From contig DAIPKA010000004.1 in NCBI GenBank assembly GCA_036769985.1, forward strand, positions 161,096 to 225,095: a DNA stretch of 64,000 bases, given 5' to 3'. This DNA comes from Candidatus Hydrogenedentota bacterium. GTDB lineage: Bacteria; Hydrogenedentota; Hydrogenedentia; Hydrogenedentales; SLHB01. The translations under genes were made by a program, and so were the position numbers. Shown piece by piece: positions 1 through 64,000 of this stretch. How positions within the stretch are numbered: the first letter of the stretch is position 1; every line of letters starts with the position of its first letter. The notes below the pieces were generated by a model, which did not search any database, was not told the origin of the DNA, and worked only from the letters and a program-made list of their open reading frames with translations.

Positions 1-4
1 TAAG

Positions 5-682
5 ATGATGCTCGACCTGAACCACGCCCAGTGCCCTATCGTCTTCACCGACAACGTCTTCTCGGTCAGAATCCGCGAGGATGCCGCCATGGACAACCAT
101 CCCGTGGTCTTGGTCACGTGGTATGGCGCCGTGGCCTACTGCAATTGGCGCAGTCGCATGGAAGGCCTGAAACCCGTGTACAACCTGGAGACCTGGGAAC
201 GCATCAAACCGGCCCCAAACGGCTACCGCCTGCCCACCGAGGCCGAATGGGAACGTGCGGCCGCGTGGGGTCCCGAGCTGGATTGGATAGCCATGCCGGA
301 CGGCACGGCGGGCGGCCATTACATCTACGCCATCCAGAGCGATACCGTCGACACAAGTAGGGCCAACTATATCAAGGCCAATCCAGCCGACCTGGATGCC
401 AACCCGCTGACATCCCCGGTGGGTTTCTTCGAGGCGCAGATGAGTCCTTCGGGCTGCTATGACATGACCGGTAACGCCATCGAATGGTGCGGCGACTGGT
501 ACGGCGCCTACGAAGCCGCCAGCCACGGAAACTACCAAGGCCCGCCCACCGGGTCGAAGCGCGTGGCGCGCGGCGGTGGCTGGAACTCCGACAGCTATAC
601 GGTCCGGGCCTCGGCCCGTGACTCCTACGGTGAGAACACAGCCCAGATCTACATCGGCTTTCGCGTGGCGCGGACGCCCTAG
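5..682 (+). CDS. FGE-sulfatase (SUMF1/formylglycine-generating-enzyme-like) domain protein; 5' end truncated by the window edge.
   Basis: Motifs RLPTEAEWERAA, GNAIEWCGDWY, RGGGWNSD and IGFRVAR are typical of the FGE-sulfatase domain. The ORF runs to position 5 with no upstream stop inside the window. Confidence 0.8.
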   Translation: MMLDLNHAQCPIVFTDNVFSVRIREDAAMDNHPVVLVTWYGAVAYCNWRSRMEGLKPVYNLETWERIKPAPNGYRLPTEAEWERAAAWGPELDWIAMPDGTAGGHYIYAIQSDTVDTSRANYIKANPADLDANPLTSPVGFFEAQMSPSGCYDMTGNAIEWCGDWYGAYEAASHGNYQGPPTGSKRVARGGGWNSDSYTVRASARDSYGENTAQIYIGFRVARTP

Positions 683-739
683 AGACGGCATCCGACACAT
701 CGAGCCGGCGTGACGCCTGCAAGGAGGAAGCCGCAGACC

Positions 740-1894
740 ATGATCGCATTCCAGTGGAACATGCCGACACGGGTCATGCTCGGCAAGAATGCCCTCGACT
801 CCCTCGCCAACGATGATTCGGGGCTGGGCCGACGCCCCCTCGTGGTGACCGGGCGAAGCTCCGCCCGCGCATCCGGCGCACTGGACCGCCTCCTCGCCCA
901 GTGGCCCAACGCCGTCGTCTTCGACAAGGTCGAAGAAAACCCCACCACCGACACCTGTGATCGCGGCGCGGCGGTCTGTCGTGAGAACAGGTGCGACCTC
1001 GTCGTGGCCATCGGAGGCGGCAGCCCCATGGACGCGGCCAAGGCTATCGCCATGCTGGCCTGCAATCCGGGACGGTGCGAAGACTACTTCGGGCGCGACG
1101 TGTTCAAGAAGGGCAATTTACCGATCATTGCCGTGCCGACAACCGCCGGCACGGGCAGCGAGGTCACGCCCTATGCCGTGATCACGGACCACGCACACAC
1201 GTTCAAGAAGACCATCGCCGGGCAAACGCTATTCCCGCAGTATGCTCTGCTGGACCCGACGCTCTCCGTGTCCATGTCCGCCACCATCACCGCCAATACA
1301 GGCTTTGACGCACTCAGCCACGCCGTCGAAGGCATGATCTCACTCAAATCCACTCCACTCGGCGATGCCCTCGCTCTCGAGAGTTGCCGCGTCATCCGGC
1401 AGTGGCTCCCTCGGGCGGTCGAGGCACCGGACGACCTCGAGGCGCGCGGTCAAATGCTCTATGCCGCCATGCTGGCAGGTTGCGTCATCGCTCAGAGCGG
1501 CACCACCGCCATCCACGGCATGGGCTACTACTTCACCCTCGAGTTCGGCCTCCCTCACGGACTCGCCAACGCCCTCCTGCTCATCCCCGCCTTCGAACGC
1601 AATGCACGCTGTCTCCCTGACAAAGTCGCCGCCATCGCCAACGCCCTCGGCCATCCCGCCGCACCAAGTGCTGACCACGCGGGACGCGCCTTCCGCCAGG
1701 CCATCATCGACCTCGCCGGACAGGTGGGCCTTGACTTGTCCGCAAACAACGCCGGCGTGGCAAGGGAGGCCTTGCGGCCATTCGCGGAGAGCATCGTCGC
1801 CGACCGGCCCCGCTTCAAAAACCAGACCGGCGATTGGTCCCTCGAGGACGTGGCCGCCGTATTCGAAGACGCATGGTCCGGCCCCACGGCATAG
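740..1894 (+). CDS. Iron-containing (group III) alcohol dehydrogenase.
   Basis: GGGSPMDAAKAIA and AVPTTAGTGSEVT motifs; an AAGGAGG RBS sits about 12 nt upstream of the ATG at 740. The track ORF starts earlier at 710. Confidence 0.85.
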   Translation: MIAFQWNMPTRVMLGKNALDSLANDDSGLGRRPLVVTGRSSARASGALDRLLAQWPNAVVFDKVEENPTTDTCDRGAAVCRENRCDLVVAIGGGSPMDAAKAIAMLACNPGRCEDYFGRDVFKKGNLPIIAVPTTAGTGSEVTPYAVITDHAHTFKKTIAGQTLFPQYALLDPTLSVSMSATITANTGFDALSHAVEGMISLKSTPLGDALALESCRVIRQWLPRAVEAPDDLEARGQMLYAAMLAGCVIAQSGTTAIHGMGYYFTLEFGLPHGLANALLLIPAFERNARCLPDKVAAIANALGHPAAPSADHAGRAFRQAIIDLAGQVGLDLSANNAGVAREALRPFAESIVADRPRFKNQTGDWSLEDVAAVFEDAWSGPTA

Positions 1895-1958
1895 CCGCGA
1901 CATGCGCACACAATATTTATTGTTAATCACAGTTATCGCAATACAGTCATCCGCCAGG

Positions 1959-1987
1959 TTGACACGGCCCAGGCCAATTCTTACAAT
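1959..1987 (+). promoter_or_regulatory. Near-consensus sigma70-type promoter (TTGACA-N17-TACAAT) upstream of smg-topA-xer.
   Basis: TTGACA at 1959-1964, a 17-nt spacer, then TACAAT at 1982-1987. It lies in an AT-richer intergenic region about 55 nt before the first gene of a co-directional cluster. Confidence 0.35.
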
Positions 1988-2043
1988 ACCCATCATCAAA
2001 CCCCTGCTTCGTGACGACACGGAAGAGGGACAGGAGTATGTTG

Positions 2044-2502
2044 ATGAAGCCACAGATTACGGAACTCGTAGACGTCATTCTCCACATCATCCAAGAATAT
2101 CCGGAGAACTCGTTGACGGAGACGACCGTACGCTCTTGGCTGTCCAACCGTGGATACAAGAAGCGCGACATCGAGGCGGCGATGAAGCTGGTGAAGCCCC
2201 GGTTCGCGTCGTGCAAACCCACCCCGGTGCACCGCCCAGCGTCGATCCGAACCCTTTCGCCGCGCGAGCAACAGCAGCTCTCGCCGGAGGCCCGGAACGC
2301 CTTGGCGCGCCTCGAACTCTACGGACTCCTGAGCCCCTCGGAACGAGAGTTGATCCTTCACCACCTGGACCATTTTGAGGGTGAAGTTGGCGTAGATGAA
2401 TTGGACTATCTGTTGTCGTGGCTGATCTGCGGCGATCGGAACGTCGAGTTCCAGCAAACCGTGGCTAACACATTGGACGACAACCTTCGCGGCCTGCACT
2501 GA
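2044..2502 (+). CDS. smg: Smg-like protein (DUF494).
   Basis: About 150 aa, acidic C-terminus, positioned immediately upstream of topA as in many bacteria. The call rests on local similarity to E. coli Smg (ETTVRSWLSNRGY..., ELILHHLDHFEGE...). An AGGAG RBS lies before the ATG at 2044; the track offers 2011 or 2038 as alternatives. Confidence 0.55.
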   Translation: MKPQITELVDVILHIIQEYPENSLTETTVRSWLSNRGYKKRDIEAAMKLVKPRFASCKPTPVHRPASIRTLSPREQQQLSPEARNALARLELYGLLSPSERELILHHLDHFEGEVGVDELDYLLSWLICGDRNVEFQQTVANTLDDNLRGLH

Positions 2503-2698
2503 GGCGCCCAGGGCGCGCCTCGCCGAGCGGCGGGCGGATGGGCGTCAAGCGTTGATATGACATGTGAAGCCACGAGGGCAAGCCGCCGTCGTATTGCCGT
2601 TTTCCCGCTGGGCGCGCTCGAACGGGGCGCAGAGGCGTTGCCATCCGGAGGCGGGACAGCCGCTGCAGTGAACGAGAGTCTCTCAGGAGTGAATACGT

Positions 2699-5098
2699 AT
2701 GGGCAAGTGCCTGGTAGTGGTCGAGTCGCCGGCGAAAGCGCGGACGATCAGCAAGTTGCTTGGTTCAAACTACGTGGTGCGGGCAAGCAACGGACACGTG
2801 CGCGATCTTCCCAAGAACTCGTTGGGCGTGGACATTGAGAATGGTTTCGCGCCGAAGTACCTTCCCCTCCCGGACTCGGCGGCGGCGATCAAGCACATCC
2901 GCGAGGCCGCGAAGAAGGTGGATCGGATCCTGCTGGCCTCCGACCCGGACCGTGAAGGGGAGGCCATCGGTTGGCACGTGGCCCAACTGCTCAAGCGCTC
3001 GGGCAAACCCATCCAGCGCATCGAGTTCAATGCCATCACCAAACGCAACGTAACCGAAGCCGTCAAGCACCCGCGGGACATCGATCAGGATCTGGTCGAT
3101 GCCCAGCAGGCCCGCCGAATCCTCGATCGCTTGGTTGGATACAAGATCAGCCCTCTCCTCCAATGGCGTGTTCGTCGAGGCCTCAGCGCGGGACGTGTTC
3201 AGTCCGTAGCCGTTCGGATGGTCTGCGACCGCGAGGCCGAGATCCGCAGCTTCGTTCCCGAGGAGTACTGGACCATCGACGCCGTGCTGAAGACCGTGCA
3301 CGAGGAGATGATGACCGCGCGCCTCGCGATGATCCGCGGCGAGAAAGCCCGCGTCGTGAACGAGGCCGGAGCGCGCGCCATTGTGGCCGACCTCGAGAAC
3401 GCCGAGTATCGCGTGGCGAGTGTCGAGCGCAAGGAGGTCCGCCGGCATCCCTATGCGCCGTTCATCACCAGCACCCTTCAGCAAGAGGCGGCCCGAAAAC
3501 TCCGGTTCAGCCCGCGCCAGACCATGCGGATCGCTCAGGTGCTGTACGAAGGCGTGACCGTCGGCGACGAGGGCCAGGTCGGCATTATCACCTATATGCG
3601 CACGGACTCGACCCGGATCGATCCGGAAGCGATCGCCGAGGTCCGCGACTATATCGGCCGGAACTTCGAGCCCACCATGCTGCCCGAAAGCCCCAACGTG
3701 TACCGAAGCAAGCGGGGCGCCCAGGATGCGCACGAGGCCATTCGGCCGACATCCGCATTCCGAACACCCGACTCCCTCGCGGCGTACCTCGACGCCGATC
3801 AGCTCAAGCTGTATACCCTAATCTGGCAGCGGTTTGTGGCATCCCAGATGGCCTCCGCGGTGCTGGACCAGACGACCGTGGACGTCGCGGCGAAGGAGTA
3901 CGTGTTCCGCGCAACGGGCTCCGTGGTGAAGTTCGCCGGATTCACGAAGCTGTATGAAGAAAGCGCGGATGACTCAACCAAGAACGGTCGCGACGCGGAA
4001 GCGGATCGATCCATACCGGCGGTTGCGGAAGGCGAACGACTGTCGGTCCAGGAACTGAGGCCGGAACAGCACTTCACGAAGCCGCCGCCCCGTTACTCGG
4101 AGGCAAGCCTCATCCGAGCCCTCGAAGAGAATGGCATCGGCCGGCCCAGCACCTACGCGCCGACGATCAACACCATCCAGGATCGCGGGTACGTGACGCG
4201 CGAGAAGGCCTATCTCCGGCCGACGGAACTCGGCGAACAGGTCAACGCACTTCTACTCGAGAGCTTCCCCGACATCCTCGACATCAACTTCACCGCCAGC
4301 CTCGAAGAGGATCTTGACCACGTCGAGGAAGGACGGCGGTCATGGTCCGAGTTGCTGGCGGCCTTCTACTCCGGCTTCAGCCGGAATCTCCGAACGGCTC
4401 AGCAGCGGATGGTGGGCGAACAGGCGGAAGGTGATGCGCCGTGTCCGGAATGTGGGAAGCCGATGGAGCTACGGACGGGCCGGTTCGGCCCTTTCTTGGC
4501 GTGTACGGACTACCCAACGTGCCGCGGCTCAAAACGGATCGCCAAGCCCAAGACGGTCGAGGAAACGGGCGAAACCTGCGACCAGTGCGGCGCACCCATG
4601 GTGATCCGGGAGGGCCGATTCGGCCGGTTCATGGCGTGTTCGAAATACCCGGAGTGCAAGAATACGTACAACATCGACGAAAGCGGCAACAAGATCCCGA
4701 AACAGCCCAAGGAACCGCCCAAGAAGACCCAACAGAAGTGTCCTCAGTGCGACGGATTCCTGCTCATCCGCAAGAGCCGCGCCGGCGAGGAATTCTACGG
4801 ATGCGAGCACTATCCCAAGTGCCGCTTCACGAAACCCATGGAGCTGGGCCTGAAATGCCTGCGGCCCGGATGCGACGGCAATCTCGTCACGCGCCGAGGT
4901 AAGGGGCGCCGATTCATCGGGTGCGACAAGTATCCGACGTGCGACTACACAGTCTTCGGGCAGTTGGACAAGGAAACTCCGTGTCCAACGTGCGGCAACG
5001 CGTGGACCGTTATCGCCAAAGAGCGGAATAAGTCGCGCCGGCGCAAGTGTCCTGTGCCGGGATGCCCCTTCGAGGAAGCCCTGCCCGAGGAAGAATAG
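2699..5098 (+). CDS. topA: DNA topoisomerase I with five C-terminal C4 zinc-ribbon modules.
   Basis: The N-terminal Toprim motif MGKCLVVVESPAKARTISKLLG...VRASNGHVRDLP is present. The C-terminus carries five CxxC...CxxC zinc ribbons (CPECG...CTDYPTC, CDQCG...CSKYPEC, CPQCD...CEHYPKC, CLRPGC...CDKYPTC, CPTCG...CPVPGC). An AGGAG RBS precedes the start. Confidence 0.95.
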   Translation: MGKCLVVVESPAKARTISKLLGSNYVVRASNGHVRDLPKNSLGVDIENGFAPKYLPLPDSAAAIKHIREAAKKVDRILLASDPDREGEAIGWHVAQLLKRSGKPIQRIEFNAITKRNVTEAVKHPRDIDQDLVDAQQARRILDRLVGYKISPLLQWRVRRGLSAGRVQSVAVRMVCDREAEIRSFVPEEYWTIDAVLKTVHEEMMTARLAMIRGEKARVVNEAGARAIVADLENAEYRVASVERKEVRRHPYAPFITSTLQQEAARKLRFSPRQTMRIAQVLYEGVTVGDEGQVGIITYMRTDSTRIDPEAIAEVRDYIGRNFEPTMLPESPNVYRSKRGAQDAHEAIRPTSAFRTPDSLAAYLDADQLKLYTLIWQRFVASQMASAVLDQTTVDVAAKEYVFRATGSVVKFAGFTKLYEESADDSTKNGRDAEADRSIPAVAEGERLSVQELRPEQHFTKPPPRYSEASLIRALEENGIGRPSTYAPTINTIQDRGYVTREKAYLRPTELGEQVNALLLESFPDILDINFTASLEEDLDHVEEGRRSWSELLAAFYSGFSRNLRTAQQRMVGEQAEGDAPCPECGKPMELRTGRFGPFLACTDYPTCRGSKRIAKPKTVEETGETCDQCGAPMVIREGRFGRFMACSKYPECKNTYNIDESGNKIPKQPKEPPKKTQQKCPQCDGFLLIRKSRAGEEFYGCEHYPKCRFTKPMELGLKCLRPGCDGNLVTRRGKGRRFIGCDKYPTCDYTVFGQLDKETPCPTCGNAWTVIAKERNKSRRRKCPVPGCPFEEALPEEE

Positions 5099-5101
5099 GC
5101 G

Positions 5102-6106
5102 ATGGCCGAAAACGACAGCGGCGACGACGCCAGCCAGGAAACGCCGCCGTCGCGTATTTCTGCCGACGCTGACGCGTCGCGTGACCGAGACATCGCTCGG
5201 TTCGCCGACTACCTCCGATTCGAGCGCGGGTTCTCCGAGCACACCCTGCGTGCGTATCTCCGCGACTTGGACCAGTTCTGCGACTTCGTGACCTCGGGCC
5301 CGAAAGCCCTCGCCGAAGATGACCGAGCACGGGACGGCGCCACCTTCGCGGCCATTAGGAAGGCGTCGAGAACCTCCGTCCGCGCCTTCCTGGCCCACGT
5401 GCAAACCTCGGGCGGATCCCCGCGCACCTCGGCCCGCAAACTCGCCGCCATCCGCGCCGCCTACAGCTTCTTCGTCCGCGTCGGCGATCTTGAGACCAAC
5501 CCGGCGGCCTCGGTGAGAAGCCCAAAGCTCGGCCACGATCTGCCCGACGTGCTGAGCATCCCCGAAGTCACGGCGCTGCTCGAAGCGCCCAACACCACCA
5601 CGCCCCTCGGCAAGCGCGACCGGGCGCTCCTCGAGGTACTCTATTCGAGCGGCATCCGGGCCAGCGAACTGGCCGGACTCACCCTGGACGCCATGGATCT
5701 CGAGCGCGGCACCATCACGGTACTCGGCAAGCGACAGAAAGAGCGCATTGCGCCGCTCGGCTCCTACGCCGTCAATGCCGTCCTGGACTACCTCGCCGTC
5801 CGCAAATCCCTCGGCAATCCGAATCACGATCGATTCCTGGTGAACCGACTCGGCGGACCGCTAACAACACGGAGCATTCAGCGCGTGGTCGAGCGCTACG
5901 TACTCGAAGTGTTGCCCGGCCGGACTTCCGTTTCGCCGCATACCTTGCGCCATACCTTCGCGACGCACATGCTCAATGGCGGCGCCGATCTGCGCGTGGT
6001 CCAAGAGCTTCTCGGCCACGAGAGTCTCACGAGCACCCAGATCTACACGCATGTCAGCATCGACCGGCTCAAAGAGGTCTATCGCCACGCCCATCCGCAC
6101 GCGTGA
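5102..6106 (+). CDS. Tyrosine site-specific recombinase, XerC/XerD family.
   Basis: N-terminal core-binding region ARFADYLRFERGFSEHTLRAYLRDL. C-terminal catalytic region LRHTFATHMLNGGADLRVVQELLGHESLTSTQIYTHV with R..H..R..Y. It starts 4 nt after the topA stop. Confidence 0.85.
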   Translation: MAENDSGDDASQETPPSRISADADASRDRDIARFADYLRFERGFSEHTLRAYLRDLDQFCDFVTSGPKALAEDDRARDGATFAAIRKASRTSVRAFLAHVQTSGGSPRTSARKLAAIRAAYSFFVRVGDLETNPAASVRSPKLGHDLPDVLSIPEVTALLEAPNTTTPLGKRDRALLEVLYSSGIRASELAGLTLDAMDLERGTITVLGKRQKERIAPLGSYAVNAVLDYLAVRKSLGNPNHDRFLVNRLGGPLTTRSIQRVVERYVLEVLPGRTSVSPHTLRHTFATHMLNGGADLRVVQELLGHESLTSTQIYTHVSIDRLKEVYRHAHPHA

Positions 6107-6112
6107 CGGCCA

Positions 6113-7669
6113 TCACGCGCTCGGCCCCCAGATACTCGTAGGCCCCTCATTGCGCTGCGGCGTGCCGGGCGTGCTGCGGCCGTTCTCGACGTACTGCCCG
6201 AGGAGTCTCGTGAGGCGCTCGACGATCTCCGGATGCTGATCGCAGACATTCAAGGTTTCGGCGACATCCTTCTCAAGGTCGTAGAGCTGGATCGGCGGCA
6301 AACCCATCGTCCGCGCCTCCTGGGGTTTCGGAGGGCTCCAGCCGCCGCTGCCCGAACACAGCTCAAGCTTCCACCGCCCTTGCCGAATCGAGAGCGAACC
6401 GTTGATGGAAGCCTGGACTGTCGCCTCGCGGAGGGGGGCCGCAAGAACCTCGCCGCGCAGGACCGGCAGCAGGCTGTAACTGTCCTCGCCGGCGTTGTCC
6501 GGCAACGTAGCGCCGACGATGGCCGCCGCCGTCCCGAGGAGATCGGTGAGGCAGACGGTCTCAGCGCACATAGCGCCGGCCGGCACCACGTTCGGCCAGC
6601 GAACGAGATACGGAATGCGATGGCCGCCCTCAAAGATATCGGCCTTGTAACCTCGGAACACATAACTTGGATCGTGACCGAGCTTCTCGAGGAGCGGGAA
6701 GTTGGCCTTGGGCGAACAGCCGTTGTCGCTCGTGAAAACGACCAGCGTGTTCTCGGCGAGGCCGTGCGAGTCGAGCGCGTCGAGCACGCGCCCAACCACG
6801 GCATCGACTTCCATCACGAAATCGGCATACGGATTAAGGCCGCTCGCGTCCTTGAACGGCTCGTTCGGCACAATCGGCGTGTGCGGCGCCGTGAGCGGGA
6901 AATAGAGAAAGAACGGCCCACCAGCATCGGCTCGGTCCTGGATGTATTCGACGGCCTTGGCCGTGAGCGTGGGCAGGACATCGTGACAGTCGAAGCCCGG
7001 CAGCGCCTCGCCGGGCCGCCAGAACGCGTAGTCCCCACCGCCCTCGGCGTGGGCCGTCGGTAGGGCCACGCACGCGTCGTCCTCGATATAGACGTAAGGC
7101 GGCATATCGAGCGACGCCGGAATGCAGAAGTTGTAACCGAATCCGAGGTCCCGAGGGCCGTGCTGCACCGGTTTCGCGTAGTCGACGCTGCCATCTTCCG
7201 CCTTGCCCTGGCCTTCCCTAAGCGCCCAGTCCCAGCCGAGATGCCATTTGCCCACGCAGGCCGTGTGGTAACCGTGTTGCTTGAGCAACGAGGCCACCGT
7301 CATCCGCTCCGGCGAAATGAGGTGGCGCGAATAGCCGTCGAGCACGCCCTGTTTGAGCGTCGAGCGCCAGGGATAGCGACCGGTGAGAATGCCATAGCGC
7401 GTGGGCGTGCACACCGCCGACGGCGAATGGGCGTCCGTGAACACCATGCCTTCACGCCCGATGCGATCGATGTTGGGCGTCCGGATCTTCGAGTCGCGAT
7501 TCAGACACGACACGTCGCCGTAGCCCAAGTCATCGGCCAGGATGTAGACGATATTCGGCATGTTCGAAGCCTTCGCCGCAGCCCGGGCGCCCGCGCTGCG
7601 CGCCAGCACCGCCGTGCCACTCGCGGCTGCCGCCCGCCGCAGAAACGCCCGCCGGCTCAGTGATTGCAT
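6113..7669 (-). CDS. Sulfatase (arylsulfatase family) with a twin-arginine signal peptide.
   Basis: TAT motif SRRAFLRRAAAASG. Sulfatase signature CTPTRYGILTGRY (C-x-P-x-R) and the N-terminal metal-binding block IVYILADDLGYGD. A GAGGAG RBS precedes the ATG at 7669; the track ORF extends to 7705. Confidence 0.9.
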   Translation of the reverse strand: MQSLSRRAFLRRAAAASGTAVLARSAGARAAAKASNMPNIVYILADDLGYGDVSCLNRDSKIRTPNIDRIGREGMVFTDAHSPSAVCTPTRYGILTGRYPWRSTLKQGVLDGYSRHLISPERMTVASLLKQHGYHTACVGKWHLGWDWALREGQGKAEDGSVDYAKPVQHGPRDLGFGYNFCIPASLDMPPYVYIEDDACVALPTAHAEGGGDYAFWRPGEALPGFDCHDVLPTLTAKAVEYIQDRADAGGPFFLYFPLTAPHTPIVPNEPFKDASGLNPYADFVMEVDAVVGRVLDALDSHGLAENTLVVFTSDNGCSPKANFPLLEKLGHDPSYVFRGYKADIFEGGHRIPYLVRWPNVVPAGAMCAETVCLTDLLGTAAAIVGATLPDNAGEDSYSLLPVLRGEVLAAPLREATVQASINGSLSIRQGRWKLELCSGSGGWSPPKPQEARTMGLPPIQLYDLEKDVAETLNVCDQHPEIVERLTRLLGQYVENGRSTPGTPQRNEGPTSIWGPSA

Positions 7670-7739
7670 GAGCTCCTCTCCTCTTCTTTCGAGTGCCGTG
7701 ACCACTCCCGCTTATCACCTAGCAGCGAGAACCCCGCTT

Positions 7740-8002
7740 CTGTCATCTCGAGCGAAGCGAGAGATCTCCCTCGACATTCCTTACGCGCGTCCGCAGGAAA
7801 CAGGCACTATCCGTGCCTGTCCGCCGCGGACGGCCCTCCTGACCAGAACACTCTCCTCTGTCATCTCGAGCGGAGCGAGAGATCTCCTTCCGAGATTGCG
7901 TCACCCGAAGACACAGACCCTCCTGCCATCTCGACGCAAGAGGTCCTCTTGGCCAAAGCGAGGGATCCGATTCTGTCATCTCGAGCGAAGCGAGAGATCT
8001 CC
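7740..8002 (+). repeat. Dispersed 29-30 nt direct repeat (c)TGTCATCTCGAGCGAAGCGAGAGATCTCC, three copies plus one degenerate copy.
   Basis: Exact or near-exact copies at 7741-7769, 7859-7887 (one A-to-G change) and 7974-8002, and a degenerate copy at 7923-7948. The spacers (about 88 nt) are unrelated to each other. The repeat contains an internal hairpin ATCTCG-agcgaag-CGAGAgAT and the palindrome GAGATCTC. Confidence 0.9.
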
Positions 8003-8080
8003 TCCGGCATCCTTCACGTGTCTTCGGAAGGGTCAAGACGCCGCTCATTGCCGTGCTGAAGGACGGCCCCTTCCTGTCTC

Positions 8081-8410
8081 TCAACACCGTTCCTCCACTC
8101 CGATCTTAACACCTTGAAACCATCCGTCACTCAGGTCCTTCCATTCCGGATTACAGGCAACCACAAGGCCGTTCTTCTTCTCGCGACGCCATTTCTTGAT
8201 CTGTTTCTCCCTCGCAATCGCGTCGCGGACATCGCCGAATTCCTCATAGTACACCAGCTTATTCACGTTGTATTTCGCGGTGAAGCCACGCACCATTTTC
8301 GCCTTGTGCTCGTAGATCCGGCGATCAATGTCGTTGGTTACGCCCACGTACATCACCCTGTCATTCTTGTTCGTCAGGAGGTAGACATAGTAGCGATGCT
8401 CTCTGCGCAT
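8081..8410 (-). CDS. Small GIY-YIG nuclease family protein (COG2827-like).
   Basis: YYVYLLTNKNDRVMYVGVTNDIDRRIYEHK is the classical GIY-YIG core. AGGAGG RBS; 109 aa. Confidence 0.9.
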   Translation of the reverse strand: MRREHRYYVYLLTNKNDRVMYVGVTNDIDRRIYEHKAKMVRGFTAKYNVNKLVYYEEFGDVRDAIAREKQIKKWRREKKNGLVVACNPEWKDLSDGWFQGVKIGVEERC

Positions 8411-8517
8411 AGGATCCTCCTAGCCGCTCCTCTGCCGGCAGGCCTGTATCGTCGTCCTGAACAAACGTGAGGAGTCGCCGCTCCTTTTACTCCAAACGAA
8501 TGCGAGAAATCGCGGAA

Positions 8518-8546
8518 GGAGATCTCTCGCTTCGCTCGAGATGACA
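8518..8546 (-). repeat. Inverted exact copy of the same 29-nt repeat.
   Basis: GGAGATCTCTCGCTTCGCTCGAGATGACA is the exact reverse complement of the 7974-8002 copy. Together the two bracket the GIY-YIG gene. Confidence 0.9.
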
Positions 8547-8573
8547 GGTGGGGACACCGGCGATTCGGAACGG

Positions 8574-9791
8574 CTATTCCCCGACGTCTCCCAGCGCCGC
8601 GTCGACACGGCCGATGGTCTCGTCGATGTCGCTCTCTTTGTGCGAGTAGTTGACGTAGGGCAGGTTGTAGAACGACACCCCGTGGCCGTAGCAGGCATCG
8701 AAGAAGCTTGCGGCGAAACCGTCGTCGAACTCGAAGATCGCACATACGTCGAGGCCGCGCAGCCGGACGGGCGCCGCGTGCTTCTCAAACACCGCCGTGA
8801 GTCCTTGACGCAGCCGCCCGGCCATGGCCCACAGATGCGCAATCACGTCTTTCTCGCGGTAGAACGAGATCGCGGCCTTGGCGGCGGCCAGGGATAGCGT
8901 CTCGCCGCCGAAGGTGGACGAGATGCCGACGGCCCTGGCACTGTCGATGAGGTCCGCGCGGCCGACATAGGCCGAGATCGGCATGCCGTTGGCCAGGCCT
9001 TTCCCGAACACCGCCATGTCGGGCATGAAGCCGAAATACTCCTGCGCGCCGCCGACGGCCAGCCGGAATCCGGTGACGATCTCGTCCATGATCAGCAGCG
9101 CGCCATACTCCTGGGTGAGTTTCCGCAACGCCGGCAAGAATTCGGCGCCTTTCTCCATGTCGGCGTAATTCGAGGCGACCACCGCCGCGGCGATGTCGTT
9201 GCCGTCTTTCTCGAAGGCGGCCTTCCACGGCTCGATGTCGCCCCAGGGCAACGACGCATGCAACGCGGATATCGCCGCAGGAACGCCTTTCTCGGGCCGG
9301 CTCGCTGCGATGCCGGCCGGCCGGAATCCGCCGGCGCTCAACGTGTTGATCCAGCCGTTGTAGCCGCACTGAAGCACCTTGTTTCGTCCGGTCGCGTTGC
9401 GGGCAATCTTGATGCACGCGGCGATGGCCTCGCCACCGGTCTTGAGAAATCGCACGCGCTCGGCACAAGGCAGGGCCTCGACCAAGAGCTTGGCGACCTC
9501 CCCCTCGAGCGGATGCGGATGACCGAAAATGATGCCGTTCTCAAGCTGCGCCGCGATCGCCGCATTGATCTCCGGCACGGCGTATCCCAGCGTGATCGGC
9601 CCGAGCGAATTGCGGTAATCGATGTACTCGTTGCCGTCGGCGTCCCACACGCGACAACCCTTCCCTCGGACAATCTGGGCGGGCTCGGCACCTTCCAGCG
9701 TCGGCGCCTTCGAGGAGGTGGAACTGCCCTGCGCCAAGGACCTCGTGCTTTCTCGGTACAGGGCCCAGGATTTCGAAACATCGTGGCTCAT
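8574..9791 (-). CDS. Class III (PLP-dependent) aminotransferase, glutamate-1-semialdehyde-aminomutase-like.
   Basis: Class-III aminotransferase fold regions and the PLP lysine region MDEIVTGFRLA. An AAGGGAGGA RBS precedes MSHDV at 9791; the track ORF extends to 9932. Confidence 0.85.
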   Translation of the reverse strand: MSHDVSKSWALYRESTRSLAQGSSTSSKAPTLEGAEPAQIVRGKGCRVWDADGNEYIDYRNSLGPITLGYAVPEINAAIAAQLENGIIFGHPHPLEGEVAKLLVEALPCAERVRFLKTGGEAIAACIKIARNATGRNKVLQCGYNGWINTLSAGGFRPAGIAASRPEKGVPAAISALHASLPWGDIEPWKAAFEKDGNDIAAAVVASNYADMEKGAEFLPALRKLTQEYGALLIMDEIVTGFRLAVGGAQEYFGFMPDMAVFGKGLANGMPISAYVGRADLIDSARAVGISSTFGGETLSLAAAKAAISFYREKDVIAHLWAMAGRLRQGLTAVFEKHAAPVRLRGLDVCAIFEFDDGFAASFFDACYGHGVSFYNLPYVNYSHKESDIDETIGRVDAALGDVGE

Positions 9792-9947
9792 GGCAGATCC
9801 TCCCTTGTCAATGCGGACAACCTGTAGCATAATGATGTCCACGGAAACGCTACGTACGGAGAAGTTTTTAGCAGGTATCGCCGACCACGTCAAGGCGTGT
9901 CGGAGCGCCTGGGCCGATTGGCGAACGGACAATGAGGGGAATGGGGT

Positions 9948-10934
9948 ATGGGTCGACGTGGGTTCACCTTGATCGAGTTGCTCGTCGTCATCGCCATTAT
10001 CGGCATTCTAGCCGCCATCCTGCTGCCGGCGCTGGCACGCGCCCGCGAGGCAGCCCGGCGCTCGAGTTGCGCCAACAACCTCAAGCAATGGGGCGTGATC
10101 TTCAAGATGTACGCGAACGAGTCGCCCGGCGGCATGTTTCCGCCCGTCATGCTCGGCTACCTGCCCGTGGACGACGCCGGCACGTTGGCCATCACCGTGG
10201 ACACCGGCCCGAACGCGCTTGTGGTGTATCCCGAATACCTGACCGATCCGAACATCTGCTTCTGTCCATCGGATGCCGAGGCCATGACGGTCCGCGAGGA
10301 GCAAGCGAAGATCCATGGCGAATGGTGCTGGCACCGCGCCGGCTACGGCGTCGACGAGTGTGGCCGGGCCATCGACACGAGTTACGCCTACCTCGGCGTA
10401 ATCCTCGATCGCTGCGAAGAAACCGATCCCGAACGCCTCGTCATGCCGAACGATGTGATCATCTCCGCCATGAATATCGCCGGCGTGAACTGGAGCATCC
10501 CCGACGGCGGCACGTACTTCCCAACGCAAGGCTACGCCGCCATCCTCGGCATGGTAATGGCTTGCGTCGACGGCTACGGTAACGCGGAGGTATTCAACGC
10601 GGCCCTTGACCGCGATATTGCCCTCTCCGAGGAGTTCTGTGGCCAAGGCCTCGGCACGGGGGGGAGCGACACCATCATGCGCATTCGCGAAGGCGCCGAG
10701 CGATTCCTCATCGAAGATGTCGCCAATCCGGGCGATACCTCGAAAGCCCAGAGCTGGATCTTCGTGATGTGCGACCATGTCAGCACCAAATCCGAGCTCT
10801 ACAACCACGTGCCGGGCGGATCCAACGCCCTATTCATGGACGGCCACGTCGAGTTCATCAAGTTCCCGGGCCGATCGCCGGTGTGCCCCAAAACAGCCGC
10901 CATCTTCACGATGTTCTACGGCGGCGACGAGTAG
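9948..10934 (+). CDS. Prepilin-type N-terminal cleavage/methylation domain protein with a DUF1559 (H-x9-DG) C-terminus.
   Basis: [25 protein letters not shown] is the type IV pilin N-methylation motif. The C-terminal [11 protein letters not shown] matches the DUF1559 tail. This family is massively expanded in Planctomycetota. Confidence 0.85.
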
Positions 10935-10974
10935 GCCGCACCCGTCAGTCCCGACGTCGGAAAGGCAGTAATCC

Positions 10975-12090
10975 ATGACCCTGCGCGAACGCATTCTGGC
11001 AGTCTATCGCGGCGAGACGCCGGACGCGGTCCCGTACATGCTCGACTTGTCGCACTGGTTCTACCACAACCGCCGTATGCCCTGGGATCTGAGTCAGGCC
11101 TATTACGAGCCCGAGTACGCGCTGATCGACTACCACAAGCACATGGGAGCCGGCTTCTATCTCCCCAATCTCGGCTCGTTTATCGAGGTGCGCCACGCCG
11201 ACGACGTACAGGCCTCCGTAACCAAGAGCGACGACGGTCGGGCCATCACCTGGACCTACGAGACCCCGCTGGGCACCATCCGGCGGACGCGAACCTGGGA
11301 AGAACAGACCTACGCTTGGGGCATTCCCGAGTGGGCGATCAAGACCGAGGCCGACCTCCGCGTTCTCGGCTACGCCCTGAGCCGCCGCACCTACGTTCCC
11401 CGCTGGGAGCGCTACAACGCCTGGGTGGATTACGTCGGCGAAACGGGCGTCGTGTGCGCGTTGTCCGGTTACAGCGCCGTCGGCCATCTCCTCAACTACT
11501 GGCTTGGCATCGCCGGCACGGTCTACGCCATGGCCGACTGGCCCGATACCGTGCACGAAGTCGTGGATGCCATCAACGAAAACAACCTGGCCTGCGTCGA
11601 TGCGCTGGCCCGATCGCCCGCCGAGATCGTTATCCTCGGCGACAACTTCTCAAGCGATGTCCAGCCACCTTCCTTTTTCGAGACCTGGTCCAAATCGTTC
11701 TACGTCGAAGCCATCCGCCGCCTTCATAACGCGGGCAAGTGGGTCGCCGTCCATATCGACGGCCGACTCCGCGGCGCCCTGGCCATGATCCGAGATGCCG
11801 GCGCCGATTGTGCCGACGCCGTGACGCCCGCTCCCATGGGCGATCTCGATCCGGAAGCCTGCCGTGATGAGGCCGGTCCCGAGTTCATCCTCTCCGGCGG
11901 CGTTCCGCCGGACGTGTGGCTGCCGAGTGTCGAGCGCGCCGGATTCGAGCGTGTGGTGCGGCGGTGGCTCGAACTCAGGCGACGCAGTCCGCGTCTGATC
12001 GCTGCGGCGGGCGACCAGGTGCCGCCGGGCGCGGTGGAAGATCGCATCGCGATCATGCGAGACTTGGTCGAGAAACACGGCCGGTACTGA
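10975..12090 (+). CDS. Uroporphyrinogen decarboxylase (URO-D) family protein (MtaA/CmuA-like methyltransferase superfamily), paralog 1.
   Basis: N-terminal LRERILAVYRGETPDAVPYMLDL resembles the URO-D family N-terminus. It is similar in organisation to the second paralog at 14779. Confidence 0.7.
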   Translation: MTLRERILAVYRGETPDAVPYMLDLSHWFYHNRRMPWDLSQAYYEPEYALIDYHKHMGAGFYLPNLGSFIEVRHADDVQASVTKSDDGRAITWTYETPLGTIRRTRTWEEQTYAWGIPEWAIKTEADLRVLGYALSRRTYVPRWERYNAWVDYVGETGVVCALSGYSAVGHLLNYWLGIAGTVYAMADWPDTVHEVVDAINENNLACVDALARSPAEIVILGDNFSSDVQPPSFFETWSKSFYVEAIRRLHNAGKWVAVHIDGRLRGALAMIRDAGADCADAVTPAPMGDLDPEACRDEAGPEFILSGGVPPDVWLPSVERAGFERVVRRWLELRRRSPRLIAAAGDQVPPGAVEDRIAIMRDLVEKHGRY

Positions 12091-12114
12091 CCAATTCAGG
12101 CCGAAGGAGATCTC

Positions 12115-12309
12115 GTGCCAAGCATTGCCGGACTGGACAAGCTGCTGCACATCTTCGTGAGTCTCATCGTCACACTCCATGACCCGTGCCTGGCCATCAT
12201 CGCAGGTGTCGGCAAGGAGGTGTTCGACGTGCTACGAGGCAGCTCGGCCGACGTACTGGACCTACTGGCCGACCTCGCCGGCATTCTGCTGGCCGTGGCC
12301 TTTGGATAG
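12115..12309 (+). CDS. Small hydrophobic hypothetical protein (64 aa, GTG start).
   Basis: A GAAGGAGA RBS lies 5 nt before the GTG. High third-position GC, hydrophobic sequence, and it fills the gap between the URO-D gene and hslV. Confidence 0.3.
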
Positions 12310-12356
12310 ACATCGCGAGAAACGGCCAGGGATCGGCCGTGTGCGGAGGTAGCGCC

Positions 12357-12890
12357 ATGGAAATCTTTCGCGGAACAACGGTGCTGGGCGTGCGAAGAGA
12401 AGGCCAAGTCGCCCTGGGCGGCGACGGCCAGGTCACATTGGGCGACACGATCATGAAGGACCGTGCGACAAAGATCCGGCGACTCGAGGAGGGGCGGGTG
12501 CTCGCGGGATTCGCCGGCGCGGTGTCCGATGCCCTCACGCTCTTCGAGCGATTTGAGGCCAAACTGGGCGAGTTCAACCACAGCCTGGTCCGCGCCGCCG
12601 TCGAACTGGGCAAAGAATGGCGGACGGACAAGTACCTGCGCCAGCTCAACGCCCTACTGGCCGTGTGCGATGCCGAGAAGTCATTGGTGATTGCTGGCAC
12701 AGGCGAGATCATCGAACCGGACGACGGCATCCTGGCCATCGGCTCGGGCGGGCCCTACGCACTGGCCGCCGCCCGCGCGCTTGCGAGTCACTCGAACCTT
12801 GACGCCGCCGGAATCGTCCGGGAAGCCCTCACCGTCGCCTCGGGCATCTGCATCTACACGAACACTCACATCACCGTCGAAACGCTCTAG
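12357..12890 (+). CDS. hslV: ATP-dependent protease subunit HslV.
   Basis: [24 protein letters not shown]...[20 protein letters not shown]...[16 protein letters not shown] aligns along its full length to HslV. A GGAGG RBS precedes the ATG at 12357. A short MEIFRG propeptide precedes the Thr-Thr N-terminal nucleophile. Confidence 0.9.
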
Positions 12891-12909
12891 CCAAGACCGG
12901 TCCCCGGCA

Positions 12910-14391
12910 CTACCGAGCATTGACGGTCTGCGAGATCTTGTCGATGATGGCCGTGGTCGACTGCCCTTCGACGCCCGGAATGATGCTGATCCGGCCGCCA
13001 TGTCCTTCCACGACGCGCCGCTCTTCCTGAACAATGGTGTCCAGCGTGTAATCGCCGCCCTTGGCGTACACATCCGGCCGAAGCCGCTTGAGAATGGGCA
13101 CCGTCGTCTTCTCGCCGAAAATCATGAGATAATCCACACACTCCAACGCCGAAAGCACGAGCGCGCGGTCCTTCTCGGCAACCACGGGCCGGTTCGGCCC
13201 CTTGTTCTCGCGCACCGAGGCATCGCTGTTCAAGCCGACCACGAGCACATCGCCGAGCTTGGCAGCTTTCATCAGGTACGTGATGTGTCCGGTGTGAAGA
13301 ATATCGAAACAGCCATTGGTCCAGACCACGGTCTTGCCCCTGTCGTGCAGGTGCCGGACAACAACCTCGAGTTGATCCAGCGTCTTGAGCTTGGCCGGCG
13401 TCGACGTGCCGGCCAGCGCCGCCATCACTTCTTCCCGCGTAACGGTGACGACCATCTCGCGCCCGACGGCTACGCCCGCCGCCGCGTTGCCAACCGCCGC
13501 CGCGTCTCGAAGCGAACCGCCCGCCAGGCGCGTCAAGGTGACCGCCGCCGTTACCGTGTCGCCGGCGCCGGTCACATCGACCACGTTGCACGGTATGATC
13601 GGCACGTTCTCGACCGTGCCGTTCTCGGCGAAGATCGTGATACCCGCCGGCCCGCATGTCACCAGCGCGTTCTTGCAGATGCCCAGCAGTTTTTTCCCGG
13701 CCTCGCGGAGCGACGCATCGTCGACCACGTCCACACCGGCGCCCAGGCCCGCCTCGCGGTCATTGGGCACGATGATGTCGAAACCCTTCAGCGCCCCGGC
13801 ACGCGCTCGCGAGTCGCCTACCGTCAACAGGTTGTGCTTCTTCGCCACGGCAACCACCTCGGCCAGCACGCGTTCCGTGGCCACGGACGATGCCTGATCG
13901 CCTACGACGATGGCGTTCACCTTCGGCGCGAAAGCGCGGATATTCGCGAGGACCTGGGCCTCGACGTCTCCGCTGATGAATGTGGGTTTGGGCGTGTCCG
14001 TTCTCAGAATTTCCTGCACGGGGATGTTGTGGCCGCCGGCCCGGAGCTTCCCGTAGGTGTTGGTCGGACGGTTAGGATCGACGACCAAGCCCGATGCGTC
14101 GACGTTCCGCAACGCGAACTCGCGCCGGACCACATCCGCGTTCATGTCTTCGCCGACCACGCCGACCATGAAGGTCTTCGCCCCAAGCGCGGCGAGATTG
14201 CAGGCCGCGTTGCCGGCCGCGCCCGGATTGTGAAGCCGACGATGCACTTCGTAGACCGGAATCGGCGCCTCGAGACTGATGCCCGTCACCACGCCCTCGA
14301 CATTCTCGTCCAGGTAGATATCGCCCACTACCAACACCCTGAACCCATCGAATCGGTCTATCAGCTTGCGATAACGCTCGACGTCCATCAA
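12910..14391 (-). CDS. hldE: Bifunctional D-glycero-beta-D-manno-heptose-7-phosphate kinase / heptose-1-phosphate adenylyltransferase.
   Basis: N-terminal PfkB-type sugar kinase domain (RVLVVGDIYLDE..., DVTGAGDT). C-terminal cytidylyltransferase domain (VVWTNGCFDILHTGHITYL). Convergent with hslV. Confidence 0.92.
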   Translation of the reverse strand: MMDVERYRKLIDRFDGFRVLVVGDIYLDENVEGVVTGISLEAPIPVYEVHRRLHNPGAAGNAACNLAALGAKTFMVGVVGEDMNADVVRREFALRNVDASGLVVDPNRPTNTYGKLRAGGHNIPVQEILRTDTPKPTFISGDVEAQVLANIRAFAPKVNAIVVGDQASSVATERVLAEVVAVAKKHNLLTVGDSRARAGALKGFDIIVPNDREAGLGAGVDVVDDASLREAGKKLLGICKNALVTCGPAGITIFAENGTVENVPIIPCNVVDVTGAGDTVTAAVTLTRLAGGSLRDAAAVGNAAAGVAVGREMVVTVTREEVMAALAGTSTPAKLKTLDQLEVVVRHLHDRGKTVVWTNGCFDILHTGHITYLMKAAKLGDVLVVGLNSDASVRENKGPNRPVVAEKDRALVLSALECVDYLMIFGEKTTVPILKRLRPDVYAKGGDYTLDTIVQEERRVVEGHGGRISIIPGVEGQSTTAIIDKISQTVNAR

Positions 14392-14621
14392 ACACCACTC
14401 CTCCGCGCCTTCCGGCGCCCATGCTTCGATGACCCGATCGCTTGATCGCGAGAATTGTATCCCATGGGTTCGGGGCGGTCAATCGACGCCAGCGATGCGG
14501 CGCCTCCGGACGGCCCAACGCAGCCAACAACGTCGTGGGCAAAGCCTGGGAGTTATGGGAAGAATGAGAGACATAGAGAGAATAGGACAAACCTCACTGG
14601 TCGGCCGGGTCGGGCAAATCG

Positions 14622-14684
14622 GACCGATCCGACCGATCCGACCGATCCGTCCAATCCGTCCAATCCGTCCAATCCGTCCAATCA
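14622..14684. repeat. Tandem 9-bp repeat, (GACCGATCC)x3 followed by (GTCCAATCC)x4, in a divergent promoter region.
   Basis: Read directly from the sequence: 7 contiguous 9-mers. It lies about 95 nt upstream of the URO-D paralog start at 14779 and about 230 nt upstream of hldE. Confidence 0.9.
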
Positions 14685-14778
14685 TATTTCCCATTCTTCC
14701 CATAGGCCATCCAACAAGCTTGCGCGAACGGAACCGCCCAGTCCAGAATACGGCACTTCTCGGACAGGGAGAAACGCC

Positions 14779-15858
14779 ATGACGTCCAAAGAACGCGTAC
14801 TTGCCGCCATCAACCACGAGCAACCGGATCGTGTGCCAATCCAGACGTATCTCACGCCGGAAATTCACAAGGTGCTGGTCGACCACTTCGGAACCAACGA
14901 CATCCTGCCGATTCTCGGCGTCGACTTCCGTGGCGTCGGCCCAAGGTTCGTCGGCGAACCGAAACCCATTCCCGAGGGATGCCAGTTCGTGGACGAGTGG
15001 GGCACGGGATACAAAACCATCCAGTTCGAGACGGGCGCCTATGAAGAGGCGTCGTACTTGCCGCTGGCGGAACTCGAAACGCTCGATGACGTCGAAGCCT
15101 ATCCGTGGCCGACGGCGGATCAGTTCGACTTCTCAGGCATCGAGGCCCAGTGCGATGCGCTCAAGGACTTCGCCATCTGCTGCAGCGGCGCCGGCACACC
15201 GGACATCGTGAACGGCGTCAGCCGAGGCCGCGGCATGGAACGCGTCATGATGGATATCATGATCGAGGACCCCGTCGGCGTGGCCATCATCGACAAGCGG
15301 TGCGACACACTTTACGAGCGGTGCCGCTGTACGCTCGAGGCCGGAAACGGCAAGATCGACATCCTGTGCACCGGCGAGGATTGCGGATGCCAAGCCGGCC
15401 CCATGTTTCCGCTCGAGGTGTTCGATCGCTTCTTCCGCCCACGCCTCAAACGGTTCTACGACCTCGCCCACGAGTTCGGCGCCAAGGCCATGATGCACTC
15501 GTGCGGCAACACGCGGAAACTCATGCCGCGCTTTATCGAGATGGGCCTCGACGTCCTCGATGCGATGCAGCCGGAACCGCCTGGAATGGTGCCCGAGGAG
15601 ATCAAGGCCGAGTTCGGTGACAAGCTGGCCTTCTGCGGCCTCATCAGCACGCAGCAAACGCTGCCCTTCGGCACCGAAGCGGATTGCCGCGCCGAGGCCC
15701 GCCACCGTCTCGAGGTCATGACGCCCAACGGCGGCTACATCTTCAGTCCGGCGCATTGCATCCAATCCGACACGCCGTTGCGCAACGTCCTCGCCATCTA
15801 CGAGGAAGCCCTCGGCCTAGCGCCGGAGACCCTCCTCAACTACCGGAAGACTCCGTAG
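14779..15858 (+). CDS. Uroporphyrinogen decarboxylase (URO-D) family protein, paralog 2.
   Basis: MTSKERVLAAINHEQPDRVPIQTYL is a canonical URO-D family N-terminus. An AGGGAG RBS precedes it. The track ORF from 14455 includes a translation of the 9-bp repeat (PTDPTDPSNPSN) that I consider non-coding. Confidence 0.8.
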   Translation: MTSKERVLAAINHEQPDRVPIQTYLTPEIHKVLVDHFGTNDILPILGVDFRGVGPRFVGEPKPIPEGCQFVDEWGTGYKTIQFETGAYEEASYLPLAELETLDDVEAYPWPTADQFDFSGIEAQCDALKDFAICCSGAGTPDIVNGVSRGRGMERVMMDIMIEDPVGVAIIDKRCDTLYERCRCTLEAGNGKIDILCTGEDCGCQAGPMFPLEVFDRFFRPRLKRFYDLAHEFGAKAMMHSCGNTRKLMPRFIEMGLDVLDAMQPEPPGMVPEEIKAEFGDKLAFCGLISTQQTLPFGTEADCRAEARHRLEVMTPNGGYIFSPAHCIQSDTPLRNVLAIYEEALGLAPETLLNYRKTP

Positions 15859-17883
15859 CCACGTCTCGTTCGAGGCCTATCTGGTCGAAAGGAATCGACT
15901 GGAAGCCGGGCACGTCGCGAAACACCTCGGAGTCCTCGCGGAACTGGAAGTTCAGGGCCGCCGCGTCGACGAAGCCCGGATCGTGATCCAAGATAGCGTT
16001 GTCCTTGGCTTCCCAATTCCCTTTGACGAAGTCGTCGCAGTTCACCACGACGTTGCGGCACGCGCGGTTGACGCGGGGTTTGTCCGATGGCGTCATGAAT
16101 CCGGCCAGATCCGGATAGCGGTCGAGGTAAGGCGGCTTCGTGATGTCCACTTCCTTAAGCAGGTTGTTCTGCCAGAGATCGGCGGCGACCATCTCCCACC
16201 AGCGATCGTCATCCCACGGCGCTTGACGAATGGCGGCGGAGCACTCGATGAACATGTTGTTCTCAACGAGGTTGTCGTGGCCGCCATGGACGAATACCGC
16301 GCCGAAGTTGCCCCCGGACGCCTTGTAGAACACGTTGCCGAATACCGTCTGCCCGCCGGAGCCGTCGTCGAAGTAGACCGCGCAACTGCCGTGGGTGAAG
16401 GTGCTGCCGATGTGGTGCCAGAAGTTGTAGCGGAGGATACTCCCGCGCTCGGACGGATTCCGGCCCATGTAGAAGGCGCCGCAATCATCGCTATCCTGGC
16501 TGATGTGGTGGATCTCGTTGTACTCGATGACGTGATCGTTGCCAGCGAGGCCAATGGACTGGTGCGGCGCGTCGTGGAGCAGGTTATGGGCGAGCCGCAC
16601 GCCGACGCCGCTCAGATGAACGTGATAGGCGTGCGTCCGCTGCCGCCGCGAGACACGCCAGATGTGGTTGTTGACGGCTTCGTGCCCACACGGCGTCAAG
16701 GTCCGCCGATCCCCGCCGCCAATGCGCAGGCCCGCCGTGCCGATATCGAAGATATCGCAGCCCTCGACGCGGTGCTTGAGCCCGCCGTCGACAATGATGC
16801 CGTCGTGGCCGGTGTTGCGCACGGTGCATCTCGATACCGCGCAGCCTTCGCCGCCTCGGATGCGAATGGCCGTGCCGGCGCACGCCTCGACCGTCAGCCC
16901 GTCGAGGATGACATGTGATGCGCCATCGACGTCAATCACCGGTTCCGTGAGTGTGGACAAGAGGATGCGCGCGTCGGCGAGGGCCGCCGGCGGCCAGAAC
17001 AGGAGCGCACCGGACTCGCGGTCGAGGTAGTATTCGCCCGGCTGATCGAGTTCCTCGAGCAGGTTGACCGCACAATACCGTCTCGGCGCCGGGTTGCCGC
17101 TGCCAAGTCCATAGCAATGCGGCTGCACGAAGGTGATGTGCCGCTTCTCGGTATCGATCTCCGCCACCCGGATCGTCTCGGCGCGCCAGTCGAAGCACCA
17201 GTAGCCGTGAAGCCATACCGCCGGCGCCGTCGTCCAGCGCGACGGCCGGTCGCCCGCGTACTCGAAGGTCCCCGGCTTGTCCGACGCATGGTTGCGCCAT
17301 GGCGCCGGCCCGCTCTCGACAATGCCGGCCACCTCGGCCCAACCCTCGTTCGGCCACTGGGCCAGCATCATCCGCGCGTCGTTGAAAAACAGTTCCGGCA
17401 CGGCGGCCGGCTCACTGAAGGCATCCGGCAGCGCGCCATACTCGGTTACGCCGAGGGCCTTGAGGTCGGCGCCAACGACCTGATCCCGCGCCGCCGGATC
17501 GATCCGCGCCGCGAGCGCTTCAACCGCCACCGGGCCGAACGACCCTGCCGGAATCACCACGCCGCCGACGAACCGCACCTCCTCGCCCGGCGCGGCGCGA
17601 AATACCACCGGCCGATCCGACTCGCCGCTGTCCTCCTCGGACAACCGAAGACTCTCCGACAGCACGTAAGTGCCGCTGTGCAGCCACACCGTCGCCCCGT
17701 CCTCCGGCAGGCCCTCGGCGGTCTTCTTGGCGCGCAACGCGCCTTGCGCCGCCACCAGCGACGCCAACGGCGCGGCCCCCGTCCCTACGGCCTCATCGCT
17801 CCCGCCCGGCGCAACGTGGATATCGAACGCCGCTGCCGCAAACCCCACACCAATCACCGTCAACGCGATGCAGATAGAACGCA
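15836..17883 (-). CDS. Secreted right-handed parallel beta-helix repeat protein (pectate-lyase-fold).
   Basis: Signal peptide MRSICIALTVIGVGFAAAA. Multiple beta-helix rungs (NTGHDGIIVDGG..., IGGGD..., NHIWR..., HNLLHDAPHQSIGLAGNDHVIEYNEIHH). A GAGGAGG RBS. Confidence 0.75.
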
Positions 17884-17948
17884 TGTCGCCTCCTCGATTC
17901 CTGGGTGGCCCGGCCCCATCGTAGCGGCGATACGCGGCCGCGTCAACC

Positions 17949-19361
17949 TCACGAAGCATCGGACAGCCGACGGATGAGGTCGCTCAGTTGCTCTTTGGCA
18001 TCCCCGAAGCAAAGGGTCACGTTCTTCTGCTGATACAAGGGGTTCGCCACACCGCAGTAGCCCGGCTGCGCATCGAGATTGCAGACGATGACATGGCCCG
18101 CTTCGCCGGCGCGCAGCACGGGCATGCCGTAGATGGGAGTACCTTCCGCGGTGGAGGCCGCCGGGTTCACGACATCATTGGCGCCCACGATGATCGACAG
18201 GTCCGCGTCTTTGAAGCTGTCGTTGATGGCGTCCATGTCGAGGAACTTCTCGTAGGGAACATCGGCCTCGGCCAGGAGTACGTGCATGTGGCCCGGCATG
18301 CGCCCGGCCACCGGATGTATGGCAAACCGCACGGTGTTGCCTCGGGCTTCGAGGGCATCGGCAAGTCGCTTCACTTCGTGCTGAGCCTGTGCCAGCGCCA
18401 TGCCGTAACCCGGCACGATGATGACATCCTTGGCGTCGTGCAACACCGAGTCGAGCGAAGGCCGACCAACCGATGCCTCCGCCGTCTGAACGGGCGCGAC
18501 CGATGCCGCCTGCGCGACCTCGTCCGCAGGCACGCCACCGATGGCCGCCACGCCTCGGCCGGTGAGGATAGCGACCAGATCTCGGTTCATCGCCCTGCAC
18601 ATAATCCGCGTAAGAATAAGACCGGAGGTTCCCACGATCGCCCCGGCGGCAACCAGCAGCAGGTCCCCCACCGCAAACCCGGCGATGGCCGCGGCAAGTC
18701 CGGAAAGGGCGTTGAGCAGGCAGATGCCAACCGGCATATCCGCCCCGCCTATGCGAAGGGCAAACACGACTCCAAAACCGCTCACGTTAATCAACAACAA
18801 CAGGGCAGCCCCGAGCGCAAGCCAAGACGACGATCCCAGAATGACGACCGTGAAGATCGCCATCGCCAAGCAAGCCGTGAATGCCCAGATACCGTAGTTC
18901 GTTATCACCACGGGACGCTGCGGGATCCGGCGATCGAGCTTCGCCGCGGCGATGGAGCTCCCCGCAAACGTGAATCCGCCAACGGAGATCGCCAGGGCCG
19001 ACGAAAGCCGGGCCACGAGCGACGGGACCAGCGTCTGCTCATACAGAAGAGACAGCGGGACCAAGGCCGAGGCGGCGCCCCCCAGTCCGTTCAGGAGGGC
19101 CACCAGTTGAGGCATCTGGATCATGGCGACGCGAACGGCCAGCACATAGCCAATGACCGCACCCACCGCCAGCGAGCCGAGAATCACCCCGTGGGTCATG
19201 ACGCCGTGGGTGCCCAGCGTCAGAATGATGGCTCCCAACACAGCCGACGCGCCCAGGAGGTTCCCCGCCACCGCGGTTCGAGGCGAATTCATGAGGCGAA
19301 TACCCATGACCACCCCCACCGCAAGACCAAAAGCGACGATGGTGTGTTCGTCACCCCCCAT
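17949..19361 (-). CDS. pntB: NAD(P) transhydrogenase subunit beta.
   Basis: Multi-TM N-terminus. C-terminal dIII NADP(H) domain: IIVPGYGMALAQAQ...GANDVVNP...GMPVL. Confidence 0.92.
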   Translation of the reverse strand: MGGDEHTIVAFGLAVGVVMGIRLMNSPRTAVAGNLLGASAVLGAIILTLGTHGVMTHGVILGSLAVGAVIGYVLAVRVAMIQMPQLVALLNGLGGAASALVPLSLLYEQTLVPSLVARLSSALAISVGGFTFAGSSIAAAKLDRRIPQRPVVITNYGIWAFTACLAMAIFTVVILGSSSWLALGAALLLLINVSGFGVVFALRIGGADMPVGICLLNALSGLAAAIAGFAVGDLLLVAAGAIVGTSGLILTRIMCRAMNRDLVAILTGRGVAAIGGVPADEVAQAASVAPVQTAEASVGRPSLDSVLHDAKDVIIVPGYGMALAQAQHEVKRLADALEARGNTVRFAIHPVAGRMPGHMHVLLAEADVPYEKFLDMDAINDSFKDADLSIIVGANDVVNPAASTAEGTPIYGMPVLRAGEAGHVIVCNLDAQPGYCGVANPLYQQKNVTLCFGDAKEQLSDLIRRLSDAS

Positions 19362-19374
19362 ACCAGATTACTCC

Positions 19375-19656
19375 TCAGCTTTTCCTGAACATGCGGAGCA
19401 TGCGGTGCGTTACCACGAAGCCGCTCACCACATTCACCGTGGCCAGTATGACCGCCACGGCACCTAGAATGACGCTTCCGGCACGCACGGCGCCAGCCGT
19501 AGCCACCAACGCACCGAGCACGGTGCATCCCGACAGGGCGTTCATCCCCGACATGAGCGGCGTGTGAAGCAGCGGGGGAACGCGGCGCACGGCCCGAGTC
19601 CCGACCAGACCGGACACCACAAAAACCATCAACAACAGGAACGACTCCATGCTCAA
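19375..19656 (-). CDS. pntAB: NAD(P) transhydrogenase subunit alpha part 2 (membrane part).
   Basis: 93-aa three-TM protein lying between pntAA and pntB. This is the typical split-alpha arrangement. Confidence 0.85.
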   Translation of the reverse strand: MSMESFLLLMVFVVSGLVGTRAVRRVPPLLHTPLMSGMNALSGCTVLGALVATAGAVRAGSVILGAVAVILATVNVVSGFVVTHRMLRMFRKS

Positions 19657-20840
19657 CCCGCCGCAGCGTTGGCGCTCATGGCCTCCAGCGCGCCCTCGTG
19701 CACAATGCGCCCCCCCTCCGTAACGAGCGACGAAGCGATAATCTCATCGCTGCGCGCCACGCGCACGACACCCTCTTCAACCAGATATGAAACAAAACTG
19801 AAAATATTGTGGGAAAAGAGCCACGTCGCCGTCAACGGCACCATACCGGGAATATTCTTGATGCCTTCGATCGTGAGGCCGTGCCACTCGATGCACCGGC
19901 CGGGCTCCGTGACGGCACAGTTCCCTCCCTGGTCAATCGCCACGTCCACAATGACGGAACCGGGGGCCATGGCGGCCGCCATGGACTCCGTCACCAGGAC
20001 CGGCGCCACCTTGCCGGGAACCAGCGCCGCGAGGATCAACACATCGGCGCTCGCGACCGGACCGGCCAACGCAGCCTGTTCCTTGAGCAACCACTCCTTG
20101 GGCAAATGCCGGGCATAGCCGCCCTTGCCCTCCGCGAGCTCCGGCGGAATCCCGAGATCGACGACCTTCGCGCCCAGGCTCTTGGCATGCTCGCACGCCT
20201 CGGGTCGGATATCCGCCGCATCGACCACCGCCCCAAGCTTCTTGGCCGTCGCCAAGGCCTGGAGTCCCGCGACCCCGATACCGACCGCCAACACCCGGGC
20301 GGGACGCACCGTGCCCACCGCCGTGCCGACCATGGGCATGAACTTGGGCAGACGATCCGCGGCCATCAGCACCGCCTTGTACCCGGCCACCGTACTCATC
20401 GACGTCAGCGCATCCATGGACTGCGCCCGGGAAATCCTCGGCACCCCGTCCAACGTGAAGGCCGTTACATTGCGTTCCGCCAACAACCTCACCATAGGGT
20501 GGTTCGCAGGAGAGGCCGGGTGGAGGAACGCAATGAGGAACTGCCCCGCCCCCATCATCTCCACCTCGTGTTTCCCATGGCTCGCATTGAACAGGGGCTC
20601 CTTAACCTTCAGGACAAGACGCGCACCGGCATAGAGCCCCTCAACGTCGTGCACCATCTCGGCGCCGGCCTGTTCATAGCCCGAATCGGCCACACCAATG
20701 CCTTCACCCGCGCCACACTCCACAAGCACGCGCGCACCCTCCGCGACCATCTTCGTCACGGTCTCCGGAACCGCCGCCACGCGACGCTCTCCGTCCATAA
20801 TCTCCTTGGGAACGCCGATCGTGAGTCCTTGAAATCTCAT
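19653..20840 (-). CDS. pntAA: NAD(P) transhydrogenase subunit alpha part 1 (alanine dehydrogenase/PNT domain).
   Basis: IGVPKEIMDGERRVAAVPETV... and the Rossmann motif VLAVGIGVAGLQA. It overlaps pntAB by 4 nt. Confidence 0.92.
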   Translation of the reverse strand: MRFQGLTIGVPKEIMDGERRVAAVPETVTKMVAEGARVLVECGAGEGIGVADSGYEQAGAEMVHDVEGLYAGARLVLKVKEPLFNASHGKHEVEMMGAGQFLIAFLHPASPANHPMVRLLAERNVTAFTLDGVPRISRAQSMDALTSMSTVAGYKAVLMAADRLPKFMPMVGTAVGTVRPARVLAVGIGVAGLQALATAKKLGAVVDAADIRPEACEHAKSLGAKVVDLGIPPELAEGKGGYARHLPKEWLLKEQAALAGPVASADVLILAALVPGKVAPVLVTESMAAAMAPGSVIVDVAIDQGGNCAVTEPGRCIEWHGLTIEGIKNIPGMVPLTATWLFSHNIFSFVSYLVEEGVVRVARSDEIIASSLVTEGGRIVHEGALEAMSANAAAG

Positions 20841-20889
20841 CTGCCCCTCCTATGGGATGTCTTCCCGTTCAAACGACGAAACGTGAAGC

Positions 20890-21312
20890 CTATAGGTGGT
20901 AGTCGCCCGAAGCCTCCGGCTGATACACAATCTCCTCGATACACAAGCGGCTCTCACCCTTGGGTACCTTCAACGATACCACATCGCCCAGGCGACGCCC
21001 CAAAATCGCTGCGCCCACGGGAGCCGTCACCGAGATCCGATTCTCCGCGGGGGCGCTCTCGGAAGGATAGACGAGGGTCACGGTCATTTCCGTATTCGTG
21101 TCTACGTTTCGAAGGCGAACCGTGGAACGCATGGTGATCATATCCGACGGCACTTCCCCAGGATCAAGCGCGACGTCCGCGTCGTCGAGCGCCTTGGCCA
21201 ACCGCCGGACGTAATCTAAGTCACGCGTATCCGCTTGCTCCAAGAGCGACTCGAGACACCTCGCCAATCGTTGACGATCCTGGGCCGTGATCAATGCTGT
21301 TTCGTTTGCCAT
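20890..21312 (-). CDS. rnk: Rnk (regulator of nucleoside diphosphate kinase), GreA/GreB C-terminal-domain family.
   Basis: The C-terminus VPSDMITMRSTVRLRN...VYPSE...ISVTAPVGAAILGRRLGDVVSLKVP...EEIVYQPEASGDYHL parallels E. coli Rnk (HDVVTMNSRVKF...YQPEAAGDYLL). Confidence 0.8.
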   Translation of the reverse strand: MANETALITAQDRQRLARCLESLLEQADTRDLDYVRRLAKALDDADVALDPGEVPSDMITMRSTVRLRNVDTNTEMTVTLVYPSESAPAENRISVTAPVGAAILGRRLGDVVSLKVPKGESRLCIEEIVYQPEASGDYHL

Positions 21313-21363
21313 GTCAAGATCTCCGTTGGCTTCGATGGACCGGGGAAGCAAGGAATAGGGACC

Positions 21364-22458
21364 TCACAGGTGGTAGTCGCCGGCGGCCTCTGGCTGATAG
21401 AGAATCTGCTCGATCACACAGCGGCTGTTCTTTCCGGTACCGGGCACAGGAACCTGGAACACGTCTCCCGCTCGGCAACCCAGCATCGCTGTTCCGAGCG
21501 GACTCAGAATAGAGACGTTCTCCTTGTTGGCCTCGAGATCCTTCGGAAACACCAACCGGCACACGGTGTCGTAGCCGGTTTCCACATCAAGCACGCGAAC
21601 TCGCGAGTTCATCGTCACCACATCGGATGGCACCTCGGCGGGATTCGCTATCGTGCCTCCATCCAACTCGGCATCCAGCGCATCCAAGTAAACCTTGCAG
21701 GCGTCCCGCCCGAACACCCGCGCCACCTTGACCAGTTCCTTCAGCCGAGCGAGGTCGAACGACGTCAAGTATATCTTGCGCGAGGTCACCTCCCCGTCCG
21801 TTCTCGCGGCGGCACCTGAGCCAAGCCGGTCCGCACTAAAGCCGTCCAGAAGCACATCGCAGATCTGTCGCGCCACCTGTACGAACGAATCCGACTGTCG
21901 AGGGCCCGACCAGTACCCCATGAAAGTGCCGATGATGCCCTCCAGGCTGCGGGCCACACACAACTCCGAGCTGCTCTTCCGGCCCAACTCACGAAGGTAT
22001 CGGCCAAACAAACCCTCTACATTCCTGAGATACTGTTGGTAGAAACCATTGACGCGCGCGTCCAGTTGCTCCGGACTCGGCTCGATTCCCAGGTCCGGCG
22101 GATAGGAGAAGGTCTGGAAGAACAGCCGATCTTGACTGTAGTTGAGCAGGCGCAGCCGGATGAGGTCCTCGAATGCCTTCTTGGCGTTGTGCCTCACGGC
22201 GAAGACCTGATCGAGCCGGGCCTCCACGCGCTCTCCTATCCGCGTGATGACCTCCGAAAACAAGCTGAGCTTGTCACCGAAAAGGTTGTACAGCGATCCC
22301 ACCGAGTACCCCGCCTCTCGCGCAATATCCTCCATCGTCGCCTGACGATAACTCCGTTGCTGAAACACCCGCGCCGCGGCATCCAACACCATGTCATTCC
22401 GACGCGCCCGTTCTCGCTCTCTGCGCACCTTGGCAGAAGGCTGCACACCATTCAGCAT
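21364..22458 (-). CDS. TetR-family HTH domain fused to an Rnk/GreA-C-terminal domain (364 aa).
   Basis: The N-terminal ATMEDIAREAGYSVGSLYNLFGDK is a TetR HTH signature. The C-terminal 120 aa, VPSDVVTMNSRVRVLDV...LSPLGTAMLGCRAGDVFQVPVPG...IEQILYQPEAAGDYHL, is an Rnk domain. A GGGAGG RBS. Confidence 0.8.
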   Translation of the reverse strand: MLNGVQPSAKVRRERERARRNDMVLDAAARVFQQRSYRQATMEDIAREAGYSVGSLYNLFGDKLSLFSEVITRIGERVEARLDQVFAVRHNAKKAFEDLIRLRLLNYSQDRLFFQTFSYPPDLGIEPSPEQLDARVNGFYQQYLRNVEGLFGRYLRELGRKSSSELCVARSLEGIIGTFMGYWSGPRQSDSFVQVARQICDVLLDGFSADRLGSGAAARTDGEVTSRKIYLTSFDLARLKELVKVARVFGRDACKVYLDALDAELDGGTIANPAEVPSDVVTMNSRVRVLDVETGYDTVCRLVFPKDLEANKENVSILSPLGTAMLGCRAGDVFQVPVPGTGKNSRCVIEQILYQPEAAGDYHL

Positions 22459-22484
22459 GATCGACCTCCCGCATTCGTCGTTTC

Positions 22485-22518
22485 TGAACGATCAATTCAC
22501 ACTGTGAACCCTTGTTCA
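22485..22518. promoter_or_regulatory. Candidate TetR-type operator: the palindrome TGAACccttGTTCA plus an upstream TGAAC half-site.
   Basis: TGAAC at 22485-22489 and 22505-22509, and GTTCA at 22514-22518. They lie 30-60 nt upstream of the TetR::Rnk start codon. Confidence 0.35.
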
Positions 22519-23060
22519 TCCTAGCACAAGACCGACGATGTGTCAACAAGTACCCAAGAGAACACCAATCCACGCAGGCAGGCTCCTTTGCCGCTCGGAC
22601 AGCGCGATCATGGGGGAACCATTTCCCAGAACGGTCATTCACGTAAAACCGCTCCATTACCGGATCTCCGCCCGTGCAACGCTCGAGATGGGCCGTGTCC
22701 GTTGCGGGCAAGAACCCCCAAAGCTTCCGCCGTGCCAGGATGTCCGATCCCCGAACGCGACCACCGCCTCCGCGCTCCCCGCGGCCTCATTCCCCGCATC
22801 CCCAGCACCCCGTGAGTATCGAGCGCCACCGTATACGCCACACCAATCATCGTCAGCATAGTGCCACGGAAACGTATCTCGCCTCCTCGACTCATGGATG
22901 GCCCGGCTCCCTCGTGGCAAGGCCATATCACGCCATCAAGAACGCCTGCATCCACTGTCACACCGCCATGGCAGCGAGACGCGTCGCGCGAGCGCCTTCG
23001 AAACCCGGCCACGTGCAGGATCTGCGGTCGGGCGTTCTCCCCCTTGGGACACGCAAAGCA

Positions 23061-23258
23061 CTACTGCGTTCGCCAGTACCACACGCCTACCGATGCCGCG
23101 GCGAGAACCAACACTGCTGCGCAAAGAACCCACCAGTGCCGCCACCAAGGGATGTTATCGATTCGCTTGCCTTTGTGATTCCAGAGCACCGCCTCTTCGG
23201 GATAGTCGATCTTGAAAGCAGAACGAGGCAGCTCCATGTTCATCTGAGCCGCACTCAT
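23061..23258 (-). CDS. Possible small membrane protein (65 aa, Trp-rich C-terminal TM segment).
   Basis: WWRHWWVLCAAVLVLAAASVGVWYW is a hydrophobic segment. No good RBS; divergent from the FGE gene. Confidence 0.2.
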   Translation of the reverse strand: MSAAQMNMELPRSAFKIDYPEEAVLWNHKGKRIDNIPWWRHWWVLCAAVLVLAAASVGVWYWRTQ

Positions 23259-23346
23259 TCCCTGCGGGTGCCTACCTCGCGACGACGCTTTGTCCTCTCA
23301 AGGCGGATTGGTATACTCGTAGACGAGACTGAGGAGGAGCTCGGAC

Positions 23347-24075
23347 ATGATCGAAAGAATGAGGCTCCCAGCGTTGTGGCGGGCGCTATTCGTCATCGCC
23401 CTGGTTAGCTGGGCAATTCCTACCGCTACGGGAGAGGACACCGCGCCTACACCGCCGCCCGGTATGGTGTATGTGCCGGCCGGCGCATTCATCATGGGCA
23501 GCGAGGCCGGCGACGCCGACGAGCGGCCCAAGCACATCGCCGAAACGGGCGCGTACTTCATTGATCGGTTCGAAGTGAGCAACGCCGAGTTCAAACGCTA
23601 CGACGCGACCTTTGCGTACAAGGAAGACCAGGACAACCATCCGGCGATCGTGACGTGGGAGCAGGCCGCCGCCTACGCCGCGTGGGCCGGCAAGCGTCTC
23701 CCTACGGAGAAGGAATGGGAGAAGGCCGCCCGAGGTATCGACGGCCGGTCCTTTCCCTGGGGCGAATCCTACGATCCCTCCTTCCATGCCTGGGACGAAA
23801 CGTACCCGCGCGGCGGCGCGCAGGCGTGTCCCGAGAGCCCCTACGGCTGCATCGATATGGCCGGCGGCGCCTGGGAATGGACCGCTGACTGGTACCAACC
23901 CTATCCCGGTAACAACGTTCCCTCCGGGGCCTACGGCCAGCAGTACAGAGTCCTCCGCGGCGGAGCAAGCTTCAACGACCAAGCCATGGTGCGCACGACC
24001 CACCGCTACTACCTCCCGCCCAACACGACCGGCGGATACTACGTCGGCTTCCGCTGCATTCAGGATGCGAGGTGA
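23347..24075 (+). CDS. Secreted FGE-sulfatase (SUMF1-like) domain protein.
   Basis: Signal peptide followed by MVYVPAGAFIMGS, RLPTEKEWEKAARG, GGAWEWTADWY, RVLRGGASF and VGFRCI. Confidence 0.88.
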   Translation: MIERMRLPALWRALFVIALVSWAIPTATGEDTAPTPPPGMVYVPAGAFIMGSEAGDADERPKHIAETGAYFIDRFEVSNAEFKRYDATFAYKEDQDNHPAIVTWEQAAAYAAWAGKRLPTEKEWEKAARGIDGRSFPWGESYDPSFHAWDETYPRGGAQACPESPYGCIDMAGGAWEWTADWYQPYPGNNVPSGAYGQQYRVLRGGASFNDQAMVRTTHRYYLPPNTTGGYYVGFRCIQDAR

Positions 24076-24169
24076 GGCTGGAGACGCTGGACGGGAGACA
24101 GGTATAATTCCTCCGTCCGCGGTGCACGCGGCGCAGAAGTCTCCACCGAAAGGACAAGCGTAGCCTCCC

Positions 24170-26086
24170 ATGCACAATGACACGACGTTGGCACGTCTCG
24201 ACGAGTTCCGGACCGAGTATCCCATGAAGTTCGCCTCCGAAGAGGAGGTCTTTAGCCACATTCACCCCGGTGACCGGATCTTTATCGGTACCGGCTGCGG
24301 CGAGCCCCAGTACCTGGTTCGGGCGCTCGTGAGCTTCGTCGAAGCCCATCCGAAGGCCTTTTTCGACGCCGAAGTGATGCACGTGTGGACGCTGGATCTC
24401 GCGCCGTACACCGAGGAGAAATTCAAGTCGAACTTCCGCCACAACTCCTTCTTCATCGGCCGCCAGACAAGAGGCGCGGTCAACCAAGGCGCCGCGGACT
24501 ACACGCCCGTGTTCCTGTCCCATGTTCCGAGACTCTTCTACGACGGCCGTGTGCCGATCGACGTAGCGCTCGTCCAGATGTCCCCGCCCGACGAGCACGG
24601 CTACATGAGCCTCGGCATCAGTGTGGACATCGTGAAGGCCGCCGTCGAGAGCGCTACGCTGGTCATCGCGCAAACCAACGCTCACATGCCGCGCGTGTTG
24701 GGCGACACGTTCTTCCATATCCGCGACATCGACTACATCATCCCCTATGACGAGCCGCTGCTCACCTACGGCAACGAAGTATCAAGCGATACCGCCAACC
24801 GGATCGGAAAATACGTCGCCCGGATCATCCAGGATGGGGACACCATCCAGGTCGGCTACGGCAGCATTCCGAACGCCATTATGGCCAACCTCAGCGACCG
24901 CCGCGACCTCGGCGTGCACACCGAGTTGCTCAGCGACGGACTCGTAGATCTGATCCGCAAGGGCGTGATCACCAATGCCAAGAAGACCGTGAATCGAGGC
25001 AAGACGGTGGCGGCATTCTGCATGGGCAGCGCCTCGACGTACGAATTCATCGACAACAATCCCGGCATCGAGTTCCGCCCGGTCGACTACACGAATAACC
25101 CCCTCACGATCGCGCGCCAAGTCAACATGACCGCGATCAACAGCGTCCTCGAGATGGACCTCACCGGCGAGGCGACGGCGGAATCCATCGGCAAGACCTT
25201 CTATAGCGGCATCGGCGGCCAAGCGGACTTCATGCGCGGCGCCATCATGGCCCCGGGCGGGAAAACGATCATCGCCATGCAGTCCACCGCCGAGAACGAG
25301 TCCGTCTCCCGCATCGTGCCCTTCCTCGCCGAGGGCGCCGGTGCCACCCTCAATCGAGGCGATGTCCATTATGTCGTCACCGAGTTCGGCATCGCGTACC
25401 TCCACGGCAAGAACGTTCGCGAGCGCGCCATGGATCTCATCTCCATCGCCCATCCCAAGTTCCGCCCATGGCTCATCGACGAAGCCAAGAAACTCCGCCT
25501 AATCTACGCCGACCAAGCCTTCATCCCCGGCGAACCGGGCCTCTATCCCGAGCATCTCGAACGCGAGCGCACAACATCGAGCGGCATGCACGTCCTGCTG
25601 CGCCCCGTCAAGATCAGCGACGAACCGTTGCTCAAGGACTTCTTCTACGACCTCTCCGACAAGAGCATCTACCGACGGTTCATGTCCCTCCGCAAACACA
25701 TGCCCCACGAGCGGCTTCAGGAATTCGTCGTCATCGACTACACCAAGGAGATCGTCATCCTCGCCTCCGTCCACGACGAGGGCGGCCGGGAAGAAGTCGT
25801 CGGCATCGGCCAGTACAGCATTGTCGAGGGCACGCACTCCGCGGATGTCGCCTTCGTCATCTCCGACTCCTATCAGAACCGAGGCATCGGATTCGAACTG
25901 CTCAAGTACCTCGCGTACTTGGCCAAGGGCAAAGGCATCCTGGCGTTCACGGCCGATGTGCTCACGGAGAACGTGCCGATGCTCCGCGTGTTCGAAAAGC
26001 TCTCGCCCGATATACACCGGCGCATCGAGGGCGGCGCCGTCGAGCTCCACATCCCCCTATCCTCGAGCAGCGACTACAGCGGATAG
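24170..26086 (+). CDS. Acetyl-CoA hydrolase/transferase family domain fused to a C-terminal GNAT acetyltransferase.
   Basis: N-terminal two-thirds is the CoA-transferase fold (HPGDRIFIGTGCGEPQ, DVALVQMSPPDEHGYMSLG, GIGGQADF). The C-terminal 170 aa is GNAT (QNRGIGFELLKYLAYLA). It is a paralog of 32224-34104. Confidence 0.88.
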   Translation: MHNDTTLARLDEFRTEYPMKFASEEEVFSHIHPGDRIFIGTGCGEPQYLVRALVSFVEAHPKAFFDAEVMHVWTLDLAPYTEEKFKSNFRHNSFFIGRQTRGAVNQGAADYTPVFLSHVPRLFYDGRVPIDVALVQMSPPDEHGYMSLGISVDIVKAAVESATLVIAQTNAHMPRVLGDTFFHIRDIDYIIPYDEPLLTYGNEVSSDTANRIGKYVARIIQDGDTIQVGYGSIPNAIMANLSDRRDLGVHTELLSDGLVDLIRKGVITNAKKTVNRGKTVAAFCMGSASTYEFIDNNPGIEFRPVDYTNNPLTIARQVNMTAINSVLEMDLTGEATAESIGKTFYSGIGGQADFMRGAIMAPGGKTIIAMQSTAENESVSRIVPFLAEGAGATLNRGDVHYVVTEFGIAYLHGKNVRERAMDLISIAHPKFRPWLIDEAKKLRLIYADQAFIPGEPGLYPEHLERERTTSSGMHVLLRPVKISDEPLLKDFFYDLSDKSIYRRFMSLRKHMPHERLQEFVVIDYTKEIVILASVHDEGGREEVVGIGQYSIVEGTHSADVAFVISDSYQNRGIGFELLKYLAYLAKGKGILAFTADVLTENVPMLRVFEKLSPDIHRRIEGGAVELHIPLSSSSDYSG

Positions 26087-26116
26087 CGGCGGATCCTGGC
26101 CTGACTCAACGCGCAA

Positions 26117-26155
26117 CAGCCAGCCGGCAAACGACGGCCGGCTGGCTGTTCAGTA
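26117..26155. terminator. Stem-loop between convergent genes (CAGCCAGCCGGC-aaacgac-GCCGGCTGGCTG).
   Basis: A perfect 12-bp inverted repeat lying between the stop of the CoAT::GNAT gene (26086) and the stop of the MFS gene (26174). Confidence 0.45.
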
Positions 26156-26173
26156 CTCCATCTGGAATCGACG

Positions 26174-27562
26174 TCACGCCTGGCGCGCGCTCGGCGGCCG
26201 CAGAATGAGTGACATTGCGCCGGCCGCCAGGCAGGCAATGCCGGCCACGAAGAAAGCCATCCGGTAGTTGCCCAACTCGAAGGTCTTGGTAACAACCTGA
26301 CCGGCGGCATCCTTGGCCTCGTAAGGAATCTTGTCCACAACCTTCATCAGCTTCGCGGCCAGCAATGGCCCAACGATTCCCCCCGCGCCGTAAGCAGTGA
26401 ACATCCACCCATAGTTCACCCCGATATGCTTCGTGCCGTAGAAGTCCGCCGTGATGGCCGGATAAAGCGCAAGGTATCCACCGAAACACAGGCCGACAAT
26501 CGCCGTGCCCGCCAGATACAGCGGGTACGACCGCAGCCAGTCGAGCCCGAGCATGGCAACGCCACAGAGTACGAACATGAGCACCAGCGTGTTCTTGCGC
26601 CCGAGACTATCCGAGATCTTGCCCCAGAGAATGCGCCCAAACGAGTTGAAAATGGCCAGTATCGAAACCGCCATCGCGGCCGCGGCCCCAATCGCCCCGA
26701 AATCGGAGGCGGAGATCGGCGGCGTCAGCGCAGCAATACTGAACGACTGCCAGATGGGCGAGGCCTTCATAATGACCTGAAGCCCCGCGGTGCATCCCGC
26801 GAAGTAGGTCAGCCACAGCAGCCAGAACACCGGCGTCTTGAGCATTTCACTCGGCGTCAAATCGGCCTTGACACTCTTGGCGCCGGCCGCGGGCCGAGGC
26901 GGAGTCCAACCAGCGGGAACATAGCCCACCGGCGGGTTCTTCAGCAGTTGGGACCCCAAGACTACCGCCACCAGGAAGATCACCCCCAACACCATGAACG
27001 TGTTGAACACGCCAATGCCCGGCAGAGGAAACAGACTCATGCCCAGCAGTTGGTACTTGCCGCCGGTGACCAGCGCTTTGGCCAGCGGCGCGAAAAAGAA
27101 CGCACCCGCGCCGAATCCCGCCACTGCCAGGCCCGTGATCAGGCCTCGCTTGTCGGGAAACCACTTGACGCAGGTCGCAATGGGGCACACGTACGCCGCG
27201 CCGATACCGACCCCCCCCAAGACCGAGAACGTCAAGAGCAGCCAATACAGGGCCAGGTTCGACGGCACACTGCCCGTGAAACGAGCCAGAATGAGCCCCA
27301 ACCCGAGGATGATCCCTCCCGCCGTGCCCACGATACGCGGCCCGAGCTTGTCCTGAATGCGGCCCCCGAAGATGACCGCCAGCGCGAAACTCGCCAAGAC
27401 CAACTGCGCGGGATAGGTGACCTGGGTGACCGTCCAGTCGGGAAACGCAGCCTGAAGAGGCGTCTGGAAAACGCTCCAGATATACACGGCGCCCAAACTG
27501 ACTTGGATCACCAAGGCGCCTGCGACCACCCACCAACGATTCATGACCTTCTCTTGCGCCAT
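26174..27562 (-). CDS. MFS transporter, oxalate/formate antiporter (OFA)-like family.
   Basis: 12 predicted TM segments and MFS-like loops. A GGAGGAGA RBS precedes the ATG at 27562; the track ORF extends to 27628. Confidence 0.85.
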   Translation of the reverse strand: MAQEKVMNRWWVVAGALVIQVSLGAVYIWSVFQTPLQAAFPDWTVTQVTYPAQLVLASFALAVIFGGRIQDKLGPRIVGTAGGIILGLGLILARFTGSVPSNLALYWLLLTFSVLGGVGIGAAYVCPIATCVKWFPDKRGLITGLAVAGFGAGAFFFAPLAKALVTGGKYQLLGMSLFPLPGIGVFNTFMVLGVIFLVAVVLGSQLLKNPPVGYVPAGWTPPRPAAGAKSVKADLTPSEMLKTPVFWLLWLTYFAGCTAGLQVIMKASPIWQSFSIAALTPPISASDFGAIGAAAAMAVSILAIFNSFGRILWGKISDSLGRKNTLVLMFVLCGVAMLGLDWLRSYPLYLAGTAIVGLCFGGYLALYPAITADFYGTKHIGVNYGWMFTAYGAGGIVGPLLAAKLMKVVDKIPYEAKDAAGQVVTKTFELGNYRMAFFVAGIACLAAGAMSLILRPPSARQA

Positions 27563-27640
27563 ATCGACGTCTCCTCCCTTGACGTGAAGAGGCCGGGCGC
27601 GCTGAGCGCGCCCGGCTTTTCTATCCACTCTGCATTCATG

Positions 27641-29632
27641 TTACTGATGCGGACGTCCCTTGACCAGCGCTTCGACCACCGACGGATCCGCCAGCGTCGT
27701 CGTATCACCGATCTTGTCCACTTCGTTCTCTGCGATCTTCCGCAGGATGCGCCGCATGATCTTCCCGGAGCGCGTCTTCGGTAACGCCGGCGCGAACTGG
27801 ATCACATCCGGTGTCGCGATCGGGCCAATCTCGGCGCGCACGTGCTTGATCAGCGCCTTGCGCAGGTCATCGCTCTCCTCGACACCCGCCACGAGCGTCA
27901 CAAACGCATATAGCCCCTGCCCCTTGATCTCGTGCGGCATGGGCGCCACGGCCGCTTCGGCCACCTTGTCGTGACTCACCAGGGCGCTCTCGACTTCGGC
28001 CGTGCCGATACGATGACCGGACACGTTCACCACGTCGTCGATACGGCCCATCAGCCAGAAGTCCCCGTCCACGTCTTTACGGCAACCATCACCCGTGAAG
28101 TACAGGTCGTTGTACATCGTGAAGTACGTCTCAACGAACCGGTCGTGGTCGCCCCACATGGTCCGCATCATGCCCGGCCACGGCTTCTTTATGCAGAGCT
28201 TCCCGCCCTCGTTCGCATCGCACTCACTGCCGTCGTCACGCAGGATGACCGGCTCGACACCGAAGAACGGACGGGACGCGCTGCCCGGTTTCAGCGTATG
28301 CGCCCCCGGCAACGGCGTGATCAGCACGCCGCCGGTCTCGGTCTGCCACCACGTGTCCACAATCGGGCACCGCTTCTTGCCAATGTGCTCGAAATACCAC
28401 ATCCAGACTTCGGGATTGATCGGCTCGCCAACCGTACCGAGAATCCGAAGCGAGCTCAGGTCGTACTTCTCGGGCCACTCGGGGCCCTTCACAATCAGCG
28501 AACGGATCGCCGTCGGCGCCGTGTAGAACACCGTCACCTTATACTTCTCGCACACCTGCCAGAACCGGCCCGAATCCGGATACGTCGGCACCCCCTCGAA
28601 CATAAGCGAGGTCGCCCCATTCGCCAGCGGACCGTACGTGATGTAGCTGTGACCCGTGATCCATCCGATGTCCGCCGTGCACCAGTAAATGTCATCCTCG
28701 TGAATGTCGAAGATGTACTTGTGCGTCAGCATCGTGTGGATCAAGTAACCCGCCTGCGTGTGAACCACGCCCTTGGGCTTGCCGGTCGAACCCGACGTAT
28801 ACAGAATGAAAAGAGGATCCTCCGCATTCATCGGCTCCGGCGCGCACACATCGCTCGCCTCCGCCATGACGTCGTGATACCACAGGTCGCGCCCCTCGAC
28901 CATGTTCGTCTCCTGCTTCACGCGCTCATACACCACCACGTGCTCGATCGACGGCGTGCCCTTGAGCGCCTCATCCGAGATACCCTTCAGAGGAATGTGC
29001 TTGCCCGAACGCAACGACGTGTTGGACGTGACCAGGACTCTGCAGTTCGAATCGTTGATGCGATCCCGGAGCGAATCCGCGCTGAACCCACCGAACACGA
29101 TCGAGTGGATCGCCCCAATGCGCGCGCACGCCAGCATCACGACCGGCAGCTCCACCACCATCGGCATGTAGATGCACACACGGTCGCCCTTGCTCACGCC
29201 CAACGACTTCAGGACGTTCGCAAACTTGCACACTTCCTTGAAAAGCTCTTCGTACGTGAGCTTGACCGCATCCTCTTCCGGCTCGCCCTGCCAGATCAGC
29301 GCGGCTTTCTTCGCCGTCGGCGTGTTCATGTGTCGATCAAGGCAGTTGTACGTCACATTCAGCACCCCATCCTCAAACCACGAGTGCTTGACCGTACGCC
29401 CCTTCGTGTCCCACACGAACTCGCGCGCCTTCGTCGGCTTCTTGAACCAGTCGATCTTCTCGGCCATCTCCAGCCAGAACCCCTCGGGGTCATTCACCGA
29501 CCGCTCATACATCTCCGCGTACTGAGCGAAGGACTTGATGTGAGCCTTCGCCGCGAAGTCCGCGGGAGGCGGGAAGGTCCGCCCTTCGGTCATAAGCGAG
29601 GCCATGCCCTTTTGTTGACCTTCATTACCCAT
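27641..29632 (-). CDS. acs: Acetyl-CoA synthetase (AMP-forming).
   Basis: Full-length match to the Acs architecture, including the AMP-binding motif YTSGSTGKPKGV. A GAGGAGG RBS 9 nt upstream. Confidence 0.95.
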   Translation of the reverse strand: MGNEGQQKGMASLMTEGRTFPPPADFAAKAHIKSFAQYAEMYERSVNDPEGFWLEMAEKIDWFKKPTKAREFVWDTKGRTVKHSWFEDGVLNVTYNCLDRHMNTPTAKKAALIWQGEPEEDAVKLTYEELFKEVCKFANVLKSLGVSKGDRVCIYMPMVVELPVVMLACARIGAIHSIVFGGFSADSLRDRINDSNCRVLVTSNTSLRSGKHIPLKGISDEALKGTPSIEHVVVYERVKQETNMVEGRDLWYHDVMAEASDVCAPEPMNAEDPLFILYTSGSTGKPKGVVHTQAGYLIHTMLTHKYIFDIHEDDIYWCTADIGWITGHSYITYGPLANGATSLMFEGVPTYPDSGRFWQVCEKYKVTVFYTAPTAIRSLIVKGPEWPEKYDLSSLRILGTVGEPINPEVWMWYFEHIGKKRCPIVDTWWQTETGGVLITPLPGAHTLKPGSASRPFFGVEPVILRDDGSECDANEGGKLCIKKPWPGMMRTMWGDHDRFVETYFTMYNDLYFTGDGCRKDVDGDFWLMGRIDDVVNVSGHRIGTAEVESALVSHDKVAEAAVAPMPHEIKGQGLYAFVTLVAGVEESDDLRKALIKHVRAEIGPIATPDVIQFAPALPKTRSGKIMRRILRKIAENEVDKIGDTTTLADPSVVEALVKGRPHQ

Positions 29633-29799
29633 TCTCTGACAACCTCCTCTGCACTATGAGTTGTGACCCTCGGGTTCGCATGGACATCGCCCGCGCCGCC
29701 CACAAACAGACTTCCAACTGTTCACACACGGACGGACACGTCATACCCGGTGGAACCCACCTCCTATAATGTCGCCAATAACACTGGATGTGCCAGGGC

Positions 29800-30060
29800 T
29801 TGGCACAACAAACAACGACTATATCACAGTTTTATGAGTTGATTCAATGCGCACGCCCCAATAAGCCGCAGAATTCATAGGATTATGGTTTCTGAAAAAA
29901 GACCGAAATCCGATTTTTCGCAGTAGAGAACCTAAATACTGTCGCTCCAATAAGATCAGCAAACGCACATATGCCGCTCCATGCTCTCGGCATCGGGGTT
30001 TTCACACTCACTTATATTTAGTTTAAGTATAAAAAATTCTCACCACACCCCTGCTCCGAT
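29800..30060. other. AT-rich intergenic island within the 750-bp acs/fhs divergent region; contains three CCAATAA motifs.
   Basis: The local base composition is visibly AT-rich against a GC-rich background. CCAATAA occurs at about 29775, 29848 and 29946. No ORF is present. Confidence 0.6.
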
Positions 30061-30115
30061 CATCCGCATCCATCCCGTCTTCCGCTCCCCACGAACCGCC
30101 TACCCGAAACGGCAT

Positions 30116-30145
30116 TTGAACAGAACCCGTCCTGCCTTGTAGAAT
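30116..30145 (+). promoter_or_regulatory. Candidate sigma70-like promoter for fhs (TTGAAC-N18-TAGAAT).
   Basis: TTGAAC at 30116-30121 and TAGAAT at 30140-30145. This leaves a leader of about 235 nt before the fhs ATG. Confidence 0.3.
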
Positions 30146-30381
30146 GGAGCCAGTACCTTGCGGGCAGCGCGCGACACGGCCGAGACCCGTCCGGGCACCG
30201 TTCTGGACCTCCGCTACGCGTATCCCACGGCTCGATGGGCATGTTCGGCGGTATCCGCCTGCAACGCTTCCAGTTTTGGCTTGGGCTCATCGTCTCGATG
30301 AATCTCAACGTGGGCCCAAGCCCAAGGGGACACGAGTTTCGGCCTCGTTCGGCCGGCATGCCGCCAGAGGGAGACCCGAGA

Positions 30382-32148
30382 ATGCCTGACCTAGATCCCA
30401 CCCACCTCAAAGACTGGCAGATTGCGGAGGCCGCCGAAAGCGGCATGAAAACCGTGTCCCAACTGGGTTCCGAACTGGGCCTTCGGGAAGAGGAGTTGCT
30501 GCCCTACGGCCGCTACATCGGCAAGGTCGACTTCGCCGCGATTCTGCGTCGGCTGAATGATCGGCCGAACGGGAAGTACATCGATGTCACCGCGATCACA
30601 CCCACACCGCTGGGGGAAGGCAAGTCGACAACGGTCATCGGTTTGGTTCAAGGCCTGGGCCGGTTGGGGAAACGCGTGCTCGGCGCGATCCGCCAGCCGT
30701 CGGGCGGCCCCATGTTTAACATCAAGGGATCCGCGGCGGGCGGCGGACTCAGCCAGGTCCTGCCCCTCACCGAGTTCAGTCTTGGGCTCACGGGCGATAT
30801 CGACGCGATCACGAACGCGCACAACCTCGCCATGGTCGCGCTCACCAGCCGGATGCAGCACGAATTCAACTACGCCGACGCCGTGCTCGATCGCAAGGGT
30901 CTGCGCCGTCTGGACATCGACCCCAGAAACGTAGCGGTGGGGTGGGCCATGGATCTGTGCGCTCAGGCCCTTCGCGAAGTCATCCTCGGCATCGGAAGCA
31001 AAATGGACGGCTTCCTGATGCAGTCGGGATTCCAGATCACGGTGTCCTCAGAGCTGATGGCCATCCTCGCCGTAGCCACCAACCTCGCCGATCTCCGCGA
31101 GCGCATCGGCCGTATGGTCGTCGCCTACGACAAGGTCGGAACCCCCGTCACCACGGCCGACCTCGAGGTGGATGGCGCGATGACAGCCCTCATGAGCCGC
31201 ACCATCAACCCCAACATCGTGCAGACGATTGAGGGCCAGGTCATGCTCGTGCACGCGGGGCCGTTCGCCAACATCGCGATAGGCCAGTCCTCCGTCATCG
31301 CAGACCGCGTCGGGCTGAAGCTAGGCGAGTACCACGTTACCGAGAGCGGATTCGGCGCCGACATCGGTTTCGAGAAGTTCTGGAACCTGAAGTGCCGGTA
31401 TAGCGGCCTTCGACCCGACTGTGCCGTTATCGTTGCCACGATTCGTGCCCTCAAAATGCACGGCGGCGGCCCGGAAGTGGCCCCCGGACGCCCCCTGAAC
31501 GAGGCCTACACCGAAGAGAACCTCCCCTTGCTCGAAAGCGGAATCGAGAACCTGCTCGCCCACATCGACATCGTACGCCAGAGCGGCACCACGCCCGTCG
31601 TGTGCATCAACCACTTCAGCACCGATACCGACGCGGAAGTCGCCCTGGTGCGGCGCGTCGCCGAGGAAGCCGGCGTGCGGGCGGCCGTGTCCAGGCATTG
31701 GCAGGCCGGTGGCGAGGGCGCCCGTGAACTGGCCGAGGCCGTGGTGGACGCGTGCAACGAACCCTCGAGCTTCCGCTTCTTGTACGACCCGGACCTGGCC
31801 CTTCGCGAGAAGGTTGCGCGTATCGCAGAACGCATCTACGGCGCCGACGCTGTGCTCTACCTGCCCCGCAGCGAAGTCGATCTCGCCCAAATCGAAGACG
31901 ATACCAGCCTGGCCGACTTTGGCGTGTGCATGGCAAAGACACACCTGAGCCTCTCGCACGATCCCTCGTTGAAGGGCAGGCCCGAGGGATGGCGGCTGCC
32001 GATTCGCGAGATGCTCGTCTATCGAGGCGCGGGGTTCATCGTCCCCGTGGCTGGCGACATCAAGCTGATGCCCGGAACCGCAAGCGACGCCGCGTTCCGG
32101 CGTATCGACGTGGACACCGAGAGCGGCCGCGTAACGGGCCTGTTCTGA
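30382..32148 (+). CDS. fhs: Formate--tetrahydrofolate ligase.
   Basis: P-loop [15 protein letters not shown] and full-length Fhs similarity. A GAGGGAG RBS precedes the ATG at 30382; the track ORF begins at 30235. Confidence 0.93.
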
Positions 32149-32166
32149 CCATCCTGGATCGCAAAC

Positions 32167-32207
32167 GGGCCGCCGCGTCCACCCGAACGCGGCGGCCCGT
32201 CTTTCAT
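32167..32207. terminator. Bidirectional rho-independent-type terminator between fhs and the convergent CoAT::GNAT gene.
   Basis: GGGCCGCCGCGT-ccacccga-ACGCGGCGGCCC is a perfect 12-bp GC stem. It is followed by GTCTTTC. Confidence 0.6.
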
Positions 32208-32223
32208 GCGGCAATCTCGCTCG

Positions 32224-34104
32224 CTACTCGAGGCTCAACTGGTACGTAAACACGTCGCCTTCCAGCTCGCTCTTGACCTGGAGCCCGCTGTTGTTGAACA
32301 CCTCCTGCATGGCCTTGTTCTCGCGTAGCACCTCCGCCGTGAATCCGGCGATGCCTTGGCGGCGCGCGATGTCCGCAAGGTGCTTCAGCAGGAACGAGCC
32401 GATACGTCGGCTCTGCCACTCGTCAGCCACCACAAAGGCCACTTCGGCGCGGTTCGTGTGAGGATTGAGGTAGTACCCCCCGATGGCAATGATGTCATCG
32501 CCGTCGGCGGCGGGAATGGTCGCCACAATGGACACCTCGTTGCGGTGGTCAATGTAAACGAATTCCTGGACCTGTTTGCGCGGGATGATCCGCATGCGGC
32601 TCATGAATCGGGTATAGATCGATTCGGCCGAGAGCGAATACAGCATCTCGCGCACGCGCGGTTCGTCCGTGGGGTGCACCGGGCGGATGGTAAGTTGCGT
32701 ACCATCATCCAAGAGGAACGACGTGCGCCCGCTCTTGGGACCTACGACGATCTTCTCGCCGAATCCGGCCAGTTCGGCCCGCACATACTTCGTCTCGATG
32801 GCGTCCTTCATGAGCTGGGCACGGAACTTCGGATGGGCGATACTGATCAGCGCAAGAGCGCGTTCCTGCACGCTCTTGCCGTGCAAGTAGGCCACCCCAT
32901 ACTCGGTCACGACGTAGTGCACATCGCCGCGCGTCGTGACCACGCCGGCCCCCGGACTCAGCCGGCACACAATGCGCGAGACCTCGCCGTCGCGCGCCGT
33001 CGACGGCATGGCGATGATCGCCTTGCCGCCTTGAGAGCGCGCGGCGCCCCGATTGAAATCGACTTGGCCGCCGATGCCCGAATAGAACCGCTCGCCGAGC
33101 GAATCCGCGCACACCTGGCCCGTGAGATCCACCTCGAGCGCAACGTTGATCGCCACCATCTTGTGCTGCTGCGCAATGACAAAAGGATCGTTCACGTACT
33201 CGGTAGGATTGAACGAGAATGTCGAGTTGTTGTCGATGTAGTCGTAGAGCCGGCGCGTGCCCACGGCGAAACTGGCCACCACCTTGCCGCGATCGCGCGA
33301 TTTCAGGCGGCCGTTGATCACGCCCGCCTCGATCATGTCGATGATGGCATCCGTGAACATCTCCGTGTGGATGCCGAGGTCCTTCTTATCCTTCAGCGAG
33401 GCCAGCACCGACTGCGGAATTTCGCCGATACCGAGCTCGATCGTCGAACCGTCTTCCACCAGCGAGGCCACGTACTCGCCGATCTCACGCGTCACCTCGG
33501 TGAGCTCGGGCGGCGGCACTTCGAGGATCGGCGCGTCCACCGGCACTAGGAAATCGAGGTCGTACACGTGAAGCATGCTGTCGCCCAAGGTCCGCGGCAT
33601 TTGCGGATTGACCTGGGCGATCACCAACCGGGCGTTCGCGGCTGCGCTCTTCACAATATCGACGGCGACACCCAGGCTGCACATGCCGTTCTCGTCCGGC
33701 GGCGTGACCTGAATCAGCGCCACGTCCAACGAGATCTGCCCCGTGCTGATCAGCCGAGGGATATCCGACAAGAACACCGGCGTGTAGTCGCCCAGCCCTT
33801 CCTGAATGATGTCGCGGACGGCCTCGCCGATGAAAAAGCTGTTGACCGAAAACCGCGCTACCAGTTCCGCCTCAGCGTACGGCGCCTCGCCCAACGTCAG
33901 CAGATCCACAATCTCGGTGTCTGCCAGCGAGTCGGATCGCGCCACCAACGCCCGCACCAGTTCTTGCGGCTGGGCACAGCCCGTCGCGATGAAGATGCGC
34001 TGGCCCGGTTGGATATGCGCCACGGCGTCCTCCGCCGTGCTCACCATTTCCTGATATTCATTCTGCCAATTCGGATCGTAAGAGATACTCGTTTCGTTCT
34101 TCAT
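32224..34104 (-). CDS. Acetyl-CoA hydrolase/transferase family domain fused to a C-terminal GNAT acetyltransferase (paralog 2).
   Basis: It is collinear with 24170-26086: QPGQRIFIATGCAQPQ, DVALIQVTPPDENGMCSLG, and a GNAT C-terminus (WQSRRIGSFLLKHLADIA). Confidence 0.88.
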   Translation of the reverse strand: MKNETSISYDPNWQNEYQEMVSTAEDAVAHIQPGQRIFIATGCAQPQELVRALVARSDSLADTEIVDLLTLGEAPYAEAELVARFSVNSFFIGEAVRDIIQEGLGDYTPVFLSDIPRLISTGQISLDVALIQVTPPDENGMCSLGVAVDIVKSAAANARLVIAQVNPQMPRTLGDSMLHVYDLDFLVPVDAPILEVPPPELTEVTREIGEYVASLVEDGSTIELGIGEIPQSVLASLKDKKDLGIHTEMFTDAIIDMIEAGVINGRLKSRDRGKVVASFAVGTRRLYDYIDNNSTFSFNPTEYVNDPFVIAQQHKMVAINVALEVDLTGQVCADSLGERFYSGIGGQVDFNRGAARSQGGKAIIAMPSTARDGEVSRIVCRLSPGAGVVTTRGDVHYVVTEYGVAYLHGKSVQERALALISIAHPKFRAQLMKDAIETKYVRAELAGFGEKIVVGPKSGRTSFLLDDGTQLTIRPVHPTDEPRVREMLYSLSAESIYTRFMSRMRIIPRKQVQEFVYIDHRNEVSIVATIPAADGDDIIAIGGYYLNPHTNRAEVAFVVADEWQSRRIGSFLLKHLADIARRQGIAGFTAEVLRENKAMQEVFNNSGLQVKSELEGDVFTYQLSLE

Positions 34105-34108
34105 AGTG

Positions 34109-36205
34109 CTACTCGACTCCGGAAATCGTCATGCGCGCATCGGCCACCACCGGCGGGGTGCCCACTTCGCCCACGATGAAAGGATTGATGTCCATCTCGA
34201 CCACCTGCGGGAAATCCGTTACCAACTGACTGATTCGCTGCAGGGCCCCGGCAATCGCCGCCAAGTCTACCGGCGCCTGACCGCGCGCACCCTTCAAGAG
34301 TGCGAACGAACGCGTGCTCGCGAGCATCTGCATGGCCTCGGCGTGCGTCAAGGGAGCCAGGTAGAAACTTACATCTTTCATCACCTCGACAAAAACGCCG
34401 CCCAGCCCAAACATCAGCATCGGGCCGAATTGGGCGTCCCGGTGCATCCCGAGGATGACCTCGCGACCGGGACTACCCATCTTCTCAACATAGACGCCGC
34501 GCAACTGCGCTTCCGGCGCTCGCCGCCCAATCCGAAGCATCATCAGGTCAAAGGCATCGCGCACCTTGGACGCCGTCGACAGACCCAGCCGAACACCGCC
34601 GAAATCCGACTTGTGGATGATGTCCGGAGATACGATCTTCATCGCCACCGGATAGCCCACGCGATCCGCCACCGCCACGGCCTCCTCGGCCGTCCGGGCA
34701 AGCTGGCCGGGCAACACGTGGAAGTCGTAAGCCCGCAGGATCTCTTTGCCCTCGACCTCGCCCACCTCCTTGCGACCAGTGCGCTTCTGCCGCGCCAGGA
34801 TGCGCTCGACGCGCCGGCGGTTGACCGGGAACCGGACCACCACGCGCGGCGGCCGGTTGCGCCAAGCCGCGCAGTCCACCATCGCTTTGAAGGCCGTCGC
34901 CGCCCGTTCCGGTGAGGGGTAATCGGGCACGTTGGCGGCCACAAAAACGGAACGGGCGGCCATCACGTCCTGGCCGCCCATGAAAGAAACAAGCACCGGC
35001 TTCGTGCCGCGACTCGCCTTAATGATCGCCTCGGCCGTGGCCGTCGGATTCGACATGGCCTGCGGCGTGAGCAGTACGAGAATCCCGTCAACGGTGTCAT
35101 CATCCTGGGCCGCATCCAGCGCCAGAACGTACCGCGCCGGATCCGCGTCGCCCAACACGTCGATGGGATTGCCTACGCTGGCCGCGCTCGGAAGCTTCGC
35201 CTTAAGCGCCTCGGCAATGGCCGCCTGCAACGGCTTGACCTTGAGCCCCAGGTTCTCAGCGGCATCGGCCGCCATGATTCCCGGCCCGCCGGCGTTCGTG
35301 ATGATGGCCACTTGATCGCCTTTCGGCAGCGGCTGCATCGCCAACGCCGTCGCGTAGTCGAACAGGGCCTCGAAGTTCTCCGCGCGGATGATCCCGGCGC
35401 GCTTGAACGCCGCGCCGTACGCAATGTCCGCGCCCGCAAGACTACCCGTGTGCGACGAAGCCGCCTTCGTGCCCGCCTGGGTCGTCCCGGCCTTCAAAAT
35501 CACCACCGGCTTCTTCGTGGCCACCGTCTCGGCCACGCGGATAAACTCGTCGCCCTCGGTGATGCTCTCCAGATAACAGGCAATCACCTTCGTCTGGTCG
35601 TCGTCTGCCAGTTCGGCCAGCAGGTCCGTCTCACACAGGTCAGCCTTGTTCCCGATGCTGAGCAACTTGGCCAAGCCAACGCCCCGTCCAATGGACCAGT
35701 CGAGAATGGCCGTGCACAAGGCGCCCGACTGCGAAATCACCGAAATGGCGCCGGGCGTAGGCATCTGCACCGCAAACGACGCATTCATGTCATTCTCGGT
35801 GTTCAGAAGCCCCAGGCAATTCGGACCGAGCATTCGCACTCCCCGCTCACGGCAGTACTGCGCGATCTCCCGCTCCATCGCGGCGCCCTCTTTACCGACC
35901 TCCTTGAAGCCGGCCGTGATCACCGTGATGGCCTTGGCCCCCGCGCGGATCGAGTCCTTGACCGCCTCCAGCACGTACTTCGAAGGCACCACCACCACAC
36001 TCATGTCAATCTTGGTCTTGAGGGTCTTGAGATCATTGCAGCATTCCAGGCCCAGGATCTCATCCCCACTCGGGTTCACCGGGATGATGGCCCCTTTGAA
36101 CCCGGACTTGATCAGATTCGAGAGTACCTCGTATCCGACCTTGCCCGGCGTTCGAGACGCTCCCACCACGGCGACTGTCTTCGGATTCAACAACGCTTCC
36201 AACAT
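34109..36205 (-). CDS. Acetyl-CoA synthetase (ADP-forming), fused alpha/beta (CoA-binding + succinyl-CoA-synthetase-like + ATP-grasp).
   Basis: The N-terminal CoA-binding domain KTVAVVGASRTPGKVGYEV, the histidine-loop region SHTGSLAG and a C-terminal ATP-grasp domain are all present. 698 aa. Confidence 0.9.
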   Translation of the reverse strand: MLEALLNPKTVAVVGASRTPGKVGYEVLSNLIKSGFKGAIIPVNPSGDEILGLECCNDLKTLKTKIDMSVVVVPSKYVLEAVKDSIRAGAKAITVITAGFKEVGKEGAAMEREIAQYCRERGVRMLGPNCLGLLNTENDMNASFAVQMPTPGAISVISQSGALCTAILDWSIGRGVGLAKLLSIGNKADLCETDLLAELADDDQTKVIACYLESITEGDEFIRVAETVATKKPVVILKAGTTQAGTKAASSHTGSLAGADIAYGAAFKRAGIIRAENFEALFDYATALAMQPLPKGDQVAIITNAGGPGIMAADAAENLGLKVKPLQAAIAEALKAKLPSAASVGNPIDVLGDADPARYVLALDAAQDDDTVDGILVLLTPQAMSNPTATAEAIIKASRGTKPVLVSFMGGQDVMAARSVFVAANVPDYPSPERAATAFKAMVDCAAWRNRPPRVVVRFPVNRRRVERILARQKRTGRKEVGEVEGKEILRAYDFHVLPGQLARTAEEAVAVADRVGYPVAMKIVSPDIIHKSDFGGVRLGLSTASKVRDAFDLMMLRIGRRAPEAQLRGVYVEKMGSPGREVILGMHRDAQFGPMLMFGLGGVFVEVMKDVSFYLAPLTHAEAMQMLASTRSFALLKGARGQAPVDLAAIAGALQRISQLVTDFPQVVEMDINPFIVGEVGTPPVVADARMTISGVE

Positions 36206-36654
36206 ATAACCTTATCCACTTGGTTGGCGCGCCGCAGGAATGCAACGCGCATGCCCCATAAAAGAAACAATGAGCAACCTTCATGGTATACCATTTCGAG
36301 GTCGTGGGATTCCAGCATTTCATTGAAGTTTTATATTTTATCTGTATGCACATTATGCTGATTAATCGAATCCCGAAACGCGTGACTGCCGGCCGCGCAA
36401 TCGCCCAGAGCCCGGCCGTCACACCTCATCCCCATCGCCCAGGAACGCTCCTCCACGATCAAACAGACCCTTCGCGTCTTCAGTGCGCAAGACTTCGCGC
36501 GTTGCTATCCCGTTCGTGCAAACACGCGGCGTGAACCACCAAATTCCATCGCGTGCGAGACCGCCGCGCGGGATCCGAGTCCGACCTTGCACGCATGATG
36601 CCGGGAGTGGCATGCTGCCCGGGGACAAGGTGTGTTGCGGAGGATCCAGGCGCG

Positions 36655-36933
36655 GTGTGGTCCGTCATCGACAAGGCGATTCTGGCCGGTCTCGGCATCG
36701 AGGTCGCCGCGTTTGTTGCGTTGCTGGCCTTGGTCCATTGGCGCAAGCGCTTCGGCAAGGTGGCGATCATCGCCCTGGGTCTGGCCATGGTGGCAACGTT
36801 GGCACCGGTGGCACAACGCAGTGACGCCCATGGGTGTCTCCACACCGTCGACGCCTTCGCCCGAGACTACGTCGAGCCGACCCATGCGGGCGCGCCCGGA
36901 CAACCCAGCGAGGACAGCAATGTCGACGGATAA
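36655..36933 (+). CDS. Possible small two-TM membrane protein (GTG start).
   Basis: A GGAGGA RBS lies 10 nt before the GTG. Two hydrophobic helices (ILAGLGIEVAAFVALLALV and VAIIALGLAMVATLAPVA). It overlaps the pdxA start by 14 nt. The start is uncertain; the track ORF begins at 36553. Confidence 0.25.
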   Translation: MWSVIDKAILAGLGIEVAAFVALLALVHWRKRFGKVAIIALGLAMVATLAPVAQRSDAHGCLHTVDAFARDYVEPTHAGAPGQPSEDSNVDG

Positions 36934-37921
36934 GCCGGTTCTCGCGATCACAATGGGCGACGTCAACGGCGTCGGTCCGGAAATACTCGCCAAGGCCCTC
37001 GCCCAAGCCGAAATCCAAGAGCTGTGCCGGCCCGTGGTCGTCGGCTCGGCCGAGATCCTCGAAGCGGCCCGCCGTTTTGCGCCAGCATGTCCCGAGCCCG
37101 TCGAGGTCGACGCGCCCGGGGACCCTGTCGAGCCGGGCGCCGTTGCCGTCCTCCGTACGCCTTTCGCGGGGCCGGCGGTCAGGCCGGGCACGTTGGATGC
37201 CGAGGCCGGCCGTTGCGCCGTCGAGTGGGTCAAGGCGGCCGTGCGCCTATGTATCGACGGCGCGCTCGACGGCATCGTCACATGTCCGTTGAACAAGGAA
37301 GGCATCCACCGGGCGGGCTATGCTTACGCGGGGCACACGGAACTCATCGCCGAGATGACCGGCGCGCGCGACTACCGCATGTGTCTGTTCACGCCGAGCA
37401 TGCGCGTCGTGCATATCACAACGCACTTGGCCTTGCGCGACGCCATCGAGGCCGTCCGCGCGGATCGCATCGCGACGTCCATCCGGATCGGGCACGACGC
37501 CCTTGTTCGGCTCGGCCTACCGTACCGGCGTATTGCCGTGGCCGCGCTAAACCCGCATGCCGGCGAGGCGGGCGCCTTCGGCGACGAGGAGGCGCTCGAG
37601 ATCCGGCCTGCTATCGAGGCGTGTCGTGCCGAAGACATCGCGTGTTCCGGGCCGTATCCGGCGGATACCATCTTCGCCCGGATGCGCGCCGGAGAGTTCG
37701 AGATGGTGATCGCCATGTACCACGACCAAGGCCATGCGCCCATGAAGCTCATCGCCATGGACGAAGGCGTCAACGTGACGCTGGGCTTGCCGATTATCCG
37801 CACGTCGGTCGACCACGGCACGGCCTACGACATCGCATGGACGGGCCGCGCGCGGTGCGAGAGTCTGTGTCACGCGATACGGCTGGCGGCGGAGTTCGCG
37901 GGTGGGAAAGGGACCTCATAA
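36920..37921 (+). CDS. pdxA: 4-hydroxythreonine-4-phosphate dehydrogenase.
   Basis: PVLAITMGDVNGVGPEI..., NPHAGE and HDQGHAPMK match PdxA across its length. A GAGGA RBS. Confidence 0.9.
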   Translation: MSTDKPVLAITMGDVNGVGPEILAKALAQAEIQELCRPVVVGSAEILEAARRFAPACPEPVEVDAPGDPVEPGAVAVLRTPFAGPAVRPGTLDAEAGRCAVEWVKAAVRLCIDGALDGIVTCPLNKEGIHRAGYAYAGHTELIAEMTGARDYRMCLFTPSMRVVHITTHLALRDAIEAVRADRIATSIRIGHDALVRLGLPYRRIAVAALNPHAGEAGAFGDEEALEIRPAIEACRAEDIACSGPYPADTIFARMRAGEFEMVIAMYHDQGHAPMKLIAMDEGVNVTLGLPIIRTSVDHGTAYDIAWTGRARCESLCHAIRLAAEFAGGKGTS

Positions 37922-37928
37922 AACCTAT

Positions 37929-39164
37929 ATGAACAAATCGAGAACACTCGGAATCCTCGTGATCTGTTTCGCCGTTGCCGGCGCATCGGGCGAGACGTTC
38001 ACCAAGCACAAACGCTGGTTTCAGGTCGGGCTGAATCCCGCCGCGATTATTGCGGCGGACCTCAACGGCGACGAGATGCCCGAGATCGTCACCGCCGATA
38101 TCGGCACGCTCACGAATCCGCGCGACGAACGCCCCGCTCATGACCAACTCTCGCTCTTGGTCGCGCGCGGCGATCTCGAATTCGAGCCGCAGCCTCAGCT
38201 CCAGACGGACTTCGCCCCGTACTGCATCGCCGTCGCCAATGTCGACGCGCTCAAGGCGCCGGATCTCGTCGTCGGCAGTTTCCACGCGGTACGGCGGCGG
38301 AACATCTCGCTCTTCCGCAACCTGCGCGAGGACCTGTTCGAACCGGTGCACTTCGCTATCCCCCCAGATCGCGTGCTGCCGTACAAACGCATGCGCGATG
38401 GCGACGACGCGCCCATCTTCACGACGCCAGGTATCACGTCGCTGGTCGTTCGCGACTTCAACGGAGATGCCTTGCGCGACGTGCTAGCAACGGGCTGGTC
38501 CAGCGACGTCCTCATCTTTGTGCCCGGCGAGGCCGAGACCTATTTCGGCGCACCCGTGTTCATCGACGCCGATGGCGGCCCGCGCGACGTGAAGGCCGCC
38601 GATTTTGACAACGACGGGTTCGACGATCTCGCCGTCTCGCTGTACGCCGCCGGCGAAGTCGGGCTCTGGCAAGGCGACGGAAAAGGCGGCTTCGCGCCGG
38701 CCGCGCATTTCGATTCGCGCGGACACCTACCGCACAAGATCCAAGTCGCCGATATCAACGGCGACAAGCAGATCGACCTCGCGGTCTCACATTGCGACAC
38801 GGACGACTCGGTGGTGATCTTCTACGGCGACGGCGGCTTCCGCTTCGGTGTATCGCAGGAGATCATACTCGGACCGGATCGCGATATCCTCGAACACGAG
38901 ATTCGCGATATGCTCGTCACCGACGTCAACGGCGACGACAAGCCGGACATCATCGCCGCATGCTTCGCATCGAGTCAGGTGGTTGTGCTCTTAAACGAAT
39001 CGGCCGACGAGCGCCTGCCGCAGCGGTTTCGGCAGGAGTCATACACGTACAAGGAGGCCCGGCCGAGAAGCCTCTGTGCCGCCGACATGGACGGCAACGG
39101 GACGCTGGATCTCGCGGTCACGCTGTGGGATGCCAACTGCGTGAGTCTGCTCTTGGCCAAGTGA
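37929..39164 (+). CDS. Secreted FG-GAP/VCBS repeat beta-propeller protein.
   Basis: Signal peptide, then six or more calcium-binding-loop repeats of the ADxNGDxxxDxxV type (ADLNGDEMPEIV, DFNGDALRDVLA, ADFDNDGFDDLAV, ADINGDKQIDLAV, TDVNGDDKPDIIA, ADMDGNGTLDLAV). Confidence 0.8.
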   Translation: MNKSRTLGILVICFAVAGASGETFTKHKRWFQVGLNPAAIIAADLNGDEMPEIVTADIGTLTNPRDERPAHDQLSLLVARGDLEFEPQPQLQTDFAPYCIAVANVDALKAPDLVVGSFHAVRRRNISLFRNLREDLFEPVHFAIPPDRVLPYKRMRDGDDAPIFTTPGITSLVVRDFNGDALRDVLATGWSSDVLIFVPGEAETYFGAPVFIDADGGPRDVKAADFDNDGFDDLAVSLYAAGEVGLWQGDGKGGFAPAAHFDSRGHLPHKIQVADINGDKQIDLAVSHCDTDDSVVIFYGDGGFRFGVSQEIILGPDRDILEHEIRDMLVTDVNGDDKPDIIAACFASSQVVVLLNESADERLPQRFRQESYTYKEARPRSLCAADMDGNGTLDLAVTLWDANCVSLLLAK

Positions 39165-39211
39165 CGCAGGGGCCTCGCGGCCGACGCGTGCTGAGGCACA
39201 GCGCCTGGCAC

Positions 39212-40285
39212 CTAACCGTCGATGGGCAAACGAATCTCGAAACAAGCCCCCCCCTCAGCACGGTTCGAGTAGGAAGCGGTGCCGCCGTGGGCGGCGACGA
39301 GGCGCTTGACAATGGCCAGCCCCAGGCCGGTGCCGCCCGCCTTCATGGAGAAGAAGGGCTTGAACAGGTCTTGTCCCGGCCCGAGCTTGATGCCTGGCCC
39401 GTTGTCGAGGACGTCAAACACGACGGCGTCCGCGTCGCGGCGGACATGCACGCACACCTCGCCTCCCTCGCCGACGGCGTCGACGGCATTGTCAATGAGA
39501 TTGGCCAAGGCCTGCCCGATCCGATCCGCATCCGCGCGCAGTTCGATCGCCTCGGCAACGCCTTCCTGAGTCAGGCGGACCCCCTTCTTCGCCGCCTTCC
39601 GTTCACAAAGCAGCAGCGCCCTGGCCAGCACCTGGCTGGCCGAGCACGGCGCCGGCCTCAGATCAAACGGTCGCGCGAACCCGAGGAATCGATCAACCGT
39701 GCGATTGAGGTCCATCACCTCGCGGATAATGGTCTCCGCCTTGGCGCGGCGGGAATCGCCGGGCTCCATATCCCTAAGGATCGTCTCGGCGGCGCCGCTC
39801 ACCACCATCAACGGGTTACGCAGCTCGTGTACCACCGCGCCGACCATTTCGCCCACCTCGGCCAACTGCCGGTGCGTCTCGGCCTCGCGCTCGAGCCGCC
39901 GTAGTTCCGTGAGATCCGTGAACAGAAGAATGGCACCCTCGAACACCACCGGCCCACCGAGGAGCGATGCCGATACGCCGAGCACACGGCCAGGGCCATC
40001 CGCTTCCTCGAGCACAACCTCGCGCCGCGAGACCGACTCGCGGCGGCTCATCACCTCCTTGACCACGTCACCGAAGGCCCCGAGGCCCGCGATGTCCTCC
40101 ATGCGTTCGCCCACGCTCAGCGCGCACTCGTCGAGACCCAAGTAGCGGCGGGCGGCCGGGTTCGCCAACATGACAACACCGTCGGCGTCCAAGACGACCA
40201 CGCCGCTGCCAAGGCTGTTGACAACGTGACTGTAGTAGTCGTTACCCGGCCTCGGGGACGACGCCGACGATTCCTGTTTCATCAT
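39212..40285 (-). CDS. Cytoplasmic PAS-domain sensor histidine kinase.
   Basis: The PAS domain is followed by HisKA (HELRNPL) and HATPase_c (NLIDNAVDA, DNGPGI, GGTGLGLAIV). There is no TM segment. It starts 3 nt after the rsmA stop. Confidence 0.88.
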   Translation of the reverse strand: MMKQESSASSPRPGNDYYSHVVNSLGSGVVVLDADGVVMLANPAARRYLGLDECALSVGERMEDIAGLGAFGDVVKEVMSRRESVSRREVVLEEADGPGRVLGVSASLLGGPVVFEGAILLFTDLTELRRLEREAETHRQLAEVGEMVGAVVHELRNPLMVVSGAAETILRDMEPGDSRRAKAETIIREVMDLNRTVDRFLGFARPFDLRPAPCSASQVLARALLLCERKAAKKGVRLTQEGVAEAIELRADADRIGQALANLIDNAVDAVGEGGEVCVHVRRDADAVVFDVLDNGPGIKLGPGQDLFKPFFSMKAGGTGLGLAIVKRLVAAHGGTASYSNRAEGGACFEIRLPIDG

Positions 40286-40288
40286 CGA

Positions 40289-41194
40289 TCATCCTCCATC
40301 GCCGCGTTGCAGACGATCCCTCTTGTCATCACACCTAGATCGACGTTGGTGCGCCAACCTTCGCGCCAGCGCCGCGAACTCGGCCAGACTCAGCGTCTGC
40401 GGGCGCCGCGCCGCCTCGATACCCGCCTCGCCAAGCGCCTCGTCGACGGCCGCCGCATCGAGGCCGAGCGCGCCCGAGCGCGTCAGCGCGTTGCGCAAGG
40501 TCTTGCGACGCTGTGAAAAGGCCGTGCGAACCACCTGGAACAAGAAACCGCTCTCCACATCGCCGTACAGCGGCTCGCTACGCATCCGAAGCCGCACGAT
40601 GCAACTGTCCACCTCCGGCCTCGGCGCGAAACACGTGCGCGGCACCTTGTGCACCATGTCGACCTCCGCGTAGAACTCCATGGCCAGCGCCAACACACCG
40701 TACTCGCGCGATCCGACAGAGGCCGTCATCCGCAGGCCAACCTCTTCCTGCACCATGACCACCATCCGCGAGAAACGCACCGAAGACTCGAGGAAATGGA
40801 ACAGCACCGGCGTCGTGATGTAATAGGGCAAATTCGAGATCATTTTGTACGACGCCGCGCCGGGAATGAACTCCTCGATCAGTTTGCCCACCTCGTGGTT
40901 CAGGACATCGCCCCGAAACAGACGGACATGCTCCATATCGCCGAACTGGTCTTCGAGACACGGCATGAACGACCTATCGATCTCCACGGCCAGCACCCGG
41001 CCCGCCTGCCGGCACAGGCGCTCCGTCAACGCGCCCAGGCCCGCGCCCACCTCCACCACGGCATCGTCGGACGTTAGCGCCGCCGCCTCCACCATGATCC
41101 GGTTGATGTTGTCGTCCAGGAGAAGGTTCTGGCCAAGGCCCTTCTTGAACTGGATGCCATACTGGGCCACAAGATCTTTAAGGTGCGTGCTCAT
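40289..41194 (-). CDS. rsmA: 16S rRNA (adenine1518/1519-N6)-dimethyltransferase.
   Basis: KKGLGQNLLLDDNI, the SAM-binding VVEVGAGLGALT, and NLPYYITTP are all present. The track ORF extends to 41236. Confidence 0.9.
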   Translation of the reverse strand: MSTHLKDLVAQYGIQFKKGLGQNLLLDDNINRIMVEAAALTSDDAVVEVGAGLGALTERLCRQAGRVLAVEIDRSFMPCLEDQFGDMEHVRLFRGDVLNHEVGKLIEEFIPGAASYKMISNLPYYITTPVLFHFLESSVRFSRMVVMVQEEVGLRMTASVGSREYGVLALAMEFYAEVDMVHKVPRTCFAPRPEVDSCIVRLRMRSEPLYGDVESGFLFQVVRTAFSQRRKTLRNALTRSGALGLDAAAVDEALGEAGIEAARRPQTLSLAEFAALARRLAHQRRSRCDDKRDRLQRGDGG

Positions 41195-41327
41195 ACGCCG
41201 CCTGCCTGCTACTCGGGTACCGTCCGTGCGCCACAATATAGAATGCGCTTGGGGCGATCAAACCGGCGTAGCATCGCATTGACCGCCCGGGGGCTGCCTG
41301 ATATCATCGCGCCAGGAGCGTATGCGT

Positions 41328-42962
41328 ATGGTGGAGTTGGTGATCGAGCAGCCGGGCGAGCCGTCGCGGACGATTCCGCTGATGGGCGCCGACATGCAGT
41401 TCGGCCGCGCCGCCGACAACGATGTCGTCCTCGTGGCCGAGGAAGTGTCGCGCCACCACGCCAGGATCTGCCGCCGAGGCGACGCCGTTGTCGTGATCGA
41501 TCTCAAGAGTCTCAATGGCGTCTTTGTGAACGGTCAGCGCGTCGCCGAGCGCGTCCTCACCGACGGCGACGAAGTCTGGTTCGGCGGGAAGTGCCGCGTG
41601 ATCTTCCGTGATGAGCGAGTGCGCGGTCATGCGCGTCCCCGCAAACATGAACGCCCCTCGACGCTCCAAGACAATCTTGACCAGATCCGGGCGAAGATGG
41701 ACGAAGTGGGGAGCCATCTCACCATGATGGGCACGCAGTTGGTCGACGGCCAGACGCCGGCCGGCTGGAAGGCCAGTCCTCAGGAACTCATGGATATCAG
41801 CCGGGCCTTCCGGCGACTCGAGGCCTTGTACCGCGTGAGCCAGCTCTTCGCATCCGAGTTCGATTTGAGGAAGCGACTCTCCGCGGTGTTGGACACCGTG
41901 ATGGAAGTCCTCGGCGCCGAGCGGGGCTTCGTCATGGTCCGCGACGAAACGACAGGCGCCCTCGAGGTCATCGTCGCGCGGGGCATGGGCAAGGCCCTGG
42001 AGTCCGAGACCCCGAGCATGGGTATCGCGCGAAGCTCCGCCGAAACCGGCGAGCCGGTGCTGATGATGGACGCGGATTCCGACGAGGCTTTCGGGGCGAG
42101 GGAAAGCGTGATCGTCCAGAACATCGTGAGCGCCATGTCGGTTCCGCTCAAGATCGAGGGCCGCGTACTCGGCGCGACGTATGTCGACAGCCGCCGACCC
42201 GGTTTCGCGTTCGACGACGCCGATCTCGAGCTCTTCGCATCGCTGGCTCTCCAATCGGCCATGGCCGTCGAGAACGTCCAGCTCCACCAGCGAATGGTCG
42301 CCGCCGAGCGCAAACGCGCCAACCTCGGCCGCTTCCTATCGCCCGCGATCGTCGACGAGATCATGAAACGAGACTCGACGCTCGAGCTCGGCGGATGGAA
42401 GCGCGTTGTTACCACGTTGTTCTGCGACATTCGCGGATTCACACCGATGACCGAACGGATGGCGCCGGCCGACATCGTCCAACTGCTCAACGAGCATTTC
42501 ACGGCAATGACCGAAATCGTCTTCGAGCATAAGGGCACCCTGGACAAGTACATCGGCGATGAGATCATGGCCGTCTTCGGCGCGCCGCTCTCGGCCGTCG
42601 ACGACGCGGAACGCGCCGTGCGCGCGGCCCTTGCGATTCAAGCGCGAAACACGGCCTTGAATGAGAAACGCCGAAGCAAGGGCCAACCCGAGATCGCCCT
42701 CGGCATCGGCATGGACACCGGCGAAGTCATCGCCGGCTACGTCGGCTCGCCTCAGCGCATGGAATTCACCGTTGTCGGCGACCACGTGAACACGGCCCAC
42801 CGGCTCTGCGACCTCGCGGCCCCCGGTCAGATCCTTATTGGCAAGCCAACCTATGAAGGTATTCAGGACGCCGTGCGCGCCAATTCCATCGGGCCCGTCA
42901 TGCTCGAAGGCAAGCAGAACGCCGTCGAAGCCTTTGAGATCTTCCCCCTCGAAACCGCGTAG
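41328..42962 (+). CDS. FHA - GAF - class III adenylate/guanylate cyclase multidomain signalling protein.
   Basis: The N-terminal FHA domain (MQFGRAADNDVVL...SRHHARI...NGVFVNGQRV), the central GAF domain and the C-terminal cyclase domain (LFCDIRGFTPMTE...YIGDEIMAVFGAP...VVGDHVNTAHRL) are all present. Confidence 0.85.
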   Translation: MVELVIEQPGEPSRTIPLMGADMQFGRAADNDVVLVAEEVSRHHARICRRGDAVVVIDLKSLNGVFVNGQRVAERVLTDGDEVWFGGKCRVIFRDERVRGHARPRKHERPSTLQDNLDQIRAKMDEVGSHLTMMGTQLVDGQTPAGWKASPQELMDISRAFRRLEALYRVSQLFASEFDLRKRLSAVLDTVMEVLGAERGFVMVRDETTGALEVIVARGMGKALESETPSMGIARSSAETGEPVLMMDADSDEAFGARESVIVQNIVSAMSVPLKIEGRVLGATYVDSRRPGFAFDDADLELFASLALQSAMAVENVQLHQRMVAAERKRANLGRFLSPAIVDEIMKRDSTLELGGWKRVVTTLFCDIRGFTPMTERMAPADIVQLLNEHFTAMTEIVFEHKGTLDKYIGDEIMAVFGAPLSAVDDAERAVRAALAIQARNTALNEKRRSKGQPEIALGIGMDTGEVIAGYVGSPQRMEFTVVGDHVNTAHRLCDLAAPGQILIGKPTYEGIQDAVRANSIGPVMLEGKQNAVEAFEIFPLETA

Positions 42963-42981
42963 TTTCTCTCATCCGCCGCGC

Positions 42982-43560
42982 TCAGTCGAACAGGAGCCAC
43001 TTGGCCGTCACGCCAAGCAGCGCCAGCGCCGCTACCACAATCGCCACGTGCTTGCCCCAACGCCGGACAAAGCCGGGCGCTTCCGGCGCCGGTTCGGACA
43101 CGGACGGTCCGCCCGAAGCCACCGGTTCCGGCTCGGCCGCTGACGCATCGGAAGCCTCGGTGGTGGCCTCGGCTTCCGCCGCATCCGCGAGCCGCGCCAT
43201 CTCACGCGCCTTCCGCGCCCACTCGACTTCCTCGGCCCGGTAGTATCCTTCACCCACCCGATTGAGCCCAACCGCCGCGGCCTGTTCCGCCAGACGCCGC
43301 TCACGCGCCCCGGACCACTCGCGCTCGAGCGTGGCCTTGGCGGGATTCACGCGCTTGACCACGGGCTGCGGCGACCACGGCATGTCCAACGTAACGCGGG
43401 CGATCGTTCCGCGTTCCCAGTCCTTCTCGTCGACGAAGCCGTAGATTTTCTCCCCGGTGTCGTTCAACGTGATGACATACACCGGCTCTTCCGGCGCGGC
43501 CAAGGGGTCCTCCGTCTGAGCCAACACATAGCCGATCACGCTCATCAGTAGTGCGTTCAT
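42982..43560 (-). CDS. Hypothetical membrane-anchored protein (N-terminal signal/TM segment, acidic low-complexity middle, C-terminal TM segment).
   Basis: Hydrophobic N- and C-termini. I recognise no conserved motif. Confidence 0.5.
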   Translation of the reverse strand: MNALLMSVIGYVLAQTEDPLAAPEEPVYVITLNDTGEKIYGFVDEKDWERGTIARVTLDMPWSPQPVVKRVNPAKATLEREWSGARERRLAEQAAAVGLNRVGEGYYRAEEVEWARKAREMARLADAAEAEATTEASDASAAEPEPVASGGPSVSEPAPEAPGFVRRWGKHVAIVVAALALLGVTAKWLLFD

Positions 43561-43584
43561 AGCAACATTATAGGCCGCCTCCGC

Positions 43585-44469
43585 CTAGGCATCAACGTCC
43601 CGGGCCAGGCAACCTCTGATCAGATTGCGCTTCGAGAAGTGCCCGCCCGTCACCCAGAACACGCCATCCTCACGACCGAGGAGTCGCCGCGTAATAGCCC
43701 GAGACGACAGTCCCGCCCTTTCAAGATCGCGAGCCCTTTCACGAAGACCCTGTAAGCATTCGAGCTTTTCCGCAAGGGCCGCCTTGCCGTCAGTCACCAC
43801 GCCGCGATGGGCACAGAAGAGCGTCCGGAAGTCGTAGGCGAGGATAGCGCCAAGGCTGCGGACGATCTCGCTGAAGCATTCATCCGCGCGAAGATAGCGG
43901 GGGGCGGTAGCAATATACAGATCGCCCGAGAACAGCCAGCCGCGTGCCGGCTCAATCAGGCAGGCCATATCCCTCGCGTGGCCTTGAACGAAGATGGGCC
44001 GCAGCGTCATTTCCCGGCCGATGCGGATCTCGCTGGGCATGGCCTCGGTGTCAACGGGCTGGGCTGTGCCCCAAAACACGCGTCGGTACAAGTGCATCGG
44101 AAAGCCGTGCCGCAGCCAGTCGCGTTCGGACTCCGGCGCGAATACCGTACACCCATATCGCCGCCGGATTCTGGCGGCATTGCCGCTGTGGTCCTCGTGG
44201 TAGTGCGTCAACACCAGACGTGCCGGCGGCCGCTCATCGAGAAGGCGCCTAACCGCCCCCCACTGGTTCGCCGGTCCCGTGTCGATCAGCACATCGCCGA
44301 TGCGATACAGGATCGCGCTTGTGTTGATCCCGATCCGAAACCGCCCAACGCGGATGCCCTCGACGCCCTCGTATTCGAACCGCTGGAAGACACCCATCCG
44401 CGCGCCGCGCCTCCACTCATGTCGTGTTCCCACGCCATGAGCATATCCGATGCGACCGCCCCCACCCAA
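43585..44469 (-). CDS. MBL-fold metallo-hydrolase.
   Basis: LTHYHEDHSGN is the HxHxDH motif. The start is uncertain; an internal Met at about 44397 is possible. Confidence 0.8.
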   Translation of the reverse strand: MGGGGRIGYAHGVGTRHEWRRGARMGVFQRFEYEGVEGIRVGRFRIGINTSAILYRIGDVLIDTGPANQWGAVRRLLDERPPARLVLTHYHEDHSGNAARIRRRYGCTVFAPESERDWLRHGFPMHLYRRVFWGTAQPVDTEAMPSEIRIGREMTLRPIFVQGHARDMACLIEPARGWLFSGDLYIATAPRYLRADECFSEIVRSLGAILAYDFRTLFCAHRGVVTDGKAALAEKLECLQGLRERARDLERAGLSSRAITRRLLGREDGVFWVTGGHFSKRNLIRGCLARDVDA

Positions 44470-44542
44470 CCGGATATCGTGCGCGTGCGCCGGAACGCAG
44501 GTATAATGCCGCTACTCTGCTCGACACCCCGAGGAACTCGAC

Positions 44543-45382
44543 ATGAAACAGGCAACAGCCACAGCCCTCGGCATCGCACTGGCCGCGCTCGTTGCGCACA
44601 TCGCGGGCGCCGGCGAACCGGAACGTGTCATCGGGTTGCTGGGCGCCTTCGACACCGAGGTGGAACTCCTTGATGCCGCCATGACAAACAAGGAGACCGT
44701 CGATGTCCTCGGCATCCGCTTCACCACCGGCATCCTCAAGGGCCAGCGCGTCGTATTGGCCGAAAGCGGCGTGGGCAAAGTGAATGCAGCCATGACTGCA
44801 ACGGCTTTGATCGATCGGTTCCGGCCGGCCGCCGTCATCTTCTCCGGCATCGCCGGCGGACTCCATCCGGAACTACGCCCGGGCGACATCATTATTGCCG
44901 AAAAAGCCGCCCAGCACGACTACGGCTCGACCGAGGCGGGAGGATTCCGGCGCAAAGGCATTCCGGATCCCGTCAGCGGCAAGCGGAATCCACTGTTCTT
45001 CCTCTCGGATCCGGCACTCGTGGCCTCGGCCGAGGCCGCCGCGGGCGCCCTATCCCTTGTCCCCGTACCCGGCGCAGAAGGTGGCCGCGTCCCTCGGATC
45101 GTGAAGGGCGTCGTCGTAACGGGCGACGTGTTTGTCGCTACCACAGCCAAACGACACGAACTGCGCACGGAACTCGACGCGGATGCGGTCGAGATGGAGG
45201 GCGGGGCCGTCGCCCAAGTCTGCCACCAACTCGGGGTGCCCTTCCTGCTGATCCGGAGCCTCAGCGACAACGCCGACGAGACCGCACACATCGACCTCGA
45301 GCGTTTCTATCGGGTGGCTGCCGAGAACTCGGCCCGCCTCGTGATCCAGACGATCCAGGCATACGATGTGGCCGTTCGCTGA
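44543..45382 (+). CDS. MTA/SAH nucleosidase family (PNP_UDP_1) protein with an N-terminal signal-peptide-like segment.
   Basis: VIGLLGAFDTEVE, IFSGIAGGL, VEMEGGAVAQVC and RSLSDNAD are MtnN/Pfs-family motifs. The N-terminal MKQATATALGIALAALVAHIAG is hydrophobic. Confidence 0.75.
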   Translation: MKQATATALGIALAALVAHIAGAGEPERVIGLLGAFDTEVELLDAAMTNKETVDVLGIRFTTGILKGQRVVLAESGVGKVNAAMTATALIDRFRPAAVIFSGIAGGLHPELRPGDIIIAEKAAQHDYGSTEAGGFRRKGIPDPVSGKRNPLFFLSDPALVASAEAAAGALSLVPVPGAEGGRVPRIVKGVVVTGDVFVATTAKRHELRTELDADAVEMEGGAVAQVCHQLGVPFLLIRSLSDNADETAHIDLERFYRVAAENSARLVIQTIQAYDVAVR

Positions 45383-45393
45383 AGCCGCCCGAC

Positions 45394-46641
45394 TTAGTCG
45401 ACTACCACGTTCCGAGTGCTGACCATCAGACCGCGCTCATCTTGCAGGTTGAAGAAATATGCCCGCGTCCCGCCCGGAATGGCCGCGGTGATTTCGCCAG
45501 CCGCGGCGTCAATGGCCGCCGACGTCGTCTGCCAGGGGCACTTCGTCCAATCCGCGATATCCCCTGCATGGACGAGGACGGCCTCGACGATCGGCGTTGT
45601 CGCCTCGAACTGCACCCAGGCCATGCCATCGCGGGTTCCCTGACCGCGAATGCAGGCCAATGAGGAGCTCCCTTTGAGTTGGCTGTCGGCGTAGGCGTAG
45701 ATCTCCTCCGGCGCCCAGCCATGGACGTGGCTGTGCGGCATGCCGACGTGGACCGAGAGCGTGCGCGGCCCGCGAACAAGATCCGAGGATCGCGCATGAA
45801 GATCGAGCGGCGAAAAGAAGTCGTTGCTGCCGGTGATCCACAGCGTGGGCATCGTCGTATGGACTAGATAGCCCGACGGATCCCACAACGAAACCCATTT
45901 CGCTGCCCGTTCAGGTCCCATCTTGGCACGTTCGCCCGCGAGACTCGAACTCTGGTCGTGGTAGCCGCAGCCATACACCGGAACGGCGAAGCGGAACCGC
46001 GTATCCACCGCCGACACGATGCAGGTGAGAAACCCGCCCCACGAGATACCGGTCAGGCCGATGCGAGCCGCGTCCACTTCCGGCAGCGAACGCAATAGCG
46101 AATGGGCCAGCGCAACATCCGCAACGGCGTGGTACAGCCATTGATCCTCGACGGGACGGTCGATGTCCTCATCGAAAGAAACATGGCCGGGGCCGCCCCA
46201 CTCGTGCCGCGGCCGTTCCCCGGGCTTGCCGCCCGGCCGCGTGCCGGTGAGGTCCATTGCGATGGCCGCGTAGCCGCGTCGATTCCAGACCCGTACCCAT
46301 TCATCGAAGGCCGTACCGCCGCCACCGTGCACCAACACCATGCCCGGCACCTTGCCGTCACCGGTTTCCGGCAAACCGAGCCACGCGAAGACACGCGTCG
46401 GATTGCCTTGCCAGGGCAAGCCCGCATAGAAGAGCGCCTTGACGCCCTCGCCGGTCGAGCGCACCTCGGGATTGGCGTTGGGATCTCCTTCACAATAAAC
46501 TGGCGCATCGAACCTCGGCGGCGCGGTGTAGAGCTTGTCCATATCCCACGACACCGGCAACGCGCCCTCGGCGGCTACCGAGGCCACGCCGAAAGCCAGC
46601 CATGCCACGCTCACAGTCAACAAGTTCTTGCCCACAACCAT
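45394..46641 (-). CDS. Secreted alpha/beta-hydrolase (S9/dienelactone-hydrolase/acetyl-xylan-esterase-like).
   Basis: Signal peptide MVVGKNLLTVSVAWLAFGVASVAA. Nucleophile elbow GISWGG; LVHGGGG. A GAGGAG RBS precedes the start, which lies 8 nt after the upstream TPR gene stop. The N-terminal 132 aa of the track ORF are spurious. Confidence 0.75.
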   Translation of the reverse strand: MVVGKNLLTVSVAWLAFGVASVAAEGALPVSWDMDKLYTAPPRFDAPVYCEGDPNANPEVRSTGEGVKALFYAGLPWQGNPTRVFAWLGLPETGDGKVPGMVLVHGGGGTAFDEWVRVWNRRGYAAIAMDLTGTRPGGKPGERPRHEWGGPGHVSFDEDIDRPVEDQWLYHAVADVALAHSLLRSLPEVDAARIGLTGISWGGFLTCIVSAVDTRFRFAVPVYGCGYHDQSSSLAGERAKMGPERAAKWVSLWDPSGYLVHTTMPTLWITGSNDFFSPLDLHARSSDLVRGPRTLSVHVGMPHSHVHGWAPEEIYAYADSQLKGSSSLACIRGQGTRDGMAWVQFEATTPIVEAVLVHAGDIADWTKCPWQTTSAAIDAAAGEITAAIPGGTRAYFFNLQDERGLMVSTRNVVVD

Positions 46642-46648
46642 GCTCCTC

Positions 46649-47950
46649 TCACACAGCCACCCGGCAAGCGAGTTGCGAAACCACCGCCTTCGACTTGGGT
46701 TTCGGTTTCGGCTTTGATGCCGGTTGCTTGAAGAGGTTGTTGATCTGGCGTTGGGCCTGCCGGGCCTCGGTGGATCCCGGCGCGTCATCGATAATGGCCT
46801 GGTAGGTCCCGAGCGCTGCCTGTACATCGCCGCCTTGACGATAAAGCTGGGCCAGTTGCAGGCGCGTGGCCAGGTTGTTCGGCTGCAAGTCCATGGCCGC
46901 GACCAACTCGCCTTGCGCTTCGGCAATCCGCTGTTCCTGTTGATACGCGCTGGCAAGCTGCCGGCGCGCCGTGGCACTGTCCGGGGCCATGCCGACCACC
47001 GCCTCATACTCTGCCACTGCGGCCCCCCCATTGCCAACGCTCGCGTAGAACTTGCCGAGCGCGCGATGCGCGTCGATCGAGTCCGGAACCTGAGCCACCC
47101 ACGCCGCGAGGACAGCCCCCTGCTGATCGCGCATGTTCAGGCGCTCGTACAGCGCGGCCGTGCGCGGATACGTTGTCAGGTTGCCCTGAGTCATCGCCGC
47201 GAACTGGTCGATCTGCGCGGTGGCATCCTGATCCAGACCCAGACTCTCCAGCAGGGAAGCCTGCTGATAGTACGGCGTCGGATCCTTGGGTATCTCGGCC
47301 ATCCAATCGCGATAGAGCTCACGCTCGGCTTCGCTCAGGCCAAGGGTGTGGTAGACGCGCGCGAGGCTTCGATAGGCATCCCGGTTGCCCGGATCCTTCT
47401 CGATGCTCGCCGTCAGCAGTTCGATAGCCTGCGCGTATTGGCCCTCCACCACCGCATTCTTGGCTGTCTTGATCATCCCGGAAACCTCTTCCTTGAGTGC
47501 CTTATCCTCCTTGTCTTCTTCGTCCTTCTCTTTCCCCTCCCGATCCTTCCTGTCTGGCTTCTTCTCTCGATCCTTCTTCGGTTCCGCAGCCGACCCCACC
47601 GAACCGTTCTCCGACTCGAACGATGACTCGAACAGATCGTCCACGAAGTACTCATCATCGTCTACGTCAGAGAGACCGACGGCACCATCGCCATTCTCGT
47701 CCGATGCGGCCTCATCGGCATTCGCGGGAACCGCACCTCGGTTCCGTGAGGCCGGCGTCAGTTCAGTGTCCCACGCCGTGGGATCATAGCCGAGGACATC
47801 CGCCCTGGGATGCGTGGCCAGTGCGGTCTTGATCGTCTCCACCGACGGCAACGAGCGGTAACGCGACGTGACCTCATGCAGCCGGTAGGTCTGGACCGCC
47901 GTCAAGATCGCCATCGCCGCGGCGATGGGAACGAGCATTCTGGATATCAT
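46649..47950 (-). CDS. TPR-repeat protein with an N-terminal TM anchor and an acidic/lysine-rich linker.
   Basis: TM segment MISRMLVPIAAAMAILTAV. A KKDREKKPDRKDREGKEKDEEDKEDK low-complexity stretch. Multiple TPR-like helices. A GGGAGA RBS. Confidence 0.8.
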   Translation of the reverse strand: MISRMLVPIAAAMAILTAVQTYRLHEVTSRYRSLPSVETIKTALATHPRADVLGYDPTAWDTELTPASRNRGAVPANADEAASDENGDGAVGLSDVDDDEYFVDDLFESSFESENGSVGSAAEPKKDREKKPDRKDREGKEKDEEDKEDKALKEEVSGMIKTAKNAVVEGQYAQAIELLTASIEKDPGNRDAYRSLARVYHTLGLSEAERELYRDWMAEIPKDPTPYYQQASLLESLGLDQDATAQIDQFAAMTQGNLTTYPRTAALYERLNMRDQQGAVLAAWVAQVPDSIDAHRALGKFYASVGNGGAAVAEYEAVVGMAPDSATARRQLASAYQQEQRIAEAQGELVAAMDLQPNNLATRLQLAQLYRQGGDVQAALGTYQAIIDDAPGSTEARQAQRQINNLFKQPASKPKPKPKSKAVVSQLACRVAV

Positions 47951-48159
47951 GATGCATCTCCCAAACCAACGCCTGCCGGGCACGTGCGCCATAGCGACAC
48001 CGAGGTACCGCGCGCCCAAGGAAGGGCTTGCCCAGCCCGGCGCCGACATTCTAGCCCAACCGGATGGCCATTCGGTAGATTCCGCTTGATCCGTCAAGGC
48101 TTCGGTGGTCTAATACCGGTGGGTATCCATTCCGAAACGTGCACAGAAGGAGGACTGTC

Positions 48160-49710
48160 ATGCGCTCTCAACGGAAATGCTCGCTGCACATCGTTGCCAT
48201 CGTCGTTCTGGCATCGGCGTTCAGCGCCGCGGCGGAACTCACCGTTCCAAGTATCATCGGCGACCACATGGTGTTGCAGCAAGGCAAGCGGCTGCCCATC
48301 TGGGGCAAGGCCGACCCCGGTCAGGCGGTCGTCGTGGCCATCGCCGGAAAGGAGGCCAAAGCCGTGGCCGACGATCAAGGCCGCTGGCAGGTCAAGTTGC
48401 CCAAACTCCCATTCGGCGATCCGCTCGAGATGACCATCTCGGCCGGCGACACCTCGTTGACCTTCTCGGACATTCTGGTCGGCGAAGTCTGGATCGGTTC
48501 CGGCCAGTCCAACATGCAGTGGACGGTCCAAGACAGCAACAACGCGGCAGAGGAGATCGCCGCTGCGGCCCATCCCAACCTTCGCCTCTTCTATGTCGAG
48601 CGTACCGTCGCGACGGAACCGCAAGAGAACTGTAACGGCGCGTGGACGGCCTGCACGCCGGAAACGATCCCCGGTTTCTCGGCCGCGCTCTATTACTTCG
48701 GCCGCGATCTGCACAAGGAACTCGGCGTACCCGTCGGGTTGATCCACAGTTCGTGGGGCGGAACACCGGTCGAATCATGGACCAGTCACGCCGCACTCAA
48801 CGCCGAACCCATGGCCAAACCGATTCTCGACCGGTGGCAGGAAACCCTCAGGAACTACCCCGCCGCCGCCGAGGCGTACCAGAAACAAATGGAGGAATGG
48901 AAAGCGGCCGCGGAAAAAGCCAAGGCCGAAGGCAAGGAGGCCCCCGGTCAGCCGGGCGCGCCCACAGGCCCCGGACACCCATGGACCCCATCCGGCCTGT
49001 ACAACGCCATGATCGCACCGCTGGTACCGTATGCCGTTCAAGGCGCGATTTGGTACCAGGGCGAATCCAACGCCGGCCGCGCCTTCCAGTACCGGACGAT
49101 CTTCCCACTCATGATTGAAGATTGGCGCAACGCCTGGAACGACTCGATCTCGTTCTACTTCGTCCAGCTCGCCAATTTCTATGACCGTGACGCCGAGCCC
49201 GTCGAGTCGGAATGGGCCGAACTCCGCGAGGCCCAAACCATGACCCTCGACCTGCCCAAGACCGGCATGGCCGTCATTATCGACATCGGCGAAGCGAAGA
49301 ATATCCATCCCAAGAATAAGCAGGACGTGGGCAAGCGCCTCGCCCTCAACGCGCTCGCCAAGGATTACCACAAGAGCATCCCGTTCTCCGGCCCCATGTA
49401 CGATCGCATGCGCAAGAAGAGCGGCAATATCATCCTGAGTTTCGACCATACGGACGGCGGCTTGAAGGCCATGGGCGGCGAACCGCTCAAAGGCTTCGCT
49501 ATCGCCGGCGCGGACCGAAAATTCGTGTGGGCCAACGCCAAGATCGACGGCAACAAAGTCGTCGTCTCCTCGGACCAGGTTGCGGATCCGATGGCCGTGC
49601 GTTACGCCTGGGCCAACAATCCGGAGTGCAACCTCTACAACGGGGTCGGCCTGCCGGCATCCCCTTTCCGAACGGATGATTGGACGGGCCTCACCATCAA
49701 CGCACGCTAG
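48160..49710 (+). CDS. Sialate-O-acetylesterase-like (SGNH/DUF303) carbohydrate esterase, secreted.
   Basis: Signal peptide. GEVWIGSGQSNMQW is the catalytic Ser block of the SIAE family. An AAGGAGGA RBS. Confidence 0.8.
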   Translation: MRSQRKCSLHIVAIVVLASAFSAAAELTVPSIIGDHMVLQQGKRLPIWGKADPGQAVVVAIAGKEAKAVADDQGRWQVKLPKLPFGDPLEMTISAGDTSLTFSDILVGEVWIGSGQSNMQWTVQDSNNAAEEIAAAAHPNLRLFYVERTVATEPQENCNGAWTACTPETIPGFSAALYYFGRDLHKELGVPVGLIHSSWGGTPVESWTSHAALNAEPMAKPILDRWQETLRNYPAAAEAYQKQMEEWKAAAEKAKAEGKEAPGQPGAPTGPGHPWTPSGLYNAMIAPLVPYAVQGAIWYQGESNAGRAFQYRTIFPLMIEDWRNAWNDSISFYFVQLANFYDRDAEPVESEWAELREAQTMTLDLPKTGMAVIIDIGEAKNIHPKNKQDVGKRLALNALAKDYHKSIPFSGPMYDRMRKKSGNIILSFDHTDGGLKAMGGEPLKGFAIAGADRKFVWANAKIDGNKVVVSSDQVADPMAVRYAWANNPECNLYNGVGLPASPFRTDDWTGLTINAR

Positions 49711-49747
49711 CGGACGGATCCCGTCGGCCAGATACAAGGAGACTGCC

Positions 49748-51637
49748 ATGGATCAGCAAGCGCTGACTGCCGATAGGGCGCGGCGCGCCGCGGCCATTGC
49801 GCAGGCAGGCGGTATCGAAGAGGCCCTCGCGTCCGGCGCCCTTCCCCGCCGCGCGGACATGACCCTGTCCGAGGCTCTCGTACTCGGACTCGTGCGCCAA
49901 GGCGTCCGCGCGTTCGTCGGCATCTTCGGCCACGGCTCGACGGAGGTCGGCGAAGTACTGCGCGTCTACGAAGCGGCCGGCCTCGTCAAGACCTACAACG
50001 TCCGCCACGAAACCGAGGCGACGCACGCCGCGTCGGCGCTGCGCTGGGCCACGGGCGAGAAGGCCGCCGTATTCACGTCCATCGGCCCCGGCGCCCTTCA
50101 CGCCCTCGCGGGATCGCTCATGTGCGCGAGCGACGGCCTCGGCGTCTGGTTCCTCCTCGGCGACGAGACCACCGAGGATGAAGGGCCGAACATGCAGCAG
50201 ATCCCGAGGGCTGAACAAGAACTCTTCCTGCGCCTCTTCGGCGCGATGGGCTCGGCCTACACGCTGCACACCCCCGGCGCGCTCAGCACCGCGCTTCGTC
50301 GCGGCCTGAACACCGTGGATCATCCCTTCCGCGCCGGCCCGTTCTTCCTCCTCATGCCGATGAATACGCAGCCGGCCATGATTCCACAGTTCAACCTCGA
50401 CGAGTTGCCTTCGGAATCGCCGCCGCGTCTCGGCGCGGCCGCCGATGATGGCGCGTATGCCAAGGCCGCCGAGGCCATCCTCGACGCCGAGCGCGTCGTC
50501 GTCAAAGTAGGCGGCGGGGCGCGCGGCGCCGGCGCCGAACTGCCCGACTTTCTCGAGTGGGCCGACGCCGTCGCCGTCACGAGCCCTCTGGTTTCGGGCG
50601 TGATACCCTTCGATCATCCCAGGAACATGACCGTCGGCGGCTCCAAGGGCTCGCTCAGCGGCAACTACGCCATGGACGAGGCCGACCTCGTCGTAGCGCT
50701 CGGCTCGCGGTTCGTCTGCCAGTCGGACTGCTCGCGCACGGCCTATCTCAAGGCCCAGCGCGTCGTCAACATCAACGGATGCATCGACTCGGGCATGCAC
50801 TACCGCAAGACCATCTCGCTCATCGGCGACGTGCCGCTCACCCTCGCCAAGCTCAACGACGTGTTGCGCGAGATGCGCGGCGACGATACCGCCAAGGACT
50901 CGCCGTGGTTCCTCGCCTGCCGCGACAAGCGCCGCGCCTGGGACGCCTTCCGCGCCGAACGCTACGCCACGCCAACGTTGCACGATGAGGCCTGGGGCCG
51001 CGACGTCCTGACGCAGCCCGCCGCCATCAAGGCCGCCGCCGACTGGGCGCGCGCGAACGACGCCGTGTCCTTCTTCGATGCCGGCGACGTCCAGGCCAAC
51101 GGGTTTCAGATCGTCGAGGACGACCGCCTCGGCCGCACCTTCACCGACACCGGCGCAAGCTACATGGGGTTTGCCGCATCGGCCCTGCTCGCCACCGCCA
51201 TCGCCTCGAAGCCATTCTACGGACTCGCCTTCAGCGGCGACGGCTCATTCGCCATGAATCCGCAGATCCTCCTCGATGGCGCCCAGCACGGCGCGCACGG
51301 CTGCATCTTGCTTTTTGACAACCGGCGCATGGGCGCCATCTCGGGATTGCAGGACGCGCAGTTCGGCGCCATCTACGCCACCTCGGACAGCGTCCAAGTG
51401 GACTACGCCGCCTGGGCCAACGCCATCAAAGGCGTTCAAGGCCTCCACGGCGGCTATTCCGTCGCCTCGCTCGTCGACGCCCTGAATCGCGCGAAGGCCC
51501 ACGACGGACTTTCGCTCATTCACATTCCCGTGTATTGGGGGCTGGATCCCCTCGGCGGCATGGGTGTATTCGGCCGCTGGAACGTCGGCAACTGGTGCAC
51601 GGACACGCAGGCGCTACGCCACGAACTCGGTCTCTGA
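49748..51637 (+). CDS. Thiamine-pyrophosphate-dependent enzyme (acetolactate synthase / 2-keto-acid decarboxylase superfamily).
   Basis: The TPP_enzyme_N, central and C-terminal TPP-binding regions are all present. An AAGGAGA RBS. It has an N-terminal extension of about 36 aa relative to the typical family start. Confidence 0.85.
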   Translation: MDQQALTADRARRAAAIAQAGGIEEALASGALPRRADMTLSEALVLGLVRQGVRAFVGIFGHGSTEVGEVLRVYEAAGLVKTYNVRHETEATHAASALRWATGEKAAVFTSIGPGALHALAGSLMCASDGLGVWFLLGDETTEDEGPNMQQIPRAEQELFLRLFGAMGSAYTLHTPGALSTALRRGLNTVDHPFRAGPFFLLMPMNTQPAMIPQFNLDELPSESPPRLGAAADDGAYAKAAEAILDAERVVVKVGGGARGAGAELPDFLEWADAVAVTSPLVSGVIPFDHPRNMTVGGSKGSLSGNYAMDEADLVVALGSRFVCQSDCSRTAYLKAQRVVNINGCIDSGMHYRKTISLIGDVPLTLAKLNDVLREMRGDDTAKDSPWFLACRDKRRAWDAFRAERYATPTLHDEAWGRDVLTQPAAIKAAADWARANDAVSFFDAGDVQANGFQIVEDDRLGRTFTDTGASYMGFAASALLATAIASKPFYGLAFSGDGSFAMNPQILLDGAQHGAHGCILLFDNRRMGAISGLQDAQFGAIYATSDSVQVDYAAWANAIKGVQGLHGGYSVASLVDALNRAKAHDGLSLIHIPVYWGLDPLGGMGVFGRWNVGNWCTDTQALRHELGL

Positions 51638-51684
51638 CGCGCATTCACCGTAGAAACAGCCCATACGAAGGAGAAGTAGTCGAC

Positions 51685-53121
51685 ATGCCGATCCCGAACC
51701 AGATGTACATCGACGGGCAATGGCTGAACGCCTCGGACGGCGGCACCATCGAGGTGGTGAATCCGGCCACGGAAGAGGTCGTCGATGCCGTGCCGAAAGC
51801 CACGGCCGAAGACCTCGATCGCGCCCTCGACGCCGCCGACCGCGCCTGGAAGTCCTGGCGCGAGGTCGATGCGTGGACGCGGAGCGCCGCCGTGCGCCGC
51901 GTGGCCGAGTGGATCCGCGATCACGTCGACGCCATGGCGGACGTCCTTACTGAAGAACAGGGCAAGACGCTCGGCGAAAGCGCCGGCGAGATTCGCGCCG
52001 GTGCGGATCAGTTTGACTGGTACGCCGACGAAGCGCGGCGCCTCTACGGCCGCGTTATCGACGCCCATGCGCGCGACCACCGACTCCTCGTGATCCGCCA
52101 GCCCATCGGACCTGTGGCCGCCTTCGCGCCCTGGAACTTCCCCGTGCTCCTAACCGCCCGCAAGATGGCCCCCGCCATCGCCACGGGATGCTCGGTCATC
52201 GTCAAGCCCGGTGTCGAAGTCCCTCGATCCGCCCTGTTCCTCGCCCAAGCCTGCCACGAGGCCGGCATTCCGGCCGGCGTCGTCAACATGGTGACCGGCA
52301 ACTCGAGTGCCATCAGCGAGCACCTCCTCGCCTCCGACGTGATCCGCAAAGTCTCCCTCACCGGCTCGGTGCCCGTCGGCCAGCGGATCCTCCACCTCTG
52401 CGCCGACCGCATCAAGGCCGTCTCCATGGAACTCGGCGGCCATTCGCCGGTGTTGGTCTTCGAGGATACCGACGTCGACAAGGCGGCCGAGACGTGCGCG
52501 CGCGGCAAGTTCCGCAACAACGGCCAAGTCTGCATCGCCGCCAGCCGCTTCTTCGTCCAGGAGTCCGTGGCCGAGCGCTTCATCGACCGATTTGTAACCG
52601 TCGCCCGCTCCATGAAACTCGGCAACGGCAAGGATCCGAAGACCGATGTCGGCCCCCTTGGCAATCGGCGGCGCCTCGAGGCCACCGAGCACCTGGTGCA
52701 GGATGCCGTAAGCAAAGGGGCCACCGTCCGCTGCGGCGGCAAGCGCCCCGAGGGATTCCGCAAAGGCTTCTTCTTCGAGCCAACGGTCCTCACCGAGGTC
52801 AACGCCTCCATGGCCATCATGACCGAGGAGCCCTTCTGTCCGGTAGCGCCTATTGCCACGTTCACAGACCTCGACGACGGCCTCACCAAGGCCAATGCCA
52901 CCGAGTTCGGTCTCGCCGGTTACGTGTTCACCGACAACATGCGCACGGCATTCCTCGCGTCCGAAGGCATCGAGGCCGGCATGATCGGCGTGAACACACT
53001 GCTCCTCGCCACCGCCGAGATACCTTTCGGCGGCGTCAAGCACTCGGGATTCGGTCGTGAGGGCGGTTCAGAAGGCATTGAGTCGTACACCATCACCAAG
53101 CACGTGAACATCCAGCTATAG
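51685..53121 (+). CDS. NAD(P)-dependent aldehyde dehydrogenase.
   Basis: The catalytic Cys context GQVCIAASR, the Glu in ELGGHSP, and FAPWNFP are present. A GAAGGAGAAG RBS. Confidence 0.92.
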   Translation: MPIPNQMYIDGQWLNASDGGTIEVVNPATEEVVDAVPKATAEDLDRALDAADRAWKSWREVDAWTRSAAVRRVAEWIRDHVDAMADVLTEEQGKTLGESAGEIRAGADQFDWYADEARRLYGRVIDAHARDHRLLVIRQPIGPVAAFAPWNFPVLLTARKMAPAIATGCSVIVKPGVEVPRSALFLAQACHEAGIPAGVVNMVTGNSSAISEHLLASDVIRKVSLTGSVPVGQRILHLCADRIKAVSMELGGHSPVLVFEDTDVDKAAETCARGKFRNNGQVCIAASRFFVQESVAERFIDRFVTVARSMKLGNGKDPKTDVGPLGNRRRLEATEHLVQDAVSKGATVRCGGKRPEGFRKGFFFEPTVLTEVNASMAIMTEEPFCPVAPIATFTDLDDGLTKANATEFGLAGYVFTDNMRTAFLASEGIEAGMIGVNTLLLATAEIPFGGVKHSGFGREGGSEGIESYTITKHVNIQL

Positions 53122-53134
53122 GACGGCCCGGATC

Positions 53135-54820
53135 ATGACGGACAACGGAGCCACCGGCATCAACCGGAACCTGACCAGCTACGGCGACCTCGAATTCAGC
53201 AAGTACATGCGGCGCGCCTTCCTGGCGTCCGCGGGCTATGATCGCGAGGACCTCGCGCGCCCCATCATCGGCATCGTCGACACCTCCTCGGACTACAACA
53301 CGTGCCATCGCCAGATGCCTGAAATGGTCCAGGCGGTCAAGCGCGGCGTCCTCGAGGCGGGCGGCCTTCCCTTCGCATTTCCCACGATCTCGCTGCACGA
53401 GATCAACACGTCGCCCACCACGATGCTGTTCCGCAATCTCGAGGCGATGGACACCGAGGAGATGATCCGCGCCCAGCCCATGGACGCCGTCGTCCTCTGT
53501 GGCGGATGCGACAAGACCGTTCCGGCCCAAGTCATGGGCGCGGTCTCGGCCGACGTGCCGGTCCTCTACGCCATCGCCGGCCCGATGATCACCGGCCGAT
53601 GGCGCGGCGAACGGCTCGGCGCCTGCACTGACTGCCGTCGGTTCTGGGCTCGCCACCGCGCCGGCGAGCTCTCCGACGCCGAAATCCGCGAGGTCGAGGA
53701 GTCGCTCTGCTTCACAGGCGGCACGTGCATGGTCATGGGCACCGCATCGACGCTGGCCTGTCTCGTCGAGGTCCTGGGCCTCATGCTGCCGGGCGGTGCA
53801 ACAGCCCCGCACGCCTCGGGCGACCGCCTGCGCCATTGCGTCGCCACGGGACGCCACGCCGTCGCCATGGCACGCGCGAACCGGCGCCCAAGCACCATCC
53901 TGACGCGCGCATCCTTCAACAATGCCCTCATCGCGCTCACGGCCCTCGGCGGTTCCACCAACGCCATCGTCCACCTATTGGCCATCGCCCGTCGCGCCGG
54001 CATCGCGCTGTCGCTCGACGACTTTGACGCGGTCGCGCGCCGCGTGCCGCTCTTGGTGGACTGCAAACCGGCCGGCGTCGGCTATCAGGAAGACCTACAC
54101 CATGCCGGCGGCGTGCCGACACTTATGAAGGCTCTCGAGACCATCATCGACGGATCGGCCTTGACCCCCACCGGTCGGACTTGGGCCGAGGTACTCGAGA
54201 ATGTCGCCCCGCCCGGCGCGTGGCAAACCACCATCCGCACGCTCGATGCGCCCCTCGGCCCGACTGGCGCGTTGGCCGTATTGCACGGCTCGCTCGCGCC
54301 CGACGGTGCGGTCATGAAGGTGGCGGCCGCAACGAAGACCCTCTTGCGCCATCGCGGCCCGGCGGTGGTCTTCGAGTCGCCCGAAGACACGGCCCGCATC
54401 GACGATCCCGCCCTCGGCATCACGCCCGACCATGTCATGATCCTGCGCAACGCCGGGCCCGTGGGCGCCGGAATGCCGGAAGCCGGTTCCCTGCCAATCC
54501 CGAAGTACCTCGCCGCCAAGGGCGTCAAGGATATGGTGCGCGTGTCCGATGCGCGAATGAGCGGCACCGCCTACGGAACCGTCGTATTGCACTGCTCGCC
54601 CGAAGCCGCCATCGGCGGCCCGCTCGCCCTCGTCCGCAACGGCGACCTCATCGACCTCGACGTCGAAAGCCGCCGCGTCGACCTGCTCGTGGATGAAGCC
54701 GAACTGGAGAAGCGCCGCGACGCGTGGACGCCCCCGCCCAAGCCGGCTCGCGGCTGGCGGCGCCTCTACGCGGACCGCGTGCTCCAGGCAAACCTCGGCG
54801 CGGATCTCGATTTCCTGTAG
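53135..54820 (+). CDS. IlvD/EDD-family dehydratase (sugar-acid / dihydroxy-acid dehydratase).
   Basis: The CDKTVP Fe-S ligand motif, the GGCDK context and an IlvD/EDD C-terminal domain are present. It starts 14 nt after the ALDH stop. Confidence 0.92.
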   Translation: MTDNGATGINRNLTSYGDLEFSKYMRRAFLASAGYDREDLARPIIGIVDTSSDYNTCHRQMPEMVQAVKRGVLEAGGLPFAFPTISLHEINTSPTTMLFRNLEAMDTEEMIRAQPMDAVVLCGGCDKTVPAQVMGAVSADVPVLYAIAGPMITGRWRGERLGACTDCRRFWARHRAGELSDAEIREVEESLCFTGGTCMVMGTASTLACLVEVLGLMLPGGATAPHASGDRLRHCVATGRHAVAMARANRRPSTILTRASFNNALIALTALGGSTNAIVHLLAIARRAGIALSLDDFDAVARRVPLLVDCKPAGVGYQEDLHHAGGVPTLMKALETIIDGSALTPTGRTWAEVLENVAPPGAWQTTIRTLDAPLGPTGALAVLHGSLAPDGAVMKVAAATKTLLRHRGPAVVFESPEDTARIDDPALGITPDHVMILRNAGPVGAGMPEAGSLPIPKYLAAKGVKDMVRVSDARMSGTAYGTVVLHCSPEAAIGGPLALVRNGDLIDLDVESRRVDLLVDEAELEKRRDAWTPPPKPARGWRRLYADRVLQANLGADLDFL

Positions 54821-54996
54821 GCTCGGCACGCGAAGACAAGGACCACAAGGACGACCGGACTGCCTCGAAAAAGCCGGTCATCGACAGTCAACGCCTCCCT
54901 GCGCTCAAACCACGGACGAAATGGACACGATGGACACGAATGCGTGCCATCCGGTGCCCGTCCATCGAGTCCATACCGTCCATAGCCGGACGGCTC

Positions 54997-55458
54997 TCAG
55001 CGGCGGTAGGTACCGATCAGTTCGGCCTCGCCGAGAACATGCCCCTTCATAGCTGCCAGCACATCCTTCTTGGTTGCGCCGGGTGCCAACGCAAGCATTG
55101 CATCCAAGGCATACAGCTTGAAGACGTAGCGGTGCACCGGACCGCGAGGCGGCGCGGGCCCGCCATAGCCCACCTTGCGGAAATCGTTGACGCCTTGCCG
55201 GGTGCCATCCTCGAGCTGCCGGCTCGTCGGCACGGCCTCCGGCAACGCCCGCGCATCGGCGGGTATGTTGAACATGACCCAGTGGATCCACGTGCGCGCC
55301 GGCGCGTCCGGATCGTCGTTCACCAGCGCGAACGACCGGGTGCCTTCCGGCACGTCCGACCACTCGAGTCTCGGCGAGATGTCGGCGCCATCAGCCGTGT
55401 GCATCCTCGGAATCGGCGCACCATGATCGAACATGGGACTGGTCAATCGCAGCGCCAT
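54997..55458 (-). CDS. YbhB/YbcL-family PEBP (Raf kinase inhibitor-like) protein.
   Basis: DPDAP...HWV..NIP...GY.GP.PP..HRY is the PEBP signature. Confidence 0.88.
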   Translation of the reverse strand: MALRLTSPMFDHGAPIPRMHTADGADISPRLEWSDVPEGTRSFALVNDDPDAPARTWIHWVMFNIPADARALPEAVPTSRQLEDGTRQGVNDFRKVGYGGPAPPRGPVHRYVFKLYALDAMLALAPGATKKDVLAAMKGHVLGEAELIGTYRR

Positions 55459-55461
55459 GAC

Positions 55462-55779
55462 CTAATCTCCTTCTTCGATGGGCGGCTCCGGAGGCTGATC
55501 CCGCAAGGCCCGGATCGCCTCGAGTCCGGCCCAGTAGGCAGCGAGTTGTTCGCGTCCGTCCTGCGTGAGCCGATAGTCGGTATGGGGAATCTTGCCGTTG
55601 AAACTCTTCCGCACCTCGATGTAGCCGGCTTTCTCAAGGCGATCCATGTGCGACGAGAGATTGCCTTTCGTCAGACCCAGCGTCGTGCACAGGAACGCAA
55701 AATCAGCCACATCGAGGCCCGACAGGATCGTCAGGATTCGCAATCGCGCCGGCTCATGTATGATACGGTCGAGTTCCAT
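55462..55779 (-). CDS. Winged-helix transcriptional regulator (PadR-like).
   Basis: ARLRILTIL...LGLTKGNLSSHMDRLEKAGYIEVRK...YRLTQDGREQL. The TGATG stop/start overlap with the upstream membrane-protein gene indicates translational coupling. Confidence 0.65.
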   Translation of the reverse strand: MELDRIIHEPARLRILTILSGLDVADFAFLCTTLGLTKGNLSSHMDRLEKAGYIEVRKSFNGKIPHTDYRLTQDGREQLAAYWAGLEAIRALRDQPPEPPIEEGD

Positions 55780-56546
55780 CAGCTCTGGTCTTCGCTTTCG
55801 GCCTCGGCCGTCTCCACAAGCCCTTGACGCACAAGCGCTTTGAGCCGATGCAGGGCATAACGACTGAAGAGGTGGCCCACCAGGATCGCCACCAAGCCGT
55901 AGCCGAACACCGGCACGATCATGTTGAGTATCTCGAGATTCACATCCGTGAACCGGATAGGTACCCCCAGGAGGATCAGCACGGCGTGCAGGCCGTAAAG
56001 CACCGGCCAGATGAACGCCCAGAAGCCCAGCCGCTGCGTGATCGTCATCGCGATGAAGAACGGCACCATATACAACGCCGAAAAGGGTTGCGTGTACTGG
56101 AAGGGAAGATACCGCCCCGCGATCAGCAGCACGCCCAGCAGGTGATACGCCGCCAGGCCAATACCGGCCGCGTACACCCACGACGACGCCTTGATGCTTT
56201 CCCCGCTGCCGCCGAGATAGGCCGCGTATCCTTCCTCGCCGTAAATCCACTGGCTAATCCGGTAGATCCGGTCGCCACCCCATTTCGGCACTATGAACCA
56301 CGCCATCGCCACGATCATGCCGACGATCCCGGCCGCACAGAGCAGAATCCAAAGAACATTCTCGCTTCGGTACGCGCGAAGCGTCAAGAACACGACCGCC
56401 GCGATGAATACCCCCAACATCACAATGCAGATCCATTGGATCAGAAACGGAATCGTGCGATTCTTCGCGTAACGGCCGGCCCATTTCGCAATCTCGCGCG
56501 GATCGGCGAACGCATCGCTGGATCGATTAGGGACTTTGGCCGCCAT
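55779..56546 (-). CDS. Polytopic membrane protein (hypothetical) co-transcribed with the PadR-like regulator.
   Basis: About 7 hydrophobic helices. A GGAGG RBS. Confidence 0.65.
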   Translation of the reverse strand: MAAKVPNRSSDAFADPREIAKWAGRYAKNRTIPFLIQWICIVMLGVFIAAVVFLTLRAYRSENVLWILLCAAGIVGMIVAMAWFIVPKWGGDRIYRISQWIYGEEGYAAYLGGSGESIKASSWVYAAGIGLAAYHLLGVLLIAGRYLPFQYTQPFSALYMVPFFIAMTITQRLGFWAFIWPVLYGLHAVLILLGVPIRFTDVNLEILNMIVPVFGYGLVAILVGHLFSRYALHRLKALVRQGLVETAEAESEDQS

Positions 56547-56611
56547 AGTGGACCTCCATCAATCGGACTCAGGCCAGTGTGTCGCAGTGTTGCAAATGAT
56601 GTCAAGCAGCC

Positions 56612-56896
56612 TCACGGCTCGCCGGCCGCCGGCACCGGCGCGTAGAAGAGCGCCTCGTGATCCGAAAGCTGGCCTTGCTCGATCATCCGCCGGATGCCAC
56701 TGAGGTCCGCATCACGAGGCGTGCCCGCACTCCCCGGAGCCGCCGAGGTCTCCTCGACCACACGGACGAAATGCCCACGCGCGTGATCCACCGACAGCGA
56801 GGCAAAGACCACCGCGCAAAGGATTACCATGAACACGAAGGCCCGCTCATGGGCGCCCCACTCATGCGTCTTCACGGCGATCCTCCTTCGCGCCAC
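56612..56896 (-). CDS. Small single-TM protein (GTG start) immediately downstream of the giant fusion gene.
   Basis: One TM segment (FVFMVILCAVVFASLSV). It overlaps the upstream gene's 3' end by about 35 nt. An AGGAGG-like sequence precedes the GTG. Confidence 0.35.
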   Translation of the reverse strand: MARRRIAVKTHEWGAHERAFVFMVILCAVVFASLSVDHARGHFVRVVEETSAAPGSAGTPRDADLSGIRRMIEQGQLSDHEALFYAPVPAAGEP

Positions 56897-59800
56897 GTCG
56901 GCAGCGATCGCAGTAGATGCAGTCCAACTCGCGGACGGTGCGTACGCCCAAATCGCAGCGCGCCGGCCGCGGCGTCGGTACGTGCCTCCGCCATGGCCCC
57001 AACCCGTTCGCCAACGCCAGAAACGCCCCGGCCGGACACAGATTGCGGCACCAGAATCGTGGGAACACCGCCGAGAGCAAGACGAACAACACCGCCAGTA
57101 CCTCGACGCTCCGTGTCCGAACCGCGCTGAACACGCTGATCAGCGGATCCGCATCGAGCACGTCATACGCGCGCGTGACGGCGAACAGCAGAACCAGCAG
57201 CGCCAGCAACACATATTTTGCAGCGCGGCCGTAACGCCAGACCCCCTTGTCGATGGCGCCCCGGTACCGGGCGGGGCAGAGCTCCCCAACCAACTCCTGA
57301 AGCGCGCCGAAAGGACAGACCTGCCCGCAATAAACATTGCCGAAGAGCACCACCACGGCCGGCACAACCAGCGCCAGGAAGACCGGGCCCGTCGGGCTGG
57401 CCGCATTCACCCGGCCCCCAAGCAACGCCATGACCTGGTGCGTCGAGTACTGAAGGTTAAGGCCGAATCCAAGCACGGCCACCGATGCGAGCAGCATCAT
57501 CCGACGCACCCACGCGTTGGGGCGATACCGTATTCCGATCGCCATGGCCGTGAACGCCGCGAGAATCACGAATTCACGATGCACCTCGCGCCGCGTCTCG
57601 GTCTCCGTTGGGATCTGGCCCAACACCTGGCTCGCGAAATTCCGGCCGGCCGTCTCCAGTGTCCTCAAGATGGCATCCGTGGTTATCGTTGCCCCGGCCA
57701 CGGCATCGACGCCGGCGAAGGGCTGTTTCGCCAGAAGGTTGCGTCCCGCGAGCGACCCCAGCCAACTCGCCAGGCGATCTTCATAGATGGGCGTCTCGTG
57801 CGACTCGACGATGCGGAAGCTTCGGAGTTCGCCGTCGCCCCCAACATACATCGCGAGTATGATCGGCCCGCCGAATCCCATGACGCCCGGCGCCAGTTTC
57901 GGCGTTAGGAACACGTAACCCTTGCCGCACTCTGCCTCGTCCGAAGTCTCGTAATACTCGAGCACACAGCCGTCCGGAAGCACGGCATGCCGCTCGTCCA
58001 CCTCCGTGTCCCCCACGAGCGTCCGCGTGACCTCCCGGGCATGTTCCTCCCGGACCGCGCGGTGGCCGGCCGTGACGACATGCGAGCCGATCAAGCAGCA
58101 AGCCGCAACCCCGACGAGCAGATAGCCACCCGGCCGAGTCCGTCGGTCAAACCAATCGCCAACGGCCTCCCGAGCCGGTGGGAAAGCCATGGCCGGAAGA
58201 TTCGCCACCATCACGAGCGCCAGCACGGCCAGCGTCGGCCCGACGCCCCACAGCGGCAACAGCACCAGGCCCGTCAGTAGCGCGCCAACCGCGCCGCCGA
58301 CGTGATCGAGCGTCTCGAGACCGGCACCTGCCGAGGCGGCCGTCCTTCCGGATGCCGCAAGCCGGTGTACCGCCAAGGGGAAGCACGCGCCCACGGCCGC
58401 ACCGCCAACGCCGAACAACAGCACAAACCACACGCGCGGCACGCCGTCCGGAATCGCCCAGGCAAGCGCCAGCACACCGAGAACGACGGCCGTGAAACAC
58501 GGTAACGCCCAGGGAGGCTCGGACCCGCGTCGATCGAGCAGCCGGGTCGCTACTGCCCCACCGATGCCTGCGCCGGCCATGTACAGCGCCGCGATCACGC
58601 CCACGTGTAGGAACAGCGATCCGAACCGCGCTTGATACACGAACATCAGCGCCACGCTCAGCGCCATACCCACCGCGCCGGACGAGAACACGAGAAACTC
58701 GCCATCGAAGGCGCGACTCCCTAGCCCTCGGCCGCCTCGGAACAGGTAGACACAACGCAGCAACACGTAGAGAATGGCCGGGCAGATCGCCAGAAATAAA
58801 CCCGACGACAACAGCACGCCGAGCTCCTCGCCGACCGAACGCCAGCCCGCTTTTCGTAAGGCCACCAGCAAGCTGAACAAGAGCGCTTTCGGGCTGCCGT
58901 CGGTATTCAGCAGCAAGGCCGGAGTGCTCTCCTCCTGGACCTTCTTGTAGGCGTCCATCTGAAAGGCGATGCGGTCGGCCGGATACAGTCTCGCAACACC
59001 CTCAGGCGGATACACGGCCTCGGCGCCGTCGATCCGCTTGTACCGATTCAGGAGACCGCGCGCGAACATACTCAGGCCATCGCTATCGGACGCAATGAGC
59101 CAACTCTCGCCGCCCGGCTTGAGCACAATGCTCCGGAACACAGAATCGAGCGTCGTCAGCATCGACGCCCCAAGACGCGTCAGCTCACCGCCGAGGTAGT
59201 TCTCACCTCCGGATACGCGCACCGACACGACGCCCCCCTCCGCCAGGATGCCCCGGAGACCCAGGAAGAACTCCTGCGTGCAGTAGCGGTTGAGCACCAA
59301 CGTCGTGACATCGGGCAAATTCACCACCGCAAGGTCGTACCGCGCGTCCGTCGTGTCGATGAACCGGCGCACGTCCACGCCGGGAATGTCAAGGCGACCC
59401 ACCACTTCCGCGTAGTCCGAAGGCAACACCGGCAGCAGCGCCCCGGCAAACTCCGGATCGGAAGGCAGCCACGTCACCCGCTCGACGGACGGGAAGCGGA
59501 TGAACTGCGCGCAGATGCTCAGCGCACCTGGCCCAATCACCAAAACGCGCTTCGCCTCCGGCTGCTGCGCGAGATGGAGCGCGGCCACCTCGGCACCGTG
59601 CTCGCGATCCGGTAGCGCCTCGCACACGCCGCCGCCCGACACGACGACAAACTGGTCCTCACGCGCGCCGAAGAGATACCGCGCCTGGGCCGTGGCGAAG
59701 CAGCCCTGATAGGCCTCGGCGGTCAGTAGCCGGGTCCACTGCGCTCGGTCTCCTCGATCGGCCCAGCGCTCGCCCCCTCCCAGCACAAGGGCCGCAACAC

Positions 59801-60404
59801 AGGCCGCCACCGGTATCCAGCGGACAACACGCTCCGGGCGCGTCGCCGCCACGCCTACCGCCAACACACCCATGGCCACCACCACCACCGTTTCTCCGGA
59901 GACTCCCACCGCCAGCAGAATCGTCACGGCGACGCCGCCTACGCATGCACCGAGCGTCTCGACGACATAGACCCGCGCCACCGGCAACCGCGCATCGCCC
60001 TCGATCCAGCGGCACGCCGCCGTAAACAAGAAGCCCGTGGCCAAGCTGACGGGCACATTCACCACAAAGGCCACGGCCACCATCGGGAGTACCGGGAAAG
60101 CTTCGTAGACCTCGACGGATGCCAGGTCGCGCGCCCGCGCGGTGAGCTCGAGTTGGAGCGCAAACGCGGGAAGGTAGGCCATCGCGAGCCCGTCGACATG
60201 ACGCATGAGACGCGGCCAAACCTCCGCCGCCAGCCGCCCCGCCACGGCGCCCACCGCCACCGAAACCAGCCACGACGCAAAGAACGCGCCCACGCCCAGC
60301 TCATTGCCCTCGAACGCCGTCAGAAACGCACGAAAAAGCACCGTCTGCGCGACCAGCGCGAAGAATCCGAGGCCGAACACCACTGCGGCTTTCCGGAACG
60401 ACAC
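56862..60404 (-). CDS. 1180-aa polytopic membrane fusion: a spermidine-synthase-like (PABS/Rossmann) module with flanking TM bundles, an FMN-binding domain, and a NosR/NapH-like CxxxCP polyferredoxin membrane domain.
   Basis: GTG start with an AGGAGG RBS. Residues 1-220 and about 500-770 are multi-TM. Residues about 260-400 are spermidine-synthase-like (RVLVIGPGALS...YDLAVVNLPD...LRGILAEGGVVSV). Residues about 800-900 form an FMN-binding domain (GVDAVAGATITTDAIL). Residues about 920-1180 are TM helices carrying NVYCGQVCPFGALQE and FWCRNLCPAGAF (NapH/NosR-type), and the protein ends with a CIYCDRC partial ferredoxin motif. Confidence 0.85.
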   Translation of the reverse strand: MSFRKAAVVFGLGFFALVAQTVLFRAFLTAFEGNELGVGAFFASWLVSVAVGAVAGRLAAEVWPRLMRHVDGLAMAYLPAFALQLELTARARDLASVEVYEAFPVLPMVAVAFVVNVPVSLATGFLFTAACRWIEGDARLPVARVYVVETLGACVGGVAVTILLAVGVSGETVVVVAMGVLAVGVAATRPERVVRWIPVAACVAALVLGGGERWADRGDRAQWTRLLTAEAYQGCFATAQARYLFGAREDQFVVVSGGGVCEALPDREHGAEVAALHLAQQPEAKRVLVIGPGALSICAQFIRFPSVERVTWLPSDPEFAGALLPVLPSDYAEVVGRLDIPGVDVRRFIDTTDARYDLAVVNLPDVTTLVLNRYCTQEFFLGLRGILAEGGVVSVRVSGGENYLGGELTRLGASMLTTLDSVFRSIVLKPGGESWLIASDSDGLSMFARGLLNRYKRIDGAEAVYPPEGVARLYPADRIAFQMDAYKKVQEESTPALLLNTDGSPKALLFSLLVALRKAGWRSVGEELGVLLSSGLFLAICPAILYVLLRCVYLFRGGRGLGSRAFDGEFLVFSSGAVGMALSVALMFVYQARFGSLFLHVGVIAALYMAGAGIGGAVATRLLDRRGSEPPWALPCFTAVVLGVLALAWAIPDGVPRVWFVLLFGVGGAAVGACFPLAVHRLAASGRTAASAGAGLETLDHVGGAVGALLTGLVLLPLWGVGPTLAVLALVMVANLPAMAFPPAREAVGDWFDRRTRPGGYLLVGVAACCLIGSHVVTAGHRAVREEHAREVTRTLVGDTEVDERHAVLPDGCVLEYYETSDEAECGKGYVFLTPKLAPGVMGFGGPIILAMYVGGDGELRSFRIVESHETPIYEDRLASWLGSLAGRNLLAKQPFAGVDAVAGATITTDAILRTLETAGRNFASQVLGQIPTETETRREVHREFVILAAFTAMAIGIRYRPNAWVRRMMLLASVAVLGFGLNLQYSTHQVMALLGGRVNAASPTGPVFLALVVPAVVVLFGNVYCGQVCPFGALQELVGELCPARYRGAIDKGVWRYGRAAKYVLLALLVLLFAVTRAYDVLDADPLISVFSAVRTRSVEVLAVLFVLLSAVFPRFWCRNLCPAGAFLALANGLGPWRRHVPTPRPARCDLGVRTVRELDCIYCDRCRRGAKEDRREDA

Positions 60405-60512
60405 GGCGGTTCCTCCTGACGAGTGGAAACGATGGGCTCCATCATAGCATCCGCTGAGAAATGAGGCTACACACGGAGGTTGGCCAATAGGCCCTCTTGG
60501 TCGTGATAGGTC

Positions 60513-62201
60513 CTATTCCTTCTCCCCGAAAACGAGGGCCTCGAAGATGGTGTAGGTGGCGCCCTCACGCCATGCGTCGGCCGGCAGGCCCGCTTTCATG
60601 GAGAGATGGGTGAGCGTCGTGGCAAGGTCCCAACCTTGCTCCGGCGCGACCTGGGGCAAGAACACGGCGCTGCGCCCGTTCTTCGAGAGCACCATCCCGT
60701 GCTTGCCCAGGACGATTTCGTTGTACGAACCCACCGGCACCGGCGCCGTCAACGCGCTAATCTCGAACTCGAGATCCGGCAGTTCCTTGGCCTGGACGCG
60801 ATCAAACCGGTAATCGTTCACGCCCGCATCGATGGCGTGGTCAATCACGGCCTTGTACACCTCGCGGCGCGGCACGATCTCGCCGATGCAGCCACGCAAC
60901 TGCCCGTGCTCGTGCAGCGTCACGAAGGCGCCCATGATCTGCTTCATGCCCTCCGTCACCGGCACGTCAAGATCCTCCGGCGTCGGCGTGTCCTTGTGTT
61001 TGAGGTAGTACTCGAGCGTACGGCGCGCCAGCTTGAGGAGCGCCTGCTTGTCCTCATCCGAGAGTGAAGCCTTCGCCTCGTCGGGCGTCTCCTCATCGAC
61101 AACCGCTTCCCTTTCCGGCCACGCGCCGGTGAACGCAGCGCTGACATAGCTAACGGCATTCGAGTAGTCGCCCGTCATCCGGCCCGAGGAATCGTAGTGA
61201 CACAAGTGGCCCTCGGCATCCGCGGGCAGCATCGCCAGCAGAACACCCAGCGGACACCGGCCGCAGATGGTCGCCCCCGTCCCATCCACGTAACCGAAGA
61301 ACCCCTCCACATCTTTCTTCTCGGCAAAGGCCCAGGCGTCCATGTCGAGTCTCTTGATGCTCTCCGGAACATCGCTCTTGAACGGCGCGTAGCCGAACCT
61401 CGGGCCATAGTGCGTGAAGTCCGTGCTCACGACAACGAGTGTCTCGCGGTCGACCAGGCCGGCCAAAATCCTCCCCATCTCCCGGGCCGTGGCCACGTCG
61501 AGCTGGCCAACGACGATCGGCACCAACGTGAACTCGCCCAAGACGCGCTGCAACAGCGGCAACTCGATCTGAACGCTGTGTTCCTGGGCATGGGCCGCCG
61601 GCTCGCTCCGAAAGACGGTGTGTGTCTTGAGTGCGGCCATGAAACCGAGATCGAGCGCGACCTCTCCGAGCGGCGTCGAGTAGTGCGTGTAGCCCGTCGG
61701 AACACTCGCGGCATTCGACATGGGCACCGAGTGTGTCGGCCCCATGACCACCACGCGCCGGTAGTGCTTGCCCTTGATCGCGCGCAGGCCATAGCCCGCC
61801 GTCGGGCCTGAATACACGTATCCGGCGTGAGGGAGCACCAGTGCGATCACACCCTCCAGCGTGTCGCCCGTGGCCTCCTCGACAAAACCATCGATCTCGG
61901 CCGTCAACAGCGCCGGTTTCGCCTCATACCATCTCCCCGGCAACGGGGATCGAAACACTTGCTTGGTCATGGTTTCCACCTCGGCTTCCGTGGCCGCCGT
62001 TGCGGCTCCTTCCATCCACGCGCGCCCTAACCACGCGCCCAGCCCCACGCCCACACTCAGGAGCGTCACCCAGACTACCACGCGTAGCGCGGATGCTCCC
62101 GCGCACCAACCGGCCGGCGCTACGACCGTGTGTCCGTCAAGGTATCTCATCGCGATCGCCCTTTCCGATGCGAGCCTGCCGAACGCCATCATCCTGCCCA
62201 T
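60513..62201 (-). CDS. Fused AmmeMemoRadiSam system protein B (Memo-like) and protein A (AMMECR1 domain), with an N-terminal TM segment.
   Basis: The Memo signature LPHAGYVYSGPTAGYG and a C-terminal AMMECR1 signature GAFVTLHEHGQLRGCIGEI are both present. An N-terminal hydrophobic segment LRVVVWVTLLSVGVGLGAWLG is also present. The exact start is uncertain (62150, 62192 or 62201). Confidence 0.85.
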   Translation of the reverse strand: MGRMMAFGRLASERAIAMRYLDGHTVVAPAGWCAGASALRVVVWVTLLSVGVGLGAWLGRAWMEGAATAATEAEVETMTKQVFRSPLPGRWYEAKPALLTAEIDGFVEEATGDTLEGVIALVLPHAGYVYSGPTAGYGLRAIKGKHYRRVVVMGPTHSVPMSNAASVPTGYTHYSTPLGEVALDLGFMAALKTHTVFRSEPAAHAQEHSVQIELPLLQRVLGEFTLVPIVVGQLDVATAREMGRILAGLVDRETLVVVSTDFTHYGPRFGYAPFKSDVPESIKRLDMDAWAFAEKKDVEGFFGYVDGTGATICGRCPLGVLLAMLPADAEGHLCHYDSSGRMTGDYSNAVSYVSAAFTGAWPEREAVVDEETPDEAKASLSDEDKQALLKLARRTLEYYLKHKDTPTPEDLDVPVTEGMKQIMGAFVTLHEHGQLRGCIGEIVPRREVYKAVIDHAIDAGVNDYRFDRVQAKELPDLEFEISALTAPVPVGSYNEIVLGKHGMVLSKNGRSAVFLPQVAPEQGWDLATTLTHLSMKAGLPADAWREGATYTIFEALVFGEKE

Positions 62202-62434
62202 CGGCCCGGATGGCCCACTTCACCGGCTGCAAGTCCGGCCCTCGGGCCTGGATAGCGCCTGCCACGCACCGCCTCGACAACGCGCCGCGGCCTCAGGCGC
62301 CCACGCAAAACACCGAGCGCCGCAGCCATCGCCGTCGCTCTGAAGAACGCCCTCCGGTTCATTCAGCGCTCGCCTCCAACATCGCCCTCTCTGCGATCAC
62401 CAGTATACCACCGCATCTCCCCAGACAGGGCCCG

Positions 62435-63406
62435 TCATGTCCATATACCGGCGATCGGAGTGCCGCACTCCGGACAGGCACCGCCTTCCATGCGATTCTG
62501 CCGAACCGTGTAGCCGCGCCGTTCGACCAGCAAGACGCCACAGCCGGGACAATGCGTGTCCTCGCCGCCCGGACGCGCCACATTGCCGATGTACACGAAG
62601 TACAACCCCTCGGCCCGCGCGATCTCCTTCGCCCTCTCCAGTGTATTCTCGGGCGTTGGCGGCAGATTCTTCATCCGATACTGCGGATAGAACCGCGAGA
62701 AGTGAAGCGGCGTGTCGCGGCCGAGATTCTCGGCGATCCAGCGACTCACGCCGCGAAGATCCGCATCCGTGTCATTCAGCGTCGGAATGACCAGGTTCGT
62801 CACTTCAACCCAAACGCCGAGCGACTTCGACTGCACCAGCGTCCGCTGCACCGGCGCCAGCGTCGCATCGCATACATCTCGGTAGAACGCATCCGATATC
62901 GATTTCAGGTCGATGTTCCCCGCGTCCACGTAGGGACATAGCCGCGCCATCGGCTCCTCATTGATGTAACCGGCCGTAACCAGGGCGTTCTTGAGCCCCG
63001 CCTCGCGCACGGCCATGCACGTGTCAAGCGTGTACTCGTAGTACACGAGAGGCTCCGTGTACGTATACGCGACGGACCGGCAGTCGTATTCGCGGGCCGC
63101 CTGCGCCACGAGCGCCGGCGGAAACGGCTTTCCCGGGTAGTCCTCCGGGTTGGCCTGCGAGATCTCCCAGTTCTGACAGTTCTTGCAGTGGAGATTGCAG
63201 CCCACTGTCGCCAACGAGAGAATACCCGTGCCGGGCAGGAAGTGAAACAGCGGCTTCTTCTCGACGGGATCCACGTGCACCGAGCACGGATGTCCATACG
63301 TAACCGCCACCAGCTTGCCGTCCACATTCACGCGGATCCGGCACTCGCCGCTCTGACCCGGCGCGATGATGCATCCCTTCGGACACAATGCGCATTGGAC
63401 ATCCAT
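62435..63406 (-). CDS. AmmeMemoRadiSam system radical SAM enzyme (PflA-like).
   Basis: The CNLHCKNC radical-SAM CxxxCxxC motif is present. An N-terminal Cys cluster CALCPKGC...GEC and a C-terminal CPGC...CPEC zinc ribbon are also present. I favour the ATG at 63406; the track uses a TTG at 63433. Confidence 0.85.
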   Translation of the reverse strand: MDVQCALCPKGCIIAPGQSGECRIRVNVDGKLVAVTYGHPCSVHVDPVEKKPLFHFLPGTGILSLATVGCNLHCKNCQNWEISQANPEDYPGKPFPPALVAQAAREYDCRSVAYTYTEPLVYYEYTLDTCMAVREAGLKNALVTAGYINEEPMARLCPYVDAGNIDLKSISDAFYRDVCDATLAPVQRTLVQSKSLGVWVEVTNLVIPTLNDTDADLRGVSRWIAENLGRDTPLHFSRFYPQYRMKNLPPTPENTLERAKEIARAEGLYFVYIGNVARPGGEDTHCPGCGVLLVERRGYTVRQNRMEGGACPECGTPIAGIWT

Positions 63407-63486
63407 GGCACGGCCCCTGTCGCGATACCCCAATTGTGCGCCCCCGCAATCCCGCCGTCAAGCCTTCCAGACCGTTGCGGAACCCG

Positions 63487-63999
63487 TCATTTCCCCTTCA
63501 TGCCAAGGCGCTCGAGATACTCCCGGGCCGGCGTCGCTTCCGGATTGATCTCGAGGGCACGCTGCCAATCGGCGATGGCCTTATCCGGCATGTCGTGCCG
63601 TTCGTAGGCAAGACCGCGAAGGATATAGGCGCCGGCGTCGTTCGGATCGAGTTCCATGGCACGGTTGACCATGGCCAGTCCCGCCTGGAAATCGCCGCCG
63701 TGGTTGGTCTCGGCAAAGAGCTTGCGGCGGCTCTTTGTAATGAGTGCCTTCGGATTGTCCGGATCCAATTCGAGGGCCCTGTCGCCCTCGGTCTCCATGG
63801 CCTCTTCGTAGGTCGACCCCTTGAATTTCGTGCGCATCATCATCGTGTAGAAGTCGGCCATGATACGGTGCTTCTCGGACGTGTCCGGGAGAGCGCCCAA
63901 GGCTGAGAATCCGGACGCGGCCGCCGCGTCGATCGCTTGGCCCAACTCGCGTTTCTGTGCCGTGTTCGTGTCCGAATGCTCGTACACGTTACGCAGCAA
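63487..63999 (-). CDS. TPR-repeat protein, 5' end beyond the window.
   Basis: TPR-like AYILRGLAYERHDMPDKAIADWQRALEINP. The frame is open to the window edge, and the apparent first codon is TTG. Confidence 0.6.
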   Translation of the reverse strand: MLRNVYEHSDTNTAQKRELGQAIDAAAASGFSALGALPDTSEKHRIMADFYTMMMRTKFKGSTYEEAMETEGDRALELDPDNPKALITKSRRKLFAETNHGGDFQAGLAMVNRAMELDPNDAGAYILRGLAYERHDMPDKAIADWQRALEINPEATPAREYLERLGMKGK

Positions 64000-64000
64000 C

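Follow-up and report, generated by a model that had tools for sequence, protein, structure and literature searches.

The window, by which we mean the whole 64,000-nt stretch of DNA analysed, comes from a Hydrogenedentota MAG and not from the Planctomycetota, among which the preliminary description placed its relatives. It contains a five-part cassette in the order amrS, small twin-arginine ORF, amrBA (encoding a Memo-AMMECR1 fusion), giant membrane protein gene, and tail module (Table 1), with amrS and amrBA within 2.9 kb of each other on the same, minus, strand. Scans with the TIGRFAM models of the AmmeMemoRadiSam system place all three hallmark components above cutoff: AmrS with TIGR04337 (381.1 bits, cutoff 220), the AmrB domain with TIGR04336 (206.8 bits, cutoff 26; residues 87–357), and the AmrA domain with TIGR04335 (151.9 bits, cutoff 99; residues 387–558). 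The system is thus complete, as had been described, with the quoted motifs CNLHCKNC, HAGYVYSG, and LRGCIG all present and 108 nt separating the end of the fusion gene (stop at 60513) from the beginning of the giant gene (60404). The three genes had also been described as lying in tandem; they are co-located on the minus strand, but a conserved small ORF lies between amrS and amrBA. This 57-aa ORF and the tail ORF had both been overlooked.

Table 1. Features of the cassette in the window
Feature	Coordinates	Strand	Evidence
amrS, 323 aa	62435..63406	minus	TIGR04337, Pfam Radical_SAM, source-contig gene call
Small ORF, 57 aa, MNRRAFFRATAMAAALGVLRGRLRPRRVVEAVRGRRYPGPRAGLAAGEVGHPGRWAG	62189..62362	minus	homologue-built profile, conservation
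amrBA, 545 aa from NCBI start M18	60513..62150	minus	TIGR04336 and TIGR04335
N-terminal hydrophobic helix VVVWVTLLSVGVGLGAWLG, predicted signal anchor	62025..62084	minus	AlphaFold2, homologue comparison
Memo-like AmrB domain, residues 87–357 of 562-aa ORF	61131..61943	minus	TIGR04336, Pfam, Foldseek, MEMO1 motifs
AMMECR1 AmrA domain with LRGCIG, residues 387–558	60528..61043	minus	TIGR04335, Pfam, Foldseek
Giant membrane protein, 1180 aa	56862..60404	minus	Pfam Fer4_5 (two), FMN_bind; AlphaFold2; Foldseek
Tail ORF, 87 aa (94 aa from GTG at 56896)	56612..56875	minus	profile; source-contig hypothetical gene

The longest amrS reading frame (62435–63433) begins with TTG; the ATG at 63406 gives the protein called by NCBI. 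AmrS contains the CxxxCxxC cluster CNLHCKNC as well as CxxCxxxC...C in its N-terminal and CxxC...CxxC in its C-terminal part. Its Pfam matches are Radical_SAM and Fer4_12 only; no SPASM or peptide-recognition domain is among them, and a candidate peptide, the 57-aa ORF, adjoins the gene. Outside its own family, AmrS is closest to protein-activating enzymes (TIGR02494, E = 9e-13). Assignment as a glycyl-radical activase (PflA, TIGR02493/02494) was rejected, since scores of 43–48 bits against cutoffs of 174–232 indicate a relative and not a member. AmrS has no signal peptide and is the sole part of the cassette without an export signal.

The longest amrBA reading frame (60513–62201) encodes 562 aa, and an identical 545-aa fusion protein is on record (P0001; Candidatus Hydrogenedentes MAG GCA_035388445.1). 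Pfam identifies Memo at 187 bits and AMMECR1 at 163 bits. The AlphaFold2 model of the fusion (pLDDT 89.3) matches, in Foldseek, MEMO1 (7l5c; TM 0.88, 29% identity) and the archaeal AMMECR1 homologues 1zq7 and 1vaj (36% identity). In particular, alignment to MEMO1 reveals that the motifs PHAGY, GPxH, EHS, SDFxHxG, and ICGRxP are conserved, and R436, G437, C438, I439, and G440 are invariant in 36 fusion homologues. That the B and A domains share one frame is confirmed by the single ORF, by the identical protein on record, and by the 120 closest homologues, all of which contain both domains. The fusion had been singled out as notable, but it is common (3687 matches at E ≤ 1e-10) and already named in databases: the IMG label is "protein B/protein A", and PGAP labels the fused proteins of Ideonella and Segatella "amrB". 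For the same reason, the finding of a fusion beside a big gene is by itself ordinary.

The AlphaFold2 model has a helix at residues 37–68 of the fusion, with pLDDT of 87–90 across residues 41–60. A hydrophobic N-terminal segment (TM anchor, lipoprotein signal, or secretory signal) is present in ~106 of the 120 closest homologues. At least 28 of these ~106 have a lipobox (e.g. LISCG, LTGCS), and some homologues have a cleavable-looking signal peptide immediately before the Memo domain. The N-terminal flank is the more positive one, favouring N-in, in 76 homologues versus 20. The earlier suggestion of membrane tethering is therefore correct in that the N-terminal TM segment is real and conserved, but understated in that many homologues have a lipobox or cleavable signal. 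Because ~106 of 120 homologues have an anchor, lipoprotein, or secretory N-terminus, the B-A domains are probably located outside the cytoplasmic membrane; they are most likely exported, and so in a different compartment from signal-less AmrS. From these sequence features we strongly infer that the Memo-AMMECR1 fusion undergoes export and remains attached to the cytoplasmic membrane on its outer side. In keeping with the preliminary description, the locus could instead be read as an ordinary three-component system, with the B-A protein tethered to the cytoplasmic face beside a linked redox protein and with non-essential small ORFs. The three hallmark genes and the anchor on which that reading draws are real, and the window fusion's own N-terminal segment, a plain hydrophobic helix with neither lipobox nor cleavage site, would suit it. 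However, homologues swap the helix for lipoprotein or cleavable secretory signals, which is sensible only for export; the FMN domain of the giant is predicted to be of the extracytosolic, flavinylated type; and the small ORF shows purifying selection and universal linkage to AmrS (below). We regard a cytoplasmic-face tether as improbable.

The giant protein comprises, in order, seven TM helices, a SpeE-like domain, eight TM helices, an FMN-binding domain (DAVAGATIT), and a NapH-like five-TM module containing two CX3CP motifs and, at the C-terminus, a four-Cys site. Pfam matches are Fer4_5 (PF12801; 61.8 bits over two stretches) and FMN_bind (PF04205; 37.5 bits), and the AlphaFold2 model has a pLDDT of 87.1. 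Residues C1026, C1030, P1031, C1119, C1123, P1124, and the four C-terminal cysteines are invariant, as are G904, A905, and T906; at this site the window reads AGAT against a consensus of VDAVSGATxTS, an SGAT-type flavinylation context. The giant is neither NosR (NF046105; 47.1 bits against a cutoff of 1000, with the C-terminal part alone aligning) nor the spermidine synthase SpeE (TIGR00417, 23.4 versus 249.6 bits; PF01564, 20.4 versus 22.9 bits). Foldseek matches the model to spermidine-synthase folds (TM 0.65–0.72), and the fold alone is in common: the GGGDG decarboxylated-SAM motif of SpeE is replaced by GPGAL. The SpeE-like domain keeps the glycines of motif I and, following strand 2, an invariant acidic residue, a nucleotide-binding-like arrangement. 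The eight predicted helices between the SpeE-like and FMN domains have Arg/Lys-rich loops on the alternate side; an MFS match in the giant is sub-threshold (23.1 versus 33.4 bits).

The assessment of topology drew on hydropathy, on charge bias and signal-like motifs, and on the helices counted in a model. On this basis we strongly infer that the FMN and SpeE-like domains lie on the same side as the exported fusion, and that the iron-sulfur sites (CX3CP and four-Cys) are on the cytoplasmic side. With these sites cytoplasmic and FMN outside, the giant would be a NapH-like flavinylated electron conduit dedicated to an exported Memo-like metalloenzyme. NapH-like proteins with extracytosolic FMN domains are used in a modular manner alongside extracytosolic oxidoreductases (PMC8238504). 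The C-terminal 380 residues of the giant, with the FMN_bind GAT site, two CX3CP motifs, and Cys cluster, are shared with these NapH-like/NosR-type modules, as is the pairing, here predicted, with an adjacent extracytosolic enzyme. The giant differs from them in that the module sits behind a 7-TM, SpeE-like, 8-TM region and in that the partner is Memo-AMMECR1, a pairing absent from the main text of the flavinylation survey (PMC8238504). The tail ORF, which overlaps the giant-gene stop by 14 nt, encodes a single TM helix and the conserved motif ...MIEQGxLSDHEAxFY. Its profile matches 50 loci, in ~16 as a separate overlapping ORF and in ~34 as an in-frame C-terminal extension of the giant.

The cassette was compared across ~90 related loci. 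AmrS orthologues (57–74% identity) precede the fusion in 62 of 80 loci; of the 70 loci with an informative upstream flank (up to 10 kb of sequence available), 57 contain AmrS there. The giant SpeE-like/NapH-like neighbour is likewise conserved: in 61 of 73 informative loci, from several phyla, it immediately follows the fusion. In the 66 loci informative on both sides, four states occur: AmrS, small ORF, and giant all present (51 loci); none of the three present (8 loci); giant alone present (4 loci); and giant alone missing (3 loci, its absence being judged within the available flank). The same arrangement is present in 3/3 loci of distant giant homologues and in 4/4 places found via the small-ORF profile, and loci reached independently by either route have identical gene order with 4–10-nt overlaps. 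No further gene family is conserved around the fusion in the loci compared. The five parts and their order are conserved in Hydrogenedentota, Planctomycetota, Verrucomicrobiota/Kiritimatiellia, Lentisphaerota, and others. The gene set itself was already annotated; the comparison places it in a conserved cassette that also has an overlooked 57-residue protein with a putative export signal and a giant membrane electron-transfer protein, and this membership directs attention to the cell envelope for a system of unassigned function.

The small ORF has a GGAGG motif 10 nt upstream of its ATG and encodes a protein with a twin-arginine-type N-terminus, starting MNRRAFFRATAMAAALGVL; its conserved tail contains YPG and ends in W-x-G. 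TIGR01409 (TAT_signal) matches 14 of 38 members at E ≤ 0.05; the window copy is below threshold, and at least one homologue is above the curated cutoff (19 versus 16.7 bits). The mature part would comprise only ~30 residues, with no cofactor ligands, and crosslink motifs of Cys, Asp, or Glu are absent from the protein. The ORF is uncalled in the source annotation, off-frame ORFs are abundant in the region (64–67% GC), and one could accordingly take the extra parts as non-functional, the small ORF as a chance frame in GC-rich DNA and the giant as adjacent through shared ancestry. Five observations argue against this. First, small-ORF homologues are only 25–50% identical across phyla, yet the residues invariant in 38 homologues (RR, F, G, W, and terminal G) and the stop immediately after the terminal Gly are kept in low- and high-GC genomes alike. 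Second, a homologue-built profile has a single match in the whole 64-kb window (E = 3e-15), and across loci it has exactly one match per locus, always after AmrS (62/62 AmrS-bearing loci), and zero in AmrS-less loci. Third, dN/dS is 0.2–0.6 in the closest pairs and below 1 in 98% of 471 scorable pairs. Fourth, the gene calls of many metagenomes include the ORF. Fifth, linkage of the giant to the fusion persists at 31–57% protein identity. The non-functional reading is already disfavoured, and we assign it only a very slight probability. AmrS and the small ORF overlap stop-to-start in many loci, and where AmrS is displaced from the fusion the small ORF stays with AmrS (loci L025, L038, L047, and L075). 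These comparisons indicate that the small ORF is under purifying selection and universally linked to AmrS.

Our best explanation, which we hold with about as much confidence as doubt, is that the locus represents a widespread subtype of genuine AmmeMemoRadiSam system, in which five parts form one cassette oriented towards the cell envelope. A mechanism can be proposed for it in four steps: AmrS, having no signal, would remain cytoplasmic and work on the C-terminal tail of the small (57-aa) twin-arginine protein; the modified small protein would then cross the membrane via the Tat pathway; the anchored Memo and AMMECR1 domains would process it further; and the FMN domain route would supply or remove electrons. 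Taken on its own, this four-step mechanism is tentative, and we think it more likely to be wrong than right. Radical SAM enzymes can modify proteins before export, as exemplified by anaerobic sulfatase maturases and by QhpD acting on the small subunit QhpC. In these systems, as proposed here, a cytoplasmic radical SAM enzyme stands beside a small protein that ends up outside and is matured further there. AmrS differs from them in being PflA-like and without SPASM, and the small protein differs from QhpC in having a putative Tat signal instead of a dedicated ABC exporter and in having no Cys, Asp, or Glu crosslink motif. The most specific form of the proposal would make the 57-aa protein the first identified AmmeMemoRadiSam substrate, a ribosomal peptide that AmrS would modify and that, after export through Tat, Memo and AMMECR1 would complete; we consider this unlikely. 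No small ORF was detected in the fused amrBA-amrS loci of Ideonella and Segatella or beside the lone amrS of Trichlorobacter, so the small protein cannot be the family-wide substrate.

Of similar weight to the substrate proposal, and likewise unlikely, is a reading in which the small protein is an escort that ferries folded, Fe-S-loaded AmrS through Tat, so that the whole system works outside the cytoplasmic membrane. The giant would then provide electrons via its FMN domain and perhaps S-adenosylmethionine via its transporter-like helices and SpeE-like domain. Several observations are consistent with an escort: AmrS alone carries no signal itself, and Tat typically transports iron-sulfur proteins; translational coupling and 62/62 co-occurrence with AmrS suggest a stoichiometric complex; use of Tat over Sec for a ~30-residue mature peptide free of cofactor ligands is otherwise odd; and the three hallmark enzymes would share one compartment, as in signal-less versions. 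Co-export of AmrS would also account for an extracytoplasmic SpeE-like domain that keeps the motif-I glycines and acidic residue. Export of unsigned partners together with a signal-bearing partner is established (PMC10924467), and the hitchhiker Tat subunits concerned resemble the present pair in that a short RRxF[LI]-signal protein lies beside a cofactor-bearing unsigned protein. The present pair differs in that the mature part is only ~30 residues, a small handle for co-export, and in that the would-be passenger is a radical SAM enzyme; moreover, the MFS match of the giant is sub-threshold. A literature search turned up no radical SAM enzyme working outside the cytoplasm, and we know of neither such an enzyme nor a bacterial S-adenosylmethionine exporter. 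If the escort reading were true, this would be the first radical SAM system operating outside the cytoplasm.

A further alternative is that AmrS matures the fusion or the giant before or during export, in the manner of anaerobic sulfatase maturases, the small Tat protein being a separate accessory membrane subunit. The relationship of AmrS to protein-activating enzymes (TIGR02494) is consistent with this, and the hallmark trio co-occurs even without the small ORF, which a mutual target would explain. However, maturation of a large protein leaves unexplained why the small ORF tracks AmrS, and not the fusion, when the two are separated, and the data nominate no modification site. We judge it quite improbable, slightly more so than a cytoplasmic-face tether.

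Relative to AmmeMemoRadiSam systems as defined by TIGR04335/04336/04337, the locus has the same three co-located hallmark domains above cutoffs and the same CxxxCxxC, Memo metal-site, and LRGCIG motifs. It differs in having B and A fused, which is common; an export or anchor signal on the fusion; a small protein with a putative Tat signal after AmrS; and a 1180-aa membrane redox protein and tail downstream. The fused amrBA-amrS pairs of Ideonella and Segatella have the opposite gene order. In Ideonella there is no giant gene within the 5-kb flanks and the fusion has no signal; in Segatella the fusion has a hydrophobic N-terminus, and the ~2.6 kb that follow amrS carry no annotation and have a degraded appearance. 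The giant resembles the membrane-bound spermidine-synthase-like PRK03612 in having an N-terminal polytopic region followed by a spermidine-synthase fold, but scores 35 bits against a cutoff of 472, has GPGAL in place of GGGDG, and has its SpeE-like domain predicted to be extracytoplasmic and fused to further modules. The five-part envelope model leaves this predicted extracytoplasmic domain, with its nucleotide-binding-like residues, unexplained.

Conservation of Memo and AMMECR1 extends from archaea to humans, and both are linked to human disease. To our knowledge, neither has an agreed biochemical reaction, and the bacterial three-gene system has been without a substrate since its definition. 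Human MEMO1 and AMMECR1 share the folds, and MEMO1 the metal-site motifs, of the fusion; in contrast to the single predicted-exported polypeptide encoded in an operon here, they are separate, cytosolic or nuclear, and without a radical SAM partner. The cassette narrows the search in three respects: compartment, predicted to be the outer side of the cytoplasmic membrane; redox partner, a putative flavin and iron-sulfur conduit dedicated to the system; and, for AmrS, a 57-residue protein nominated as direct partner or substrate candidate. It also illustrates that, in GC-rich genomes, a conserved gene escapes gene callers although it lies within a well-known system.

The NCBIfam scan assigns the two hallmark genes of the window to the AmmeMemoRadiSam system, and every feature of membership tested is present. 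In particular, the ORF of amrS, the radical SAM gene, matches TIGR04337 (381.1 bits, cutoff 220), while amrBA, the fusion of a Memo-like AmrB domain with an AMMECR1 AmrA domain, matches TIGR04336 at residues 87-357 (206.8 bits, cutoff 26) and TIGR04335 at residues 387-558 (151.9 bits, cutoff 99). All three scores exceed their cutoffs, and the AmrB and AmrA matches sit on one ORF, as the preliminary description had proposed. Pfam agrees, with Radical_SAM on the amrS ORF and Memo and AMMECR1 on the fusion. An AlphaFold2 model of the fusion (pLDDT 89.3) resembles MEMO1 (7l5c, TM 0.88) in its Memo part and the archaeal AMMECR1 homologues 1zq7 and 1vaj in its AMMECR1 part, and the MEMO1 motifs PHAGY, GPxH, EHS, SDFxHxG, and ICGRxP align with the fusion. 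The motifs CNLHCKNC, HAGYVYSG, and LRGCIG, noted earlier, are all found in the translations; the earlier amrS coordinate 63406 equals the ATG giving 323 aa; and the 108-nt gap separating the fusion from the giant gene is borne out. None of the three refuting conditions set out in the preliminary description holds. Its observation is confirmed, and its interpretation is partly supported: of the tandem arrangement described, amrS and the fusion are present as claimed, while a small ORF lies between them.

The B-A fusion alone is not a discovery, because such fusions are common and already known. Relatives of the fusion number 3687 proteins at E<=1e-10 among 8000 candidates scored, the 120 best of which all contain both Pfam domains and bear the IMG name 'protein B/protein A', and a genome scan finds a relative in 531 species-level genomes. 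Plasmid proteins named 'amrB' by PGAP are also fusions (Ideonella, 464 aa; Segatella, 491 aa). NCBI already lists the window protein itself, from M18 onward (545 aa), in identical form; the entry, 'AmmeMemoRadiSam system protein B', comes from a Candidatus Hydrogenedentes MAG, which corrects the earlier suggestion of a Planctomycetota kinship for the source.

A tblastn comparison of the window proteins against 80 related loci (the best ones, in which the match covers both the Memo and the AMMECR1 domains) reveals that the fusion has a conserved neighbourhood. The loci derive from Hydrogenedentota, Planctomycetota, Verrucomicrobiota, Kiritimatiellia, Lentisphaerota, and Victivallales, with a few bins labelled otherwise. 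In 61 of the 73 loci with enough flank, the gene immediately downstream of the fusion, on the same strand, is a full-length homologue of the giant gene, in line with the linkage to the giant gene first noticed in the window; the two genes often overlap by 4 nt or are separated by a few nucleotides. AmrS lies upstream of the fusion in 57 of 70 informative loci. Three giant homologues found independently (36-40% identity) have the same arrangement as the window; annotations of the giant family are generic only ('4Fe-4S binding protein', 'spermidine synthase', 'quinol dehydrogenase membrane component'). The 255-aa membrane protein, the ArsR/HTH_34 regulator, the PEBP-family protein, and the TPR protein near the cassette were rejected as members, having no tblastn match in the 80 loci. 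All-against-all clustering of ORFs of >=100 aa from the related loci likewise found no relatives of these four and no further family conserved around the fusion. Upstream, past the TPR gene, are pectate lyase and GH123 genes. Promoter-like sites somewhat exceed the number expected from shuffling (5 against 1.4), and terminator-like sites do not; both are left out of the argument because consensus matches are no evidence of function. Nine loci (L012, L024, L027, L045, L055, L058, L063, L064, and L076) have the fusion and, within flanks of <=10 kb per side, shorter in some, lack AmrS, the small ORF, and the giant gene; several of their fusions still have lipoboxes, and the partners may be located elsewhere in those genomes.

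Features of the cassette and its surroundings, in window coordinates
Feature	Position	Strand	Length	Remarks
Promoter-like site	63433-63461	minus		TTGACG-17 nt-CACAAT, just upstream of amrS; consensus match only
amrS	62435-63433 (TTG start) or 62435-63406 (ATG start)	minus	323 aa (ATG start)	From ORF listing
Small ORF	62189-62362	minus	57 aa	MNRRAFFRATAMAAALGVLRGRLRPRRVVEAVRGRRYPGPRAGLAAGEVGHPGRWAG
amrBA	60513-62201	minus	562 aa	From ORF listing
Giant gene	56862-60404	minus	1180 aa	From ORF listing
Spermidine-synthase fold of giant protein	58845-59711	minus		Residues 232-520
Tail ORF	56612-56875 (to 56896 from GTG)	minus	87 aa	Hypothetical gene, one membrane helix
Polytopic membrane protein, ArsR/HTH_34 regulator, PEBP-family protein	54997-56546	minus	255 aa (membrane protein), 105 aa (regulator)	Closely packed downstream of cassette

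In most loci, some 150-280 nt separate AmrS from the fusion, and this interval contains a conserved ORF of 50-65 codons; in the window the ORF encodes a protein with a twin-arginine-type signal and has GGAGG 10 nt before its ATG. The consensus begins M-x-M-[KT]-R-R-x-F-[LI], continues with a short Ala/Gly-rich hydrophobic stretch, and ends P-R-R-x-x-x-A-x-R-x-x-x-Y-P-G-x-V-x-x-L-(7)-P-G-x-W-x-G immediately before the stop codon; across 38 sequences, RR, F, G, W, and the terminal G do not vary. A profile of the family has a single match in the 64-kb window (E=3e-15), one match per locus in 62/62 loci with AmrS, an extra match at the start of locus L061, where AmrS would fall past the contig end, and no match in the remaining loci without AmrS. 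In four loci (L025, L038, L047, and L075), 1-8 kb separate AmrS from the fusion, and there the small ORF stays beside AmrS. Among the closest pairs the ratio dN/dS lies at 0.2-0.6, and it is <1 in 98% of 471 scorable pairs. In lower-GC metagenomes the small ORF is called as 'hypothetical protein' or 'twin-arginine translocation signal domain-containing protein', and in 4/4 such places the gene order is radical SAM, small ORF, Memo/AMMECR1, and giant gene, with stops and starts that overlap. Together these comparisons provide evidence that the small ORF is a real gene; it is not called in the source annotation (GCA_035388445.1, contig DAOOPW010000004.1). The possibility that it is a frameshifted N-terminus of the fusion was rejected: the ORF always ends W-x-G and stop, a separate signal is present on the fusion, and the ORF stays with AmrS where the genes are apart. 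Searched against curated families, the small ORF and the tail ORF returned nothing except TAT_signal, which 14 of the 38 small-ORF members match at E<=0.05 and the window copy does not. The small ORF has no match in the amrS loci of Ideonella, Trichlorobacter, and Segatella plasmids, and the fused amrBA-amrS loci among them show, at the level of sequence matching, that the small protein belongs to this subtype only, whatever its role. The tail [KR]-W-[AS]-G resembles the opening four positions of the glycyl-radical fingerprint; the resemblance is weak, because of variable positions in the alignment, and serves only as a lead.

Although the sequence of the fusion's N-terminus is not conserved, about 106 of 120 homologues keep it hydrophobic. 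Specifically, at least 28 homologues have lipoboxes (LLSCG, LISCG, LTGCS, and similar), several Lentisphaerota and Victivallales fusions have a short cleavable-looking signal peptide immediately before the Memo domain, and the rest have a single helix, with the N-flank more positive in 76 versus 20. In the window protein the transmembrane segment predicted earlier is modelled as a helix at residues 37-68; a start at M63 or M78, which would remove it, was rejected, as the homologues retain a hydrophobic N-terminus. By homology, the window helix most likely serves as a signal anchor of N-in orientation that leaves the Memo and AMMECR1 domains outside, because the lipoprotein and secretory signals of the homologues only make sense for export. 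AmrS is without a signal. The fused amrBA of L084 (Segatella hominis plasmid NZ_CP137560.1, 3414-5831) has a hydrophobic, signal-like N-terminus, MRKIVLVVLLTMCMMMEA, so exported fusions may occur outside the cassette clade; at this locus a C-terminally short amrS comes after amrBA, and then about 2.6 kb that look degraded.

The giant protein matches the class of NapH-like flavinylated transmembrane electron-transfer modules. A published survey found such modules combined in modular fashion with extracytosolic oxidoreductases, most of which have no known reaction (PMC8238504); Memo, AMMECR1, radical SAM, and spermidine are absent from its main text. The giant protein is not NosR, despite the likeness to a NapH/NosR-type module (47 bits, cutoff 1000), and, scoring below both cutoffs, is not a member of the spermidine synthases. 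Its AlphaFold2 model (pLDDT 87.1, pTM 0.85) contains, in order, 7 membrane helices, a spermidine-synthase fold (Foldseek TM 0.65-0.72), 8 helices, an FMN-binding domain, 5 helices with two CX3CP motifs, and a four-Cys C-terminus. The flavinylation-type GAT and all iron-sulfur cysteines are invariant. An even number of helices lies between the two soluble domains, and Arg/Lys-rich loops are present at residues 62-70, 133-141, 188-194, 556-561, 626-633, 684-689, and 740-751; on the basis of this helix count and these loop positions, the SpeE-like and FMN domains are predicted to lie opposite the Arg/Lys-rich loops. In six loci spanning Kiritimatiellia, Verrucomicrobiota, Planctomycetota, Lentisphaerota, and Victivallales (L033, L042, L043, L069, L071, and L074), the giant homologue can be aligned with the window protein no further than about residue 720-940 of the latter; its NapH-like end is therefore divergent, missing, or separately encoded. 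The SpeE-like domain keeps motif-I glycines (GPGAL) and the invariant acidic residues D316, D357, and NLPD motif. Helix count and charge bias nevertheless put the domain outside the cytoplasm, where S-adenosylmethionine is not expected.

We read the cassette as an envelope-directed variant of AmmeMemoRadiSam, from the parts list conserved across the loci and from the predicted topology. The exported Memo-AMMECR1 enzyme would be coupled to a dedicated conduit of flavin and iron-sulfur centres, and the Tat-signal protein would link the cytoplasmic radical SAM enzyme to the outside. As AmrS's substrate or carrier, the small protein would be modified in the cytoplasm, exported by Tat, and then processed outside, a role that we regard as possible rather than probable; sulfatase maturases and QhpD-QhpC are precedents for modification before export. 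The main alternative, which we consider rather unlikely, is that the small protein escorts AmrS itself across the membrane; this would account for the use of Tat by so short a protein, for the stoichiometric coupling of the two genes, and for a SpeE-like domain that is predicted to be extracytoplasmic and, puzzlingly, keeps nucleotide-binding-like residues, but needs S-adenosylmethionine outside the cell membrane, for which the literature searched offers no precedent.

Searches for AmmeMemoRadiSam function or a described context found only incidental mentions in the literature. The hallmark genes and the B-A fusion are already known, and the finding as first written is half ordinary; the five-part cassette, the putatively exported fusion, the AmrS-linked candidate Tat protein, and the proposed dedicated conduit are undescribed in the reachable literature. 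Memo gene contexts were reportedly analysed by Burroughs et al. 2019 (J Biol Chem), who may already show the giant-gene linkage. The cassette turns a long-standing function-unknown system into directly testable questions.

The tail ORF, the fifth part of the cassette, overlaps the stop of the giant gene by 14 nt and has the conserved ending ...MIEQGxLSDHEAxFY. Its profile matches 50 loci: in about 34 the tail sequence is an in-frame C-terminal extension of the giant protein, which explains giant homologues of 1270-1335 aa, and in about 16, including the window, it is a separate overlapping ORF. The split could reflect gene fission or a recoding site. On two metagenome contigs, cassette genes are called in pieces (the giant gene as three in L090, 7852-11880; AmrS and the fusion as two each in L085, 3237-6004), which could be assembly frameshifts or real splits.
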